Of a stretch of 64,000 nucleotides of DNA, positions 1 through 64,000 are shown piece after piece. Source of the stretch: Spirochaetaceae bacterium (GTDB lineage: Bacteria > Spirochaetota > Spirochaetia > DSM-27196 > PWMO01); NCBI GenBank assembly GCA_007693485.1, contig REDM01000178.1:7092-71091 (forward strand). The letters are read 5' to 3'. Numbering within the stretch: position 1 is the first letter of the stretch; each line of letters begins with the position of its first letter. The notes beneath the pieces are model-generated. The model was not told where the DNA came from and searched no databases. It was given only the letters and a program-made list of their open reading frames with translations. The translations under genes and the position numbers were made by a program.

Positions 1-67
1 CGGCGAAGAGGCCGCCAAGCGCCGCGAGCAGGATGGGCGTCATGATCTCGACGCCGTTGAACATCAT
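1..67 (-). CDS. ABC transporter permease, second subunit (5' end only; runs off window)
   Basis: ATG overlaps the stop of the upstream permease (ATGA). It reads MMFNGVEIMTPILLAALGGLFA, the typical start of nucleoside/sugar ABC permeases. Confidence 0.75.
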   Translation of the reverse strand, partial: MMFNGVEIMTPILLAALGGLFA

Positions 68-1116
68 GGAGCGCTCCGCTCCCGATGCGCGCGTCGCAGC
101 TTCGGAAGGACTATCTCAGCGGTGATCAGGAAGAAGATCACCGCCTGGATGATGGCGGCAAGCTCAAAGGTGAACTCGGTCTGCAATCCGGCAACCCGGG
201 ATCCCGCTTCAAGGTAGGCAAAGACCAGGGCGGCAGGAATGATCAGCAGGGGATGGTTGCGGCCAATGAGTGCCACCGCGATCCCGTTCCAACCCAACCC
301 CGCGGTGAACCCTTCGATGGCCGCGTGATGGGTCCCCAGAACAAAGAATGCCCCGGCGAGTCCGTGAAACCCGCCTGAGACCGCCATCGGAAGCACCGTG
401 TACGCCCCAACGGCCACACCACCATACCGGGCGAACTCGCGGTTCAATCCCGTCATGCGAAGCTCATAGCCGCGAAGCGTGGAGAAGAGAAACCCGTGAG
501 CGAGCACGGCGAGGAGTACCGCGGCGCCAACCGACACGTTCAGCGTGGACGGGGGAAGCAGACGCAGAAATCGAAACTGCTCTGCCACCCGCACCGTTGT
601 CATCAGGTTGCTGTCCGGATTGCGAAGCGGCCCAACAATCAGAAAGTTCACCGTTGGAACCAGCGCGGCCGAGATGAGAAACGAGGTGATCAGTTCGTCG
701 GTCCCCCAGGCCCAGCGAAAGAGCCCGGACAGTCCCGCAAGAAGGGCCGCCACCAGAACCGCCGCACCCGTTGCCGCAAGAATTCCGATGGGTGCCGGTG
801 CGGTGGGCATCGAGAGCGCAACAACCGCCGTGGTCAGCGCCGCAATGTAGACCTGTCCCTCACCCCCGAGGTTGAACACCCCGGCGCGAAACGCCGCGCA
901 GACACCGAGCCCCACCAGAATCAGAAGACCGAAGGTGTCGATCATATTCCCAAAGAAGAAGCGGTTGGAGAACGGCCCCAAGAAAAACGAGGTGAGGGCG
1001 CGGGCGGGGTTGGGGCTCCCAATTGCCAGTAGAATCACCGTAACCAGAATCGCGGCGGAAACCGCCACCAGGGTTCCGGCTGCACGGCGCGGAGCGGTCA
1101 TCGGTTGCTCGCTCAT
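64..1116 (-). CDS. nucleoside/sugar ABC transporter permease
   Basis: Hydrophobic 350 aa protein with FRAGVFNLGGEGQ and GLGWNGIAVALIGRNHP motifs; coupled to the ATPase. Confidence 0.9.
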   Translation of the reverse strand: MSEQPMTAPRRAAGTLVAVSAAILVTVILLAIGSPNPARALTSFFLGPFSNRFFFGNMIDTFGLLILVGLGVCAAFRAGVFNLGGEGQVYIAALTTAVVALSMPTAPAPIGILAATGAAVLVAALLAGLSGLFRWAWGTDELITSFLISAALVPTVNFLIVGPLRNPDSNLMTTVRVAEQFRFLRLLPPSTLNVSVGAAVLLAVLAHGFLFSTLRGYELRMTGLNREFARYGGVAVGAYTVLPMAVSGGFHGLAGAFFVLGTHHAAIEGFTAGLGWNGIAVALIGRNHPLLIIPAALVFAYLEAGSRVAGLQTEFTFELAAIIQAVIFFLITAEIVLPKLRRAHRERSAP

Positions 1117-2678
1117 ACGCCGGCGCCTTCTCGCTCAACGCCGAGCATGAACTCGCCGATTCGCTCCCGGGTCCGTTCGTTGGCTTCGAGCATGGCGGCG
1201 ATGCGTCCGCGAAACATCACGGCGATGCGGTCCGACATGCTCAAGATTTCGTCAATGTCGGCGGAGATCAGGATGACCACGGCCCCCTCGGACCGCAGCG
1301 CGTCCATCTCTTCGTAGACCCGATTGCGCGAGCGGATGTCGAGGCCCCAGCTGGGCTCGGAGAATACCACCACGAGGCGCCGCCCGGAAAGCTCGCGGGA
1401 GAGAATCACCTTCTGAATATTCCCCCCGGAAAGACGGCGCATCGGCTGGTGGAGGGGGCCTGCGATGTCATACCGGAGCTTGAGTTTTTCAGCAAACTGT
1501 TCGACGGCCTTTCGCCGCAGCAGTCCTCCGCTCTGCAGTCCCTTTCGATGGAGCAGAATCAGGTTTTCGGCCACCGACGAGTCCATGCTCGACCCGCGAA
1601 GGATGCGATCGGTGGGGATGTAGGAGATGCCGATACGGCGAAAATGGCGCGGCGTATACCGGGCAACGGGAATCCCGTTGAGCAGGATGGTACCGGAGTC
1701 GGGTGCAATGGTCCCCGAGAGCACCTCTTCCAGAAACTCGAGTCCGTTCTCGCGGATGCCGGTTACCCCGAGAATGGTGCCTGATGTGGCCGTCAGGGTA
1801 ATTCGATTCAGCACCGGAAGGTCCCCCGCATGGACGGTCACGTCGCGGAGCTCAAGGGTCGACTGGGGAGGGCCGCCCGGAGATGATGGAAGGATGCGCC
1901 GATCGAGTTCGGTTACCTGGCAGTCCTCTCCCAGCATCATGGAGGCAATTTCGGCGGCGGTGGTCTCGCGGCGGTCAACCGTGGCCACCACGGCGCCGGC
2001 GCGCATGACGGTCACGCGATCGGCGATCTGCATCACCTCCTTGAGCTTGTGGGTAATCAGGACTACCGCGATTCCATCGGCAGCAAGCATGCGAAGCGCG
2101 GCAAACAGCTGTTCCACCTCCGGCTCGGTGCACGGGGCAGTCGGTTCGTCCAGAATGAGCAGGCGCGGCGCGCGCAGCAGCGCCCCGAGGACCGCCACAA
2201 AGTGCAGACGGCTCGCGGCCAGTCGATCCATGCGCGCATCGGGGTCGACCGCGATGCCGTATTTCTCGGCGGTGCGCCGGATCTCGGCCAGGGCGGCCGT
2301 GCGGTCCAGCGCACCGATTCGGGTGGTCCACTCCGATCCCAGAGCGAGGTTCTCCCAGACCCGAAAGAAGGGTACAAAGGGCGGATGCTGGTGTACCATC
2401 ACTACGCCGCGCGCGATTGCATCGGCAGGGGCGGTAAACCGCACGGCCACCCCATCGATTTCGATCTCACCGGAAGTAGGGGGGCGGTACCCGGAAAGTA
2501 CGTGCATCAGGGTGGATTTCCCCGCACCGTTCTCACCCACGAGGGCATGGACCTCGCCCGATCGGATCGAGAGCGACACCGAATCGTTGGCGAGCACCTG
2601 GTTCTCGGGAAACCAGGTGGAAACATCGTTCATGCGGACGAGCATGCGGGCGAGGACGGGCTCGGGGGTATCTATCAT
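1113..2678 (-). CDS. sugar/nucleoside ABC transporter ATP-binding protein (two ABC domains)
   Basis: Walker A GENGAGKS, LILDEPT, second-domain LSGGNIQK. Confidence 0.93.
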   Translation of the reverse strand: MIDTPEPVLARMLVRMNDVSTWFPENQVLANDSVSLSIRSGEVHALVGENGAGKSTLMHVLSGYRPPTSGEIEIDGVAVRFTAPADAIARGVVMVHQHPPFVPFFRVWENLALGSEWTTRIGALDRTAALAEIRRTAEKYGIAVDPDARMDRLAASRLHFVAVLGALLRAPRLLILDEPTAPCTEPEVEQLFAALRMLAADGIAVVLITHKLKEVMQIADRVTVMRAGAVVATVDRRETTAAEIASMMLGEDCQVTELDRRILPSSPGGPPQSTLELRDVTVHAGDLPVLNRITLTATSGTILGVTGIRENGLEFLEEVLSGTIAPDSGTILLNGIPVARYTPRHFRRIGISYIPTDRILRGSSMDSSVAENLILLHRKGLQSGGLLRRKAVEQFAEKLKLRYDIAGPLHQPMRRLSGGNIQKVILSRELSGRRLVVVFSEPSWGLDIRSRNRVYEEMDALRSEGAVVILISADIDEILSMSDRIAVMFRGRIAAMLEANERTRERIGEFMLGVEREGAGV

Positions 2679-3736
2679 CAGAACTGTGTCGGCATCTCCA
2701 GGACCAGATCGCTGGTGCGCAATCGCTGGATCATGGCAGCGAGCCGGTTGCGGACGGCTTCGGGGACGTCGCGCTGAAAGAGACGGTGCTCGGTGTCAAA
2801 ATCCACAAATCCGTCGGCCACGCCCAGCACTTCTCCCCGGCCAAACTCGAGCGTTCCGTCAATCGCCTGAAGGACGCGCTGGTGGGCCGCGCGGTCGAGC
2901 CGCACGAGGGTACTCCCAATGACAATGCCGGCGGCCTCGTCGTAGCCGGACGAGTCGTACCAGAGTACGTAGGCCCCCTTGGTCCGGGCCGCGGCGATCA
3001 CTCCCTGGTTTCCGCCACCGGCAATGGTCAGAATGACATCGGCACCGGTATCGATCATGCTGTTGGCGAGTTCGGTGGCCGCGGCGGCGTCAAACCAGTT
3101 TCCCAGCACCCGGAAATCTACCTGACCCGAAGGCTCAACCGATTGCAGGCCGAGTTGAAAGGCGGGGCGGATGACCCGGTTCATGATCGGGTATTCCTGG
3201 CCTGCAAGCAGACCGGCGCGGGCACCCGGGCGGGCGTTGGGCATCGAGCTGCTGCTCACCAGCCCGGCAAAGTATCCGGACAGAAATGCCTGTTCCCGCT
3301 GGTTGAAGAGCACCGTCGCGACCGAGGGATTCCCCGACAGATAGCCGTCGAGTACCAGGAAGCGCTGATTGGGGAAGCTCTGTGAGACTTCGTCGGCAAT
3401 CTCCGGCATGGAAGGGTTGGAGGTGACGATGAGGTCGTGCTCACCCGAGGCGGCAAGTGCGGTCATGCTCTGCGGCCATTGCGCCTGGTTAAAGCCGCCT
3501 TCGATCACGCGCACCTCGGTTCCGGGACGCTCCTCGGCGGCTCGGCGCACTCCGGCGACGAGCATCTCGTAGGTGGGGCTTCCCTCAACCACGCCGGGAA
3601 CAAAGACGGCAATCCGAAACTGTGCGTCGTCCGGCGTTTCCCGCGAACCCAGCGCCGCGAGGGGCAGGGCCGTGGTCGCCAGCAACGCCACCGCAATACA
3701 TATCGTGAAGTGTCGATTCAAACGGGAATATGTCAT
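2678..3736 (-). CDS. BMP-family ABC substrate-binding protein
   Basis: Signal peptide, BMP-like segments (FNQREQAFLSGYFAG, GADVILTIAGGGNQGV), first gene of the ABC operon. Confidence 0.85.
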   Translation of the reverse strand: MTYSRLNRHFTICIAVALLATTALPLAALGSRETPDDAQFRIAVFVPGVVEGSPTYEMLVAGVRRAAEERPGTEVRVIEGGFNQAQWPQSMTALAASGEHDLIVTSNPSMPEIADEVSQSFPNQRFLVLDGYLSGNPSVATVLFNQREQAFLSGYFAGLVSSSSMPNARPGARAGLLAGQEYPIMNRVIRPAFQLGLQSVEPSGQVDFRVLGNWFDAAAATELANSMIDTGADVILTIAGGGNQGVIAAARTKGAYVLWYDSSGYDEAAGIVIGSTLVRLDRAAHQRVLQAIDGTLEFGRGEVLGVADGFVDFDTEHRLFQRDVPEAVRNRLAAMIQRLRTSDLVLEMPTQF

Positions 3737-3898
3737 GAGGAAGAGCCTCCCTGGTGTAGAATGAAGACGACCTCCATACTACTCCAATCACCGCCAATGG
3801 AGAAGTAGAGGGCGACTCGAGTTGACCCGGTTTCGCCGCCCATGATAGGTTCACCACGCTCGCCGGACGGTGCGAGCCTGCACTTCAGGGAGATTTCC

Positions 3899-5311
3899 GT
3901 GTCCGACCACAGCCACAACGATCGTTCGGCCACGCTGCTCTGCGTTGATGTCGGGACATCGGCGATCAAGGCTGCCCTCATGCGCTACGACGGAACCTGT
4001 GCCCACTTCGAGTACGAGCGACTCCCCGTCGAGGCGCACGACGCCGATCGCTTCACTGCCGGGCTCTGGATGACCCACTTTTCCCGTCTGCTGCGCCGGA
4101 TGATGGGACGGGAAACCATCACCGGGGTGGTAATCAGTGGAAACGGGCCAACGATTGTCGCGGTGGACCGAAAGGGACGGGAAGTGGAGCCGGTCATGCT
4201 CTGGTTCGACGGGCGGGAGCTGCGGATCTCCGGTGAGCCCTCCTTCTTCCTTCCCAAAATCGCCTGGTTTGCCGAGACCTTTCCGCGTCGGTTTGCGTCG
4301 GTCGCCCTGCTGCTCTCCTGTCCCGAGTATCTGAGCTATCGGCTCACCGGTGAGGCGTGTACCATCTCACCGTCCGACGAGTTTTCTTCCTTTATCTGGA
4401 CACCGGACGGGATCGCCCGCTATGGATTGGATCCATCCCTGTTCCCGCCGATCGTCTCGTGCGGTACCGTGATTGGTGCGGTCCAACCGGCGATTGCCGC
4501 GGAGCTGGGAATCCCCGACGGGGTGCCCGTGATTGCCGGCGGCTCGGACTTCCTGATGAGCCTACTAGGCACGGCAACGGTGCTCCCCGGGCGCACCTGC
4601 GACCGCGCCGGCACCTCTGAAGGCATCAACCACTGCAGCGCCACCGTGGTTGACGATCCGCGGCTGCGCTGCCTTCCCCACGCGGTGGCGGGGCGGTACA
4701 ACGTGGCGGGCATTCTCTCGTCCACGGGTCGGATCTTCGAGTGGTTCCGCGAGATCTCGGGACAGACCTCGGTTGCCTACGCCGACATACTCGAGGCGAT
4801 CACGGCTCTTCCCTTCGACCGGCACATTCCCTGGTTTTTTCCCTCCATGCACCGCGGTGCCGCGTGGGAGTTCAGCCGCGGGATGTTCATCGAGCTCGGC
4901 GCACAGCACGGCGTCGCGGAGATGGGACGCGCGGTGGTCGAGTCCATCGGCTACGCGGTGCGCGAAAGCGTGGACATCCTTGAGGAGAACGGCTGCGCAA
5001 TTGATGAGCTGCGGGTATCCGGAGGCCAGGCAAAAAACGGCCCGTGGAACCAGATGAAGGCCGACATGATCGGCAAGCCGATCATCGTCGGGCAGATTGC
5101 CGACGCGGAGATCGTGGGCAACGCGTGTGCGGGGCTGGTTGGTCTTGGTCGATACGCTCGCCTCGATGAGGCGGCCGAGGCGCTCTATCGGGTATCGGCG
5201 CGCTACGAGCCCGACCCTGCGCGCCACCGCCGCTACCGCGACGGCTACGACCGGTATCAGCAGGCGTACGCTGCGTTTCGCCGCGCACTCGCAGACACGG
5301 GGTCACCATAG
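3899..5311 (+). CDS. FGGY-family carbohydrate kinase (xylulokinase-like)
   Basis: N-terminal CVDVGTSAIKA, VIAGGSD and LRVSGGQAKN motifs. GTG start chosen after the GGGGAG SD. Confidence 0.85.
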   Translation: MSDHSHNDRSATLLCVDVGTSAIKAALMRYDGTCAHFEYERLPVEAHDADRFTAGLWMTHFSRLLRRMMGRETITGVVISGNGPTIVAVDRKGREVEPVMLWFDGRELRISGEPSFFLPKIAWFAETFPRRFASVALLLSCPEYLSYRLTGEACTISPSDEFSSFIWTPDGIARYGLDPSLFPPIVSCGTVIGAVQPAIAAELGIPDGVPVIAGGSDFLMSLLGTATVLPGRTCDRAGTSEGINHCSATVVDDPRLRCLPHAVAGRYNVAGILSSTGRIFEWFREISGQTSVAYADILEAITALPFDRHIPWFFPSMHRGAAWEFSRGMFIELGAQHGVAEMGRAVVESIGYAVRESVDILEENGCAIDELRVSGGQAKNGPWNQMKADMIGKPIIVGQIADAEIVGNACAGLVGLGRYARLDEAAEALYRVSARYEPDPARHRRYRDGYDRYQQAYAAFRRALADTGSP

Positions 5312-5315
5312 GCCG

Positions 5316-8300
5316 TCAGGGCGATTCCATCAGATAGCGCAGATAACACTCGCGTACGAAGGATCGGGTTGACCCAAGCTCATCGTAGAAATCTCCCTCC
5401 AACGACATCGCGCGCTTCATGCGTTTGGCAAGCGCCGTTCTCAGCTCGGGGCTCGACGGGAGTCGGTGAACCTGGCGGTCTTCAAGAATCTGCAGAAAGT
5501 GTTCCACGCGTCGCAGCAGCACGTAGGCGTGACTCAGACGCTGCGCGGTTGCCGTATCCAGCGAACCGTGTTCGGCGAGCGCGGCCAGCGCCTGCAGGGT
5601 GTTACCCGAGAGCAGCGCGTCACCGGACCGACCATGGATCATCTGCAGCCCCTGAACCAGAAACTCAATATCGCGAATGCCCCCAACTCCGTTCTTGACG
5701 TCGTTGTCCGTATCGGAGCGGTCCACCGCGGTATCGCGAAGCGACGAGATGGACGCCCGGATCTGCTCGGGGGAGCCGGAAGCAAAAAAGGCGGGTTTTA
5801 CCGCTTCCAGGAACGACCACCCCACCGGGAGGGCACCGGCAATTGGGCGAAGTTTGAGCAGCGCCTGGTGCTCCCAGAGGGACGCATTCTGTTCGTAGTA
5901 GCGAATCAGAGACGCGGTCGGCTGGGCGAGGGTGCCGGACGAGCCGAAGGGGCGCAGGCGCAGATCCACGCGATAGAGGTAGCCTTCCGCGGTGTGGTTG
6001 GAGAGCGCGGCGCGCAGCTGCATCATGACCGTATCAAACAGCCGCTGATCGCGCGCGCGGTTGGCTTCCGGCCCCGGGTCAAAAAGGGCAAGCAGGTCGA
6101 TGTCCGAGCTGTAGTTGAGCTCTCCGCCCCCCAGTTTGCCGAAGGCAAGCACGCAGAACCGCTCGCGCTCGTCCGGTCGGTCCGACGCGCTCCAGATTCG
6201 GTCCAGGGCCACCCGGGTCAGGGCGCAGGCCAGATCGGACAACTCGGCGGTAATCTCGGCGAGCGGGGCGTGCAGACAGATGTCGCGGGTACCAATCCGC
6301 AGGACCTCGCGGCGACGAAACCGGCGGAGCGCGTCGAGCCAGTCTTCATCATTGAGGTTGCGATCGACCACCGCCTGAAGATCGAGAAGGAACTCATCGA
6401 GCGTGCGCGCCCGACGGACCACTTCATACGCGGTTGCCCACTCGAGGAAGTCCGGATTCTGGATCAGGGTGTCGGAGAGAAACTGGCTTCCGGCAAAGAT
6501 GGCGATCAGGATGCGAAGGCGTTGCGGTTGAGTCTGCAGTTGCCGAAGGTGTTCCTCCGGGTTCTCGATTGCCTCAACAAAGGTCTCCCAGTTATTCAGC
6601 GCCATGTCCGGGTCTGGGCAGGCACGCACCACATCCCAGGCGAGAATGGCAAGCTCGGCAAAGAGGAACTGCCGGTCGCCTTCCCCGGCGAGGCCGCTCC
6701 AGTTTCGATACGCCCGCTGGATGTTGGTAAAGCCCCCGGCGCTGAGGATGGCCTCTTTGCGCTGGTCGTCTATATCCTCGGTAAGAATCAGGTCGGCGAT
6801 GTTGCCGGTTGCACTCCCGGGCAGCGCATCACGACCGAGCTCTCGCTCCACAAATGCGCGCACATCAGCCGATCGCGCTTCAAACTCCATGTGCAGCTGC
6901 TCGGCGGGGGAGAGTTCTCCGCGGGTCTGGTACCCCATGCGCCGCGCAAGGTGGAGGTACTCCAGCGAGTCAAGCTCCGGAAGAAAAAGGTCCTGGGCGT
7001 TGCCGCGCAGCATGCGTAGTCCGTTGATCAGAATGCGGAAAAACCGGTACGCGGCAACCAGTCGTGCCGCGTACTGCTCGTGCATGCGTCCCGCTTCAAC
7101 CAGTGCGTGCAGCGCGCGGTGAATCCGTGGCGTTCGGAGGGCGCGGTTTGTGCATCCGTGAATCACTTGTAGAATCTGTACGCTGTACTCGAGGTCAACC
7201 AGTCCGCCGGGGCTGAACTTGGCGTTGAGCCGTCCCTCCGCACTCTTTTCCTGCAGCTGCAGCGCCCGGAGTCGCTTCAATTCGGGCAGATCGATCGATT
7301 GGCCCGAATAGATCAGATCATCGCGGATGCTCTGTACGTGTTTTGCCAGTTCGCGGTCGCCGCCGATGCGCCGCATGCGAACCAGAGCGAGTCGTTCGAG
7401 AGCCACCGCTTCGCGGCTGTAGTAACGGGCAAACGAAGCCAGACTTACTGCAACCGGACCGGCGTTTCCATGGGGACGCAGACGCAGGTCAATATGGAAA
7501 ATTCCTTCGCGTTTTGCCTCTATGAGCGAGACCGCTTCCTGGAACATTCTGTTGAAATACTCCCGGTTCTCGATGGACTCCGAACCGTCGGTGCGCCCGT
7601 CGTCAGAGTAGAGAAACATCAGTTCGATGTCGGACGCGTACCCCAGCGCCTCTCCGCCCAGCTTTCCCAGCCCCATGACCGCCCAGGATGCGGGGAGTCC
7701 CGCCACGCTGCGAGGGGTACCGTAGCGCTCTGTGGCCTCCTGCACTGCGATGTCGAGCGCCGCGTTCACAATTGCCTCAGCAAGCGCGGTGAGCCGGGTA
7801 CTGAGGAAAAAAAACTCAAGCGAGGGATTCCGAATGTGGTCCAGATCGATGAGGTAGTTCTGGTTGTCCTTGAAATCGTTCAGGGCGCTTCGTTTCTGGT
7901 CCCGGGTGGTCTTGTCCGCGAGCACCCGTTGCAGCGACTCGGTCATCTGCTCGGGCTCCAGGCTCAGCAGCGTTTCACTGTCCGAGGGGTCGAGCATGGG
8001 AAGTACCGTTTCATACTGCAAGCGCAGGAAGTCTTCCCACAGGTAGTCGCTTGCGCCGAGCAGACGTGCCAGGTCCTGAAGGACTTTGGGGCTGGAGAGA
8101 AGGCTTCCGATGGTTCCCTGGCGAGAGAGGTGAATGAAGTCCTGGATCATCGTCTCAAATCGTTGCAACGAGCGGTAGGGGTCGGGCGATTGATGGAGGA
8201 AGTAGGTGAACTGCTTGGTAAAGGCAACCGAAAGGCGCAACTGGTTCAGCCACTGTTCGTCCTGCACCGCAGCGCCGGTGGCGTCAACCAGATCAAAACT

Positions 8301-9140
8301 GTCTTCGATGCGCCGGCCATTGGTTCGAATCTCCACGTGTTCGATTGATAGTCCGTGCAGGGCAATCGCACTGCTGAGGGCGTAGAGAAAAAACGGCGTG
8401 TCCTCGGAGAGGATCTTCATGCGGGTGGTTTCGGTTACGGCTGTATCAAACTCTACGTCCACCGGGTAGAGGATCCGCTCTGCCTGGATGGTCGACTCGG
8501 CGAGCGCTTCGACCACAAGCTCGTTGATCGCCTGCTTCGCGGCTTCCAGACTCTCGGCAGTATTGCGATGCAGCAGAGGAATAAAGCGCCCGAGTTCAGC
8601 CTCAAAGCGCGCAAGCCATTCGTTCGCCGGTTCACGGATCCGTCCCGTGAAGCTGTCGACAATAATCCGTTTCCCACGCCCGCTGGTGCGGTCGGTCGCT
8701 TTCAGCCGCTGATGCTGCAGGTAGCGTGCGCGCGAGTCACGGTTGGGAAACACCCTGCGCAGCTCCCGTTGGTCGATTTCCTGAGCGGGATCATCGGTTG
8801 CGTCTGCGCCTGTACGCGAGGTGTAGATGTCACCGGCGGTCACGTTGAACCCGGTAGCGGCGAGTACGCCGGTCAGCACCGAGAACTCAGCAGCGTAATC
8901 CCACGCAACCACCGTTACCGTTACCTCGGACTCACCGTCGCCGGTGTGTGGGCCCTTTGTCATCGAGAGGCGAAAGAGTCGCTCGCCGTCGAGGCTCGCG
9001 GCCAGGGTGAGGTGATCGGCAATTTCCTGCGGGGGGCGCTCGGCGGTATACCGCTCCGGCATGGTCTCGAGCCAGTTCTGTACCCGCTCGCGGGGCAGGT
9101 CAGGTACGAGTCGGGCGATCGCTTCTTCTGCGGGTTGCAT
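5316..9140 (-). CDS. glnE: glutamine synthetase adenylyltransferase with N-terminal tandem ACT domains
   Basis: Two nucleotidyltransferase domains (GLGKLGGEALGYASDIEL...DLRLRPHG; AFGKLGGGELNYSSDIDL...DLRLRPFG) and KNGVGGIRDIEF. N-terminal ACT-like segments. Start set at MQPAEE. Confidence 0.88.
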   Translation of the reverse strand: MQPAEEAIARLVPDLPRERVQNWLETMPERYTAERPPQEIADHLTLAASLDGERLFRLSMTKGPHTGDGESEVTVTVVAWDYAAEFSVLTGVLAATGFNVTAGDIYTSRTGADATDDPAQEIDQRELRRVFPNRDSRARYLQHQRLKATDRTSGRGKRIIVDSFTGRIREPANEWLARFEAELGRFIPLLHRNTAESLEAAKQAINELVVEALAESTIQAERILYPVDVEFDTAVTETTRMKILSEDTPFFLYALSSAIALHGLSIEHVEIRTNGRRIEDSFDLVDATGAAVQDEQWLNQLRLSVAFTKQFTYFLHQSPDPYRSLQRFETMIQDFIHLSRQGTIGSLLSSPKVLQDLARLLGASDYLWEDFLRLQYETVLPMLDPSDSETLLSLEPEQMTESLQRVLADKTTRDQKRSALNDFKDNQNYLIDLDHIRNPSLEFFFLSTRLTALAEAIVNAALDIAVQEATERYGTPRSVAGLPASWAVMGLGKLGGEALGYASDIELMFLYSDDGRTDGSESIENREYFNRMFQEAVSLIEAKREGIFHIDLRLRPHGNAGPVAVSLASFARYYSREAVALERLALVRMRRIGGDRELAKHVQSIRDDLIYSGQSIDLPELKRLRALQLQEKSAEGRLNAKFSPGGLVDLEYSVQILQVIHGCTNRALRTPRIHRALHALVEAGRMHEQYAARLVAAYRFFRILINGLRMLRGNAQDLFLPELDSLEYLHLARRMGYQTRGELSPAEQLHMEFEARSADVRAFVERELGRDALPGSATGNIADLILTEDIDDQRKEAILSAGGFTNIQRAYRNWSGLAGEGDRQFLFAELAILAWDVVRACPDPDMALNNWETFVEAIENPEEHLRQLQTQPQRLRILIAIFAGSQFLSDTLIQNPDFLEWATAYEVVRRARTLDEFLLDLQAVVDRNLNDEDWLDALRRFRRREVLRIGTRDICLHAPLAEITAELSDLACALTRVALDRIWSASDRPDERERFCVLAFGKLGGGELNYSSDIDLLALFDPGPEANRARDQRLFDTVMMQLRAALSNHTAEGYLYRVDLRLRPFGSSGTLAQPTASLIRYYEQNASLWEHQALLKLRPIAGALPVGWSFLEAVKPAFFASGSPEQIRASISSLRDTAVDRSDTDNDVKNGVGGIRDIEFLVQGLQMIHGRSGDALLSGNTLQALAALAEHGSLDTATAQRLSHAYVLLRRVEHFLQILEDRQVHRLPSSPELRTALAKRMKRAMSLEGDFYDELGSTRSFVRECYLRYLMESP

Positions 9141-9148
9141 ACCCGTGC

Positions 9149-9177
9149 ACTCTACAAAAAAACGGCGCGAAGGACAA
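9149..9177 (-). promoter_or_regulatory. candidate sigma70 promoter for glnE (TTGTCC-N17-TAGAGT), embedded in the terminator
   Basis: Hexamers with 17-nt spacing; ATG lies 8 nt after the -10 and there is no SD. Confidence 0.4.
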
Positions 9178-9192
9178 AGGCCCTTCGCGCCG
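9156..9192 (-). terminator. intrinsic terminator after the P-II gene
   Basis: 11-bp stem CGGCGCGAAGG/CCTTCGCGCCG followed by T7 on the minus strand. Confidence 0.8.
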
Positions 9193-9223
9193 GGTGTGTG
9201 ATATGAGCGAAACCAGCTGAGCG

Positions 9224-9565
9224 TCAGCCGATCGCTTCTTTTCCTTTCTCCCCGCTTCGGATGCGGATGCAATCCTCAAGCGGCAGTACAAAGATCTTGC
9301 CGTCACCGATCTCTCCGGTTCGCGCTCCGCGAATCACGGCGTCAATGGTGGTCTGGACAAAGTCGTCGTTCACGGCGATCTCGATGCGCGTCTTCTTCAG
9401 AAGATTCACCTCGATGTCAACGCCGCGGTACGATTCGGTGTACCCCTTCTGCTGTCCGCAGCCAAGGGAGTTTGTCACCGACATCTTGAAGACCTCCGAC
9501 TTGTACAGCTCTTCTTTTACGTCGTTCAGCTTGTGCGGCTGAATGTATGCGATGATCAGTTTCAT
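9224..9565 (-). CDS. glnK: P-II nitrogen regulatory protein (GlnK-like; residue 51 is Ile)
   Basis: GxGQQKG, YRG and [14 protein letters not shown] motifs; adjacent to amtB. Confidence 0.92.
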
Positions 9566-9577
9566 TGCCACTCTCCC

Positions 9578-10921
9578 TTACATGTTGCTGAAGATCTGGA
9601 ATCCGGCGTACGACTCCATACCGTGTTCACCGATGTCGAGACCGATGAGTTCCTCGGTTTCCGTTACGCGCAGCTTACCAGCAGCCTTCAGAATGCTGAA
9701 CAGGATGAGCGTGGTAACCACAACCCAGGCAAACACCGCGACAACACCTACAAACTGTACACCGAGCTGGCCGATTCCGCCACCGTAAAAGAGCCCAACT
9801 ACGTCCGGATCGTTTACACCGGTTGCGAAGAGGCCAACCGCCAGAGTACCCCAGACACCGCAGATACCGTGGACGGAGATCGCACCAACGGGATCGTCAA
9901 TGTGGAACACCTTGTCGAAGAGCTCTACCGAACCCACAACGATGATACCGGCAATGAGACCCACGATGACCGACCCAAAGGGGCTGATGACCCAGGTTCC
10001 CGCCGTAATGCCAACCAAGCCTGCCAGCGCACCGTTGAGCGAGAAGCTCGGATCCGGCTTTCCAAACGCAAACCATGAGGTGAACATGGCCGCCACGGCA
10101 CCCGCTGATGCGCCAAGGGTGGTGGTCACAAAGACGTGAGCGATGTCAAGGTCGGTTCCCGACAGGGTGCTTCCCCCGTTAAACCCATACCAGCCAAACC
10201 AGAGGATGAAGACGCCCAACGCGGCCAACGGCATATTGTGTCCGGGGATCGCCTTGGGAACAATCTTGCCGTCCACCTTGACGTACTTGCCCTTGCGGGG
10301 TCCCAGAATGATCGCACCAACCATGGCCGCCCACGCACCAACGCTGTGCACGACGGTGCTTCCGGCAAAGTCATGGAAACCCATGCCGCCCAACCAGCCG
10401 TCGTCACTCCAGATCCAGTGTCCCGAGATCGGATAAATGATCGCGCTGATAATCACGCTGTAGATCAGATAGCCGGTGAACTGAGTCCGTTCAGCCATCG
10501 CTCCAGAGACAATGGTCGCAGCGGTTGCGGCGAAGACCACCTGGAAAAACCAGTCCCGGTAGATCTCGTAGTCGGCACCGGCCAGGAAGAACTCGTCGGT
10601 TCCAAGAAATCCACCTGCAGACGCTCCGTACATGAGCGCCCAGCCGATGGCCCAGTACGCAAGCGCGCCCGCCGAGAAGTCCATCAGGTTCTTCATGATG
10701 ATGTTACCCGCGTTTTTTGCACGGGTAAGACCGGTCTCCACCATCGCGAAACCCGCCTGCATGAAGAACACCAAGGCACCTGCCAGCACAAGCCAGATCA
10801 TGTCGAACGAGCTCTGATAGAGGTCCAACAGTTCGGCTGTGGCGGCATCCTGTGCGTACAGAGCAGTCCCACTAAGGAGCATGACAGCTGCAAAACACAG
10901 GAGAAGGATCTTTTTGTTCAT
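9578..10921 (-). CDS. amtB: ammonium transporter
   Basis: FFMQAGFAMVETG, DFAGSTVVH, LWFGWYGFNGGS, IDDPVGAISVHG motifs. Confidence 0.96.
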   Translation of the reverse strand: MNKKILLLCFAAVMLLSGTALYAQDAATAELLDLYQSSFDMIWLVLAGALVFFMQAGFAMVETGLTRAKNAGNIIMKNLMDFSAGALAYWAIGWALMYGASAGGFLGTDEFFLAGADYEIYRDWFFQVVFAATAATIVSGAMAERTQFTGYLIYSVIISAIIYPISGHWIWSDDGWLGGMGFHDFAGSTVVHSVGAWAAMVGAIILGPRKGKYVKVDGKIVPKAIPGHNMPLAALGVFILWFGWYGFNGGSTLSGTDLDIAHVFVTTTLGASAGAVAAMFTSWFAFGKPDPSFSLNGALAGLVGITAGTWVISPFGSVIVGLIAGIIVVGSVELFDKVFHIDDPVGAISVHGICGVWGTLAVGLFATGVNDPDVVGLFYGGGIGQLGVQFVGVVAVFAWVVVTTLILFSILKAAGKLRVTETEELIGLDIGEHGMESYAGFQIFSNM

Positions 10922-10965
10922 CGTAGAAGCCCTCCTAAAAGAATTGGTTACTCTGGCTGTCAGTT

Positions 10966-10982
10966 AGCAAAACACATACCAA
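10966..10982 (-). promoter_or_regulatory. sigma54 (-24/-12) promoter of amtB-glnK
   Basis: Minus strand reads TTGGTATGTGTTTTGCT, an exact GG-N10-GC, about 45 nt upstream of the amtB ATG. Confidence 0.75.
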
Positions 10983-11108
10983 CAAAATGGTTTGAGGAGA
11001 GAAAAATTTAAACCAATGTGGGGGAGTGATTTATCTATAACACCATGTGGAGAGCGATGAAAGCGGGAAGGCCATTCTCGTCCTCCGTGCTGAAAGAAGC
11101 AACGAGAA

Positions 11109-11124
11109 TGTAGTAAAAAAGACG
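11109..11124. promoter_or_regulatory. candidate NifA-type upstream activator site (TGT-N10-ACG)
   Basis: TGTAGTAAAAAAGACG, one mismatch to TGT-N10-ACA, about 130 bp upstream of the -24 element. Confidence 0.4.
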
Positions 11125-11169
11125 AAACAAAACAGAAATGTCAGTTGGCGGTGGGGGAGCGTCGGGATC

Positions 11170-12735
11170 TCAGCGGCCGGCCCGGAAGGCGCGCGGGTCC
11201 ACGCCGTGCTTCTGCACGCGCAGTCCCATGATTCGCTCGCTGACCTTCAACAGACGGGCTGCCTTGGCCATATTCCCTTTGGTGGATTTGAGTGAATCCA
11301 TCAGGAGTTCGCGCTCGAGGTTGTCGAGGGATTCCTGCAGCGAGCCCGATACGCGGGTGTCGGTTGACTCTGCGGATTGAAGAGACGGTGGAAGGTGATG
11401 GCTGTGAATCACCTCGTCGACGCTGAGCAGAACCGCACGTTCGATGCAGTTCTCCAGTTCGCGAACATTTCCCGGCCAGTGGTAGTTGACCAGGAGATCG
11501 ATCGCCGGCGTAGATATCCGGCGGATCTCGGTGTGGTTTGCTTCGCTGTACTTTCCCACGAAGTGGTCGGCAAGCAGCAGGACGTCGCTCTTTCGTTCGC
11601 GAAGCGGTGGAATCAGGATCGGGAAAACGTTCAGGCGGTAATAGAGGTCTTCGCGGAACTGTTCGGTCTCCATGAGCCGCTCGAGGTTGCGGTTGGTCGC
11701 CGTAATGATTCGGACGTTCGCCCGGATGGTTTCGTTGCCTCCAACGCGCTCGAACTCCTTCTCCTGGAGAACCCGCAGCAGTTTCACCTGGAGCGTGGGC
11801 GAAAGATCGCCGATCTCATCGAGAAAGATCGTACCGCCGTTGGCCAGCTCAAAACGCCCTTTGCGCATGCTGATGGCACCGGTGAATGAACCCTTCTCGT
11901 GTCCGAAGAGTTCGCTCTCTATCACCGTCTCGGGCAGCGCGGCGCAGTTCACTTTAATGAAGGGTCGGGCGGCGCGTGGGCTGTTGTAGTGGATCGCCTG
12001 CGCTACCAGCTCCTTTCCCGTGCCGCTCTCTCCGCGGATCAGTACCGTCGCCTCGCTGCGCGAGACCTGCGCGATCATGTCGAAGACCGCCTGCATCGCC
12101 TTGGAATTCCCGATGATGTTGGACGGTTTGAACTTCTCGCGCAGCTCTTCGTGGAGACGGGTGTTCTCCTCTTGCAGGCGCCGTTTCTCTTCCATAATGT
12201 TCTGTCGGATCTTCACCGCCTGTGCGACAAGCGAACAGACCACCGTAAGCAGCCGGGCATCCTCTTCGAGTTGTTCCCCCGGCGCCATCGGCCGGTCAAC
12301 GCTCAGGGCTCCGATGGTTTCGTTTCCGATTTTGATTGGAATACAGAGAAACGAGATCTCTTTCTGTTTCACACCCTTGCGAGCGCCGGTTTTGTTCAGA
12401 AAGGTGGGTTCGTCGGAGATGCGGGGAATGATCTTGAGCTTGCCACTCTGTACCACGGTTCCGGTGACGCCTTCTCCCAGGACGTAGCGGCCTCGCTCGC
12501 GCTGACTGTTGGAGAGTCCGTACGCGGCCTCGATAAAGATTTCGCCGGTCTGCCGGTTCAGCAGGGTGATTGCGCCGCGCACCATCCCGAGGTGGTCGGT
12601 TACCGCCTTGAGCACCGGGTGAATTACCAGTTTCAGGTCCATGCTCTGGTCGAGAATCTGGCTTATCTCGAACAGGAGTGAGAGTTCTTCAAATTTTCCC
12701 CGGTATGAAAGTGGAGCGGTTTGCTCTGAGACCAC
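11170..12735 (-). CDS. NifA-like sigma54-dependent activator (GAF-AAA+-HTH)
   Basis: GAF domain ([22 protein letters not shown]), [33 protein letters not shown] and a Fis HTH. GTG start after GAGGAGG. Confidence 0.88.
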
Positions 12736-12856
12736 AGATTTGCCTCCTCGGACATGCAACGCTACCATAATGTAAGAAAGAACTCAACAGAGGTCCATCG
12801 GCTGTTCTCTGTTTTCTCCGTATTTGGTAGACTGACCGCCACCAACGGGAGGCTTC

Positions 12857-13585
12857 ATGCGGCTGTTTCTGGATTTTGACGGAGTTGTCTGTGACTCGGT
12901 GGGCGAAGCGCAGGTCGCCTCGCATCGCGCCTACTGCCAGAAGGTGCTCGGCAGCAGCGCAGATGAGCTCTCGGAGGACGACCGCGCACGGTTCATCTCG
13001 TACCGGCCCTTCATACGCAACGGCGAGGACTTCGTGCTGCTGCAGCAGCTGATCCGGGAAGGTATTCAACTTTCCAGCCAGGCCGACTTTGACCGTGAGC
13101 TGCTGCGCGCGGGAGCCGCGACGATGCAGCGCTATCGCGACGCGATCTACTCCGTGCGTGAACAGATGCTCGCTGAAGATCGCGCCGGCTGGCTCGCGCT
13201 CAACCGCATCTATCCGCACGTTCGCGCGGTCATCGATCGACCGGCTGGCGATGATCGCTGTTTCATTCTCTCCACCAAGAAGGCGCAGTACATCAACGAG
13301 ATCCTGAACGGGGAGGGCGTCCGCTGGCCGGCAACGCGCATCATCAGTACCGAGGGTCGCGAAAAAGTGACGCTGATTGAACAAACTGCGGGCGGCGACA
13401 ACGAGATCCACTTTGTGGAAGACCAGCCCGACCACTTTCCCTCACCCGGTGAGAGGCCGGCCGCGCTACACTGCGTACTCGCAACCTGGGGATACATCCA
13501 GCCTCAGTGGCTGGAGTCTTCGGCGTACACCACCATCGGACCGCAGGAGTTTGCGGATTTTCTTGATCGACTGTTGTCCCGATAG
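12857..13585 (+). CDS. HAD-superfamily hydrolase
   Basis: FLDFDGVVCDS motif I, ILSTK, HFVED and LATWGY motifs. Confidence 0.8.
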   Translation: MRLFLDFDGVVCDSVGEAQVASHRAYCQKVLGSSADELSEDDRARFISYRPFIRNGEDFVLLQQLIREGIQLSSQADFDRELLRAGAATMQRYRDAIYSVREQMLAEDRAGWLALNRIYPHVRAVIDRPAGDDRCFILSTKKAQYINEILNGEGVRWPATRIISTEGREKVTLIEQTAGGDNEIHFVEDQPDHFPSPGERPAALHCVLATWGYIQPQWLESSAYTTIGPQEFADFLDRLLSR

Positions 13586-13591
13586 CGGAGC

Positions 13592-14050
13592 TCAGGGCGT
13601 GTCGTCGTCAGGCTGAAGCAGTGAGGCGATCTCTTCGTGCGACACCAGTTCGCCGTCGTCGGAATCGTCCTCGTCTCCGCGCGACAGCAGCGCTTCGATG
13701 TCGGCGCAGTCGTCCCGGTGCTCGATCCGGATCGCGCGCAGGCGCCCACTCGACGGAGAGAGCGCCTCGTGAAGCGGCGACTCCGGCTGCAGACAGGTAT
13801 CGATGGTCTCCACCAGGGCGTGTTTGGCCCTCAGAACGCTTCGAAGATACTCCATGCGTCGCAGCAGCCGATCGCTTTCGCGCAGACGGCGAAAGAGCGC
13901 CTGAATGGTCCCGTCAATGAAATCGATGTCTTCGACCAGCTTCCCGGCAAACAGATCGGGGTCGAGGTCCAGGCGGACCGCGGATCCGAGGGTTTTGATC
14001 ATCAGTTGCACGAGGTAGAGGTCGTCGTCGTAATGTATCTGTATCGCCAT
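13592..14050 (-). CDS. hypothetical helical protein with acidic C-terminus
   Basis: Protein-like ORF starting MAIQIHYDDD that fills the gap between flanking genes. Confidence 0.65.
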   Translation of the reverse strand: MAIQIHYDDDLYLVQLMIKTLGSAVRLDLDPDLFAGKLVEDIDFIDGTIQALFRRLRESDRLLRRMEYLRSVLRAKHALVETIDTCLQPESPLHEALSPSSGRLRAIRIEHRDDCADIEALLSRGDEDDSDDGELVSHEEIASLLQPDDDTP

Positions 14051-14085
14051 GGCTCTTTCTATTTTCGGTCCCGCACCCCGCCGAC

Positions 14086-14114
14086 TTGACATCACCGAAG
14101 CTGCGTGGTAGCTT
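14086..14114 (+). promoter_or_regulatory. sigma70 promoter of the rpsF operon
   Basis: TTGACA-N17-TAGCTT with an extended TG. Confidence 0.65.
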
Positions 14115-14120
14115 TGCCGA

Positions 14121-14187
14121 ACCTCTTTACCATCGGCGACAAAACAACATACCAATGCCGATGGTCATTTGTCCGCAAGGAGGAACA
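14121..14187 (+). promoter_or_regulatory. S6:S18-binding leader RNA (candidate)
   Basis: 9-bp stem ACCATCGGC/GCCGATGGT, unpaired CCG at 14173-14175, and CCTCTT able to pair with the SD AAGGAGG. Confidence 0.6.
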
Positions 14188-14472
14188 ATGACAAGAAGGT
14201 ACGAGGCAGTGTGCGTCCTCCGTCCAGAGGAAGACGCGTTCACCAAGGGGAAGGAACAGGTCAGAAGCGAGCTCACCGAGCTCGGGGCAACCTTTGTCAA
14301 AGAACATGACATGGGGCTGCGCACCTTCGCCTATCCGATCAAGAAGCTGAACCAGGGCCACTACTTCATCTTTGAAGTAGACATGGAGCCCGAAAAGGCC
14401 CACCAAACCGAAACCGCGCTGAAACACAAAGAAGACCTGCTTCGGTTTCTGATGGTTCGCCAGGAGGCGTGA
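14188..14472 (+). CDS. rpsF: 30S ribosomal protein S6
   Basis: RRYEAVCVLRP, GLRTFAYPIKK and LLRFLMVR motifs. Confidence 0.95.
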   Translation: MTRRYEAVCVLRPEEDAFTKGKEQVRSELTELGATFVKEHDMGLRTFAYPIKKLNQGHYFIFEVDMEPEKAHQTETALKHKEDLLRFLMVRQEA

Positions 14473-14473
14473 G

Positions 14474-14917
14474 ATGCGAGACATCAATCACGTAACCCTG
14501 GTGGGCCGGCTGACCCGTGACGCGGAATTGCGCTACACCAACAGCGGCTTGCAGATCTGCACGTTTTCCATTGCGGTGAACGGCAGCAAGAAGTCGGGAG
14601 ATACGTGGGTTGATGAGGCAAACTTCTTTGACTGCGTGATGATGGGTCGGATGGCCGAGGCGATTCACAAGTTCATGAAGAAGGGCAAGCAGGTCGGGGT
14701 AGACGGCGAATTGCGCCAGAATCGCTGGGAGCAGGACGGGCAGAAGCGCAGCAAGGTTGAAGTGTTTGCGCAGTTTGTTCAGCTGCTTGGCGGCGGTGGT
14801 GGTGGTGGTTCGGGATCGCCGGCCGGTGACCGTGGTGGGTTCTCTGAATCCAGCGGTGGTGGCTACGACGGTCCGGCGGGTCAGCCGGACAGCTTTGAAG
14901 ACGACGTTCCATTCTGA
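14474..14917 (+). CDS. ssb: single-stranded DNA-binding protein
   Basis: [18 protein letters not shown], Gly-rich linker, C-terminal DDVPF. Confidence 0.97.
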
Positions 14918-14933
14918 GGAGTACACGAAAACA

Positions 14934-15314
14934 ATGTCTGACGGAGATACAAGAACAGAGAATCGAGACGGCGGATACGAATCGCGCCGCCCGATGAGAG
15001 ACGATCGGGGGGGATCCCGCGATGGCCGCGACGGCAGAGATGGTCGCGACGGGAGAGACGGCCGTGACGGTGGTCGCGGAGACGACCGGGGCTTCCGTCC
15101 TCGGGGCAAGGTCTACTTCCGCAAGAAGATTGACAAGATCAAGGCGCAGAATCTGGTTATCGATTATAAGCACCCGGAGGTGCTGCGTCGATTTGTAACC
15201 GAAAAGGGAAAGATTCTCCCCCGACGCATCACCGGCACATCCGCCAAGAACCAGCGACGACTGATTCGCGAAATCAAGCGCGCCCGTGTTCTTGGGCTCT
15301 TGCCGATGGGTTGA
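14934..15314 (+). CDS. rpsR: 30S ribosomal protein S18 with N-terminal (RDG)n extension
   Basis: [26 protein letters not shown]...[11 protein letters not shown]. Confidence 0.95.
15018..15071 (+). repeat. coding tripeptide repeat (RDG)x6 with varied codons
   Basis: cgc gat ggc cgc gac ggc aga gat ggt cgc gac ggg aga gac ggc cgt gac ggt. Confidence 0.85.
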
Positions 15315-15333
15315 GGAAGGACAGGAAACACCG

Positions 15334-15987
15334 ATGAAAGTAATTCTCAATTGTGACGTACCGAATCTTGGAGAGGAGGGCGACATCTGTGAAGTCGCTC
15401 GTGGCTACGCGAGGAACTTCCTGATTCCCCGAAACATGGTGCTGATGCACAATCGGCAGAACAGCGCGTTGATTGAGGGCCGCCGGGCGGCGATCGAGCA
15501 GCGGAAGGTCGAAAAGCGCAAGCAGGCCTCCTCCATGAAAGAGCAGATCGAGTCCGAGCCACTGGTATTCACGATGGCCGCCGGAGATCGCGGCAAGCTG
15601 TTTGGATCGGTCACTACCGCGACCATCGTTGACGAGCTCGACAAGCGCGGTATCAGCGTCGAACGGCGCAAAGTCGACATCCCCGATGGAACAATCAAGA
15701 GCGTGGGAACGCACAGCGTGCGGGTGCGCCTGTACGGCGAAGAAGAGGCCGAACTGACCGTTCGCGTTGAGACCGAGGCGGTGGAAACGGCATCAAAGAA
15801 TGCAGCGGCAGCCGCTGCTGCACCCGCTCCCGCGGCGCCACCGGTCGAGTCGACACCAGTCGAGTCGGTAACCGAAGAACCGGAAACCGGCATGGCGGAA
15901 ACTGAAAAGGCCGAACCTGACATGGCGGAAGCGACGTCCGAGGAATCGGACGCAACCGAAGAGTCAAGCGAGCAACCGTCCCTCTGA
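15334..15987 (+). CDS. rplI: 50S ribosomal protein L9 with long Ala/Pro/Glu-rich tail
   Basis: MKVIL..DVPNLG..G...EVARGYARNFLIP and GKLFGSVT. Confidence 0.95.
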   Translation: MKVILNCDVPNLGEEGDICEVARGYARNFLIPRNMVLMHNRQNSALIEGRRAAIEQRKVEKRKQASSMKEQIESEPLVFTMAAGDRGKLFGSVTTATIVDELDKRGISVERRKVDIPDGTIKSVGTHSVRVRLYGEEEAELTVRVETEAVETASKNAAAAAAAPAPAAPPVESTPVESVTEEPETGMAETEKAEPDMAEATSEESDATEESSEQPSL

Positions 15988-16010
15988 CCGTGGCTGGCTG
16001 AGGGAGTGTC

Positions 16011-17354
16011 GTGGCGTCGTCAGGAGGGCTGAAGGATCGGGTTCCTCCGCACAATCATGATGCGGAGATCGCGACCCTCGGGGCAATCCTGCTCGATGCA
16101 GACGCCCTCGGTCAGGTGCTGGGCCATCTTCGGCCAAGCGATTTTTACCGCAACGCACACGCACGTGTGTTCGAAGGAATCCTTGCGCTCTACGAGCGCG
16201 GGGAGGAAATCGACCTTATTACCCTTACGCAGGAACTGCGTAACCAGGGTGCCCTCGACAGCGTTGGGGGCGCCGGGTATATCTCCTCGCTCACCTCGAG
16301 CGTTCCAACCAGCGCGAACATAGAATACTACGCAAAGATTGTGCGCGCCGGCTCGGTACGGCGCCGGCTGCTCAAGATTGCCAATGAGATCATCGCCAAC
16401 GCGTACGATGACACGCAGGAAAGTCGACTGATTATCGAAGACGCCGAGAAGCGGATCTTCGACATCACCGACAGCGAACAGGAGGCGGGGTATCAGAAGG
16501 CAAAGGAGATTGTCGAAGAGACGGTAGAGGCAATCGAGCGACTCTACCAGACCAAAGACAGTTACACGGGCATCCCGTCGGGATTCCCCTCACTGGACAA
16601 TATGCTCAGCGGGTTTCAGAACTCGGAGTTCATCATCATTGGTGCGCGTCCTTCGGTGGGAAAAACCGCCCTCGCGCTCACCATGGCGGCGAACATATCC
16701 ATTCACCAGAAGATTGCCACGGGGTTCTTCACGCTGGAAATGTCCAAGCAGGCGCTGATGCAGCGGCTGCTTTCCTCGGAAGCGCGCATCGGCTCACAGA
16801 CGCTGCGTACCGGAATGCTGAAATCGTCGGACTTCAAGAACCTGACCGACGCGGCGGGACTGATCTATGAAGCGCCGCTGTGGATTGCGGACACGCCAAA
16901 CATGCGCCTCCTGGATCTGCGCGCCCAGGCGCGAAGGATGGTTTCGCTGAACGGAGTCCGCGTTCTCTTTGTCGACTATTTGACCCTGATTTCGTCGGAG
17001 AACCCGGAAATCCCCCGGCACGAGCAGATCGCGGAGATCTCGCGATCGCTGAAGGCGCTCGCGCGGGAGTTGGAGATTCCAATCATCGCGCTCTCACAGG
17101 TAACGCGGGACTCCGAGGGCAAGCGGCCCAATCTTGCCAACATTCGCGAATCCGGCGCCATCGAGCAGGATGCCGATGTGGTCATGTTCCTGCACCGGGA
17201 GCGGACCTCGGAGCGGGAAATGCACGAACAGGCGCAGGTGGTTGAGACCGAACTGATCGTGGCCAAGCAGCGCAACGGCCCCGTCGGGACGGTGAAGATT
17301 GCCTTCGTTCCGCGCTATACCAAATTCGAGTCACTGGCTGAAGAGCCGGGTTAG
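16011..17354 (+). CDS. dnaB: replicative DNA helicase
   Basis: VPPHN, GARPSVGKT, SRSLKALAREL and RESGAIEQDAD motifs. Confidence 0.97.
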   Translation: MASSGGLKDRVPPHNHDAEIATLGAILLDADALGQVLGHLRPSDFYRNAHARVFEGILALYERGEEIDLITLTQELRNQGALDSVGGAGYISSLTSSVPTSANIEYYAKIVRAGSVRRRLLKIANEIIANAYDDTQESRLIIEDAEKRIFDITDSEQEAGYQKAKEIVEETVEAIERLYQTKDSYTGIPSGFPSLDNMLSGFQNSEFIIIGARPSVGKTALALTMAANISIHQKIATGFFTLEMSKQALMQRLLSSEARIGSQTLRTGMLKSSDFKNLTDAAGLIYEAPLWIADTPNMRLLDLRAQARRMVSLNGVRVLFVDYLTLISSENPEIPRHEQIAEISRSLKALARELEIPIIALSQVTRDSEGKRPNLANIRESGAIEQDADVVMFLHRERTSEREMHEQAQVVETELIVAKQRNGPVGTVKIAFVPRYTKFESLAEEPG

Positions 17355-17365
17355 GGGAGGCAGAG

Positions 17366-17656
17366 ATGGCGTTTGGCGATGACTACGATTTCGAACTGCT
17401 GGTAAACGAAGCTGAGCACATGGTGGTTGAGGAACTGGAGCGACAGCTTGAGCAGCCGGAGAACCGGGATCTGCGCCGGTCGCACGACGCGGTGCTCGAT
17501 ATCGCCGCCTTTGCGCTCAACGCCGTGCCGGCATCCTACCGGGTGAACCTCATGGGTCGCCTTTACGCGGAGGAACTGGACCGAAAGCACGGCGAAACGG
17601 TGCGCACCGCGGTCGCGCGCGCGATCGAAGTCGTGCGGGCTAACCCTCCCGCGTAA
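17366..17656 (+). CDS. ComFB-family protein
   Basis: 96 aa with LVNEAEHMV...DIAAFALNAVPASY...AIEVVRANP, a pattern resembling ComFB. Confidence 0.7.
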   Translation: MAFGDDYDFELLVNEAEHMVVEELERQLEQPENRDLRRSHDAVLDIAAFALNAVPASYRVNLMGRLYAEELDRKHGETVRTAVARAIEVVRANPPA

Positions 17657-17661
17657 CCGTT

Positions 17662-19746
17662 TTATGCGTCGCGCGCCGTAGTAGGAAGAATCAGACGAAA
17701 GTCTTCCAGTGTCCGTCTGCGTCCCGTTCGTCCTGGAGCAGCGAGCAGCGAGAGATGCTGTTCGGCACGGGAATGACTCGCAAAATAGTAACCGTCGGTG
17801 GTCACGGCAACCCAGTTTCCATCCCGAAACAGATAGAACGTCAACAGTGGATCTCCGGAGCGCAGATCCCACACGCTCATGGTTCCATCGCGGTTGATTG
17901 AAAAGAGGTGGCGATTGGCTACGTACAGCGCCCGAGGAACGTGCGCCACCGCCGAGATTCGCGTCAAACGCCGCCCGTCCCACACGCTCACACCTTCCAT
18001 CCCGAGCGAACTGAATAACCGCCCAGTTGCAGGATCGAGCGAGAGTCGAGCGTCGAGATCCTCTCCGTCGTAGGTGGAAATCGTTCGCCGGTTCTCAAAG
18101 TTGGCGCCGCGGTGGACGGTAACGGTGGTGCGGACCACGGAGCCGGACTGCTGAAGGCCGAGTGTGTAGAGCACACCGCGCGCACGATCGTAGACAAGGT
18201 CAAAAATCAGGAAGTTATCGCTCTGGATTCGGACCGTTTCACCCGTGCGCGTATCAACCCGCATCAGTGCAGAGTCGAAAGGGTTCGCGCGATTCTTTCC
18301 TATGACGATGGTATCCCCAACGGCAACCAGCGCTTCCATGCCTTCACCCGTGTAGGTGAAGTCGGTGGAGCCGGTGTCCGGATCAATCCGGCGCAGAGTG
18401 GTCTGATCGTGGAGGACGATGAGTCTGCCGTCCGCCGAGACAACCTGTTTGGTGACGCGGGCTGAGTCAAGCGGAATGGTGGTCAACGCCGGAGCGACCG
18501 CAGCGTAGGTGGCGAGTTCGGGGTTCCGGCCGCTGGTGTCCCATACCACAACCCGCGACTCGTCGGAATCGGGTCCGGTAACCGCGGAGAGTCGTACCGT
18601 TCCCGGTTGCGGCATCCGGCGCGTAGTCACGTCGAGCGTCCGTACGCGGTTGACTGCGACGTCGGTCTCTCCGAAGAGGTCCGAACGCAGCGAGAGGATC
18701 TGCTGGGCGGTAGAGAGGTGGACCGTTCCCTCGGTAAACGCAAATCCGGTGACCGACTGAACCCGGTTCTCCGCGATCGTGCGGCCGCGACGGTCGGTCG
18801 ATTCGAAGGTCGTGATGGTTCCATCACCGGTTGCAACAAAGAGCGCGTCGCCATGAAGGGTAGCCTGAGTGAGGCCGGAGGGCAGGGTGGGAACGGTGCT
18901 CATGGCTCGAGAGAGTCGACCACGCTCGCTGACGCGGAAGCTGGCCATTTCGATCTGCCGCCCGGAGCGTGTCATGACCGCGACGTCTCCGTTCACCTGG
19001 TTTACCAGAATCCGCTCGATGCCGCTCATGGGAAAGCGGTCGCGAAGCGTGCCGTCCACGATATCCACGACAACGAGTTCATTATCCAGACGACCCACCG
19101 CGAACCGGCGGTTGGTATGGACCGAGAGCTGATCGATCTCGCGCGCAGTGGATATTGTCTGCACCTGACGGCCCGAGACTACCTCCCAATAGGTGATGAC
19201 ACCGTCGGATGGGGTGTAGGTCATGATTCGTTCTTCACTCGAAGCGACCGTGGCAAAGGTGACAATGCCCGATCCGCGCCGAAGATACGGCAGGGAGCGT
19301 CCGGTGGACGACGCGAGAAATCGCAAACTGTTGAACTCGTTCTGGGCAAACAGCAGGAAGGTGCCACGGGGAGAGTAGGTCAGGAAGATGGGCGCTTCGG
19401 GCAGCGTCTGGGTGAAGAGCCGTCGCTCCTGCTCCCAGTCCCACACCTCAAGGGTAAAGCGGCGGCGACCGTCGGTAACCAGAAGCGCAACCTGTGGGAG
19501 AGACGGATGGAGTGTGCCCTGGTGGATGGCGAGGCTCGAGATCTGGATCGAACGCTGCAGCTCGCCGGCAGAGTAATCCCATACCTTGAGCTTGCCGTCG
19601 TCGCCACCGGTCAGCAGCCGGCCGGTCCGGGCATCGTGCAGCAGGGTGCGAATCGCACCGGAGTGGCTGGTGTTTACCCGAATCTGTGCGGTTGCGCCGA
19701 TGGTCACTGCAACAAGCAGGACCACAATCAGGGAAGAACGTTTCAT
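17662..19746 (-). CDS. exported WD40/beta-propeller protein
   Basis: Signal peptide; SH...LLTGGDDGKLKVWD and SINRDGTMSVWD repeats. Confidence 0.8.
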   Translation of the reverse strand: MKRSSLIVVLLVAVTIGATAQIRVNTSHSGAIRTLLHDARTGRLLTGGDDGKLKVWDYSAGELQRSIQISSLAIHQGTLHPSLPQVALLVTDGRRRFTLEVWDWEQERRLFTQTLPEAPIFLTYSPRGTFLLFAQNEFNSLRFLASSTGRSLPYLRRGSGIVTFATVASSEERIMTYTPSDGVITYWEVVSGRQVQTISTAREIDQLSVHTNRRFAVGRLDNELVVVDIVDGTLRDRFPMSGIERILVNQVNGDVAVMTRSGRQIEMASFRVSERGRLSRAMSTVPTLPSGLTQATLHGDALFVATGDGTITTFESTDRRGRTIAENRVQSVTGFAFTEGTVHLSTAQQILSLRSDLFGETDVAVNRVRTLDVTTRRMPQPGTVRLSAVTGPDSDESRVVVWDTSGRNPELATYAAVAPALTTIPLDSARVTKQVVSADGRLIVLHDQTTLRRIDPDTGSTDFTYTGEGMEALVAVGDTIVIGKNRANPFDSALMRVDTRTGETVRIQSDNFLIFDLVYDRARGVLYTLGLQQSGSVVRTTVTVHRGANFENRRTISTYDGEDLDARLSLDPATGRLFSSLGMEGVSVWDGRRLTRISAVAHVPRALYVANRHLFSINRDGTMSVWDLRSGDPLLTFYLFRDGNWVAVTTDGYYFASHSRAEQHLSLLAAPGRTGRRRTLEDFRLILPTTARDA

Positions 19747-19760
19747 CTCCCTTGCCTCCG

Positions 19761-21119
19761 TTATCGTCCCGTCAGGAACACGATATCGCTGAAAAACGCA
19801 AATGCGATCAGCGCGAGAACGATTGCCGTTCCGACCATCTGGTATCGGTAGACCAGCTTGGGATGCAGGGGCCGACGGGTGATCCCCTCAATAGTGTAGA
19901 GGAGAATCTGTCCTCCGTCGAGCACCGGAATGGGAAGCAGGTTCATGAAAAACAGCGCAATGCTGACCAGCGACAGAAAGTTGAAGAAGGCGCGTGCACC
20001 TTCGGCCAGACCTACGGTGAGTCCTGCGGTTGCGACCTCACCCACAAAATAGGTGAGCCGGATCGGGCCAGCGACCGCCTGGGTGAGGTTTACTCCGCGA
20101 AACAGCAGCCCGAGACCGCGCACCGTCATCGCAAGGGTTGAAAAGGTCTCGGCGGTGCCGCGTCGAAGAGCCGCGACGGGACCCAGCGATGGACTCGGCA
20201 CTTCGACGGCCTGGAAGGTGATTCCCACGTAGAGTGAGCCGTCTTCCCGTGATCCGGGCACCAGCTCGGTGGTGACAAGGTCGCCCTCGCGCTCAAGCGA
20301 CAGCGATACTCTGCGCCCGGTGCCACCAAATACTCGAAAGAACTCCATGGTGTGAGGAATTGGCTCGCCGTCTACCGCAACGATTCGGTCTCCCGAACGG
20401 ATGTCTGCGATTCCGGCTGGTGAGTCAGCACTGACCGTTTGGACAACCGGTTCGATCCAGGGGAATACCCCGATCAGCCCCGCACCGGTGTCGGGATCAA
20501 GTCGCGGTGTAATGGACGTTTCCTGTTCCGCGCCGTCGCGGTCCAGCGTCAGAACCAGGGTTCGACCCGCGGCGCGGGTAACGCGCTCCTGAATCTCGCG
20601 GAAGCTGCCGGTTGGTTCTCCGTCGATCGCAACGATGCGGTCGCCGGTTTGCAGTCCCGCTACCTGAGCCGGATGCTCAATGGCTGTGGGCTGATAATCG
20701 GACGCCAGAATGATGCGATTCTCGAAGGTCATCACCGAAAACCCAAGCCCCCAGATGACCGAAAGCACAATGACGGCAAAGAGGAGGTTGACGAGGGGCC
20801 CGGCGGCGGCAACGAGGATGCGCTGCCAGGGGCCGGCGCTGAAGAAGGCGCCCTGCTCGTGGGGAATGCGGTCGGTTCCTTCGGCCCACGCGCGCTGCAG
20901 GAGCGCTTCCCCCTTCATCTTGCAGAAGCCCCCAAACGGGAACACCGAGATTTGATAGTCGGTTCCTTTGTAGCGGAATCCGGCAAGTTTGCGTCCCCAA
21001 CCAATGGAAAAGGTCTCGACCTCTATTCCCACTGCTTTTGCGGCGACCAGATGGCCGGCCTCGTGAACAAAAATCACGATACCCAGTCCGATGAGACCAA
21101 TGACGATATTCAACACCAT
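19761..21119 (-). CDS. rseP: RIP metalloprotease RseP (two PDZ domains)
   Basis: HEAGH and NLLPIPVLDGG motifs plus PDZ repeats. Confidence 0.94.
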   Translation of the reverse strand: MVLNIVIGLIGLGIVIFVHEAGHLVAAKAVGIEVETFSIGWGRKLAGFRYKGTDYQISVFPFGGFCKMKGEALLQRAWAEGTDRIPHEQGAFFSAGPWQRILVAAAGPLVNLLFAVIVLSVIWGLGFSVMTFENRIILASDYQPTAIEHPAQVAGLQTGDRIVAIDGEPTGSFREIQERVTRAAGRTLVLTLDRDGAEQETSITPRLDPDTGAGLIGVFPWIEPVVQTVSADSPAGIADIRSGDRIVAVDGEPIPHTMEFFRVFGGTGRRVSLSLEREGDLVTTELVPGSREDGSLYVGITFQAVEVPSPSLGPVAALRRGTAETFSTLAMTVRGLGLLFRGVNLTQAVAGPIRLTYFVGEVATAGLTVGLAEGARAFFNFLSLVSIALFFMNLLPIPVLDGGQILLYTIEGITRRPLHPKLVYRYQMVGTAIVLALIAFAFFSDIVFLTGR

Positions 21120-21125
21120 GTATTC

Positions 21126-22013
21126 CTATCCAATAAACAAGACAAGATAAAGATAATAAAAAACGAAGGCAGAAAATAGCGGAGAGTCAACGGAATCGAG
21201 CAGCCCGCCACGGCCGGGAATGATGTCGCCGGAGTCCTTTACTACCGCGGACCGCTTCAGCGCCGATTCGGCCAGGTCTCCCACGATGGCGGCGCATCCA
21301 ACGGCTGCTCCCAGAACGGCGGCTCGGATGAGACTGCCGGGAAACACGGCCGGCATGACGACCGCAGCCGCAACCATCACCACGATCGAGGTGACAAACC
21401 CGGCGACAAAACCGGCCAGACTCTTATTGGGGCTGACCGGAACGAGACGCTCGTTGCGTTTGCCAAAGAGCATACCAACCGCGTAGGCGAGAGAGTCGTT
21501 GAGATACACCGACGCAACAAAGACCACAATCAGTATCTTCGAGTGCGCAAGGCCCGACAGTCGAACCAGATAGGACCCGAAGAGCCCGGGATACACCATG
21601 AGAAACAGGACCGTGGTGAGCAGCGGTATGATGCCGGAAAAATGGCGTTCATCACGACGAAACCCTTGAAATCCAAGGATGAGGGCGGTGATCGTCACCA
21701 CAACGGTGAGCAGCGAATACGGCGTTGCCCCGACGAAGAGGGTCAGCAGGGCGGTGACCGGGAGCACGGCGCCGAGCCCAAAGGCGATGGAGCGCGGAAT
21801 GCGGTACGCACCCGGTCGCGCGGCAAGAATACCCGCGAGCTCCACGGACGCAATGCCGGTCGCGAAAATGACAAGCACATTGAAGGGAAGGTGGTAGAAA
21901 TTGGGCAGCAGAAGAATGAGCCCGATGAGTGCGGGAATTCCAACGGCAAATACCAGTACCCGCGTAATTACGTTTTTCATTGGGCGCCGTCGCGTGCTGG
22001 CTTCCGCGGTCAT
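21126..22013 (-). CDS. cdsA: phosphatidate cytidylyltransferase
   Basis: VSPNKS and GDLAESALKRSAVVKDSGDIIPGRGGLLDSVDS. Start is either 22013 (ATGA overlap) or 21980. Confidence 0.92.
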   Translation of the reverse strand: MTAEASTRRRPMKNVITRVLVFAVGIPALIGLILLLPNFYHLPFNVLVIFATGIASVELAGILAARPGAYRIPRSIAFGLGAVLPVTALLTLFVGATPYSLLTVVVTITALILGFQGFRRDERHFSGIIPLLTTVLFLMVYPGLFGSYLVRLSGLAHSKILIVVFVASVYLNDSLAYAVGMLFGKRNERLVPVSPNKSLAGFVAGFVTSIVVMVAAAVVMPAVFPGSLIRAAVLGAAVGCAAIVGDLAESALKRSAVVKDSGDIIPGRGGLLDSVDSPLFSAFVFYYLYLVLFIG

Positions 22014-22744
22014 CGCACGCCGCCGAAGTTGCGCGTGCGGCAGGCGTAATCCGCAAATGCCTCGCGCAGATCGTCGTGATCCCAGTCCGGCCACAGCTTG
22101 TCGCTGAAGTAGAGCTCCGCATAGGCGCACTGCCACAAGAGAAAGTTGCTGAGGCGCCGTTCCCCGCCGGTTCGGATGATGAGGTCGGGATCGGGTAGTT
22201 CGGGCAGATCCAGCGCCCCGCGCAGCCGTTCCTCAGTGACGGGCGACCCGCACGGCGTGGCCCCGGATGCGGCATCTCCTTCGATTACCCGACCGACCGC
22301 GCGTACGATCTCATCGCGTCCTCCGTAGTTGAGCGCGAGATTGACCGTGATTCGGTTGAACCCGGCGGTATCCTCCATGACACCGGCCAGCTGGGTCTGG
22401 ACCGATTTGGGAAGGCGGGCGGTATCGCCGCTGTGCACTATCCTGACCCCCACTTCGGTGTAGAAGGGAAGCTCTTTGCGCAGATGCCGTCCCACGAGGC
22501 CCATCAGAAACTTGACCTCGTCGGGGGTTCGATTCCAGTTTTCGGTGGAGAATGCGTAGAGCGAGAGATAGCGACAGCCCAGATCGGCGGCTGCGCGCAC
22601 GATGCGCTTCGCCGCTTCCAGGCCCTCCTGGTGACCGTTGGTCCTCGGCAGGTTGCGGGCGGTTGCCCACCTGCCGTTTCCATCCATGATGATTCCCACG
22701 TGAGTCGGGACGGCACCAGCAGGTGCCACCGGAGTCGCGCCCAT
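22010..22744 (-). CDS. uppS: undecaprenyl diphosphate synthase
   Basis: HVGIIMDGNGRWA, YAFSTENW and RTGGERRLSNFLLWQ. Confidence 0.96.
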   Translation of the reverse strand: MGATPVAPAGAVPTHVGIIMDGNGRWATARNLPRTNGHQEGLEAAKRIVRAAADLGCRYLSLYAFSTENWNRTPDEVKFLMGLVGRHLRKELPFYTEVGVRIVHSGDTARLPKSVQTQLAGVMEDTAGFNRITVNLALNYGGRDEIVRAVGRVIEGDAASGATPCGSPVTEERLRGALDLPELPDPDLIIRTGGERRLSNFLLWQCAYAELYFSDKLWPDWDHDDLREAFADYACRTRNFGGVR

Positions 22745-23298
22745 CAGATTTCCAGGATCTCTTTCTCTTTGGTTTCCACCACGCGGTTGATCTCTTCCAC
22801 GAAGCGGTCGGTGAGCTTCTGAATCTCGTCCTCACCGCGCTTTGCCTCATCCTCGGACAGGTCGCCGTTCTTCTGCTGTTTCTTCAGATCGTCGTTGGCG
22901 TCGCGGCGGATATTGCGAACAGCAACCCGGGCCTGCTCGGCCATGTTCTTGGCGACCTTCGCAAACTCCTTGCGCCGCTCTTCGGTGAGGGGCGGGATGT
23001 TGATGCGGATCACCTTTCCGTCGTTCATGGGATTCACCGAGAGCTCGGACTTCTGAATCGCCTTCTCGATGTCGGAGATGACCGCCTTGTCCCACGGCTG
23101 AATGACCACCAGCCGCGCTTCGGGCACCGAGATCGTCGCCACCTGGTTCAAGGGTGTCGAGTTTCCGTAATACTCAACCTTGATTTTATCGAAGAGGGAC
23201 GCCGATGCACGGCCGGTTCGGATAGTGTTAAACTCCTCCTCCAGCGCGTGCAGCGATTTCTTCATCCGTTCTTCAGACTGTTTCAGTAACTGGTCCAT
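22744..23298 (-). CDS. frr: ribosome recycling factor
   Basis: IRTGRAS and PPLTEERRKE. Confidence 0.97.
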   Translation of the reverse strand: MDQLLKQSEERMKKSLHALEEEFNTIRTGRASASLFDKIKVEYYGNSTPLNQVATISVPEARLVVIQPWDKAVISDIEKAIQKSELSVNPMNDGKVIRINIPPLTEERRKEFAKVAKNMAEQARVAVRNIRRDANDDLKKQQKNGDLSEDEAKRGEDEIQKLTDRFVEEINRVVETKEKEILEI

Positions 23299-23316
23299 GA
23301 GCGTGGCCTCTCTGGG

Positions 23317-24156
23317 TCACTCGGTTTCTTCGCCGACCCGGTAGTAGCGATAGTCTACCACGGAGACGGAACCGGCGGCCTGTTTGCCGACCTCGGTTGC
23401 CATCTGCGCAACGGACTTTTTGTCGTCTTTCACAAAGGGCTGATCGAGCAGACAGATCTCAGCGAGGTGCTTCTTCATTTTGCCCTTCACAATTCCCTGG
23501 AGCACGTTTTCCGGTTTGTCCAGATTCTGCGCCTGCTTGAGGAAGATTGCTTCCTGCTCCGCCACGTACGCCGCGGGTACCGCCTGCGCGTCGAGGTAGG
23601 TCGGGCGGAACGCTGCCACGTGCAGCGCAACGTCGAAGGCAAACTGTTTCACCGCATCGGCGGTCGGCACGTCGGTTTTGACCTTGATCAGTACTCCGAT
23701 ATTGCCGCCGTCTCCGTGGATGTAGTCAACCACCAGCTCGTCCGACGCAATATCCATCGCTTCAAACCGCCGCGGAGACATGTTTTCCTTGATGGTGCTG
23801 ATCGCCTTGGCAACTTCGTCCTGCACCACAGGTGCGTCGATGGCCAGATTCTGCTCCAGCATCATACCGACGAGCTTCTTTCCGAGGGCAATGAAATCGG
23901 TGTTGCGGGCGACGAAGTCGGTCTCGCAGGAGAGCTCCAGAATGCCCGCCTTACCGCCGCCCACCGTCGTGAACACGCGGCCCTCGTTGGTGGCCCGGCC
24001 CATGCGTTTGGCAGCCGCGGCGAGGCCCAGCTCCTTCAGAATCTTTTCCGCTTGGGCAAAGTCGCCGCCGGCGTCAACCAGCGCCTTCTTGCAGTCCATC
24101 ATGCCGGCGCCCGTCTTGTCTCTCAGTTTCTTTACGTCTGATGCCTGTATATTCAT
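23317..24156 (-). CDS. tsf: elongation factor Ts
   Basis: VKKLRDKTGAGMMDCKKAL and ELSCETDFVARN. Confidence 0.97.
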   Translation of the reverse strand: MNIQASDVKKLRDKTGAGMMDCKKALVDAGGDFAQAEKILKELGLAAAAKRMGRATNEGRVFTTVGGGKAGILELSCETDFVARNTDFIALGKKLVGMMLEQNLAIDAPVVQDEVAKAISTIKENMSPRRFEAMDIASDELVVDYIHGDGGNIGVLIKVKTDVPTADAVKQFAFDVALHVAAFRPTYLDAQAVPAAYVAEQEAIFLKQAQNLDKPENVLQGIVKGKMKKHLAEICLLDQPFVKDDKKSVAQMATEVGKQAAGSVSVVDYRYYRVGEETE

Positions 24157-24212
24157 TGGGTTATCCTCCGTTATTGGTGCCGTCTCGTCGTATCCGTAGT
24201 GCGTGGGGACGA

Positions 24213-25265
24213 TTACGGCTCTTCGTAGAGCTTCTCCTGGTCGATCCCCGCTTTCGCGGCAACCGCTTCTTCGGGAGTGAGGTTGTCGGTCGGATTCTCC
24301 TTGGTGGCATCATCGGGAACGTACTCGGAGTAGTCGTCGGTCGCGAAGCTTTCCGATTCGTCGGGCGCTTGTTCTGCCGCCGGCGCTTCTTCCGCGGGTT
24401 TTTCTGCGACGACCACTTCTTCAGCAACCTGCTCGGCGACGGGTGCGGTCTCTACCGCGGCAGCGCTTGGGCTCTCGGCAACGTATTCGTCCTCGTCATC
24501 GACGTCCCGGTCGACGACGTCTTCGCTGCCGTCTTCCATGACGTCTCCGTCTTCCTGCAGGTTCTCGATCACTTCAAGGCCAATCTCGTTGTCGGCTTCG
24601 ATGACCGCTTTGGAGATGATGGAGGTGAAGAGGTTAATCGCGCGGATTGCGTCGTCGTTTCCGGGAATGGGGTAGGTGATGCCGTCCGGATTGCAGTTGG
24701 TATCAACTACCGCGACAATGGGGATACCCATGCGCTGTGCCTCGGCAACCGCGATTCCCTCCTTGCGGGTGTCAATCACGAAGATAATGCCGGGAAGCTC
24801 TTTCATCTCTTTGATGCCGCCGAGGTTCTTCTCGAGACGAGCGCGCTCCTTGTTGAGTCGAGCGACCTCTTTCTTGGTCAGACTCTCGAAGGTACCGTCG
24901 ACTTCCATCTTGTCGATCTTTTTCAACCGAAGAAGAGACTTTTTGATGGTTGAAAAGTTGGTGAGCATTCCGCCAAGCCAGCGGTTGTTCACGTAAAACA
25001 TCCCGCAGTGCTGCGCCTCGCGCTCAATTGCCTGCTGGGCCTGTTTCTTGGTTCCAACAAACAGCACCGACTTGTTTTCGAGAACGGATTTGCGTACCGC
25101 GTCGTACGCTTCTTTGATGCAGACGATGGTCTTCTGCAGGTCGATGATGTGAATCCCATTACGTTCAGCGAAGATAAATCGCTTCATTCGGGGATCCCAT
25201 CGCTTGGTCTGATGACCAAAGTGCACACCTGACTCAAGCAGGTTTTTCATGGTAACTACTGCCAC
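24213..25265 (-). CDS. rpsB: 30S ribosomal protein S2 with acidic C-terminal tail
   Basis: [12 protein letters not shown] and [12 protein letters not shown] start after GAGGAGG. Confidence 0.96.
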
Positions 25266-25341
25266 AAGGCCTCCTCTTCGCGCCGATAACTGCTCGACAC
25301 GATCCTTCACTGTTTCTCGAACGGCTCTGCCGTCGGAAGAT

Positions 25342-25956
25342 TTACTGAGACGGTTGTTGCGTCCCAATGTGTGGTCTGAGAATAGAATAAACGCGATGGA
25401 TTGGCAAGCCCATGACCGTTGCGTAGGAGCCGTGAATTGACTCGAGGAAGCGGGCGGCAACCCCCTGCACGCGATAGCCGCCGGCCACTCCGCGCCACTC
25501 CTGGTGGTCGAGGTAATCGGCGATCTCCGACTCGTCAAGCGGCAGAAAGCGAACGTCGGCGGTGTCGATGAACTGGTGCAGGGTATCGCCGGGCGTCAGC
25601 ATGGCGCAGGCGGTGACCACGGTGTGCGTACGACCCGCGAGCGATTGCAGCATGTGGGCCGCCTCTTCGCGGTTGGCCGGCTTTCCAAAGGTTGTGTTGC
25701 CGAGGAACACCATCGTGTCGGCGCTCAGGAGCGCGGATTCATCGGGACGCATCAGGGGGCGTGCGACCTCGAGTTTGGCGGCGGCCCTCATGGCAGCGGT
25801 CTCGATGGGGTCCGGGTGGGAAATAGCCTCTTCGTCGACCTGGGGATGGACCACGCGAAACGCAATACCAACCTGCATCAACAGGGCGGAACGGCGTGGA
25901 GAAGACGAAGCGAGCACCAGGCAACCCGACCCCGATTCCAATTTCAAAACGCTCAT
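25342..25956 (-). CDS. maf: Maf-family nucleoside triphosphate pyrophosphatase
   Basis: [20 protein letters not shown] and VMGLP. Confidence 0.92.
25379..25407 (-). promoter_or_regulatory. rpsB promoter inside the 3' end of maf
   Basis: Minus strand TTGCCA-N17-TATTCT, giving a leader of about 105 nt (possible S2 autoregulatory leader). Confidence 0.55.
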
Positions 25957-26189
25957 ATGGACTGGAATACCCGGATGCCCGGGTAGACGGCAATGACGGT
26001 TCCGGGATTGATCCGCACCCAGACCGCGATGACAAAGGCGTCAAATCCTACCGGTCCCACCGAGACGTCGAGGGTCAGTCCCAGACTCGCTACAATGCGC
26101 TCGATAATCTCCCACGACAGCGTTCCGATAAAGAGGGCGAGCAGCAGCACCCCGACAAAAGTGCCGCGTGTTTTGGCGGTGAGTTTCAT
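25953..26189 (-). CDS. small two-TM membrane protein
   Basis: 78 aa hydrophobic ORF with ATGA coupling to maf. Confidence 0.7.
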   Translation of the reverse strand: MKLTAKTRGTFVGVLLLALFIGTLSWEIIERIVASLGLTLDVSVGPVGFDAFVIAVWVRINPGTVIAVYPGIRVFQSI

Positions 26190-26232
26190 GCGCGCATTCT
26201 ATCGGCAACCGCGCTCTCCGGGAAGCGTGCTC

Positions 26233-26300
26233 GTGCGGCGCACTTGGTGCGGCGCACTTTGTGCTTGACAGATGGCGGCCGTGCTTGACAGATGGCGGCC
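26233..26300 (+). repeat. two adjacent tandem duplications (14-bp unit x2, then 20-bp unit x2)
   Basis: GTGCGGCGCACTT(G/T) twice, then GTGCTTGACAGATGGCGGCC twice exactly. Confidence 0.9.
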
Positions 26301-26314
26301 CTTGAGAGTACCGT
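26285..26314 (+). promoter_or_regulatory. tRNA promoter
   Basis: TTGACA-N18-TACCGT about 20 nt upstream of the tRNA. Confidence 0.5.
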
Positions 26315-26334
26315 GAGCGTCACCAAAGCAGTGG

Positions 26335-26408
<74 letters not shown>

Positions 26409-26455
26409 GTTCTCCGCTCTGTTTCCTTCGATTCCCCGTTCAGTGTTCTCCGACC

Positions 26456-27223
26456 TTACTCTCCGTGTTCTTCCTCCTCGCTCCAGTAAGGGTGGGTTGT
26501 GTAGTGGCCAAACAGCAGCTGTTCGAAATCCCGGGTGATCGGTTGATCGCTGTCGATCGCGGGAGCAGAGAGGATCTTCTCCTTGGACGCATTGACCGCC
26601 ACGTGTGCCTTGGACCAGACCACGTGGTCGATCCACTTCGGGGATACCACGAGTCGGCGCATGCCCGGTTTGTGCGACAGCGAGGCCATCAGGTAGCGCA
26701 ACGCCCAGGTCTGATCGTCAATGATGAAGTCGGTTATCTGCCCCAGATCGCCGTCAACCGCGTGCAGGCGGTAGCCGGTTACCTCTTTGGTGCTGCGCAG
26801 GTGGGCGTCTTCGTCGTTGGTGTCGGGCTGGTCGGAGGGTGGTGCCGGCCGGCCGTCGGGAACCATTTCGTGGCCCCAGAGCCCAAGCCCGCCCCAGTAC
26901 GCGGGTACGTTGTAGTACAGGTGAAACTCGCTCTCCTTCTTGCGCGAGATGGGCTGGTGCGTGTCGATGTCGGGACTCTCCTCGACCTGAGTCTTGGTGA
27001 GCGCGACGTTGATCTCGCGCTTCTCGAGGTCGACTCCGGTGACCGAGTGCGGAGAGATGAGCACCTCCTTGCCGAGAAACCAGAAGCCGGTCTTCACGAC
27101 CAGATACCGTACGACCCACTTCCCGTCATCAAAGTAGCAGTCCTCGACGTGACCAAGCTCACCGTCGGTCGCGTGAATCTTGAAACCGTGTAATGTGCGG
27201 ATGCCGTATACCATGTGTGCCAC
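26456..27223 (-). CDS. tandem PRC-barrel domain protein
   Basis: Two repeats, GFKIHATDGELGHVEDCYFDD..WVVRYL and GYRLHAVDGDLGQITDFIIDD..WALRYL. Confidence 0.85.
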   Translation of the reverse strand: MAHMVYGIRTLHGFKIHATDGELGHVEDCYFDDGKWVVRYLVVKTGFWFLGKEVLISPHSVTGVDLEKREINVALTKTQVEESPDIDTHQPISRKKESEFHLYYNVPAYWGGLGLWGHEMVPDGRPAPPSDQPDTNDEDAHLRSTKEVTGYRLHAVDGDLGQITDFIIDDQTWALRYLMASLSHKPGMRRLVVSPKWIDHVVWSKAHVAVNASKEKILSAPAIDSDQPITRDFEQLLFGHYTTHPYWSEEEEHGE

Positions 27224-27290
27224 CTCCCGCTGCTTCCAGTATAACCCCGATCCGGAATTCGGGACACCGGTGACCGTGCCGAATAATTGC

Positions 27291-27319
27291 TTGAAAAACG
27301 AGCGGGAGTGGGATACACT
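27291..27319 (+). promoter_or_regulatory. sigma70 promoter of the EAL gene
   Basis: TTGAAA-N17-TACACT. Confidence 0.55.
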
Positions 27320-27325
27320 TTTTCG

Positions 27326-27346
27326 TGATATTCTAATAGAATATCA
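27326..27346. promoter_or_regulatory. perfect 10-1-10 palindrome, candidate repressor operator
   Basis: TGATATTCTA-A-TAGAATATCA at the predicted +1. Confidence 0.65.
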
Positions 27347-27364
27347 TTCTATGAGATATTAGAT

Positions 27365-28933
27365 ATGGGCAGTGAAACCGACGCATCTCCCCCCACCGGC
27401 GCGATCCTTCGCGAGGTGAGCGACATCTTTACTCGATCCGACGTTCCCGATGACGTCAAGGCGCGCGTGCGCGTCCTGGCCGAAAGCGTGGACCGCCTGG
27501 AGAACAACCTCGAATCCACCCTGCGCGACCTGCAGCAGCTCGGGAAAACGGTGCAGGAGCAGGAGCGACGGAAGCAAAAACTCGAGCAGCAGTTGATCTA
27601 CAATCGCAAGACCGGATTGCCCAACCACGTGGTCATGGATCGCGACATCCACGCGGTGATTAACGAGGCGGAGCAATCGCCCACAACCAAGACGGTGTCG
27701 CTGGTGATTCTGGACCTCGACGATCAATACGCGCAAATCAAACAGACCATGGAAGCGGGTATCAGCGAGTGGATCATGTACCGCACGGCAGAGCGCATCC
27801 GCTCGCTGTTGCCGACCAATGCCCGGCTCTACCACACCCGCGAGAACGAGTTTGTCATCATGGCAATCAACCTCGAGGGCGAGGTGTCCGAACTGGTGGA
27901 CCAGCTGATCGACGAAGTGAATCGCCCGTTTCAGTTTCCCGAGTATACCCTGTCGGTGGGATGCACCTGTGGCATTGCGATCTACCCCGAACACGCGCGG
28001 ACAAAACGGGTGCTGCTGCGCAGCGCCGACATCGCCCTCACCGAGGCGGTGCGGGCAAATCGCCCGTCCGTGATCTACAACCGACAGCTCGGACACGACA
28101 TGATCGAGAAGATGGAGCTGCAAAACAGCATCATTCGCGCGATTGAGGAGCCCTCGATCACCGAGATCGACCGGCAGTTTGCGCTTCACTTTCAGCCGCT
28201 GGTACAGATTGACTCGATCGAAAGCGCGGTGGTTGATTACCACGCCGTGGGAGCGGAGGCGCTGATCCGCTGGATGCACCCCAAACGCGGTATGGTATCG
28301 CCGGGCCGGTTCATCCCTCTGGCTGAAGAGACGGGGCTCATCGTTCCCATTGGATACTGGGCGCTCTTTTCGGCCACTGCCGAACTGAAGCTCTGGGCGG
28401 AATCCGAGCTTCGCGATCTGTATCTTTCGGTCAATCTCTCTCCGCGGCAGTTCAAGGATCGGTATCTCGTCTCCAACATCTCGCGGGTTCTCTCGAAGAA
28501 CCAGATCGATCCGTCGCGACTTCGGCTGGAGGTGACCGAAAGCAGCGTCATGGATGACCCCGACGATTCAATCCGCAAGATTCGCACCATTCACGAGATG
28601 GGGATCAAAGTGTCGATCGATGACTTCGGCACCGGGTACTCATCGCTCAATTATCTCAAACGGTTCCCCATAAGCACCATAAAACTGGATAAAAGCTTCA
28701 TCGAAGATGTATTAATTAATCGGAACACCCAGGGAATCGTTCGCGCGATTCTCTCAATGGCGGCTGCAATGGGACTGAACGTGATAGCAGAAGGGATTGA
28801 AACGTACGAACAGGCGAGTTTTCTCTATCATGAAGGGTGTACCTGCATCCAGGGGTACTACTTCAGCAAGCCTATGACGTCGGATGCGTTTCGCCGAGAG
28901 GTACTGAACGACCTGCGGACTACGCGCGCATGA
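27365..28933 (+). CDS. c-di-GMP phosphodiesterase (coiled coil + degenerate GGDEF + EAL)
   Basis: GGDEF position reads RENEF. AEALIRW, EVTES, IDDFGTGYSSL, AEGIET and QGYYFSKP are intact. Confidence 0.9.
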   Translation: MGSETDASPPTGAILREVSDIFTRSDVPDDVKARVRVLAESVDRLENNLESTLRDLQQLGKTVQEQERRKQKLEQQLIYNRKTGLPNHVVMDRDIHAVINEAEQSPTTKTVSLVILDLDDQYAQIKQTMEAGISEWIMYRTAERIRSLLPTNARLYHTRENEFVIMAINLEGEVSELVDQLIDEVNRPFQFPEYTLSVGCTCGIAIYPEHARTKRVLLRSADIALTEAVRANRPSVIYNRQLGHDMIEKMELQNSIIRAIEEPSITEIDRQFALHFQPLVQIDSIESAVVDYHAVGAEALIRWMHPKRGMVSPGRFIPLAEETGLIVPIGYWALFSATAELKLWAESELRDLYLSVNLSPRQFKDRYLVSNISRVLSKNQIDPSRLRLEVTESSVMDDPDDSIRKIRTIHEMGIKVSIDDFGTGYSSLNYLKRFPISTIKLDKSFIEDVLINRNTQGIVRAILSMAAAMGLNVIAEGIETYEQASFLYHEGCTCIQGYYFSKPMTSDAFRREVLNDLRTTRA

Positions 28934-29685
28934 TGCTGGAAATTGCTTGCATCAGCGACGTCGGGCTGGTGCGCGAGAACAACGAGGACATAGCGGTTGC
29001 CGCGCGAACCTACGTGCGCGACGGCGTACTCTCGTCGGTGGAGCCGGTGGACCCGGTGCTGTCCACCGTACTCGGTGTAGCGGACGGGGTTGGCGGCAGC
29101 AACGCAGGCGAGGTAGCGAGCCGATTTGTGCTCGAGCAGCTTGCGCTCGGGATTCACACCCTGGACGGAGAACTCGATTCTGACGCCCTTGATGAGCGAG
29201 TGCGCCGGATATGCGCCGAGGCGCATCAGGGGCTGATTCGCAAGGGGCTGACGAGTCCGCGGTTTGAGGGCATGGCGACCACCGCAACCGTGCTCTTCGC
29301 GTACCGGGGATCGTGGTACGTGGCCCACGCCGGGGACTCGCGCTGTTATCACGCGGCCCGGGGGAGCTTGCGCCAACTGAGCCGCGACCACACCCTCCGG
29401 GAGTTCACCGGCAACCCAAAGATACCCGGCAACATCCTGGTGAACTGCTTTGGCACGCAGGACGAGTTCTTCATCGACTTCTTTCGCGTCTGCGACCAGT
29501 GCGAGGCGGGCGACGTCTTTCTGCTGTGCAGCGACGGTCTGTCCGACATGGTGTCAAATGATACGATCCTGACCACATTGACCGACGAGCCCGATCTCGC
29601 AACCGCAGCGCAGGAGCTGGTGTCGGCCGCCAAGGAATCCGGCGGCCGTGATAATATTACGCTGGTGGTTGCACGCGTATTGTAA
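28930..29685 (+). CDS. PP2C-family Ser/Thr protein phosphatase
   Basis: SDVGLVRENNED, VADGVGG, HAGDSR, LLCSDGL and GGRDNIT; ATGA coupling. Confidence 0.93.
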   Translation: MMLEIACISDVGLVRENNEDIAVAARTYVRDGVLSSVEPVDPVLSTVLGVADGVGGSNAGEVASRFVLEQLALGIHTLDGELDSDALDERVRRICAEAHQGLIRKGLTSPRFEGMATTATVLFAYRGSWYVAHAGDSRCYHAARGSLRQLSRDHTLREFTGNPKIPGNILVNCFGTQDEFFIDFFRVCDQCEAGDVFLLCSDGLSDMVSNDTILTTLTDEPDLATAAQELVSAAKESGGRDNITLVVARVL

Positions 29686-29715
29686 CGCGACGCAGAGTCG
29701 GAGTACCTTGCAGTC

Positions 29716-30249
29716 GTGGACCGACGGCAATACGAAAAGCTCGAACTGATCGCCTTTATGGGCGCGCTCTGCCTGTTTTTCTCCACCATAGAGTACCTGT
29801 TCCCCAAGCCGTTTCCCTTTTTCCGGCTCGGACTGGCAAACCTGCCGGTTCTCGTCACCATCAAGCTCTTTCCGCCGGCATACGTGCTGTTGCTGGTACT
29901 GCTCAAGGTGTTGGGACACGGCCTCATCAACGGCACCCTTGCTTCCTACGTCTTTCTGTTCTCCACGGCCGGCTCCTTTGCAAGCGCTGTGGTGATGCTT
30001 GCGGCGTACTATCTCTGCCGGGACCGCATAACGCTTCTGGGCATCAGCGTCTTTGGCGCCCTCGCGAGTAACGTGGTACAGATCTTTTTGTCGGTAACCT
30101 TCATCTTCGGCAGGTCGGCATGGATCATCGCGCCGCCCTTCATGGCGCTGGGATCGGTCAGCGGTGTGGTGGTAGGCATCTTCGCCCAGCGGTTTTTCAC
30201 CCAGTCCCGCTGGGTGGCGGCTATTCGCACCTACTACGCGCCTGCCTGA
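29716..30249 (+). CDS. Gx transporter family membrane protein
   Basis: IEYLFPKPFPFFRLGLANL motif and several TM helices. Confidence 0.75.
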   Translation: MDRRQYEKLELIAFMGALCLFFSTIEYLFPKPFPFFRLGLANLPVLVTIKLFPPAYVLLLVLLKVLGHGLINGTLASYVFLFSTAGSFASAVVMLAAYYLCRDRITLLGISVFGALASNVVQIFLSVTFIFGRSAWIIAPPFMALGSVSGVVVGIFAQRFFTQSRWVAAIRTYYAPA

Positions 30250-30256
30250 GTCTGAC

Positions 30257-30913
30257 ATGCCAACCAACCGCCGGCGTCGACGACCGCCCAACCGACTCAA
30301 GGAGCACTTCAACGCGATGCATCTCTTTCTTACCGGGGCCCTCGTGCTTCCCGCCTACCTGTTTCAGCCGCTGCTCGTTGTGCGGATCGCACAGGTGCTG
30401 CTCTTTGCCGGGCTCGCCCACCTGGCCGGAAAACGCATCATGTGGATCTACTTTGCCATTACCGTTGCGTCGATCGCCTTCTTCAACCTGCTCACGCCGT
30501 TTGGCCGGGTGTTGGTATCTCTTGGGCCCCTGACGATCACGCGCGGTGCGCTCGAGGGCGGACTGATGAAGGGGTTCACCATCGTTGGGCTCGTGTTTAT
30601 CTCGCTCTTTTCCATTCGTCCTGACCTGCGATTGCCGGGACGTCTGGGGGGGCTGGTCGCGCGGGTGTTTTTCTACTTTGAGCGTATTATCGAGGGCAAA
30701 AAGCGGATTCAGGCCCGCCGCCTGATTGCGAGTATCGACGATGTTCTGGAAGAACTCTACGTGCCGGGCTCCGTTGCGGAAACTGCACCGGTGGAACGGA
30801 TTGACACAACGGCTTTGGGGTATGCTCTGATGGTGGCGGTCCTGGGACTCAACTGGGGGCTGCTCCTTGTTCAATCTCACATCGACTTGGTAGGATGGAT
30901 GACATGGGTTTGA
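30257..30913 (+). CDS. membrane protein, EcfT/CbiQ-like N-terminal part
   Basis: [28 protein letters not shown] resembles an ECF T-component loop. Confidence 0.55.
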
Positions 30914-32109
30914 GTGCCCGAATGGAAGCAGAATTCTCCCGCATCGATGCGGATCTCGCGCGTCTCAAGGACAACGGGCTCTACAAGCGCGAGCGGATTA
31001 TCACCGGACCGCAAGACGCGCATATTTCGGTGGAAGACGGACGCACGGTCATTAACCTCTGCGCCAACAATTATCTGGGGCTTGCCGCCCACCCCGAGGT
31101 GATCGCAGCGGCTCACGAAGCGCTCGATCGCTGGGGTTACGGCCTCTCTTCGGTGCGGTTCATCTGCGGAACCCAGGAGATCCACCGCCGGCTTGAGCAG
31201 GAGCTCGCGGAGTTTCTCGGGACCGAAGATGCGATCCTCTACGCCTCCTGTTTTGATGCCAACGGCGGCCTGTTTGAGACCCTGCTCGGGCCCGAGGACG
31301 CAGTGATCTCGGACTCGCTGAACCACGCGAGTATCATCGACGGCATCCGGCTCTGCAAGGCGCGGCGCCATCTCTACCGCAACGCGGACATGAACGAGCT
31401 GGAGGAGCGGCTGCGGGAAACTCAAGATGCTCGCGTCCGGCTGATCGCGACCGACGGTGTTTTTTCGATGGATGGGACCATCGCGCCCCTGGATAAGATC
31501 TGCGATCTGGCAGAACGGTACGACGCCCTGGTAATGATTGATGATTGCCACGCCGTGGGGTTTCTGGGTGAGGGCGGACGGGGCACCCACGAGTACCGCG
31601 GAGTCATCGACCGGGTGGACATCATCACCGGCACCCTCGGAAAGGCACTCGGGGGCGCGAGTGGTGGGTATACCGCGGCACGGCGCTCGGTGGTTGAGAT
31701 GCTGCGCCAGCGTTCGAGACCCTATCTGTTCTCCAACTCGGTGGCACCGCCGATCGTCGGGGCGTCCCTGGCTGCCCTGGATCTGGTGCGCCGCGATACG
31801 ACGCTTCGCACCCGCCTCTTCGAGAACACCGCCTGGTTTCGCAGCGCCCTCGCTGCCGCAGGTCTGACCGTGCCCGAGGGTACCCATCCCATCGTGCCCA
31901 TCATGCTGGGAGAGGCACAGATCGCCCAGACCATGGCAACGCGGCTTCTGGAGCACGGCATCTATGCGGTTGGATTTTTCTTCCCGGTGGTTCCGCAGGG
32001 AACCGCCCGTATTCGAACCCAGGTCTCCGCGGCGCACTCCCGCGAGGATCTCGAACGCGCGGTTACCGCCTTTGCCGAGGTGGCCCGCGATCTTGGCGTG
32101 TTGGCGTGA
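30910..32109 (+). CDS. kbl: glycine C-acetyltransferase (2-amino-3-ketobutyrate CoA ligase)
   Basis: [42 protein letters not shown] and [11 protein letters not shown]. Start is uncertain by a few codons. Confidence 0.92.
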
Positions 32110-32140
32110 GTGTCGCCGTACCGTGAGAGGAGTAACACCG

Positions 32141-33205
32141 GTGGACTACATGATCAGTGGGATACAGCAGATTGGGGTTGGAATTCCCGACAAGGAGCGT
32201 GCCTGGCGCTGGTACCGCGAGCACTTCAACATGGATGTGCCGGTGTTTCAGGAGGCCGCGGAGGCCCCGCTCATGACGCTCTACACCGGGGGTGTGGTCC
32301 AGAGCCGTGACGCGGCCCTCGCCCTCAACATGGCCGGTGGTGGCGGATTTGAGATCTGGCAGTACACAAGCCGGATTCCGGTGCCCCCGTCCTTCCAGCC
32401 CGCGCTCGGCGATTTTGGAATTCTCGCTGCGCGTATCAAGACGCAGGATACCCGCGCGGTGGAGCGAAGGCTGCGTGAGCGGGGGGCCATGGTGCTTGGA
32501 AAGAGCGCTGCCGATCCGGTCGGCAACCTGCACTGTTTTGTGCTCGACCCGCACGGTTTCCTGTTTGATGTGGTGACCGAACGGGAGGGCTGGTTTGGGA
32601 GGACGGGCCCGAGCGGAACCGGCGGAGTCAGCGGCGCCATGATCGGCGTGTCCGACGTGGAAGCCGCCCGGCGGCTCTACAGCGGTCTCTTGGGGTATGA
32701 CCGGGTTGTGTACGACGAATCCGGGGTGTTCGACGACCTTTCAGCCCTTCCCGGTGGTGGGGCGACGCTGCGACGGGTACTGCTGACACACTCTCAGCCG
32801 CGAAGCGGTGCGTTCTCGCAGCTTCTGGGCCCCACGTCGATCGAGCTGATTCAGGGGCTGGACCGCGACGGCCGCAACCTCTTTCGCGACCGGTACTGGG
32901 GTGACCTCGGGTTCATTCACCTCTGTTTCGACGTCATCGGTATGAACGCGCTCAAGGAAGCCGCAGCGGATGCCGGATTCGCCTTCACCGTCGACAGCGG
33001 TGAAAGCTTTGACATGGGAGAGGCTGCCGGACGGTTTGCCTATCTGGAAGATCCGGACGGGAATCTGATTGAGTTTGTGGAAACGCACCGCGTCCCGATC
33101 ATCAAGGCTGCCGGCTGGTACCTCAACCTGCAGAAGCGCAACCCGCGAAAGCCGTTGCCGCGCATGATGATCAGGGCGATGGGATTGGGCCGCATCAAGG
33201 AGTGA
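32141..33205 (+). CDS. tandem VOC/glyoxalase-fold protein
   Basis: ISGIQQIGVG, GGGGFEIWQY, GFIHLCFDV and FAYLEDPDGNLIEFVET. GTG start after GAGGAG. Confidence 0.8.
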   Translation: MDYMISGIQQIGVGIPDKERAWRWYREHFNMDVPVFQEAAEAPLMTLYTGGVVQSRDAALALNMAGGGGFEIWQYTSRIPVPPSFQPALGDFGILAARIKTQDTRAVERRLRERGAMVLGKSAADPVGNLHCFVLDPHGFLFDVVTEREGWFGRTGPSGTGGVSGAMIGVSDVEAARRLYSGLLGYDRVVYDESGVFDDLSALPGGGATLRRVLLTHSQPRSGAFSQLLGPTSIELIQGLDRDGRNLFRDRYWGDLGFIHLCFDVIGMNALKEAAADAGFAFTVDSGESFDMGEAAGRFAYLEDPDGNLIEFVETHRVPIIKAAGWYLNLQKRNPRKPLPRMMIRAMGLGRIKE

Positions 33206-33244
33206 TGCGGCCCGTCGGGCATCCGGGGAGAGCCGGGCAGCCTT

Positions 33245-34534
33245 CTATGCTGCGCTTTTTCCGTAGACCCGGGTGATCTTTGCTTCGTCTTCGCCGTTGA
33301 ACTTCAGATCCATCTTCAGCTCGTCGCGCATCTGCCGAAAGACTTCGATGGTCCGGTTGATGTCGTCGTCGTTGTGGGATGTGGTGGGAATCATCCGGAA
33401 CATACAGAGCCCCAGCGGGATGACCGGGTAGGTGATTGCGGTGGCAAACACGCCGCGGTCGCGCAGGAAGCGGACCAGCTGCTTGCCGACCTCCTCGGTC
33501 TGACGCCCATTGATAGGGGCAAACACCGCACAGATGGGGGACTCGCCCGCGCCAATGAAATACCCAAGCTCTCGCAGTCCATTTTTCAGTTTGTCGGAGT
33601 TTTCCCACATCTTTGCGCGATTTGCATCGGCGTTCTTCACGAGATCCAGGGTCTTCTGCAGCGATTTCACGTAGATCATGGGAAGACTCTTGGCAAACAC
33701 CTGGGTGCGAGCGTTGTAGCTTATCCAGTCGCGCACCGCCTTGGTTGTTGCCGAGAAACCGCCGATTGATGCGAACGCCTTGGCGAAGGTTCCAAAGTAG
33801 ACGTCCACCTCGTCCTGCACGCCAAAGTGATCGGCAACGCCCCGTCCCTGAGAGCCCATGACGCCCCAGCCGTGCGCGTCGTCCACGAAGATGCGGAAGT
33901 TGTATTTCTTCTTCAGTGCGGCGATCTCGTCCAGTCGCGCAAGGTCGCCGGTCATGCCGTAGACGCCCTCGACAAGGACCATCGATCCACCCTTACCCTG
34001 CTTCTCTACGCTCTGCAGCACACTCTCGAGGTCGGCGATGTTGTTGTGCTTGAACACCCGAACCTGCCCCGGCGCCATCATCGCCGCATCGACGATACAG
34101 GCATGGGCGAGCTTGTCCATGATGAGGGTATCCTCGGGACCCGCGAGTGAGGTGATGGTACCAATGACGCCCAGGTATCCGTAGTTAAACAGGATTGCGG
34201 CTTCCTTCTGCGTGAACGCTGCAAGTTCGCGCTCAAGCTGAAGGTGGTACGGGGTATTGCCGGTCATCATCCGGGAACCCATCGGTGCGCTGACCCCGTA
34301 GGTTTGAGCTGCCTCTACGGCGACCTGCTTGATCTCTTCGTTCTCCGCCAGGCCGAGGTAGTTGTTCACCGACCACATGATGCGAGGGCTCCCCTCGAAC
34401 TCCATCATTCGTCCGGGAATCGGGTCGACAATCGGTCGGGTGAAGTAGTGATCGTCTTCTACCCGCTGGCCGCCATAGTACCCGCCATCACCATGACACT
34501 TATCAAAGATGTCCGGTCGCGTGTTCATCTCCAT
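33245..34534 (-). CDS. PLP alpha-oxoamine synthase, putative cysteate C-acyltransferase (CapB/SulA-like)
   Basis: WSVNNYLGL, MGSRMMTG, DKLAHACI, VDDAHG, PLP-Lys in GTFAKAF, and YNARTQVFAKSLPM. Directly downstream of the cysteate synthase. Confidence 0.7.
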   Translation of the reverse strand: MEMNTRPDIFDKCHGDGGYYGGQRVEDDHYFTRPIVDPIPGRMMEFEGSPRIMWSVNNYLGLAENEEIKQVAVEAAQTYGVSAPMGSRMMTGNTPYHLQLERELAAFTQKEAAILFNYGYLGVIGTITSLAGPEDTLIMDKLAHACIVDAAMMAPGQVRVFKHNNIADLESVLQSVEKQGKGGSMVLVEGVYGMTGDLARLDEIAALKKKYNFRIFVDDAHGWGVMGSQGRGVADHFGVQDEVDVYFGTFAKAFASIGGFSATTKAVRDWISYNARTQVFAKSLPMIYVKSLQKTLDLVKNADANRAKMWENSDKLKNGLRELGYFIGAGESPICAVFAPINGRQTEEVGKQLVRFLRDRGVFATAITYPVIPLGLCMFRMIPTTSHNDDDINRTIEVFRQMRDELKMDLKFNGEDEAKITRVYGKSAA

Positions 34535-34549
34535 TGCTTCCTCCATATG

Positions 34550-35848
34550 CTATCGACGGGCACCGTCTGGTGCATCCATTACGAGCCGTGCAACCGTCTC
34601 AGGATGGGCTTCCGCGCGGGAAACCACCACTCTGGGAGCAACTGCATAGGTTTTCTGTTCTCGAGCAAACCGGCGCATACCGCCACCGGTGATGTTGAGC
34701 ATGATTGTTGCATCGGGTTCGACCGAACCGTCGCGTACCGCGGCCACCAGGCTCGCAACCGCAACGGCGGCGGCCTCGGCAATGTCAATTCCTTCGGTAT
34801 CTTCAAACAGCTGTGCGGCGGCACGGGCATCGTGGTTTTCGACCGCAAAGATCTCACCGTCGGTGGCGCAGAGTGCGTCGTAGAGACCACCGGTTACCGA
34901 GTAGGGTGGGTTGCGGTTTGAGAGCACCGCAGCGTAGATATCGTTGATCTGTGCTTTTTCGGTCGCCTCATCGCAATGCACGAGGGCCCGCGAGCGCAGC
35001 CTCCACGAGTCGTACATGAGGAGGAAGGGCGCGTTCTGGGACAGCATCAGTTTCATGGTGGTCTTCCCAAAGCGCCCGTCGGCGAGGAATCGCCGATTGG
35101 CCTCCCACGCGGCGATCGCTCCGGTCCCGCTTCCGATCGCCTGAAAGAAATAATCGGGGATGCGTCCGATGGTTGTGACGGCCGAGAGCACTGTGGTCCC
35201 CATTCCGTCGCGTCGGGCTACGTTGCGCGCACCGCCCTCGGCAACATAGCCGTCGAGCGATGCGATCATCGCAGCAAGGTCGATCGCGTCTGAGTAGTCG
35301 GCGCCGTCACCTGCGGCCACTACCGTGACGCAGTTGTGCACCGGAAATGGGCTCCAGACGGCGTCGAGGTTTTTTTCGGGAACAACAACCACCGCCGGGA
35401 TTCGATTCTGCGAACAGACGTGGATGAAGGCGCGCGCGGTGTTTCCCGCCGAGGCAACCACAAGCGATGCGGGAAAGTCGTCGGGAATGCGACCACACAC
35501 CGAAAACGCCTCGCACTCCTTGAAGGTGCCGGTGAGCATCAGCGCGTCTCGTTCGGGCCAGTATCCGCTGAAGGTGACGTAGAGATTGTTCAGCCCCAGT
35601 TCGCGGGCGAGGCCGTTGCTTTTGTAGGTAATGGGAGCCGACGATCCCGAAAGGCTCCGCGACAGGGGGAGCCAGTCGCGGAAGCGATAGATCCCGTGAT
35701 CGGCATCAAGCAGCTGTAACCGGCGCGCCTGGTACTCGGTACGAAGGAGGGCGGATTGAGGAGCCCCCGCGTTTCCCAGCAGAATGGTATTTCGACTGTC
35801 GGGAAGACGGTGGCCGGAACCCAAGCAGGTGAGTTCGTATTCTGTCAT
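34550..35848 (-). CDS. cysteate synthase (threonine-synthase-like PLP enzyme)
   Basis: TFSGYWPER, TGTFKECEA, ASAGNTARAF, EGGARNVARRDGMGT, QAIGSGTGAIAAWEA, LSNRNPPY and LNITGGG. Confidence 0.85.
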   Translation of the reverse strand: MTEYELTCLGSGHRLPDSRNTILLGNAGAPQSALLRTEYQARRLQLLDADHGIYRFRDWLPLSRSLSGSSAPITYKSNGLARELGLNNLYVTFSGYWPERDALMLTGTFKECEAFSVCGRIPDDFPASLVVASAGNTARAFIHVCSQNRIPAVVVVPEKNLDAVWSPFPVHNCVTVVAAGDGADYSDAIDLAAMIASLDGYVAEGGARNVARRDGMGTTVLSAVTTIGRIPDYFFQAIGSGTGAIAAWEANRRFLADGRFGKTTMKLMLSQNAPFLLMYDSWRLRSRALVHCDEATEKAQINDIYAAVLSNRNPPYSVTGGLYDALCATDGEIFAVENHDARAAAQLFEDTEGIDIAEAAAVAVASLVAAVRDGSVEPDATIMLNITGGGMRRFAREQKTYAVAPRVVVSRAEAHPETVARLVMDAPDGARR

Positions 35849-36001
35849 GAACAACCTGTTCTTTTCACGCTGTGCCGATGATCAACAACCTTTCCGCCTA
35901 TTGTCAACTGATTTCTTGTCGAATGGCTGTTCCTCATCGTTTTCTTACCGTTTGGCCGGGAACGCGCGTTCGTCGCTGCGCCGATTACAGAGAAAAGCAG
36001 T

Positions 36002-36016
36002 TTTTATGACATAAAA
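36002..36016. promoter_or_regulatory. 7-1-7 palindrome, candidate TetR operator
   Basis: TTTTATG-A-CATAAAA between the divergent cysteate synthase and tetR genes. Confidence 0.5.
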
Positions 36017-36029
36017 GAGTAGTGAAGAT

Positions 36030-36058
36030 TTGAGAATTGGATTCATTTTGTGTATGAT
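36030..36058 (+). promoter_or_regulatory. tetR promoter
   Basis: TTGAGA-N17-TATGAT with an in-frame GTG 6 nt downstream. Confidence 0.55.
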
Positions 36059-36064
36059 AGAGTG

Positions 36065-36730
36065 GTGAGCGAACAGAGCCGGATTGCATCCGGTCGAACC
36101 GATCGTCGTGCCCTGCTTCTCTCGGTCGGGCGAACCTTGTTCGAGCGCAATGGGTATCGTGGCGTTTCGGTCGAACAGGTGACCCGCCGGGCCGGCCTGA
36201 GCGCAGGTACCTTCTACAACTATTTCTCCGGCAAAGAGGCGTTCTACTCGAGTGTACTCGACGAAATCGAGGCTGAGGGGATCCGCAAGGCCAATCAGAT
36301 TGTCCAGCGGCTGCATTCTCCCATGAACAAACTGCGCGCCCTCTATCGGTTTATTACCCTCGGGTTGCGTCAGAACCCCATTCTCAAAGGCATCTTCCTC
36401 GGGAAGGCCGAATACCGCTTCCCCGGCGCAACCGAGCGGTCGGCTCGAAGAGACGGGCTGAGGCCGCACCTTGAGCGCATGGTTGATGAGATCATCCGTG
36501 AGGGAACGCGCAAGGGAGTGTTTCGTGCGAGCCTCTACCACAATACCACGGCCATGGTGACCGCCGTCTTTGACGCGGTGATTCTGCACGTAGAAGACGA
36601 TAACGCCGAAGAACTGTTTGCCGATCTTCTCACCTTTCTCCAGCGCGGCCTCCGCCGTGCGCTCCACCTTCGACGGCGCGATGAGCGTCGCGACCGCCGG
36701 CTGCTCGGTGAAGCATCGGACTGGATTTAA
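36065..36730 (+). CDS. TetR/AcrR-family transcriptional regulator
   Basis: LFERNGYRGVSVEQVTRRAGLSAGTFYNYFSGKE HTH. Confidence 0.9.
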   Translation: MSEQSRIASGRTDRRALLLSVGRTLFERNGYRGVSVEQVTRRAGLSAGTFYNYFSGKEAFYSSVLDEIEAEGIRKANQIVQRLHSPMNKLRALYRFITLGLRQNPILKGIFLGKAEYRFPGATERSARRDGLRPHLERMVDEIIREGTRKGVFRASLYHNTTAMVTAVFDAVILHVEDDNAEELFADLLTFLQRGLRRALHLRRRDERRDRRLLGEASDWI

Positions 36731-36966
36731 TCGAGTCCCGCATCGGACTCAAACATGTCGGCGTAGATCTCGCGGATACGCTCGACGTACTCATCCGGGG
36801 CCTCAACGTGTCCCCAACCGAGCTGCACCTGAAAAATGGCGGTGTAGGCAGAGTCGTGCCTGCTGACGATGACGTGGGGAATCTCTTCTGCTTCGAGGTG
36901 GGCCTGTAATAATCGTGCCTCGACCTCGTTTCGCAGCTCGATAACCGGTTCGCGCTTGGACATCAT
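36727..36966 (-). CDS. small hypothetical protein (DUF2007-like)
   Basis: NEVEARLLQAHLEAEEIPH pattern. Confidence 0.6.
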   Translation of the reverse strand: MMSKREPVIELRNEVEARLLQAHLEAEEIPHVIVSRHDSAYTAIFQVQLGWGHVEAPDEYVERIREIYADMFESDAGLD

Positions 36967-37031
36967 GGCAGAAGCGTACCCCAAGACGGGCGCACCGGCA
37001 ATATGTGTAGAAATGTATACAGTGTGCATGG

Positions 37032-37060
37032 TTGACAAACAAAGGGCTATCCGGTAGGTT
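37032..37060 (+). promoter_or_regulatory. rny operon promoter
   Basis: TTGACA-N17-TAGGTT. Confidence 0.6.
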
Positions 37061-37094
37061 TGAGCATTATATGAATTGAATTGGAGGGGTGACG

Positions 37095-38624
37095 ATGCAA
37101 CTACTGTGGTGGATCGCCCTTCCTCTCATTGGTGTTGTTCTAGGTTGGATAATTCGCTGGTTGTATGCCAGATTTCAGCTCTCATCGTCCGAACAGAGGG
37201 CTGAACGGTTAAAACGGGACGCAATCAAGGAAGCGGAAGCTCAGAAACGAGAGCTTCTCTTAGAGGCAAAAGATGAGCTGTTACGGGAGCGGAATGAACA
37301 GGAACGCGAGCTCAGAGAGCGGCGCAACGAGTTGCAGCGCATCGAGAAACGGCTTCTTCAGAAGGACGAAAACCTAGAAAACAAGACAGCGGCGGTCGAG
37401 CGACAGCAGACAGCCTTCGCAGACCGAGAGAGGAAGTTGACCGAACGCGAGGACGAGATCTCGCAGCAAGAAAACGGCTGGCGCCTACGTCTGGAAGAAA
37501 TTTCCGGGCTCACGGCGGAAGACGCAAAGAAGATGATCGTTCAATCCCTGGAGGACGAAGCGCGGCATGACGCGCAGGGATTGCTCAACAAGATCGAGCA
37601 GGAAGCCGGTGCGGCGGCCGAAAAGTCCGCGCGCGAGATCCTGGTTTCCACCATTCAACGGATGGCATCCGATGTCAACGCCGAAGTCACGGTGACATCG
37701 GTCACGCTTCCGTCGGACGAGATGAAGGGCCGGATCATCGGCCGCGAAGGGCGCAACATACGCACCCTCGAGACGCTCACCGGGGTGGATATCATCATCG
37801 ATGATACGCCCGAGGCGGTGGTTGTGTCGTGCTTTGACCCGGTGCGCAAAGAGATCGCCAAGCGATCGCTGGAACGGCTTATCTCGGACGGCCGCATTCA
37901 TCCCACCCGGATCGAAGAGGTGGTGCAGAAGGTAACCGCCGAAATCAGCCAGATCATCTACGAAGAGGGCGAGAAGGTTCTCTTTGACCTGGGCGTTCAT
38001 CACATGAAGCCGGAGGGCATTCGTGCGATCGGGCGTCTCCATTTTCGGACGAGCTACGGACAGAACGTCTTGGCTCATACGAAGGAAGTGGCGATTTTCG
38101 CCGGTATGATTGCCGCGGAAGTTGGCGCAGATCGTGATATCGCGCGTCGTGGTGGCCTGCTGCACGACGTGGGAAAAGGTATCGAGAGCGACGGCGACAC
38201 CAACCACGTGGAGCTCGGCGTAGAGCTGGCAAAGCGGATCGGAGAAGACGATACGGTCATCAACTGTATCGCCGCTCATCACGGAGACGTGCCGCACAGC
38301 TGTGTCGAGTCGGTGATTGTGCAGATTGCCGATGCGCTCTCGGCGTCACGGCCCGGTGCCCGGCGTGAGACGCTTGACAACTACATCAAGCGGCTGGAGA
38401 ACCTCGAGAAGATCGCCGAAGAGTTCGAGGGCGTTGAGAAGGCGTACGCAATCCAGGCGGGCCGAGAACTTCGTATCATGGTTGATCATGAAAAGGTCTC
38501 AGATGCAGAAGCACGCGACATCGCCAAGAGCATCGCGCGGCGCATCGAAGAACAACTGCGGTATCCGGGCCGGATCAAGGTCACCATGATCCGGGAGACC
38601 CGGATCATCGAGTATGCCCGATAA
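37095..38624 (+). CDS. rny: ribonuclease Y
   Basis: TM helix, coiled coil, KH (KGRIIGREGRNIR) and HD domain (LLHDVGK). Confidence 0.96.
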   Translation: MQLLWWIALPLIGVVLGWIIRWLYARFQLSSSEQRAERLKRDAIKEAEAQKRELLLEAKDELLRERNEQERELRERRNELQRIEKRLLQKDENLENKTAAVERQQTAFADRERKLTEREDEISQQENGWRLRLEEISGLTAEDAKKMIVQSLEDEARHDAQGLLNKIEQEAGAAAEKSAREILVSTIQRMASDVNAEVTVTSVTLPSDEMKGRIIGREGRNIRTLETLTGVDIIIDDTPEAVVVSCFDPVRKEIAKRSLERLISDGRIHPTRIEEVVQKVTAEISQIIYEEGEKVLFDLGVHHMKPEGIRAIGRLHFRTSYGQNVLAHTKEVAIFAGMIAAEVGADRDIARRGGLLHDVGKGIESDGDTNHVELGVELAKRIGEDDTVINCIAAHHGDVPHSCVESVIVQIADALSASRPGARRETLDNYIKRLENLEKIAEEFEGVEKAYAIQAGRELRIMVDHEKVSDAEARDIAKSIARRIEEQLRYPGRIKVTMIRETRIIEYAR

Positions 38625-39411
38625 AGACTTCACCGTTCTGATCCTCGGCGACATCATCGGTCGCTCGGGGATCCGGGCGGTCATCTCGGGCCTCTCTTCC
38701 CTCGTGAAACAGCACGGAGCGGATTTTGTCCTTGCAAACGGAGAGAACTCCGCCGGCGGCTTTGGCATCACGCAGGAGATCGCGGGGCAGCTCTTTGCGG
38801 CGGGCGTTCACGTCATTACGACGGGAAACCACATCTGGCAGCAGTCGGAAGTGTTTCCCTACCTCGACCAGGAAGATCGAATTCTGCGCCCTGCCAATTA
38901 TCCCGGCGGGAACCCCGGTCACGGCCACTGCGTGGTTGAGGCGCGTGGCGTGCGCGTTGGGGTCATCAATCTGCAGGGGCGCCGTCGCCTCTATCCCATT
39001 GACTGCCCGTTTCGCAAGGCCAAAGAGACCATCCGGAAAATCAGCTCCAGCGCAGATATCATCATCATCGACGTCCATGCCGAGGCAACGGAAGAAAAGG
39101 AGGCGCTCGCCTTCTTCCTCGATGGGCAGGTCAACGCACTGTTTGGAACCCACACGCACATTCAGACCGCAGACGATCGCATCCTGCCGGGTGGTACCGG
39201 GTACCTGACCGACCTGGGTGCCTGCGGCCCTGCCGACAGCGTCATTGGTTTTGACCCGCAGATCAGCGTCGAGCGGGTGCGCTCGCAGATGCCGTTGCGC
39301 AACGAGGTGTCGGATAACGTCGCCGTTCTGCACGGCGCGGTGCTCACGGTGTCGCGGGCCGACTGGAAAACCGTTGTCTTCCACCGGTTTCAGGAACGCT
39401 CGCTGGTCTGA
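38614..39411 (+). CDS. ymdB: YmdB-family metallophosphoesterase
   Basis: GDIIG, NGENSAGG, TGNH, DVHAEAT and GTHTH; follows rny. Confidence 0.9.
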   Translation: MPDKDFTVLILGDIIGRSGIRAVISGLSSLVKQHGADFVLANGENSAGGFGITQEIAGQLFAAGVHVITTGNHIWQQSEVFPYLDQEDRILRPANYPGGNPGHGHCVVEARGVRVGVINLQGRRRLYPIDCPFRKAKETIRKISSSADIIIIDVHAEATEEKEALAFFLDGQVNALFGTHTHIQTADDRILPGGTGYLTDLGACGPADSVIGFDPQISVERVRSQMPLRNEVSDNVAVLHGAVLTVSRADWKTVVFHRFQERSLV

Positions 39412-39413
39412 CC

Positions 39414-40202
39414 ATGATTCCGCTGTTACGCCTGTTGTGCGAACGGTTTCCCGACGTCGCTCCCAAGGAACTCCACGCGCGTATCCTCTGCGGCGAAGTG
39501 CTGGTGAACGGTGACACCGAGCGGGATCCTGCGCGCACCGTTTCCGATGATTCGGCCATCGAGTGGCGCGTCAACCGATATGTGTCCCGCGGCGGTCTCA
39601 AGCTGGAAGCGGCGCTTTCAGCGTGGCGGTTGCCCGTGCTTGGGCGGGTGTTTGTAGATGCCGGTGCGTCCACCGGCGGCTTCACCGACTGCCTGCTTCA
39701 CGCCGGAGCCGAGCGGGTCCACGCGGTTGACGTTGGCTACAACCAGCTTGACTACCGGTTGCGGCAGGACCGGCGCGTGGTGGTGCACGAACGAACCAAT
39801 ATCATGAGCGTAGCGCAACTCGATCCGCGGCCGCACGCCGGTGTGGCTGATCTCTCGTTTCGGTCTCTGAAGGGGGCAGCGCATCGGCTGCTGCAGCTCA
39901 CGACCGAGCGGTGGGCGGTCGTTCTGGTCAAGCCTCAGTTTGAGCTTCCCGCCGGGGACCGGACCTTCGACGGCGTCATCCGCGACCGCACGCTCCTGCT
40001 GCAAACCCTGCTTCGTGTGGTGGATACGCTATCGACCGAGGATGTTGCGGTTGTCAAAACCATGCCGTCACCCGTAGTGGGACGACGGGGAAATCGCGAG
40101 TTCCTGTTTCTGGTGGCCGCCACCGGCACCATGGAGGCAGACGTCGCAGACGTGGCGGACCAACTACGCCTTCAGGTGGAACAGATTGCCATTCGCGAGT
40201 AG
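39414..40202 (+). CDS. tlyA: TlyA-family rRNA methyltransferase
   Basis: YVSRGGLKL, DAGASTGGFTD, DLSF and LVKPQFE. Confidence 0.92.
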   Translation: MIPLLRLLCERFPDVAPKELHARILCGEVLVNGDTERDPARTVSDDSAIEWRVNRYVSRGGLKLEAALSAWRLPVLGRVFVDAGASTGGFTDCLLHAGAERVHAVDVGYNQLDYRLRQDRRVVVHERTNIMSVAQLDPRPHAGVADLSFRSLKGAAHRLLQLTTERWAVVLVKPQFELPAGDRTFDGVIRDRTLLLQTLLRVVDTLSTEDVAVVKTMPSPVVGRRGNREFLFLVAATGTMEADVADVADQLRLQVEQIAIRE

Positions 40203-40236
40203 ACCGGGGGCGAAAAATGCACAGCTTTGGGAACAC

Positions 40237-41094
40237 TCACCGGTCACTAAACGAGTTTCGGTCCAGCGGCGCACCGATGTATACCCCATCCCCGCCGAGA
40301 TAGTTCACCGTTTCGCCTTCGATCAGAAACTGCACCCGCTGAATGGTGGAAAACTCGGTCGTGCTGAATACAACCTGCTGCAGTTGCGCAACAAAGCCCT
40401 CAACCCCCATGGGGTTGAACCGGAAACTCTCGTTGAAGTTGAGGTAGGCGGTACCGTCGCGCACGGCTGCGGAGATCAAGCGGGTGTTTTCCGGGACAAG
40501 GTTGAGCAGTCCGGCGCTCAACTCGGTTGCGGTTGGACCGGCGAGCAGGGCGTGAAGGGTCTGAGTCATGGGGTTGTTGGTGTAACTGACGGTCCGCGTG
40601 ACGTTTTGCGGGAAGATCCGTCCGTCGTCGGTAACCCGAATATAATAGATGGTTGACTCCCGGGTGCGGGTGACCGGCTGAGCTGGAGCGGGTTCGGGAG
40701 TCGTGGTGGCAACCGAGGGAGCGGTCGGTTCCGGTGTGCGTGCCGGTCCCGGAGTCGGCTGCGTCGGCTGAGGTGGTTCGGGTTGCACCGCGGGGGCGGT
40801 CGCCGGTGGGGCGGGCTGGGGTTCAGATGTCCGGCGCGGGGTGATCGGCTCGGGATCCGCGGGTTCCAGATCGATCACGGGGTCTTCCGGTTCTCGGGTT
40901 ACAACCTGGGGCGGTGTGTCTCGCGGTTCACGGCCAAACCGCTCGCGCAGGACGTCGACCAGCCCGGTGTTTTCCAGCGTGCGTTCGATGGTGGGGCGGT
41001 TGTACAGGTAAATGACCACGATCAGGAGAATGAATGCGATCCAGAAGAGCACCCCAATGGAGCCCCCGGGTTTTTTTCTGCGCGGTTTTGCCAT
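40237..41094 (-). CDS. GerMN-domain membrane-anchored protein with Pro/Thr linker
   Basis: TM helix, Pro-rich linker, LLAGPT and TEFSTIQRVQFLIEGE. Confidence 0.8.
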   Translation of the reverse strand: MAKPRRKKPGGSIGVLFWIAFILLIVVIYLYNRPTIERTLENTGLVDVLRERFGREPRDTPPQVVTREPEDPVIDLEPADPEPITPRRTSEPQPAPPATAPAVQPEPPQPTQPTPGPARTPEPTAPSVATTTPEPAPAQPVTRTRESTIYYIRVTDDGRIFPQNVTRTVSYTNNPMTQTLHALLAGPTATELSAGLLNLVPENTRLISAAVRDGTAYLNFNESFRFNPMGVEGFVAQLQQVVFSTTEFSTIQRVQFLIEGETVNYLGGDGVYIGAPLDRNSFSDR

Positions 41095-41147
41095 GACACC
41101 CTCAATATCGACCAACGCGGCGCTTCCATTGAGCCGTAGCACGTTGT

Positions 41148-41176
41148 TTGACAGTGGTTTCGAAAGGACGTATAGT
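41148..41176 (+). promoter_or_regulatory. ptsI promoter
   Basis: TTGACA-N17-TATAGT; ATG 10 nt downstream, no SD. Confidence 0.7.
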
Positions 41177-41186
41177 TGTTGTCGCC

Positions 41187-42923
41187 ATGGATGAACTGGT
41201 CGGAATCTCGGCTTCGCCCGGTATCGCAATCGGTACCGCGTTTCTGTATCTCGACGACAATCCGACCGTTCCCCGCTATTCAGTGGATGATATCGGGCGG
41301 GAGTCGGATCGCTTTCACCGAGCGATCGCGAAGGCGCGCGCCGAGATCGAGGCGCTGAAAGCGCGGCAGAACAGCACCCACACCCCGGAGCATCTCCAGT
41401 TTCTGGACTCGCACCTGCTGATGCTCGGCGACGCGGATTTCACTGCCTCGGTAGAAAAGAAACTGTCGGCCGAAAAGCAGAACGTGGAATGGGTCCTGTT
41501 CTCGACCATGCAGGAGCTGATTTCCAAGCTCTCGGCCGCGGAGGACAGCTACCTTCGTGAGCGTACCGCGGACATTCACGACGTGTCCAAACGGGTTCTG
41601 GGACACCTCATGTTCCGCGAGCGCATCTCGCTGGCCGACCTTACCCAGGAAGTAATCCTGGTGGGGCACGATCTGCTTCCCTCCGATGCAGTGGGAATGA
41701 ACAAGCACATGGTCAAGGGTATCGCCCTCGACGCCGGCGGCCGAACCTCGCACACCGCAATCCTCGCGCGCAGTTTTGAGATTCCCGCGGTGCTCGGGCT
41801 ATCCGACGTGACCCGGCACGCGTCGCTCGGGGATCAGATCATTGTGGACGGCAACCGGGGGAAGGTGCTGCTTCGGCCCACGGAGAAGACCCGCAAGCGA
41901 TACCTTCTGGTGCAACGGGAGTGGCGCAAGCGCGAAGTGCGTCTGATGGGTCTGAACGAGTTACCCGCCGAGACCCGCGACGGGAAGCTCATCATGCTGA
42001 AGGCGAATATCGAGGTACCCGAAGAGGTCGATTCCATTGCGGCACACGGCGCCGACGGGATTGGCCTCTACCGTTCGGAGTTTCTTTTTCTCACACCGGG
42101 CGCCGTGCCCACCGAGGAGGAACAGTATCAGGCGTACCGGTACGTGCTGGAATCCGTAGACAGAAAACCGGTGACCATCCGCACCCTGGACGTCGGCGGG
42201 GACAAGGTGTTTTCGCAGCTGGAGAGTTCGCGAGAGCGGAATCCCATTCTCGGATGGCGGGCGGTCAGGTTCTGCCTCGCCAACACCGATATTTTTCATA
42301 CGCAACTGAGGGCTCTGTTACGCGCCTCGGTACACGGCAATCTTCGGATCATGTTTCCGATGATCTCCGGTATCGAGGAGGTGAATCAGGTGCTCGAGTC
42401 ATTACAAACCGTCAAGGATGATCTGCGCCGCGAAGGAGTCACGTTCCGTGACGATATCCCGGTGGGCATCATGATCGAAGTGCCCTCGGCGGCCATAACC
42501 TCGGACATACTCGCAAAGAAGAGCGACTTCTTTTCGATCGGAACCAACGATCTGATCCAGTATACCATCGCGGTTGACCGCGGGAACGAAAAAATTGCCT
42601 ATCTGTACGAGCCCTTTCACCCAGGCGTGCTGCGCCTGCTCAAAATGATCATCGACAACGCGCACGCCATGGGAATATCGGCGGGAATGTGCGGCGAAAT
42701 GGCCGGAGACCCGCTGGCTACCCTCATTCTTCTCGGCCTTGGCCTGGACGAGTTCAGCATGAGCGCGTCCGGTATTCCCGAGGTCAAGCGCATCATCCGC
42801 TCAGTCTCCATGTCCGAGGCCGAAGAGGTCGTTGGCGAAGTGCTTGAGATGAAATCGTTCGTTGAGATCGACCGCTTTGTACAGGAACTCATGGAGAAAC
42901 GTTTTGACGTCCAAGTCTATTAA
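41187..42923 (+). CDS. ptsI: PTS enzyme I (PEP-protein phosphotransferase)
   Basis: GGRTSHTAILAR, GIGLYRSE, DFFSIGTNDL and CGEMAG. Confidence 0.96.
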   Translation: MDELVGISASPGIAIGTAFLYLDDNPTVPRYSVDDIGRESDRFHRAIAKARAEIEALKARQNSTHTPEHLQFLDSHLLMLGDADFTASVEKKLSAEKQNVEWVLFSTMQELISKLSAAEDSYLRERTADIHDVSKRVLGHLMFRERISLADLTQEVILVGHDLLPSDAVGMNKHMVKGIALDAGGRTSHTAILARSFEIPAVLGLSDVTRHASLGDQIIVDGNRGKVLLRPTEKTRKRYLLVQREWRKREVRLMGLNELPAETRDGKLIMLKANIEVPEEVDSIAAHGADGIGLYRSEFLFLTPGAVPTEEEQYQAYRYVLESVDRKPVTIRTLDVGGDKVFSQLESSRERNPILGWRAVRFCLANTDIFHTQLRALLRASVHGNLRIMFPMISGIEEVNQVLESLQTVKDDLRREGVTFRDDIPVGIMIEVPSAAITSDILAKKSDFFSIGTNDLIQYTIAVDRGNEKIAYLYEPFHPGVLRLLKMIIDNAHAMGISAGMCGEMAGDPLATLILLGLGLDEFSMSASGIPEVKRIIRSVSMSEAEEVVGEVLEMKSFVEIDRFVQELMEKRFDVQVY

Positions 42924-44367
42924 CATCACCGTCTCGGCGGACACCGGTTCACCGCCGTCGTCACGCGAGCCCCTCATTGCCGTTGTCGGTCGACCAAACG
43001 TCGGGAAATCGACGCTGTTCAACCGGCTTCTCAAAAAGCGCCGCGCCATTACGCATCCGCAGCCCGGGGTCACCCGGGACGTGGTCTCGGCCGAATGGAG
43101 CATCGACGGTCGGCCGGTTCGGCTCCTCGATACCGGCGGCGTCTCCCCGGAAGGTGACGCCTTCCATCGGGTGGTTTCCGAACGGAGTATGGCCGCCCTC
43201 GCGCGGGCGCATATCGTGCTTCTGGTCATGGACGTCACCGAGACGACTGCCGAGGATGAGCTCTTTCTCGAGGCGCTCGCGCCACAGCGTGACCGCACCA
43301 TCCTGGTGGTCAACAAGGTTGATACCGAGAAACGAGATCCCGACGTATGGGACTTCCATCGGTTTGGATTCTCCGAGGTCATCGCGATCTCCGCCGAACA
43401 CGGCCGCGGCATCGACGAGCTGCTTTCCGCGGTCACGGCGCGGTTGGATGCCATCCCGCGCTCGCTGATTGACACCGGCGCATCGTCCACAGGCGCACCG
43501 TCAACGTGCCCAACGTCAACGGACGGACCTACCGAGGGTACAGAAGAGGTGCCGGCGCCCATCGATCTCGGACTGATTCGTATCTCGGTACTTGGTCAGC
43601 CCAATACCGGGAAGTCCACCCTGTGCAACACCCTCATTGGATACGACGCGTCGATTGTGTCGGATCTTCCCGGAACCACCCGCGACGTGGTCGAAGAGCG
43701 ATTCTCCGCAGGAGGGTATCACATTCGCATTCTGGACACCGCGGGGATCCGGCGAAAGAAGCGGGTGACCGAGGACATCGAATATTACTCGGTCACTCGA
43801 GCCATCGATACCATAGACGAAAGCGATGTTGTGCTGCTTCTGGTGGACGCCGACAAGGGCCTCTCGGAGCAGGACAAGAAAATCGCGTCGCTGGTGGTGA
43901 AGGCGGGCAAAGGGATCGTGCTGGTGCTCAACAAGTGGGACCTGCTTGCCGACACCAAAAACCAGTTTGAAGCGGTTCGCGATCGCATCCACTTCCTTTT
44001 TCCGGTTCTTGAGTTTGCGCCGGTGGTGCCCGTTTCCGCCCTCAACCGCACCGGGCTCGACCGGCTGCTGCGAGCTACCACTTCGGTGTTTCGTCAGCTC
44101 ACCACGCGCGTCGACACCGGGCCGCTCAACGCGGCGCTGGCACGCTGGGTTACCAGAACGCCGCCACCCCTTGTCAATCGGCATCCGCTCAAGCTTCGGT
44201 ATCTCACGCACGTACAGGTGAATCCGTCGGTCTTCGTGCTGTTCTCAAACCGATCCGTCGGATTTCCTGATGCCTATCTCTCCTATATCAAGAACCAGAT
44301 TCGGCGAGAGTTCGGGCTTACCGATATCCCGATTCGAATCGAGGTTCGCTCCGCGCAGAAGAGCTGA
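42904..44367 (+). CDS. der: ribosome biogenesis GTPase Der
   Basis: Two G domains (GRPNVGKS, GQPNTGKS), DTAG, NKWD and a C-terminal KH-like domain. TTG start is approximate. Confidence 0.93.
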   Translation: MTSKSINITVSADTGSPPSSREPLIAVVGRPNVGKSTLFNRLLKKRRAITHPQPGVTRDVVSAEWSIDGRPVRLLDTGGVSPEGDAFHRVVSERSMAALARAHIVLLVMDVTETTAEDELFLEALAPQRDRTILVVNKVDTEKRDPDVWDFHRFGFSEVIAISAEHGRGIDELLSAVTARLDAIPRSLIDTGASSTGAPSTCPTSTDGPTEGTEEVPAPIDLGLIRISVLGQPNTGKSTLCNTLIGYDASIVSDLPGTTRDVVEERFSAGGYHIRILDTAGIRRKKRVTEDIEYYSVTRAIDTIDESDVVLLLVDADKGLSEQDKKIASLVVKAGKGIVLVLNKWDLLADTKNQFEAVRDRIHFLFPVLEFAPVVPVSALNRTGLDRLLRATTSVFRQLTTRVDTGPLNAALARWVTRTPPPLVNRHPLKLRYLTHVQVNPSVFVLFSNRSVGFPDAYLSYIKNQIRREFGLTDIPIRIEVRSAQKS

Positions 44368-45695
44368 TGAGCGCGTATCTGATCGGTGAGGTCTGCCGCC
44401 TGCTCGACGTGAAGCCACACGTCCTGCGCTACTGGGAGCAGCAGGTTCCGCTGCTTGCTCCCCGCAAAGACCACGCCGGCAGACGCATGTACTCACCTCG
44501 TGAGGTGCAGATTCTTTTCCGATTGAGGTATCTGATCGTCACCCGCCGCCTGACCACCGAGGGCGCCGCCCGAAAGATTCTGGAAGAGGTGCAGGGACCG
44601 GGAGCCGACCTCAAGGCACAGGTTCACGAGCTGCGCGAGTCGCTTCTGAGTCTCCAGCGGGATATTCGCGCACGCTCCCGCGTGGGAGAGCCGTTGCTCC
44701 TTCCCCCGTGCGGCCATGAGCTCGTTGCATCGCTCGATCAGCTCTGGTCGGGAATGCCGGTGTCGCGCCGGGCGGCGGTGGCGACCGACCTCGCCCGCTG
44801 GAGCGCCGAGAGCACCCGGTACGCTGCGCTTCCGGCTTCGCGGGGCGACGGCACCTCGGCCGTTGAGCCCGACCGGCGTACCGTCCGCGTCTATCGCTGG
44901 CGGCGCCCGGAGCTCCAGCACTACTTTCCCGAGTCCGGTGGGCGGCTCCGTGTCGCGGTGCTGATTCTCGCAGGCACCGGAGGCGCGGCGCGGCTTCGCA
45001 CCACGATCACGCGGATCGCCGCGGAGCTTTCAGACTCGGCGCGCTACGGAATCGGCATCAACTCGTGGCTCATTGTCGCCTCTCCACGCGAACTCGCTGA
45101 TCCCGCAACGCTGCTGCGGTTCTGCTCGACGCGGGCTGGTATCACCGCGCCGGTGAACCTCATTGCGGAGTACCCGTTTCCATTGCGCGATGACGAGGGA
45201 CGGTTTGTGATGGACGCAGACGGGCAGGGGCTCGCGGGTTGCTCGGAGCCCTTGCTCTGGGCGGTGCGCGAGGTTGCGCAGCAGGAGGCGTTGGCTTCGT
45301 CGTGCGACGCTATGCTGCTCTGTGATCACGCAGCGACCCGTGAGGGTCCACCACCGGTGGAACTGCTCGCGTGGTTTGATCCCCGTCGGTGCGATGCGGT
45401 GGCGACCGCGGTGCGCGACCCGGCGTCGGAGCGTGCGCTCGGATACCGGAGGGCGGGGCCGGCGGTTGTTTCGGTGTCGCTGATGCGATCGGCTGCGGCT
45501 CATGGGGTTGGCAGCCTGGTGCGCCGGCGGCAACGGGTCTTCAGGCATTCGGTGGATCTGGACGATATTCAAACAGAAGAGCTGTATCGCAGCTCGCTCT
45601 CCGTCATGGATCTGCTTGCCGCGGCGCGGAGACCGCGAGTATTTTCTACAGGGAAAACCGAATGGATTCGAGAACACGCCCGTCCGCTCGCGTAG
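44367..45695 (+). CDS. MerR-family HTH fused to a degenerate nucleotidyltransferase-like domain
   Basis: YLIGEVCRLLDVKPHVLRYWE...GRRMYS; later VAVLILAGTGGAARL. Confidence 0.7.
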   Translation: MSAYLIGEVCRLLDVKPHVLRYWEQQVPLLAPRKDHAGRRMYSPREVQILFRLRYLIVTRRLTTEGAARKILEEVQGPGADLKAQVHELRESLLSLQRDIRARSRVGEPLLLPPCGHELVASLDQLWSGMPVSRRAAVATDLARWSAESTRYAALPASRGDGTSAVEPDRRTVRVYRWRRPELQHYFPESGGRLRVAVLILAGTGGAARLRTTITRIAAELSDSARYGIGINSWLIVASPRELADPATLLRFCSTRAGITAPVNLIAEYPFPLRDDEGRFVMDADGQGLAGCSEPLLWAVREVAQQEALASSCDAMLLCDHAATREGPPPVELLAWFDPRRCDAVATAVRDPASERALGYRRAGPAVVSVSLMRSAAAHGVGSLVRRRQRVFRHSVDLDDIQTEELYRSSLSVMDLLAAARRPRVFSTGKTEWIREHARPLA

Positions 45696-46783
45696 TCATC
45701 GCTCACCTCGCTGTGCTGCTCATTGTCGTTCCGGCAACCGTCGGTGCGTTGCCGCTGGTGCTTCCGGAGCACACCGAAACTCGGATTCGCTTGCAGGAGC
45801 TGGTAACCGGCCCCCTGTCGACCGTAGCGGTCACGGAAGCTGATATTCATCGGCAACGCTTCACGCCGCATCGGGTGCGGTTCTCCCACGAGGTGCGGGG
45901 AGAGTATCACTATCTGATCTTTACCAACGAGATGAGGGGCGAGTTCCGGCTGCCGACGCGCGGTTCGTGGACGATTCGCCGACATCGGGAAACCGGCGCC
46001 ATCGATGAGATCAAGGTGTTTCTCGCCGATGACCAGCGCTTCTTCGCTCGGCTCGCTCCGGACGGAAACGGTCGCCGGGTTACGCGCATGGAGGTCACCC
46101 TCATGGACGATGTGATCTACCGTGACGTGGTGGTGCCAATTCCGTTTGAGCGGGTGCTCGTCTCCTCGTTTGCCGAGATCCAGCGCGCCACCGAAGCGAT
46201 CGTCGACTGGAGTCTGTTCCACATTCCGCCGGACCGTGCCGCACATCAGACGGTCGAGCGCATGGTGGGACGGATTCGCGCTTCCTTCGCCAATCGACAG
46301 GAGGGTGATCCCGCAGCCATCGATCGCCTGATTGCCGAGACAGGGTTTGCCGATGCAGACAGCCTCGGTGATGGAAGGGTGATTGCAGTCCACGCGATCC
46401 GGTTTGCGACGGTGGTACCCGACGTAGGGTTGCCAATCGAAGACCTCCGGCGTTCGCTCTATCTGCTCGTCCGGGAGCACCCTGACTCGTTTTACATCGG
46501 ACGCATCAACACGGGCCTGCGATCCAACGGGCAAATGGTTGCCGGGAGTGCCTTTACACGGCAGCATCATCGTCTCGTTGCGCTATTTCCCACCGTTGAC
46601 CCTCGCGGACGGTTCCAGACCGTGGTGATTGATGGGAACGCAGAGACAACCGTTACGTCACTGCGAACGCGGTACTCAGGCGATTCAATCCACCTGGTAC
46701 GGGTGCGCGCGCACGATAATCTGTTTGCTGCCGGCGAATATGACCGCGTTTTGTTCAATGAGGTTTTGTTGAATAATGAGTGA
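45662..46783 (+). CDS. exported hypothetical protein
   Basis: Signal-like N-terminus in an ORF that fills the operon gap. Confidence 0.65.
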   Translation: MDSRTRPSARVVIAHLAVLLIVVPATVGALPLVLPEHTETRIRLQELVTGPLSTVAVTEADIHRQRFTPHRVRFSHEVRGEYHYLIFTNEMRGEFRLPTRGSWTIRRHRETGAIDEIKVFLADDQRFFARLAPDGNGRRVTRMEVTLMDDVIYRDVVVPIPFERVLVSSFAEIQRATEAIVDWSLFHIPPDRAAHQTVERMVGRIRASFANRQEGDPAAIDRLIAETGFADADSLGDGRVIAVHAIRFATVVPDVGLPIEDLRRSLYLLVREHPDSFYIGRINTGLRSNGQMVAGSAFTRQHHRLVALFPTVDPRGRFQTVVIDGNAETTVTSLRTRYSGDSIHLVRVRAHDNLFAAGEYDRVLFNEVLLNNE

Positions 46784-46807
46784 TGGTGAGATATCCTGAT
46801 TACACGT

Positions 46808-49735
46808 ATGAAGCGACTTCTCCTGCTGACCGTCGTGCTTCTGTGCGCCGGCAGCCTTTTCGCGCAGAGTTCCGATCGGGACCTCTTTCTTCAGGCCGAG
46901 GCGCGGTTTCGCGCCGGCGAATTTGAAGTCGCGCTCGAGCGGTATGACGCGCTGATTCGCCAGTTTCCCGTTTCGCAGTTTGTCCCCGACGCACAGTTTC
47001 GTCGTGCCGTGACCCTTCATCGGCTTGGACGGCACCAGGAATCACTCGAGCTGTTACAGCGGGTGGAAACCCGGTTCCGCTCGACGCGATTTCTGCAGCA
47101 GGTGCCGTTCTGGAAGGGGGTGGCGCACTATCGACTCAGAAACTACACCACTGCGGCGGCCGATCTGCGCCTCTTTCTCAGCGCAAGCGCAGACGCGGGA
47201 CAGCGAGTGCAGGCGTTGCTCTACCTGGCGCTCAGTGAGGTAGAGTTGGGCTCGCGCCCGGCGGCGCTGGCAGCGCTGGAACAGATGTTTGAGATTACCA
47301 ACCCGTCCAGCGAGCTCTTTGCCGCGAGCGTCTACCTTGCGTTGCTGCTTCAGGAAGGACGGCCGCAGGACGGGGTTGAGTTTTTCGAGCAACTGAACCT
47401 TCCCGCGGTGGGTGGAACCCGAAGGGACACGGTGGTGCTCTATGCGGCCGAAGCGTATCGCCGGTCCGGAGCGGTGTCCGAGGCCCAAACCCTGCTGCGC
47501 GGCCTGCGCGGGGCGGATGCATCCGTTGCCGCGGTTGCCTTTCAACAGCTCTTTCAGATCGCGCAGGAGAGCGGAGATGAAACGGCACTGCTGACGGTGA
47601 CCAGCGAGGCCGAGCAGGCACTCGCGGGGCGAACCGACGTCCTGGCTCAATTCTGGCTGCAGGTGGGCATTGAGACCTTTCACCAAGGTCGGTTCGATCT
47701 CTCAGAGCTCTACCTTCAACGGGTGTGGGATCTGCGACGCTCGCAGCCGGTCAGCGGCACGGTTCCGCTTCACCTCGCGGAAATTCTCGCCGCCCGTGGC
47801 GAGCGAACGCGAGCGGTTGCAGTGCTGAACGACCATCTGGAGCGCAGCAGAGACCAGATTGCTGCGGTTCTTTTCCGTCTCGGGCGCCTTCACGCCGCAG
47901 GTGGAGACTGGCGCCGGGCGGCCGAGGTGCTCACGGTTGTGTTCACCGAGCACCGTGATACGGATGTGTTTGCGCCGGCTGCGTATCAACTAGCCTTCGC
48001 GCGAAACCGTCTGCAACAGACCGACGATGCGCTTACCGTCATAGACGACGTGTTCTCCGCCGGGCTCGCGGGACAGTTTGCAGGAGACTTCCTGCGATTG
48101 CGCGCGCAGATCTATCGCAGTCGCGGTGCCCTTGAGCAGGCTCTCCAGGCGCTGCGCGAGTATCTCGGACGGAATCCCGGAGACCTCGACGCGCTGATTG
48201 AGCAGGCAACGCTGCTCTTCCAGCTCGAACGGTACGGGCAGGTCATCAGCGAACACCGGGACATTTCTGCAGCGCATCCCAGCCTGCAGAGCGACAGACC
48301 CGATCTTTCGGTTCAGCTCGATTACCTCGTTGGGCTCGCGTTGATCGCCGGTCGCGATTACCGCGCAGCGATCGCGGCGCTACGCCGCCTGCCCGACGAC
48401 CCCGAGTCGCTACGAGCGCTCGCACCCGAACGTGACTTTGAGATCATCCACCCCTACGCCCTCTACTATCTTGGGTGGGCGTACTTTCGGCTCTCCGAGT
48501 ATGCCTCGGCCATCGCTTCCTTCGACCGGCTTCTGCGTTTTGATGAGCGTCATCGCTTTGCACCGCAGGCCGCCCACCTCGCCGGGTGGAGCGCCTACAA
48601 CCTCGAGCGCTACGATGCCGCCGAGGGGTACCTGCGGCGTCTTCGCGCAATGCGCGTTGGCGGGACCATCGAAACCGAGGCGGCGTTCCTCCTTGGTCAG
48701 ACCTTTTCCGCCCGCAATCGTTACGAGGAAGCCCTGGTCGAGTTTCGAAACGTCTTTCTGGATAGTCCCAATTCCCCGCTCGCCGACGACGCGCTGTTTG
48801 AGTACGCCGGTGTGCTGGTTCGCATGGGGCGCGTGGATGATGGCGTCCAGCAGTATCGAAACGTGTTCAGCCGCTTTCCCACCGGTGAACTCGCCGAGGA
48901 GGCGTTGTTTCGCCGTGGCGAGATCCTCTTCGAACGCGGCCGGTATGACGATGCGCGCAGCGCATTCTTCGAACATCGAAGCAACTTTGCGCAAGGCGAA
49001 CTCGTGCACGCCTCGCTCTACTGGGCAGGCATTGCCTCCGAGCGCCTCGGCGAGCGGGCCGGAGCGCTCCTGCTGTGGGAACAGCTGATCAGGGATCATC
49101 GCGGCAGCCCATTCCGCCCGGACGCGATGCTGCGTTCGGTGACCCTCTATGAAGATCTCGGGCAGTACCGTAACGCACTCAACATCGTCACGGAGTTCAT
49201 CGCCGCGTATCCCGCCCAGGCCGAGGCGCTGCAGACCCGCCGGAAGGCGGATGAGTTGATTCTGCTGATCGGCGGTCTCTCCGAGCAGGAAGCACGGTTG
49301 TGGGTTCGCATCGACGAGAACCGTCGCACCCAAACCAGCGCCGGTCGGGCTGCGATTCTCGAACTCGGGCGGCTTGCGATCATGGAAGGCGCGGGGAGCC
49401 CTGCGAACGAGAACCTCGTGGTGCAGCTTCTCGACGATACGGCGCGCCTGCGGAGCGAAGACCCGGCGGCTGCCGCCGAGGCGACCTTTCTCCTCGCTGA
49501 GTACCAGATGCGCAGCTCCAACCCGGCCCCCGCCGCACAGCTGTTTTTGAGTGTTCCTGAGATCAATCCGGAAAACCGGGATCTCGCCGCGCGCTCGTTG
49601 TTCCGCGCAGCGGAAGCGCTGCAGTTTGCGGGGCGTGACGCCGATATGCGCGAAATTATCCGTCGCCTTGAACAGACCTTTCCGGCGTCAGAGTGGACAA
49701 CTCGGGCGCGTCGCCTGCTGGGAGGCACCCCGTGA
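46808..49735 (+). CDS. large periplasmic TPR protein
   Basis: Signal peptide and many TPRs (FPVSQFVPDAQFR, SPLADDALFEYA, YALYYLGWAYF). Confidence 0.88.
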   Translation: MKRLLLLTVVLLCAGSLFAQSSDRDLFLQAEARFRAGEFEVALERYDALIRQFPVSQFVPDAQFRRAVTLHRLGRHQESLELLQRVETRFRSTRFLQQVPFWKGVAHYRLRNYTTAAADLRLFLSASADAGQRVQALLYLALSEVELGSRPAALAALEQMFEITNPSSELFAASVYLALLLQEGRPQDGVEFFEQLNLPAVGGTRRDTVVLYAAEAYRRSGAVSEAQTLLRGLRGADASVAAVAFQQLFQIAQESGDETALLTVTSEAEQALAGRTDVLAQFWLQVGIETFHQGRFDLSELYLQRVWDLRRSQPVSGTVPLHLAEILAARGERTRAVAVLNDHLERSRDQIAAVLFRLGRLHAAGGDWRRAAEVLTVVFTEHRDTDVFAPAAYQLAFARNRLQQTDDALTVIDDVFSAGLAGQFAGDFLRLRAQIYRSRGALEQALQALREYLGRNPGDLDALIEQATLLFQLERYGQVISEHRDISAAHPSLQSDRPDLSVQLDYLVGLALIAGRDYRAAIAALRRLPDDPESLRALAPERDFEIIHPYALYYLGWAYFRLSEYASAIASFDRLLRFDERHRFAPQAAHLAGWSAYNLERYDAAEGYLRRLRAMRVGGTIETEAAFLLGQTFSARNRYEEALVEFRNVFLDSPNSPLADDALFEYAGVLVRMGRVDDGVQQYRNVFSRFPTGELAEEALFRRGEILFERGRYDDARSAFFEHRSNFAQGELVHASLYWAGIASERLGERAGALLLWEQLIRDHRGSPFRPDAMLRSVTLYEDLGQYRNALNIVTEFIAAYPAQAEALQTRRKADELILLIGGLSEQEARLWVRIDENRRTQTSAGRAAILELGRLAIMEGAGSPANENLVVQLLDDTARLRSEDPAAAAEATFLLAEYQMRSSNPAPAAQLFLSVPEINPENRDLAARSLFRAAEALQFAGRDADMREIIRRLEQTFPASEWTTRARRLLGGTP

Positions 49736-51414
49736 TGCATCGTGTATGGCGTATCTCTCTGGTGGCACTGGTGCTCGTGTCGGCGACGGTTTCGGCGCAG
49801 CAGGGGGCGGCTCCGCAACAGAGCGATCGCACCCGCGGCAGCGGCCCGCAGGACACCGACATCACCTTGCCGGAGACCTTCCTCGAAGTCGAAGAGGTTC
49901 TGATCGAACGGGTCGAGGCGGTTCTTCCTCAACCGGCCGATCTGCTTCCCGCAGTCCAGACGGTGCCGCTTCCGACCGAAGAGGAGCTTCGGATCTCCGA
50001 CGGTCTGTTCGATATTCCGGGTATCGACGATCCGACCTTTCGCTCCGACGGTGGGGGAGAGTCATCCTTCTTTTCAGACGGCGTGCTCGGAACCGGCAGT
50101 AACTACCATATCCTCGGCTCCTTGACGCTGTTCAAGCTGGGAACGGATCCTCGGTTTCGGTTCCAGTTTGCCCATGAGAGCATCGACGGGTTTCAGTTTT
50201 CGGGGCCGGGCAGGGGGTTCTTTGAACGGGAAGACACCATCGAGGGGTGGATCGCATCGAGCGTGACCTCGCGCTTGAGAGCAGAAGGCGAAGCTCGCTT
50301 CTTCCAGCGCGAGATTGGTCTTCAGAATCAACCCGATCTCTTCTATTCAGCCGGCCACCGCTCGTTGTCCGGCAGCGCCCTCATGGAGTACTCGCTGTTC
50401 AACCGGGTGACGCTGGGCCTGCAGACCGAAGCAGCTTTTGTTGAGCGCATCTTCACCGTGAAGGACCCGGCGCTCGATCCTCCGCGGCAAGATGAGATCT
50501 CGGTACAACCGGCAATCTTTCTCGCGTTTCGCAGTAACCGCGTGCTGGTACGCGCAGACGGCGAGTACGAGTACCGCTCCTTTGGTGGGGGTGATCTCAC
50601 CACCGACCAGGCTGGTGCGGCTTCGCTGACCGCCGAAGTGTCCGTACGAGACGCGCTTTTTCTGGAAGCAACCGGCGGGACTCGCATCTCAGCCGCCGAC
50701 GGGTTGCTGTTCCCCTTCCGGGTCGCAGCCACCGCAAACCTCGACGACACACTCACCCTGTCTGCCGAGGGCGGGTACCGGGTGGTGCCGCCGCGGTTCT
50801 TCGATCTGTGGCAGCGGTTCCCGCTGCTCAGTTTTGGCCCGGAGGATCGTCGAAGGCCCGCGTCGGAGCGCGCCTGGTACGGTGCGGTCCACGGTGCCCT
50901 GGCTACGGCCGACCGGCGAGTCTCGTTGGAAGCGGGGGCCGAGTTCGCGGTTCGTTCCTACGCGCTCAATCTCGCCCCCTTCGACGCCGTGGGGGATGCC
51001 ACCTTTGGATTACTGCAGGAAGAACATACGACGCTCACGCCGGAAGTGGTGCTCACCTGGCGACCCGGTGTGGTTCAGTTTTCCGCGGGATGGGAGGCCA
51101 ACCTCCTGGATCGCTCGGTGTTTGCTCCTGAGCAGAGTCTGAGTGCGGGGCTGGAGGTTATCCACGCTTCGGAACGGTTTGGCGCAAACGTCGCCGCGCG
51201 TGCAGACCTGTTTGACGATGCAACGCTTCCGCGCCTGGGAGCAGGAGGCTTTTTCAACGTTGCCCGCGGGGTGCAGTTTCAGTTGGAACTGCGTGACCTG
51301 CTGGCGCCTGCCCTTCCTGACGGGCGACCGCAGATTGGCAGCGATGTCTCGTCCAATTTCCCCTTCATTGAACCCGGCTTCCGGGTCATCCTCAAAGCGA
51401 ACGTATCCCTCTAA
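49735..51414 (+). CDS. putative outer-membrane beta-barrel protein
   Basis: Signal peptide, alternating amphipathic strands, terminal strand GFRVILKANVSL; next to exbBD-tonB. Confidence 0.6.
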   Translation: MHRVWRISLVALVLVSATVSAQQGAAPQQSDRTRGSGPQDTDITLPETFLEVEEVLIERVEAVLPQPADLLPAVQTVPLPTEEELRISDGLFDIPGIDDPTFRSDGGGESSFFSDGVLGTGSNYHILGSLTLFKLGTDPRFRFQFAHESIDGFQFSGPGRGFFEREDTIEGWIASSVTSRLRAEGEARFFQREIGLQNQPDLFYSAGHRSLSGSALMEYSLFNRVTLGLQTEAAFVERIFTVKDPALDPPRQDEISVQPAIFLAFRSNRVLVRADGEYEYRSFGGGDLTTDQAGAASLTAEVSVRDALFLEATGGTRISAADGLLFPFRVAATANLDDTLTLSAEGGYRVVPPRFFDLWQRFPLLSFGPEDRRRPASERAWYGAVHGALATADRRVSLEAGAEFAVRSYALNLAPFDAVGDATFGLLQEEHTTLTPEVVLTWRPGVVQFSAGWEANLLDRSVFAPEQSLSAGLEVIHASERFGANVAARADLFDDATLPRLGAGGFFNVARGVQFQLELRDLLAPALPDGRPQIGSDVSSNFPFIEPGFRVILKANVSL

Positions 51415-51425
51415 GGAGAACTTCT

Positions 51426-52049
51426 ATGCTCATGCTCATTGAACGTGGCGGACTGATCATGATTCTCATTCTCTCGCTCTCGGTGGTCGCGGCTGCGATC
51501 ATCATCGAGCGTCTGCTGTTCTTCCGCCGGATCAAGAGCGATCAGAGCGTGGTAGTAAACGGATTGAAAGAAGCGGTGTCTCAGGGACGCTTCGCTGAGG
51601 CGGACGTTATCTGTAAGAACAACGATTCACCACTCACGCGACTGGCGCGTATCGCGATCGAAAACCGGCGCCGCAGCGAAGAATCGATCCAGGCCGCGGT
51701 AAGCGAAGCGGCCAATATGGAAATTCCCAAGATGGAGCGATACCTTACGTCATTAGGGACCATCGCCCACATTTCCCCTCTGCTGGGACTGTTGGGTACG
51801 GTCACCGGGAATATTCAGGCGTTTGGCGTGCTCGGGGGCTTTGAAGCGGCTGGAGGCAACCCCGCGTTGCTGGCGCGTGGCATCTCCGAGGCTTTGTTGA
51901 CAACGGCTGCGGGAATTATTGTGTCAATTCCGGCGATCACCTTCTACAACTACCTGGTGAATCGGGTGAATCATCTGATCATCAGCATGGAGAATCAGGT
52001 CAACGCGATCGTGCGGGAAATGAAGCGGGAAGGGCGGAATGCAGTTTAG
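51426..52049 (+). CDS. exbB: MotA/TolQ/ExbB proton channel
   Basis: SPLLGLLGTVTG and GISEALLTTAAG. Confidence 0.88.
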   Translation: MLMLIERGGLIMILILSLSVVAAAIIIERLLFFRRIKSDQSVVVNGLKEAVSQGRFAEADVICKNNDSPLTRLARIAIENRRRSEESIQAAVSEAANMEIPKMERYLTSLGTIAHISPLLGLLGTVTGNIQAFGVLGGFEAAGGNPALLARGISEALLTTAAGIIVSIPAITFYNYLVNRVNHLIISMENQVNAIVREMKREGRNAV

Positions 52050-52449
52050 ACGACGGCTGCGACCGAATGCCAACGTCGATCTCATTCCCATGATCGATGT
52101 GGTGTTCCAACTCGTGGTCTTTTTCATGGTCTCGAGCACCTTCATCATGACGCCGGGGATTGCCCTCGATCTGCCGCAGTCCACCTCCGCCGAGCCGGTG
52201 GTCATGGATCGGCTGGTCATCACGGTGGTGTCGACCGACGAGCTCTATCTGAACCGTCGTCGACTCGATCTGGTGGGATTGGACGGAGCGCTTTCCGAGC
52301 TCGGCGGCAATCGCGATGAGCAGGCAACGCTCAGTGTCATCATCGAAGGCGACCAGAGCGTTCCGTACAATTTGATGGTCCAGGTGCTCGACCTTCTGCG
52401 CCGGAACGGATTCCGGGCGGTGAACCTTCGAACCCTGGAAGCCAACTGA
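52039..52449 (+). CDS. exbD: ExbD/TolR protein
   Basis: LIPMIDVVFQLVVFFMV. Confidence 0.9.
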   Translation: MQFRRRLRPNANVDLIPMIDVVFQLVVFFMVSSTFIMTPGIALDLPQSTSAEPVVMDRLVITVVSTDELYLNRRRLDLVGLDGALSELGGNRDEQATLSVIIEGDQSVPYNLMVQVLDLLRRNGFRAVNLRTLEAN

Positions 52450-52465
52450 GGGGGGCGGTACGCAC

Positions 52466-53551
52466 ATGAGCGAATTCGCCGGTGGTGACGATCGACAACG
52501 ACTTGGCCTCGCGCTGATTATTGCGACCCTGCTGCATGTCATGGTAGGGGTAGGCACGCTCTTCGTCGATTTTGCACCCGACATCCCCCAACCGGAGTTC
52601 CCCCCGGTCCTCGTCCGCCTCGAACCAATCGATCCAATACCACCACCGCCACCGCCGCCGCGACCGACTCCGGTACCAGCACAGCCGGTACCCCAGCCGA
52701 CGCCACAGCCGACGCCACAGCCGCAACCCGCACCGGTGGTGCCTCAGCCGGCTCCCGCCCAGCCACAACAGCGGCCCGCGCAGCCGGCCCCGACGCAACC
52801 TGCTCCAACGCAACCGCGACAGCCGGCACCGAGTACCGCTCCCGCTCCAAGCACAGCCCCGGCGCCGCCACCGGCACATAACATCCCGATGCAGCAGTGG
52901 GACGCTGCGGCGCTGCAGGGTACTCCGCGCAGCGATGCTCCCCGCACCACGAGCCCGTCTCCGAGCCGTGCGGTTGATGAAGCGGCCACCGCTGCGGCGG
53001 GCGAGCTCCCCGCGTGGGCCTCACAGGCAATGGCGAGTGCGGGTATCTCAACCGCAGGCATGGAGCGGGCGGCTGTGGAGCAGGTGGCGCAGCGCGTGCA
53101 GAGCGATGCGCGTTTCCGCGAACAGCTGCTATCGGCCATCGCCGCGGTGCAGCGGGCGCCGGCAACCAGACCGTCGACGTCGGGCACTGCCGGCGGGACA
53201 ACCTCAGGAACCGACCCGGGCGGTCCCGCCCTCACCGGTGACTCCGCGGGTGGCATGATTCAGTGGTCCGACGGTGCCGGGCGTGGGGGAATACCGCGCG
53301 AACCGCGCATTACCGCGGCCATGTTCGGCGGGTCGGTTCCGGCCCGAACGGAGTTTGTGGTGCTCTTTGACGTGGGGCCAAACGGATCGGTTATACCGGG
53401 TTCTATTGTGTTCCAGACCCGTTCCGGGTACACTCGTGTCAACGAAGAGGTGCGGCGCACGATCAGCGGCTGGACCTTTCAACCCAAAGCGGGTGCATCC
53501 GTGGAGACGGCGATCGTGACCTTGATTGTCTTCCGGGAGGATGTGCTTTAA
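52466..53551 (+). CDS. TonB-like energy transducer
   Basis: TM helix with His (ATLLH), long Pro/Gln linker, C-terminal FDVGPNGSV...SGY...WTFQP. Confidence 0.75.
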   Translation: MSEFAGGDDRQRLGLALIIATLLHVMVGVGTLFVDFAPDIPQPEFPPVLVRLEPIDPIPPPPPPPRPTPVPAQPVPQPTPQPTPQPQPAPVVPQPAPAQPQQRPAQPAPTQPAPTQPRQPAPSTAPAPSTAPAPPPAHNIPMQQWDAAALQGTPRSDAPRTTSPSPSRAVDEAATAAAGELPAWASQAMASAGISTAGMERAAVEQVAQRVQSDARFREQLLSAIAAVQRAPATRPSTSGTAGGTTSGTDPGGPALTGDSAGGMIQWSDGAGRGGIPREPRITAAMFGGSVPARTEFVVLFDVGPNGSVIPGSIVFQTRSGYTRVNEEVRRTISGWTFQPKAGASVETAIVTLIVFREDVL

Positions 53552-53571
53552 AGAAAGGAACGCATTCCCCG

Positions 53572-54228
53572 ATGAAGCTCCGCGCGGTTGCCTTCGACAT
53601 CGACGGCACGCTCTACGACAACGCAATCATGCACCGACGCTCGATCTGGTTTGCGCTTCGCAACTGGAGGGTTCTCAACGCGTTTCGGCGCGTGCGTCAC
53701 GAACTTCGCCTCATTCGTCCAATCGAGAACTTCCCCCGTATGCAGGCAGAGCTGCTCGCTGGAGAACTCAAGACCACACCGGAGCGGGCGCAGGAGATCA
53801 TCCAGCAGCTCTTCTACGATACCTGGGAGCAGGTTCTGCATCGGGTGCCGTTGTGCGACGGGGTGCGCGAGACCATCGACAGTTTCCGAAGCGCCGGTCT
53901 CAAACTTGCGGTAGCCTCGGATTTTCCCGTGACGCGAAAACTCGGTATTCTGAATATCGAAGGGCTATGGAACTGCGAAATCTCGACAGAAGCGGTGGGT
54001 TACCTCAAGCCCAATCCCGAGCCGTTTCGGGCGCTTCTGGACTGTCTGGACGAACCGGCTGAATCGGTCCTTTACGTGGGCAACAGCTATCGGTACGACG
54101 TTGAAGGGGCGCGCAACGTCGGCATGCCGACAGCGCACTATACGCGTCGGGCCAGACCTGATTCGGTTGCCGATCTGTCGTTTTCGAATTACAAAATACT
54201 CCGCGATTGGGTATTGACAAAAGTCTGA
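53572..54228 (+). CDS. HAD-family hydrolase
   Basis: AFDIDGTLY, KPNPEPF and YVGNSYRYDVEGA. Confidence 0.88.
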   Translation: MKLRAVAFDIDGTLYDNAIMHRRSIWFALRNWRVLNAFRRVRHELRLIRPIENFPRMQAELLAGELKTTPERAQEIIQQLFYDTWEQVLHRVPLCDGVRETIDSFRSAGLKLAVASDFPVTRKLGILNIEGLWNCEISTEAVGYLKPNPEPFRALLDCLDEPAESVLYVGNSYRYDVEGARNVGMPTAHYTRRARPDSVADLSFSNYKILRDWVLTKV

Positions 54229-54298
54229 GATTCCATATGCATTCCCGGGTTTTTTGCGGTATAATACCCGTGGTAATTTACCCTGGGGAGGGGAACAG

Positions 54299-57200
54299 AT
54301 GGTATTCTCAGCCGGAAACGTACTCGTACTGTTTATAGTACTGGTCATCCTCGCGATTTACCGCCAACTCGACCGCAATAACCGCTCACTGGAAAAGGTC
54401 AAACGCTTCGCGGAGCGCGTGCAGGGTGATCTCGATGCCCTTGTCGAGCAGAAGGCCACAGCAATCAAGGACATGGGAATCGAGCTCGAAGTTCACCAGC
54501 GTGCGGCGCGCGAGGTCCTCAAACGGATTCAAACGCTGGAAGATGGCCTGTCCAAACGCGCGGAGCAGATCGAGAACATCGGAAACCGCATTGGTGATTA
54601 CGACACCGCCCTCGATGAGCTCCTCAAGATGACTGAGCGTGCGCAGGAAAACATCACCCGTATCAAGGACGAATCCGAATACATCGACACCGTGGGAAAG
54701 CGGCTGAAGCAGTCGCAGACGCGCATGGACGAGATTGGTACGCGGATCCCGGAGCTGGTCACCGAGTTTGCCCGGCACAACGCCGGAGAGCTCGAGAAGC
54801 TCGAAGAGTCCGTCTTCCGCAGGGCCGACGAACGGATCAACGCGCTCACCGAATCGCTTGATTCGGTTGCCTACCGCTTGAACGAGTTCGAGGAATCGGT
54901 GGCGACCGCCCGCGCGGCCAGCGACGAGGTGACCGCCGGCGCGATCGCCGATCTCGAGCGCACGGCCGAGAAAACGGTGGAGCGCCTGGCATCGAAGGGC
55001 GAAGAGGCTCACAAGGCAATCGAGCGCTACGCGGGACGCTTCTCCAAAGTGGAGCAGGACTACGAGAGTCGGCTCGAGAAGATCGCAGCGCGGGGCGAGA
55101 AGATGGAAACCGCCGCGCTCGAAAAGCTCAAGGACCATATCAAGAATCGCGTGCAGGGAGTCTCCGAAGAGTTGTCGCGGACCATCGCCGAACAGCATAA
55201 GGAAGCCGAAGCGCGGATTAAGGAAGTTCGCCTGTTGATCAACAACGGCGGAACCGCAATGAAGAGCTGGGAAGCCGAGCTGGCGACGGTTGGCAAGCAC
55301 GTTGCCGACGAGATGCAGGCGCTGCGCGACCGTCTCGCCGGGTCCACGCAGGAAGTGGAGCAGCAGGTGCTCGCCGCGGTGGAGGCTCGGATCCACGAGT
55401 TCGAGGATGCGATCTCCTACCGTGTACAGAAGATCGAAGGCGTTACCAGCGATATCGATGCCCTGGAGGCGGCGCTTCGGCAATCGATGCTGGCCGCCCA
55501 GGAGCAGGTTTCGGCCGAGTTCGACCAGTTTGGCGCCAATCTCATGGAACAGCGGGAAGCGGATCGCAGCGCAGCGGAAGCCTCGTTTGCCGCGCTGCGC
55601 GATGAGATGGCCGGCTTGGAGCAGGGGCTCAATGAGCTCAAACAGCGTGCGTACGAGAACGTCTCAGAGAAACTTCAAGGCTTTGAGGACGAATTCTTTA
55701 CCGATCTGCGCGATCGCAGCGTTGCCATCGAGGGTCGGCTTGACGAGTTCCAGACCGATCTTCGGACGCGCCTGGCCGAGATGGAGGAGCGCTACGCTGC
55801 CGAACGTGAGTCGGTGGAGGTTGGATACCGTGATCAGTTGCGTACGCGGCTGAACGAGCACCAGCAAACGGTACAGACCCGTCTGGAGACCACCAGCCGC
55901 AAGGCGGAATCCCTTGAGAAAGAGCTCGGCGTCCGGTTCGTCGAGTGGGAGCAGAGCGTCGATGGATTCCGCGAACACGCGGCCGCCGAGCTGCAGGCTG
56001 CCGGAGAAGCGGCTCGCGCCCGGTTTGAAGAAGAGCTCGAACGGCGCGCGGCAGCGATCGCGTCACAGGTTGAGTCATTCGAACGTGGCGTTGCCGGACG
56101 CGTCCAGGAGCTGGACCAGAGCGTGTCGACGCGAATCCAGGAAGTATCCACCCGGATCGATGAGACGCAGTCCGACGTTGCCCTCGCGCAGGCAAAGCTT
56201 GAGCAGCAGATTGGCGCAACCACCGACGAACTCGAACAGCAGATTGGCGACTTCCGCCGGCAGGTTACCGCGGAGATGGCCGAGTTTTCCGGTGAGGTTC
56301 GCGACAAGCGGGATCGGCTTGCGATCCAGGTTGGAGAGCTCGAGGATCGGCTGTCGACCGTGCGCAGCGACATGGACAGTCGGGTGGACGAGGTGCTGGT
56401 ACGCTTCAAGTCGCAGTACGACGATCTGGAGCGCCATCTCGGCGCACGGGCATCTGAGGTTCAGGATCAATCCGAGGAGATCTCGCGTGAGATCACCTCC
56501 CTTGTGCAGCAGACGCGCGAACAGTTCTCCGGCATGCAGCAGAAGATGCTCGGCCGGCTCCAGGACGAAACCCGCGTCATCGCGGTCAACCTCGAAGAAA
56601 TCGATAAGCGGCAGAAACAGTTTGTGGAACAGACCCGAATTTTCGAGCGGGCCGACACGCTCAAGGTTTCGCTCGAACAGAACGTCGATCAGCTGAAAAC
56701 CGAAATCGGCCGGGTGGAACAGATGCGGTCCGAAGTTCGCGAGCTCGACGGTCAGGTGGGACGGCTGCGCAAAGCAGCCGGCGAGGCGGCCGAGAAGATG
56801 GCGCGCTTTGTCGCCGAAAAGCGGAGGATTGACGCGCTGGAAGACGACTTCCGCCGCCTGATCGCCATGTCGCAGTCGATTGAGACGCGGCTCGAACAGG
56901 TGACCGCGAGCAATGATGAGGTGCAGGCAATCCAGGCACAGCTTCGGAACCTGGAGCAGATACAGAAGGAGACCGAAGAGAACTTCGGCCGGCTGGAAAA
57001 GAAACGCACCATCCTGGAGGTTACCACCGACGGAATCGACAAGAGCTTTCTGCAGCTGCAGCAGATTGAGAAGCGGATTGAAACGGTCGACGAGCGGTTG
57101 GCAACGGTTCCCAAGCGGCTCGACGATGTGACCCACACCATGCACGATCTGCTGAGTGGCAAGAAGGAGACCGAAGCGGCGGTCAAGCAGCTGGAAACCC

Positions 57201-57511
57201 TCGATACGGTGCTGAAAGACATAGAAGGTCGCATGGAGCAGCTCTCGACGGCCCGGGAATGGCTTGCCCGCACCGAAACCCGTCTCGAAGAGGTTGGACG
57301 CGAAGCGCAGGAGCAGGTTAAGTTGCTGGGGACCCTTTTGCGCGAGAACGGAAAGGGCGAAAAACCCGAGAAGGGTGCTCCGACATTGAGCGCTCGCGAT
57401 ACGGTGGTAAAACTTGCGCGTCAGGGCTGGAAGGTCGAAGAAATCTCTCGCGCCACCAAGGTCAGCCGGGGAGAGGTGGAGCTGATTCTGGAGCTGACGG
57501 GGAACCACTGA
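54299..57511 (+). CDS. SpiroCoCo-type membrane-anchored giant coiled-coil protein
   Basis: TM helix, YRQLDRNNRSLEKVK, about 1000 aa of heptads, and a C-terminal HTH-like LARQGWKVEEIS...SRGEVELILE. Confidence 0.8.
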   Translation: MVFSAGNVLVLFIVLVILAIYRQLDRNNRSLEKVKRFAERVQGDLDALVEQKATAIKDMGIELEVHQRAAREVLKRIQTLEDGLSKRAEQIENIGNRIGDYDTALDELLKMTERAQENITRIKDESEYIDTVGKRLKQSQTRMDEIGTRIPELVTEFARHNAGELEKLEESVFRRADERINALTESLDSVAYRLNEFEESVATARAASDEVTAGAIADLERTAEKTVERLASKGEEAHKAIERYAGRFSKVEQDYESRLEKIAARGEKMETAALEKLKDHIKNRVQGVSEELSRTIAEQHKEAEARIKEVRLLINNGGTAMKSWEAELATVGKHVADEMQALRDRLAGSTQEVEQQVLAAVEARIHEFEDAISYRVQKIEGVTSDIDALEAALRQSMLAAQEQVSAEFDQFGANLMEQREADRSAAEASFAALRDEMAGLEQGLNELKQRAYENVSEKLQGFEDEFFTDLRDRSVAIEGRLDEFQTDLRTRLAEMEERYAAERESVEVGYRDQLRTRLNEHQQTVQTRLETTSRKAESLEKELGVRFVEWEQSVDGFREHAAAELQAAGEAARARFEEELERRAAAIASQVESFERGVAGRVQELDQSVSTRIQEVSTRIDETQSDVALAQAKLEQQIGATTDELEQQIGDFRRQVTAEMAEFSGEVRDKRDRLAIQVGELEDRLSTVRSDMDSRVDEVLVRFKSQYDDLERHLGARASEVQDQSEEISREITSLVQQTREQFSGMQQKMLGRLQDETRVIAVNLEEIDKRQKQFVEQTRIFERADTLKVSLEQNVDQLKTEIGRVEQMRSEVRELDGQVGRLRKAAGEAAEKMARFVAEKRRIDALEDDFRRLIAMSQSIETRLEQVTASNDEVQAIQAQLRNLEQIQKETEENFGRLEKKRTILEVTTDGIDKSFLQLQQIEKRIETVDERLATVPKRLDDVTHTMHDLLSGKKETEAAVKQLETLDTVLKDIEGRMEQLSTAREWLARTETRLEEVGREAQEQVKLLGTLLRENGKGEKPEKGAPTLSARDTVVKLARQGWKVEEISRATKVSRGEVELILELTGNH

Positions 57512-57535
57512 GGTGGGCTGCGTCGTGGGAAAATC

Positions 57536-57564
57536 TTGACCAGGACTGCAGTTGTGAGTACTTT
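57536..57564 (+). promoter_or_regulatory. grpE-dnaK-dnaJ promoter
   Basis: TTGACC-N17-TACTTT. Confidence 0.55.
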
Positions 57565-57595
57565 CTAACCCACACGATCACCTACAGGGGAGACT

Positions 57596-58267
57596 ATGTC
57601 CAACCGTAAAACGGCCGGTGACTCCAGAGAGGCGGAGTCCACGGGTAGCGAAGAAACGCAGGCAGCGCCTTTGACCGCTGCGGCGGACGCTCACCAATCC
57701 GAACAACCCACGGCTGCCGAGCAGGCGAACGGCGTCGATCAGGGTGCAGATGCGGTAGCGGCAGAAGACGGGGCGTCGTCCAACGCTGCCGTCGTGGCCC
57801 TTACCGAGCGAATAGCTGAACTCGAAGCCGAAAACAGCGAGCTGAAAGACCAGTATCTCCGTAAACAGGCAGAGTTTGAGAACTTTCGCAAGCGAATGAA
57901 CCGCGATAAAGAGGATGGCATTGCATTCGCAAACAAGCAGCTCCTGCTTGACCTCGTGGCTATCATCGATGATTTTGAACGAGCGATTCTGTCCGCTGAA
58001 GAATCGCGGGATTTTGATTCGTTTCACAACGGGGTGGCGCTGATCGAAAAGCAGTTCACCGGTATGCTGGAACGAAAATGGGGTTTGAAGCGGTTTGATT
58101 CCGTCGGCGAACCGTTTGACCCGCAAAGACATGAGGCGCTGACCACCGAAGAGGTGGCCGATCATGACGAGTCAACGGTGCTCGAAGACTACCAGAAGGG
58201 GTACCTGTTGCACGATAAGGTGCTTCGGTCTGCCAAGGTGAAGGTCTCGGTTTCCGGCACCCGGTGA
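57596..58267 (+). CDS. grpE: nucleotide exchange factor GrpE
   Basis: AEFENFRKR, FDPQRHEA and GYLLHDKVLRSAKV. Confidence 0.96.
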   Translation: MSNRKTAGDSREAESTGSEETQAAPLTAAADAHQSEQPTAAEQANGVDQGADAVAAEDGASSNAAVVALTERIAELEAENSELKDQYLRKQAEFENFRKRMNRDKEDGIAFANKQLLLDLVAIIDDFERAILSAEESRDFDSFHNGVALIEKQFTGMLERKWGLKRFDSVGEPFDPQRHEALTTEEVADHDESTVLEDYQKGYLLHDKVLRSAKVKVSVSGTR

Positions 58268-58400
58268 CCGCTGCGTTCACACCGGATATTCCGCCTGGAT
58301 CGCCGAGCGTCGGACACAAAAGCCGATGTAGACGATCCTGGCTTCGCGTACGTATGTTACAGACACAACAGAGCTCGGGGAGACGAAGAGGAGTTTCGCA

Positions 58401-60317
58401 ATGGGACGCATCATAGGTATTGATCTTGGAACGACTAACTCGTGTGTAGCCGTAATGGAGGGTGGCGAGCCGGTTGTTATACAGAACTCGGAAGGACAGC
58501 GCACCACGCCCTCCATGGTGGCGTACACCGCAAAAGGTGAACGGCTCGTGGGCCAGCCAGCAAAAAACCAGATGGTAACCAACCCGGAAAACACCATCTT
58601 TTCGATCAAGCGGTTCATGGGACGGCGAAACGACGAGGTGGGGGAAGAGGTGACCATGGTCGCGTACCACATCTCCAAGGACGGCTCCGGTGGTGTGCGG
58701 GTCGATATCAACGACAAACACTACTCTCCGCCCGAGATTTCGGCGGCCATTCTCCAGAAGATGAAAGAGACTGCCGAAGACTACCTCGGTGAGAAGGTGA
58801 CCGAGGCGGTCATTACGGTCCCGGCGTATTTCAACGATGCGCAGCGGCAGGCTACCAAGGACGCCGGGCGCATTGCGGGCCTGGAAGTGAAGCGAATCGT
58901 CAATGAACCAACCGCTGCGGCGCTTGCCTACGGATTTGGGAAAGACAAGAAAGAAGAGCGCATCGCGGTGTACGACCTCGGTGGCGGTACTTTTGACGTG
59001 TCGATTCTTGAGCTCGGCGACGGCGTGTTCGAGGTCAAGTCGACCAACGGAGACACCCATCTCGGTGGTGACAACTTCGACCAGCGCATCATTGACTGGC
59101 TCATCGAGAACTTTCGCAACGACTACGGCATCGATCTCTCCAAAGACCGGATGGCGCTTCAGCGCCTCAAAGAAGCCGCCGAGAAGGCGAAAAAAGAGCT
59201 CTCCAGTACTCAGAGCACCGATATCAACCTTCCCTTCATCACCGCGGATTCTTCGGGACCCAAACACATGCAGTACGCACTGACGCGGTCCAAGTTCGAG
59301 CAGATGGTCAACGACCTCGTGCAGAAAACCAAGGAACCGTGCATCAAGGCGATGAAGGATGCCGGAGTCAAGGCCGAAGAGATCGATGAGGTGATCCTTG
59401 TTGGCGGTTCAACGCGGATCCCTGCGGTGCAGACGCTGGTCAAGGAGCTTTTCAAGCGTGATCCGCACAAAGGCGTCAATCCCGATGAGGTTGTGGCCGT
59501 TGGTGCTGCCATTCAGGGAGGAATTCTTGGTGGCGACGTGAAAGACGTGCTCCTGCTCGATGTGACCCCGCTGTCGCTGGGAATCGAGACTCTCGGTGGC
59601 GTCTTCACCCGACTCATCGAGCGAAACACCACCATCCCAACCCGCAAAAGCCAGATTTTCTCCACCGCAGCCGATGGGCAGACGGCGGTCTCCATTCACG
59701 TCCTGCAGGGTGAACGCGATATGGCTGCCCAAAACCGTACGCTGGGTCGATTTGATCTGGTGGGAATACCCGCGGCTCCCCGCGGTGTGCCTCAGATTGA
59801 GGTTTCGTTTGATATCGACGCGAACGGAATCGTCCACGTCTCCGCAAAGGATCTCGGTACCGGAACGGAACAGAAGATCCGCATTGAGTCGAGTTCGGGG
59901 CTGTCCGAGTCGGAAATTGAGAAGATGGTCAAAGAGGCCGAAACTCACGCGGAAGAGGACAAGAAGTTAAAGTCTCTCGCCGAAGCGCGAAACGAAGCCG
60001 ACAGCCTGATGTACAGCACTGAGAAATCGCTGAAAGAGTTTGGCGAAAAGATCGGCGACAGCGAGCAGGCCTCGATCACGACTGCTGTCGAAGAACTGAA
60101 GGCGGCGCTGCAAGGAGATGATCCCGAGGAGATCAAGGCAAAGACAGAGACCCTCAAGCAGGCGTCGTACAAACTCGCCGAAGAGGTCTATAAAAACGCC
60201 AACGCCCAGCAACCGCAGGACGGTGGTGAGGCGCCGCACGGCGCTTCGAGCTCCGACGGAGACAACGTAGAGGACGCCGACTACGAGGTTGTTGACGACG
60301 ACGGAAAGACCGACTGA
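58401..60317 (+). CDS. dnaK: chaperone DnaK
   Basis: [18 protein letters not shown] and [11 protein letters not shown]. Confidence 0.98.
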
Positions 60318-60338
60318 CGTCGCGAAAGGGTACCGACG

Positions 60339-61466
60339 TTGGCAAAACGAGACTACTATGAGGTCCTCGGCCTCCAAAAAGGTGCGTCGAAGGACGAGAT
60401 AAAGAAAGCGTATCGTCGCGTGGCGGTCGATAACCACCCCGATCGGAATCCCGGCAACGCGGAGGCTGAGGAGCGCTTTAAAGAGGCCACCGAAGCGTAC
60501 GAAGTTCTTGCCGACGAGCAGAAACGCCAGGCGTACGACCAGTTTGGCTTTGCCGGAGTCGACGGGATGTCCGGCGGTTCCGGCGGCGGTTTTCATGATT
60601 TTTCCAGCGTCTTTCGCGACTTCGAAGACATTTTCGGCGACTTTGGTATCTTCGATTCGTTCTTTGGCGGGGGGCGGGGACGTGGCAGCCGTCGGGGGGC
60701 TAACCGGGGGTCAGATCTTCGATACGACCTCGAGATCTCGTTCATCGACGCGGTCTTCGGAACCAAGACCGAGATTGTCTACCCGCGGCACGCAGCCTGT
60801 GAGCAGTGCTCCGGCAGTGGAAGCGAAACCGGCGGGGGGAAGAAGACCTGTCCAACCTGTGGCGGCGCCGGACAGATTCGACGGAGTTCCGGGTTCTTTT
60901 CGGTGGCGTCCGTTTGTCCGAGCTGCAGCGGCCAGGGTTCCGTGATCGAAAACCCGTGCCGGGTGTGCAGCGGTTCCGGGCTGGTTGAGAAACGACAGAA
61001 GGTGAAGGTGTCGATTCCCGCCGGCATCGATACCGGAAAGCGAATCAGCATTCCCGGGCAGGGCGACGCTGGTCCGAGTGGGGGCACGCCAGGAGACCTC
61101 TACGTTGTCGTCAAGGTGCGACCGCACGAGTTCTACGAGCGACACGGCAACGACATCTACTGCGTCATTCCCATCGGCTTCGCGACCGCGGCTCTCGGGG
61201 GCGAAATCACGGTTCCGACTCTGGACAACAAACGCGTCAAGGTCAAAATCCCTTCGGGAACGCAGAACGATCGCGTGCTGAGGCTCAAGAATGAGGGTGT
61301 TCCCTTTCTGCAGGACTCGGCGCGGCGAGGCGACATGTACCTCAAAATACGCGTTACGGTGCCGAACAAGCTTTCGGGGAAGGCGAAGGCACTACTGCGC
61401 GAATTGGCGGAAGTTGAGGGCGAGGACCACAGCCCGCAACCCGTGCCACTTGCCCAACTGAAATAG
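60339..61466 (+). CDS. dnaJ: chaperone DnaJ
   Basis: HPD motif, G/F region and four CxxCxGxG. Confidence 0.97.
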   Translation: MAKRDYYEVLGLQKGASKDEIKKAYRRVAVDNHPDRNPGNAEAEERFKEATEAYEVLADEQKRQAYDQFGFAGVDGMSGGSGGGFHDFSSVFRDFEDIFGDFGIFDSFFGGGRGRGSRRGANRGSDLRYDLEISFIDAVFGTKTEIVYPRHAACEQCSGSGSETGGGKKTCPTCGGAGQIRRSSGFFSVASVCPSCSGQGSVIENPCRVCSGSGLVEKRQKVKVSIPAGIDTGKRISIPGQGDAGPSGGTPGDLYVVVKVRPHEFYERHGNDIYCVIPIGFATAALGGEITVPTLDNKRVKVKIPSGTQNDRVLRLKNEGVPFLQDSARRGDMYLKIRVTVPNKLSGKAKALLRELAEVEGEDHSPQPVPLAQLK

Positions 61467-61556
61467 CCGGCGTGTTTCTGGAACGCGAACGCGGACAGTG
61501 CGGTCTCATCACACGAACTTCTCAACCCGGCGCAATTCTGGTTCGATAATCAGAGG

Positions 61557-62132
61557 GTGAGAAGTCCACTTTCCCCCCGAACGGCCCGTCGCCGTCGTCA
61601 TCGTGATCCACGTTTTCTTTCCGGTATGATCGGACGCTTTCTGTTGGCCGTGGTCGTCTCCCTCGTGCTTCTTTCGCTTGGGGCTGCGGCGTACTACTGG
61701 ATTGCGTTTGGCTCGGGTGAAAACCTCTTTCGCGAGTACGTGGTTGTCTACCAGCAGTACGCGCGGGTGCGCACCGTGGAAATTGATGGTCGCACCGTTG
61801 AGCAACGGTTTCACGAAGTCGAGGCTCAGCCTCCGATTCGTCGGTGGGAAGTAGTGTTGCCGGCCTTGCTGATCAACAACGTTCTGGTGCTGGTACTGCT
61901 TACCGCGATTGCTCTCTGGTACTCCCACCGAATAACCGGCCCCATCTACCGAATTTCTAAAGATTTGAGTTCTGCCCTTGAGGGCCGGCGTGGTGTCACG
62001 ATACAACTTCGCAGAAACGACGAGTTCCGTGACCTCGCGCTGCTGCTGAACCGACTGCTTGGGGTGGCCGATGAGTGTCTTTCCTCTTCGGATGAATCGG
62101 AAGAGGATTCGACCGTACGAAATGAATCGTAA
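61557..62132 (+). CDS. two-TM membrane protein with HAMP-like segment
   Basis: SHRITGPIYRI...LRRNDEFRDLA.LLN after the second TM helix. Confidence 0.65.
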   Translation: MRSPLSPRTARRRRHRDPRFLSGMIGRFLLAVVVSLVLLSLGAAAYYWIAFGSGENLFREYVVVYQQYARVRTVEIDGRTVEQRFHEVEAQPPIRRWEVVLPALLINNVLVLVLLTAIALWYSHRITGPIYRISKDLSSALEGRRGVTIQLRRNDEFRDLALLLNRLLGVADECLSSSDESEEDSTVRNES

Positions 62133-62142
62133 GGAGGTGCCG

Positions 62143-62565
62143 ATGCGCATCGCAAGGGTACTGATTGGTGCGTCCGTAATTCTGATTGGAACGTTCTCCG
62201 TGTATGCAACGGGCCCGCAGCGAGCGCGCCCCCTCGCTTCCGACCAGCACTTTGAGGTTGAAGCCTATTCAAACGGCGCCGGTTGGATCGTTGGGGATAC
62301 CAACGGTGACGGTCGCATCGACTACGCGCTGAAACTCAACGATGTGTTTCGTAAAGAGATGGAAGCGGTGGACACCAACCACGACGGGCGAATGGATAAC
62401 TTTTATTTTTACCGCAATGAAGTACTTGTGCGCGAAGAGATCGATTCGAATCATGATGGACGGATAGATCTCTGGGTGTTTCTGACCGGAGGGATCTACA
62501 TCGAACGATACGAGCGCGATACCAACCACGATGGGGTCATCGACCTGGTCCGGAGATACGATTGA
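62143..62565 (+). CDS. exported protein with four DxNxDG calcium-binding-type repeats
   Basis: DTNGDGRID, DTNHDGRMD, DSNHDGRID, DTNHDGVID; SD AAGGAGG. Confidence 0.75.
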   Translation: MRIARVLIGASVILIGTFSVYATGPQRARPLASDQHFEVEAYSNGAGWIVGDTNGDGRIDYALKLNDVFRKEMEAVDTNHDGRMDNFYFYRNEVLVREEIDSNHDGRIDLWVFLTGGIYIERYERDTNHDGVIDLVRRYD

Positions 62566-63317
62566 GCGAAGCCGTTCAGACGATTACCGGGTATCATGCA
62601 ATCTGCGCGGCCATATCCTCGGTCGGACCACAGGACGCACACGCGACGCTCTATCTTCACGGGCAGGGGTCTCGAGGCGAGCAGCTCGAACGGCTTGCCC
62701 GTATCCACAAGGTGACCGTTCGGCGGGTTGATCGCCGTGAAATTGATCGAATTGGGGGCGAAAAAGCTCGCGGGGCAGTCCTGGTTGCCGCGCTGGCCGG
62801 GCCTTCGGTCCGCACGCTGACCGACGCGATCGCGTCGATCCGAGAGCAGCAGGCGATCGTTTTGGTTCTGGACCACCTCAGCGATCCGCACAATCTCGGT
62901 GCCATCCTGCGCTCGGCCGACCAGTTTGGCGTTGATTTCGTGGTGCTCCCCTCACGGCGAGCCGCGGGAAAAACCGACGCAGTGCTTCGCTCCTCGGCCG
63001 GAGCGGCCGCAGTGGTCTCGACCGTAGAGGTTCCTAACATCGCCGCCGCACTCGAGGCGTTGAAGAAGGCCGACTTCTGGATCTACGGTGCGGATATGAC
63101 CGGCGAGCCGGTTGACCAGCAACAACTGAGTGGACGAGTAGCGCTGGTACTGGGCAGCGAAGGCGAGGGGCTGAGCCGTCTGGTACGGGATCGGTGCGAC
63201 ACCGTCGTGCGAATTCCCACCGGTGGTACCGTGGACTCGTTGAATGTCAGCGTATCCGCAGGGATTCTTCTCTACGAGGCGAGCCGGCAGCAGCAGCGAT
63301 TTCGCGACCCGTCCTGA
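62562..63317 (+). CDS. rlmB: 23S rRNA (G2251-2'-O) methyltransferase
   Basis: LDHLSDPHNLGAILRSA, LGSEGEGL and SLNVSVSAGI. Confidence 0.93.
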   Translation: MSEAVQTITGYHAICAAISSVGPQDAHATLYLHGQGSRGEQLERLARIHKVTVRRVDRREIDRIGGEKARGAVLVAALAGPSVRTLTDAIASIREQQAIVLVLDHLSDPHNLGAILRSADQFGVDFVVLPSRRAAGKTDAVLRSSAGAAAVVSTVEVPNIAAALEALKKADFWIYGADMTGEPVDQQQLSGRVALVLGSEGEGLSRLVRDRCDTVVRIPTGGTVDSLNVSVSAGILLYEASRQQQRFRDPS

Positions 63318-63335
63318 CTCTCGGCCTGATCTCGA

Positions 63336-64000
63336 TCAGTTTCCGAAGATGCGTCCGCCGATGTCGCTTCGAAACCACGCCCCGTCAAAGCGAACCGACC
63401 CCACGGCTGCGTACGCGGTATTCATCGCGTCCAGCAGCTCCTTCCCGCGACCCACAACGGTAAAACAACGGCCGCTTCCGGTGAGTGTAACTCCGTCGCG
63501 CTCGGTGGTTGCCGCGTGGAACACCAGGGCTGAGTCGTCGGTCGGTAACCCCGTGACGGGGATGCCCGTATCGTACACGCCGGGATATCCTTTCGCCGCC
63601 ACAACCACTCCCACCGAACTTTTCGGAGACACTTCGATGGAGAACTCGGAGAGCCGCTGCTTGGTCATTGCCTCACACAGGTCGCCAAAATCAGCGCGAA
63701 TCAAGGGGAGCAGGACCTGTGCCTCGGGGTCTCCAAAGCGGACGTTGTACTCGAGAACGAAGGGACCGTTTGCCGTAACCATGATGCCGAAGTAGAGCAC
63801 GCCGACGAAGGAGAGGCCCTCCGCGCGCAGGGCGGTGAAGGTGGGCTCGACGATCTCGTTTTGTATCTGCTCCCATGCCGTGTTCTCGAGCCACGGGACC
63901 GGACAGATCGAGCCCATGCCGCCGGTGTTGGGCCCCGTTCCTCCATCACCCGCTTTTTTGTAATCGGTACAGCACGGGAGGAGTTGATGGGTAATGCCGT
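63336..64000 (-). CDS. purD: phosphoribosylamine-glycine ligase (3' part; starts beyond window)
   Basis: GPNTGGMG, LEYNVRFGDPE, GYPG and FHAAT. Confidence 0.93.
   Translation of the reverse strand, partial: GITHQLLPCCTDYKKAGDGGTGPNTGGMGSICPVPWLENTAWEQIQNEIVEPTFTALRAEGLSFVGVLYFGIMVTANGPFVLEYNVRFGDPEAQVLLPLIRADFGDLCEAMTKQRLSEFSIEVSPKSSVGVVVAAKGYPGVYDTGIPVTGLPTDDSALVFHAATTERDGVTLTGSGRCFTVVGRGKELLDAMNTAYAAVGSVRFDGAWFRSDIGGRIFGN

Follow-up and report, generated by a model that had tools for sequence, protein, structure and literature searches.

A spirochaete gene pair that probably begins capnine-type sulfonolipid synthesis

Sulfonolipids are treated as a hallmark of the Bacteroidota, and the research on them has dealt with gliding motility, outer-membrane structure, host immune signalling and the induction of multicellularity in choanoflagellates. 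In the 64-kb stretch of DNA analysed here (the window), which comes from a soda-lake bacterium, a gene for a cysteate-synthase-type PLP enzyme lies next to a gene for an alpha-oxoamine synthase. Is such a pair an operon for capnine-type sulfonolipids in a spirochaete, possibly acquired horizontally, as the original prediction had it? The host is indeed a spirochaete, as indicated by three copies of FlaA in the genome and by the neighbouring RNase Y, for which every named match belongs to Spirochaetota. Based on the sequence, the gene pair is quite probably an operon that starts capnine-type sulfonolipid synthesis, leading from cysteate to a 3-ketocapnine-type base and then to a sulfonolipid.

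Both open reading frames are present on the minus strand as predicted, with the spacing of about 15 bp that had been given for them (Table 1). The longest open reading frame for the cysteate synthase covers 34550-35854 (minus strand) with a TTG start, and the ATG at 35848 corresponds to the end given in the original prediction. For the acyltransferase the longest frame is 33245-34546 (minus strand), and the ATG at 34534 is the originally predicted start. From the stop codon of the cysteate synthase, the distance is 3 nt to the first ATG of the acyltransferase and 15 nt to its likely start; a 99% identical member of the acyltransferase cluster starts at the fifth residue.

Table 1. Features in and around the predicted operon (positions within the 64-kb window).
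Feature	Position	Strand	Remarks
Cysteate synthase (CapA/Cys type), operon gene 1	34550..35848	minus	ATG at 35848; alternative in-frame TTG at 35854
CapB/SulA/CFAT-like alpha-oxoamine synthase, operon gene 2	33245..34534	minus	likely ATG at 34534 after GGAGG
Promoter-like site TTGACA-18 nt-GATCAT	35878..35907	minus	about 30 nt 5' of the cysteate synthase start; pattern match only
TetR-family regulator, divergent from the operon	36050..36730	plus	Pfam TetR_N, E 1.7e-13
VOC (glyoxalase/dioxygenase-fold) protein, 354 aa	32141..33205	plus	convergent with the operon; Pfam Glyoxalase, Glyoxalase_4
Terminator-like hairpin, 5-pair stem then T-run	33237..33253	plus	39-nt gap between the convergent VOC and acyltransferase genes
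Genuine glycine C-acetyltransferase (Kbl)	30895..32109	plus	TIGR01822 657.4 bits (cut-off 493); NF005394 644 bits

The promoter-like site upstream of the pair matches the consensus at 10 of 12 positions, and three sites of this kind were detected in the region against 1.1 expected from shuffled sequences. Terminator-like hairpins were not above chance in the pattern scan (4 sites, 3.4 expected). A TetR homologue is located upstream of, and divergent from, the gene pair in 29 of 80 related loci, and the TetR-family gene of the window is probably the local regulator of the operon. On the other side, the VOC gene, for which the start position was taken from the identical protein P0293, is located 31 nt downstream of Kbl. 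The Kbl gene itself, said to lie 1 kb from the synthase, is about 1.1 kb away with one gene in between; it is a neighbour and a contrasting paralogue outside the pathway.

The product of 34550-35848 (Pfam PALP) is, by its sequence, a cysteate synthase, as was originally proposed. It scored 489.4 bits with TIGR03844 (cut-off, 324.9) and at most 54.1 bits with each of the threonine synthase models. Among PDB entries it matched the cysteate synthase 9k3c with 467 bits (E 5.8e-139; query residues 4-411 against chain residues 7-412), far above all threonine synthases, which reached at most 49 bits. Identity as a threonine synthase was rejected on these scores.

The product of 33245-34534 (Pfam Aminotran_1_2, 149 bits) gave its highest PDB scores with CapB (28eh, 356.7 bits, residues 12-413) and SulA (7u7h, 355.9 bits), the best SPT being 3a2b with 235.7 bits. 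It stayed below the cut-off of every NCBIfam equivalog model for alpha-oxoamine synthases, including those for BioF (TIGR00858, 296.2 bits against 426.45), Kbl (NF005394, 287.1 against 460; TIGR01822, 234.6 against 493) and SPT (NF047599, 290.6 against 500; NF047600, 285.1 against 640; NF047603, 205.8 against 670). The motifs quoted for this enzyme in the original prediction are all present in the translation, and its resemblance to cysteate acyltransferases, instead of BioF or Kbl, is borne out by the PDB scores, the failed cut-offs and a diagnostic lysine. The nearby Kbl is distinct, passing TIGR01822 and carrying Asn at the diagnostic column.

CapA and CapB of Capnocytophaga ochracea (structures 28eh and 28fa of COCFAT for CapB) belong to the same two enzyme families as the window pair. 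CapB and the window enzyme have in common the catalytic lysine, the trans-subunit lysine and 15 of the 18 residues around the PLP-cysteate adduct. K256 of the GTFAK motif aligns with Lys250 of CapB, the catalytic PLP lysine. The list of CapB pocket residues was taken from PMC13692747 and mapped by hand onto the PDB alignment; the three differing positions, all conservative changes, are Tyr for Phe113, Ser for Ala82 and Val for Met277 of CapB. In SulA of Alistipes finegoldii (7u7h), a cysteate acyl-ACP transferase, Lys281 is described as the one residue that clearly sets its active site apart from that of Spt (PMC9304779). This lysine is kept in the window enzyme as K286 (CapB 280), at a position where SPT has Ala. 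The column is invariant Lys in a 17-sequence alignment (A1), and in a 65-row alignment Lys was found in all 47 rows of the window clade (taken from genome loci, the window's own included) and also in representatives P0140-P0145. Elsewhere it is Ala in three SPT-like rows, Asn in Kbl and His in P0150 and P0155, and the exceptions inside the SulA/CapB-type group are P0152 (Glu) and P0157 (Arg). The bacterial SPT of Sphingobacterium multivorum (3a2b) has the fold-type I alpha-oxoamine synthase scaffold and the PLP chemistry in common with the window enzyme. The SPT-like rows (n=3) differ from it, besides the Ala for Lys, in having Asp for Glu193, Ser for Ala255 and Met or Gly for Phe251, and two SPT-like paralogues are encoded elsewhere in the genome, besides the true Kbl. 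Taken with the PDB scores, these residues support the assignment of the product as a cysteate acyltransferase-like alpha-oxoamine synthase.

For the phylogeny of the acyltransferase, a tree of 65 rows was constructed with IQ-TREE (LG+G4) using Kbl as the outgroup. The SulA/CapB-type rows were stand-ins labelled by PDB score (to SulA, 541 bits for P0145 and 475 bits for P0152), used in a tree without the true CapB, SulA and Fjoh_2419 sequences. The window clade and these representatives unite with a support of 94/87, rising to 100/98 for the group after addition of two fusion forms, with the SPT-like rows and Kbl outside. The expected separation from SPT-like enzymes and Kbl and the union with SulA/CapB types were thus recovered, but the window protein, 44% identical to the SulA-type representative P0145, is placed in a sister clade and not nested within the Bacteroidota CapB/SulA clade. 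It belongs to an all-Spirochaetota subclade (35 rows, support 98; 12 rows, 97/98, in the 65-row tree), and the window clade as a whole interleaves several phyla. The clade of such predicted operons spans Spirochaetota, Fidelibacterota (Marinimicrobia), Lentisphaerota and Clostridia. Compared with CapA/CapB, the window pair differs in its spirochaete host, its sister-clade position and its adjacent, TetR-linked genes, to which cysD, cysNC and cysH are joined in relatives.

The two genes are linked in most of the related loci. In 56 of the 73 related loci with enough flank, the cysteate synthase gene immediately precedes the acyltransferase gene on the same strand, and no adjacent copy was found in the other 17. 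In three of five genomes checked among those lacking an adjacent copy, and likewise in G401, no cysteate synthase was found anywhere in the genome, so some members of the clade must obtain cysteate elsewhere or use another substrate. The phylum sample of 401 Spirochaetota genomes was searched with the TIGR03844 cut-off for cysteate synthase and E<=1e-100 for the acyltransferase: each gene was detected in 24 genomes and both in 23. Among 41 relatives, the acyltransferase was found in 28, cysteate synthase in 30 (29 over the cut-off) and both in 27. Within the family, 19 of the 20 other genomes carry the pair, and for further genomes of the same order the figure is 8 of 20. Genes for sulfate activation and reduction are also joined to these loci. 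Both cysD and cysNC are located upstream in 24 related loci each, a cysH-like gene follows the acyltransferase directly in 16, and 26 of the 80 loci have one or more of the three. In these relatives, cysD-cysNC and the cysH-like gene would supply sulfite. As for the supply of sulfite and phosphoserine in the genome under study, which is 92% complete, the PAPS-reductase family CysD/CysH (PF01507), ATP sulfurylase (PF01747), the sulfite reductase domain (PF01077), Xsc and type-1 SerC (TIGR01364) were not found, which counts against the lipid pathway.

The VOC gene co-occurs with the gene pair across genomes, a link that is new. Of 80 related loci, 53 contain it, 49 of them with less than 1.2 kb between it and the acyltransferase gene, and its product is 55-61% identical between the window spirochaete and MAGs labelled Bacteroidota or Rhodothermales. 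The protein scored 45 bits with Pfam Glyoxalase in two stretches and 39 bits with Glyoxalase_4; its PDB profile matches were to single-module VOC proteins only, with E-values of 7e-7 or weaker. In four loci from Clostridia and Treponema (L072, L078, L080 and L081), VOC and SDR genes join the pair in same-strand four-gene operons. The VOC protein is a candidate extra component of the pathway, where it would probably act on the aminoketone or on capnine, possibly as an epimerase or isomerase of the 2-amino-3-keto intermediate.

The known 3-ketocapnine reductases (KCR/CapC) are SDRs related to 3-ketodihydrosphingosine reductase. Seven related loci have an SDR gene immediately after the acyltransferase gene and on its strand, an arrangement that fits the third pathway step, but no SDR was detected in the operon or elsewhere in the 64-kb window. 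Between the SDRs of the genome and those linked to the operon in other loci, identity is only 25-35%. The best candidates for the reductase are SDRs beside the SPT-like paralogues, which reach 29-31% with the nearest two of the operon-linked SDRs and 27-29% with the others. Published KCRs are described as scattered SDRs of low identity that are unrecognisable by sequence alone (PMC11211663).

The pathway proposed for the window pair is as follows. As expected from its family, the cysteate synthase would replace the phosphate of O-phospho-L-serine with sulfite to yield L-cysteate. The alpha-oxoamine synthase would then form the PLP-cysteate external aldimine and condense it with a long-chain acyl thioester (acyl-ACP in the case of SulA), with loss of CO2. 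The result would be a sulfonated long-chain base of the 3-ketocapnine type, and sequence similarity, signature residues and the linkage of the genes all point to this step. Reduction of the 3-keto group to capnine by an SDR, for which no dedicated gene was found here, and transfer of an acyl group by an N-acyltransferase would complete the membrane sulfonolipid.

Several other readings of the pair were considered. It is very improbable that the synthase uses serine, glycine or alanine as an enzyme of the SPT, Kbl or BioF type and lies beside a cysteate synthase by coincidence. The bioF, Kbl and SPT models do match at E-values of about 1e-85 to 1e-88, and homologues are publicly named 'glycine C-acetyltransferase', but all model scores are under the curated cut-offs, the diagnostic column holds Lys and not Ala or Asn, Glu193 and Ala255 stand against Asp and Ser, and the genome already encodes a true Kbl and two SPT-like paralogues. 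Coincidence is also opposed by the adjacency of the pair in most loci and by the phylum sample, in which 23 of the 24 genomes that have one given gene of the two have the other as well. Slightly less probable again is a non-lipid use of cysteate, via sulfopyruvate to sulfoacetaldehyde, taurine or a coenzyme-M-like product, with the synthase acting in another pathway. Cysteate synthase first became known through the coenzyme M pathway of methanogens; the Methanosarcina enzyme is in the same equivalog family (TIGR03844) as that of the window, and Methanosarcina acetivorans was the only one of 14 control genomes over the cut-off. In contrast to the archaeal gene, the window gene has an acyltransferase gene as its linked partner, with no linkage to coenzyme M genes, and its host is bacterial. 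The original prediction that coenzyme M genes are missing nearby holds for the surroundings of the operon, but a ComD/ComE-like decarboxylase pair is located on another contig (C239). Its alpha subunit is over the cut-off (TIGR03845, 153.6 bits against 148), but the beta subunit is not (147 against 221.5), and the cluster, with a TRAP transporter, an aldehyde dehydrogenase and amidohydrolases, looks catabolic and is unlinked to the operon. The almost one-to-one tracking of cysteate synthase with the acyltransferase across genomes also argues against such a use.

An unlikely alternative, although less so than the two above, is that the pair makes a cysteate-derived aminoketone other than a membrane sulfonolipid, such as a short-chain signal, a specialised metabolite or a product altered by the VOC protein. 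CqsA-type synthases make autoinducers. In agreement with a non-lipid product, the window clade is distinct from CapB/SulA in the tree, a TetR regulator is present at many loci, and the pair is accompanied by the conserved VOC gene, to which the published pathway assigns no role. For two cultured Oceanispirochaeta strains, the lipid section in the main text of PMC11129491 names fatty acids and cardiolipins but not capnine lipids, which the same paper does mention for Bacteroidota. On the other hand, the pocket is nearly that of CapB, which takes long-chain acyl donors, the sulfate-activation genes in the operons of relatives suggest a bulk flux instead of a trace signal, and the scores with the CAI-1 synthase family are much lower (104 bits in the PDB; 196 against a cut-off of 428). 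The least probable of the alternatives is a recent transfer of the operon from Bacteroidota. Its patchy distribution within Spirochaetota (24 of 401), with none found in the other genomes of that sample labelled as the same order or the same class, and the interleaving of phyla in the clade would be in agreement with it. However, nearly all sampled genomes of the family and part of those of the order carry the operon, many spirochaete loci share the gene order RNase Y - TetR - synthase - acyltransferase - VOC, the G+C content of the operon is ordinary (0.59-0.62; window range, 0.56-0.65) among housekeeping genes of even G+C, and the SulA types form a clade separate from the all-Spirochaetota subclade. 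The horizontal acquisition suggested originally thus does not hold as a recent import: the pair is long resident in this spirochaete family. An older transfer is likely in the history of the clade, in which several phyla are interleaved.

Taking the lipid pathway as the preferred reading, we tentatively propose that the synthesis of capnine-type sulfonolipids is not in essence confined to Bacteroidota, and that a distinct operon clade is fixed in whole families of Spirochaetota and present in Fidelibacterota, Lentisphaerota and Clostridia, in many cases with its own genes for conversion of sulfate to sulfite, the VOC protein of about 350 aa, often paired with an SDR, being an unrecognised member of the pathway. 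If the pathway is real in free-living spirochaetes and other anaerobes, there would be more possible sources of sulfonolipids in sediments and guts, with a bearing on their use as biomarkers. The clade would represent a form of the pathway encoded in operons, in contrast to its scattered genes in Bacteroidota, bringing together sulfate activation, cysteate synthesis, condensation, SDR and VOC, and because of this clustering the later steps, as well as the part played by the VOC protein, would be directly testable by co-expression. Several spirochaete lineages have an outer membrane without classical LPS, and some spirochaete outer membranes may, on the same premise, carry a sulfonated analogue of sphingolipids.

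The cysteate synthase and acyltransferase genes are tightly packed on the same strand, the acyltransferase starting 15 nt past the stop codon of the synthase. The gene pair, its spacing, the enzyme motifs quoted in the original prediction and the genuine Kbl (glycine C-acetyltransferase) nearby were right in every detail. For the synthase product, the NCBIfam cysteate synthase equivalog TIGR03844 gave 489.4 bits (cut-off, 324.9), against at most 54 bits for the threonine synthase models. The best solved relative was the cysteate synthase 9k3c (467 bits, nearly full length), against at most 49 bits for the threonine synthases in PDB, indicating a cysteate-synthase-type PLP enzyme, as predicted, and not a threonine synthase. 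Seven DNA sequencing runs contain 33245-35848 or part of it, two of them at 0.89-0.97 of the sampled words, and no RNA run is listed as containing this segment.

Features of the window and of other contigs of the same genome (G000)
Feature	Position	Strand	Description
Heptaprenyl-diphosphate-synthase-component-I-like gene	29716-30249	+	upstream of Kbl; in 15 related loci
218-aa protein gene	30257-30913	+	no Pfam match; upstream of Kbl; homologues in 21/80 related loci
Kbl	30895-32109		TIGR01822, 657 bits
VOC-fold protein gene	32141-33205	+	354 aa; convergent with the operon; 31 nt after Kbl
Acyltransferase	33245-34534	-	ATG preceded by GGAGG; longest ORF begins 12 nt earlier
Cysteate synthase	34550-35848	-	432-aa PLP enzyme; ATG at 35848; in-frame TTG alternative at 35854
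Promoter-like site	~30 nt upstream of cysteate synthase		TTGACA, 18 nt, GATCAT; pattern match
TetR-family gene	36050-36730		divergent from the operon
573-aa protein gene	49693-51414	+	no confident Pfam family
1085-aa protein gene	54254-57511	+	no confident Pfam family; sub-threshold apolipoprotein-like repeat matches only
SDR, then SPT-like synthase (contig C29)	L002:1465-3542		near-duplicate of the C157 locus
SDR, then SPT-like synthase (contig C157)	L003:506-2637		near-duplicate of the C29 locus
ComD/ComE-like decarboxylase cluster (contig C239)	L097:2790-10587		two-subunit, thiamine-diphosphate type

The alpha-oxoamine synthase had been predicted to be distinct from Kbl and BioF and nearest to the cysteate acyltransferases, and this was confirmed. 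Its product fell below all the curated cut-offs (BioF, Kbl, SPT, ALAS and CqsA). When the whole of PDB was searched, the top two matches were the two solved cysteate acyltransferases, CapB of Capnocytophaga ochracea (28eh, 356.7 bits) and SulA of Alistipes finegoldii (7u7h, 355.9 bits), against 235.7 bits for the best serine palmitoyltransferase (SPT; 3a2b) and at most 190 bits for the Kbl and BioF structures. [quoted passage not shown] At Phe113, Ala82 and Met277 of CapB, the window's enzyme has Tyr, Ser and Val, respectively. [quoted passage not shown] In the 65-row alignment, Lys was found at this column in all 47 rows of the window's wider clade (genome loci, its own row included) and in the representatives P0140-P0145, against Asn in Kbl; three SPT-like rows carried Ala, and P0150 and P0155 carried His. 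Inside the SulA/CapB-type group, the exceptions were P0152 (Glu) and P0157 (Arg). Glu193 and Ala255 covary with this lysine in the window's clade and in P0140, P0141, P0143 and P0145; the Glu193 column is Asp in the fusion representatives P0142 and P0144 and in the SPT-like rows, and the Ala255 column is Ser in the SPT-like rows. By every sequence criterion tested, the window's enzyme behaves as a cysteate acyltransferase would.

When all 1.84 billion representatives clustered at 50% identity were searched, the acyltransferase family proved compact, with P0140 at 53% identity, a few representatives at 42-45% and SPT/BioF-like proteins at 38% or less. Three representatives (P0141, P0142 and P0144) are fusions of 1049-1127 aa, in which about 640-700 N-terminal residues are followed by a cysteate-acyltransferase-like domain. 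P0141 (1127 aa) is a Rhodothermaceae-type fusion with the acyltransferase domain at its C-terminus, and one member of the fusion cluster is named from a Rhodothermaceae MAG. Trees were constructed with FastTree (115 rows) and with IQ-TREE under LG+G4, in quick and careful runs (65 rows subsampled from the 115). Locus L008 (almost identical to the window), L091 (the same as L085) and the truncated L034 and L095 were left out. As stand-ins for the verified enzymes CapB, SulA and Fjoh_2419, we used 50%-identity representatives labelled by PDB score, of which P0145 (SulA 541, CapB 519 bits) and P0152 (475 and 419 bits) both represent the verified type; P0166 (NF047600, 585 bits) is SPT-like. In the 65-row IQ-TREE analysis with 1000 ultrafast bootstraps and SH-aLRT, the large clade containing the window's acyltransferase was sister to the SulA/CapB-type group (union, 94/87), and the union plus two fusion forms was supported at 100/98, leaving outside the SPT-like rows, the SPT-like paralogue of G000 itself and Kbl. 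The predicted membership of the CapB/SulA clade was thus correct as to the grouping with the SulA/CapB-type stand-ins, away from SPT and Kbl, but not as to the position within it: judged from the trees, the window's acyltransferase, 44% identical to the SulA-type representative, is strictly a member of the sister clade. An all-Spirochaetota subclade holds the window's enzyme (35 rows with support 98 in FastTree; 12 rows with 97/98 in IQ-TREE), and the wider clade intermixes MAGs titled Marinimicrobia, Lentisphaeria, Aminicenantes, Clostridia and Eubacteriales.

The gene organization was compared for 80 related loci from species-representative genomes, 73 of which extend 1.4 kb or more beyond the acyltransferase on its 5' side. 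Neighbours were counted by tblastn; ORF clustering was noisy, its greedy overlap rule having dropped the acyltransferase ORF in four loci. The cysteate synthase gene was located directly upstream of the acyltransferase on the same strand in 56 of the 73 loci. On the same strand further genes for sulfur assimilation were identified, including cysD (upstream, 24 of the 80), the cysN-cysC fusion (upstream, 24 of the 80) and a cysH-like PAPS/APS reductase gene (directly 3' of the acyltransferase, 16 of the 80), at least one of the three being present in 26 of the 80; a divergent TetR-family gene lies upstream in 29 of the 80. The order of this extended operon (24-26 of 80 loci, including L012-L019, L028-L038, L046, L054, L065 and L066) is cysD, cysN/cysC fusion, cysteate synthase, acyltransferase and cysH-like gene, which is in effect a route from sulfate to sulfite dedicated to making lipids. 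Because the genes for sulfate activation, sulfite formation, the synthase and the acyltransferase share one operon, there is strong contextual support for sulfite-derived cysteate as the substrate. The extended operon with cysD, cysN-cysC and cysH was not found in G000 (92% complete), nor was any PAPS-reductase family, ATP sulfurylase, sulfite-reductase domain, Xsc or type-1 SerC. The 218-aa protein gene and the heptaprenyl-diphosphate-synthase-component-I-like gene are also conserved with the operon neighbourhood in spirochaete loci.

In 17 of the 73 loci, the acyltransferase is without an adjacent synthase. Five such genomes were searched, of which two encode the synthase elsewhere and three gave none; at E<=1e-50, the synthase was not found in the acyltransferase holders G401, G571, G572 and G574 (loci L085, L013, L023 and L074). 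These holders either have another source of cysteate, are incompletely assembled, or represent a part of the clade that uses a different substrate. As to the later step, no SDR (short-chain dehydrogenase) is present within the window, and an SDR gene directly follows the acyltransferase in seven loci (five Clostridia/Eubacteriales, one Treponema sp. and one 'Cytophagia'). The available text of PMC11211663 describes the known 3-ketocapnine reductases as SDRs that are scattered and of low identity, so the lack of an SDR in the operon does not speak against the pathway. Among the SDRs of G000, those preceding the two near-duplicate SPT-like genes on C29 and C157 are the best reductase candidates.

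The SPT-like alpha-oxoamine synthases of C29 and C157 gave 487 and 485 bits with NF047600 (cut-off, 640) and carry Ala at the column of the SulA lysine; in both loci the SDR and SPT-like genes are convergent with a gene for a PIG3-type quinone oxidoreductase. Sphingolipid-type synthesis in the same spirochaete is possible, and the near-duplicate loci may be genuine copies or may stem from a bin that mixes two strains. The ComD/ComE-like pair on C239 was not counted as part of the operon, as it sits in a catabolic-looking cluster with aldehyde dehydrogenase, two amidohydrolases, a MarR-like regulator and a TRAP transporter, which may be for sulfonate or phosphonate catabolism. Its alpha subunit is just over the cut-off of TIGR03845 (153.6 against 148 bits) and its beta subunit is below that of TIGR03846 (147 against 221.5 bits).

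The host is a spirochaete, as had been proposed. The genome G000 (3.76 Mb in 304 contigs) has three genes for the FlaA sheath protein, a marker of spirochaetes that was found in none of 14 control genomes. The housekeeping enzyme RNase Y is encoded 1.2 kb away from the operon, and its named matches among the top 120 were all Spirochaetota, including Spirochaeta lutea (81%). One related locus, 99% identical, bears the title 'MAG: Spirochaetales bacterium'. The suggestion that the operon was acquired horizontally was not upheld for a recent event: there is no sign of recent import from Bacteroidota, the operon being carried by 19 of 20 family genomes and the G+C being even across the window. Otherwise the window carries housekeeping genes (GlnE, PtsI, Der, DnaK and a sigma-54 activator). 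Of 20 further members of the family, 19 encode the acyltransferase, among them all 5 that share the genus of G000; at the level of the order, it was detected in 8 of 20 genomes. The corresponding figures for the synthase are 19 and 10 of 20. Across 401 evenly sampled Spirochaetota genomes (synthase over cut-off, acyltransferase at E<=1e-100), 24 carried the synthase, 24 the acyltransferase and 23 both; one further genome had the synthase split over two contigs, one 89%-complete genome had the synthase alone, and 376 had neither gene. Two types are present among spirochaetes, the window's type with adjacent genes and a second type with unlinked genes, the latter in family f19 (16 of 17 genomes), f32 and f50 and forming a separate clade (100/100). 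In our reading, the operon is long resident and vertically inherited in the window's family, with transfers between phyla in the deeper past.

One more gene is associated with the operon. The VOC protein, of the glyoxalase/dioxygenase fold, is encoded in 53 of the 80 related loci, in 49 of these within 1.2 kb of the acyltransferase. In two Oscillospiraceae MAGs (L072 and L078), the synthase, acyltransferase, SDR and VOC genes follow one another in this order on one strand, and in a Treponema sp. (L080) and a Clostridia MAG (L081) the acyltransferase, SDR and VOC genes are likewise packed, with gaps of about 3-40 nt. In the phylum sample, the VOC gene was detected (E<=1e-40) in 18 of 401 genomes, all among the 25 holders of the synthase or acyltransferase; among 41 relatives it was present in 29, together with both pathway genes in 26. 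Named homologues of 55-61% identity are from MAGs labelled Bacteroidota, Bacteroidia, Flavobacteriales and Rhodothermales, the groups in which sulfonolipids are known. Around the VOC gene in 80 Bacteroidota-like metagenome loci (L115-L194), the commonest neighbour was an SDR gene directly upstream (23 of 78), followed by genes for patatin-like lipase (16) and PlsC-type acyltransferase (10); a cysteate acyltransferase adjoins it in 4 of the 80, three of the SulA type and one of the window's type with the synthase. An obligatory partnership is ruled out by carriers of the acyltransferase, or of the pair, without VOC: none of the 167 genomes in the small phylum of G401 encodes VOC, yet five of these hold the acyltransferase (among this phylum falls the genome of L085, titled 'Cytophagia'), and it is absent from the pair-holding spirochaetes G196, G241 and G276.

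In the sequence comparison with PDB, the VOC protein matched single VOC modules only. Gln6/Gln7, Glu68, His257 and Glu308/Glu311 are invariant or near-invariant in the alignment, at what we take to be the metal-ligand positions of glyoxalase I and methylmalonyl-CoA epimerase. This analogy suggests that VOC may be of the isomerase/epimerase type and not a dioxygenase; that it acts on the 2-amino-3-keto intermediate is speculation. The literature search gave no paper linking a VOC/glyoxalase-family protein with sulfonolipids.

The pathway itself (cysteate synthase, cysteate acyltransferase and SDR) is already known, as described in the available texts of PMC13692747, PMC9304779 and PMC11211663. 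Surveys of human-associated genomes, as far as their accessible texts go, gave homologues of CYS, CFAT and SDR in 21 (PMC11525784) and 13 (PMC11211663) phyla at loose thresholds. No report of sulfonolipids or of the gene pair in spirochaetes was found in the literature searches, and the supplements of these surveys may bear on the novelty. For two cultured Oceanispirochaeta strains, the main text of a lipid analysis (PMC11129491) lists no capnine lipids, to which its supplementary tables may add; the complete operon with its flanking cys genes is present in several Oceanispirochaeta MAGs. At the gene level, the interpretation as a sulfonolipid operon is supported by enzyme identity, residues and gene linkage. 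The finding is real and, as read from the genes, is the known pathway in a distinct enzyme clade; what is new is this clade, the operon architecture, which in relatives brings its own genes for sulfite supply, the host range and a candidate component, VOC.
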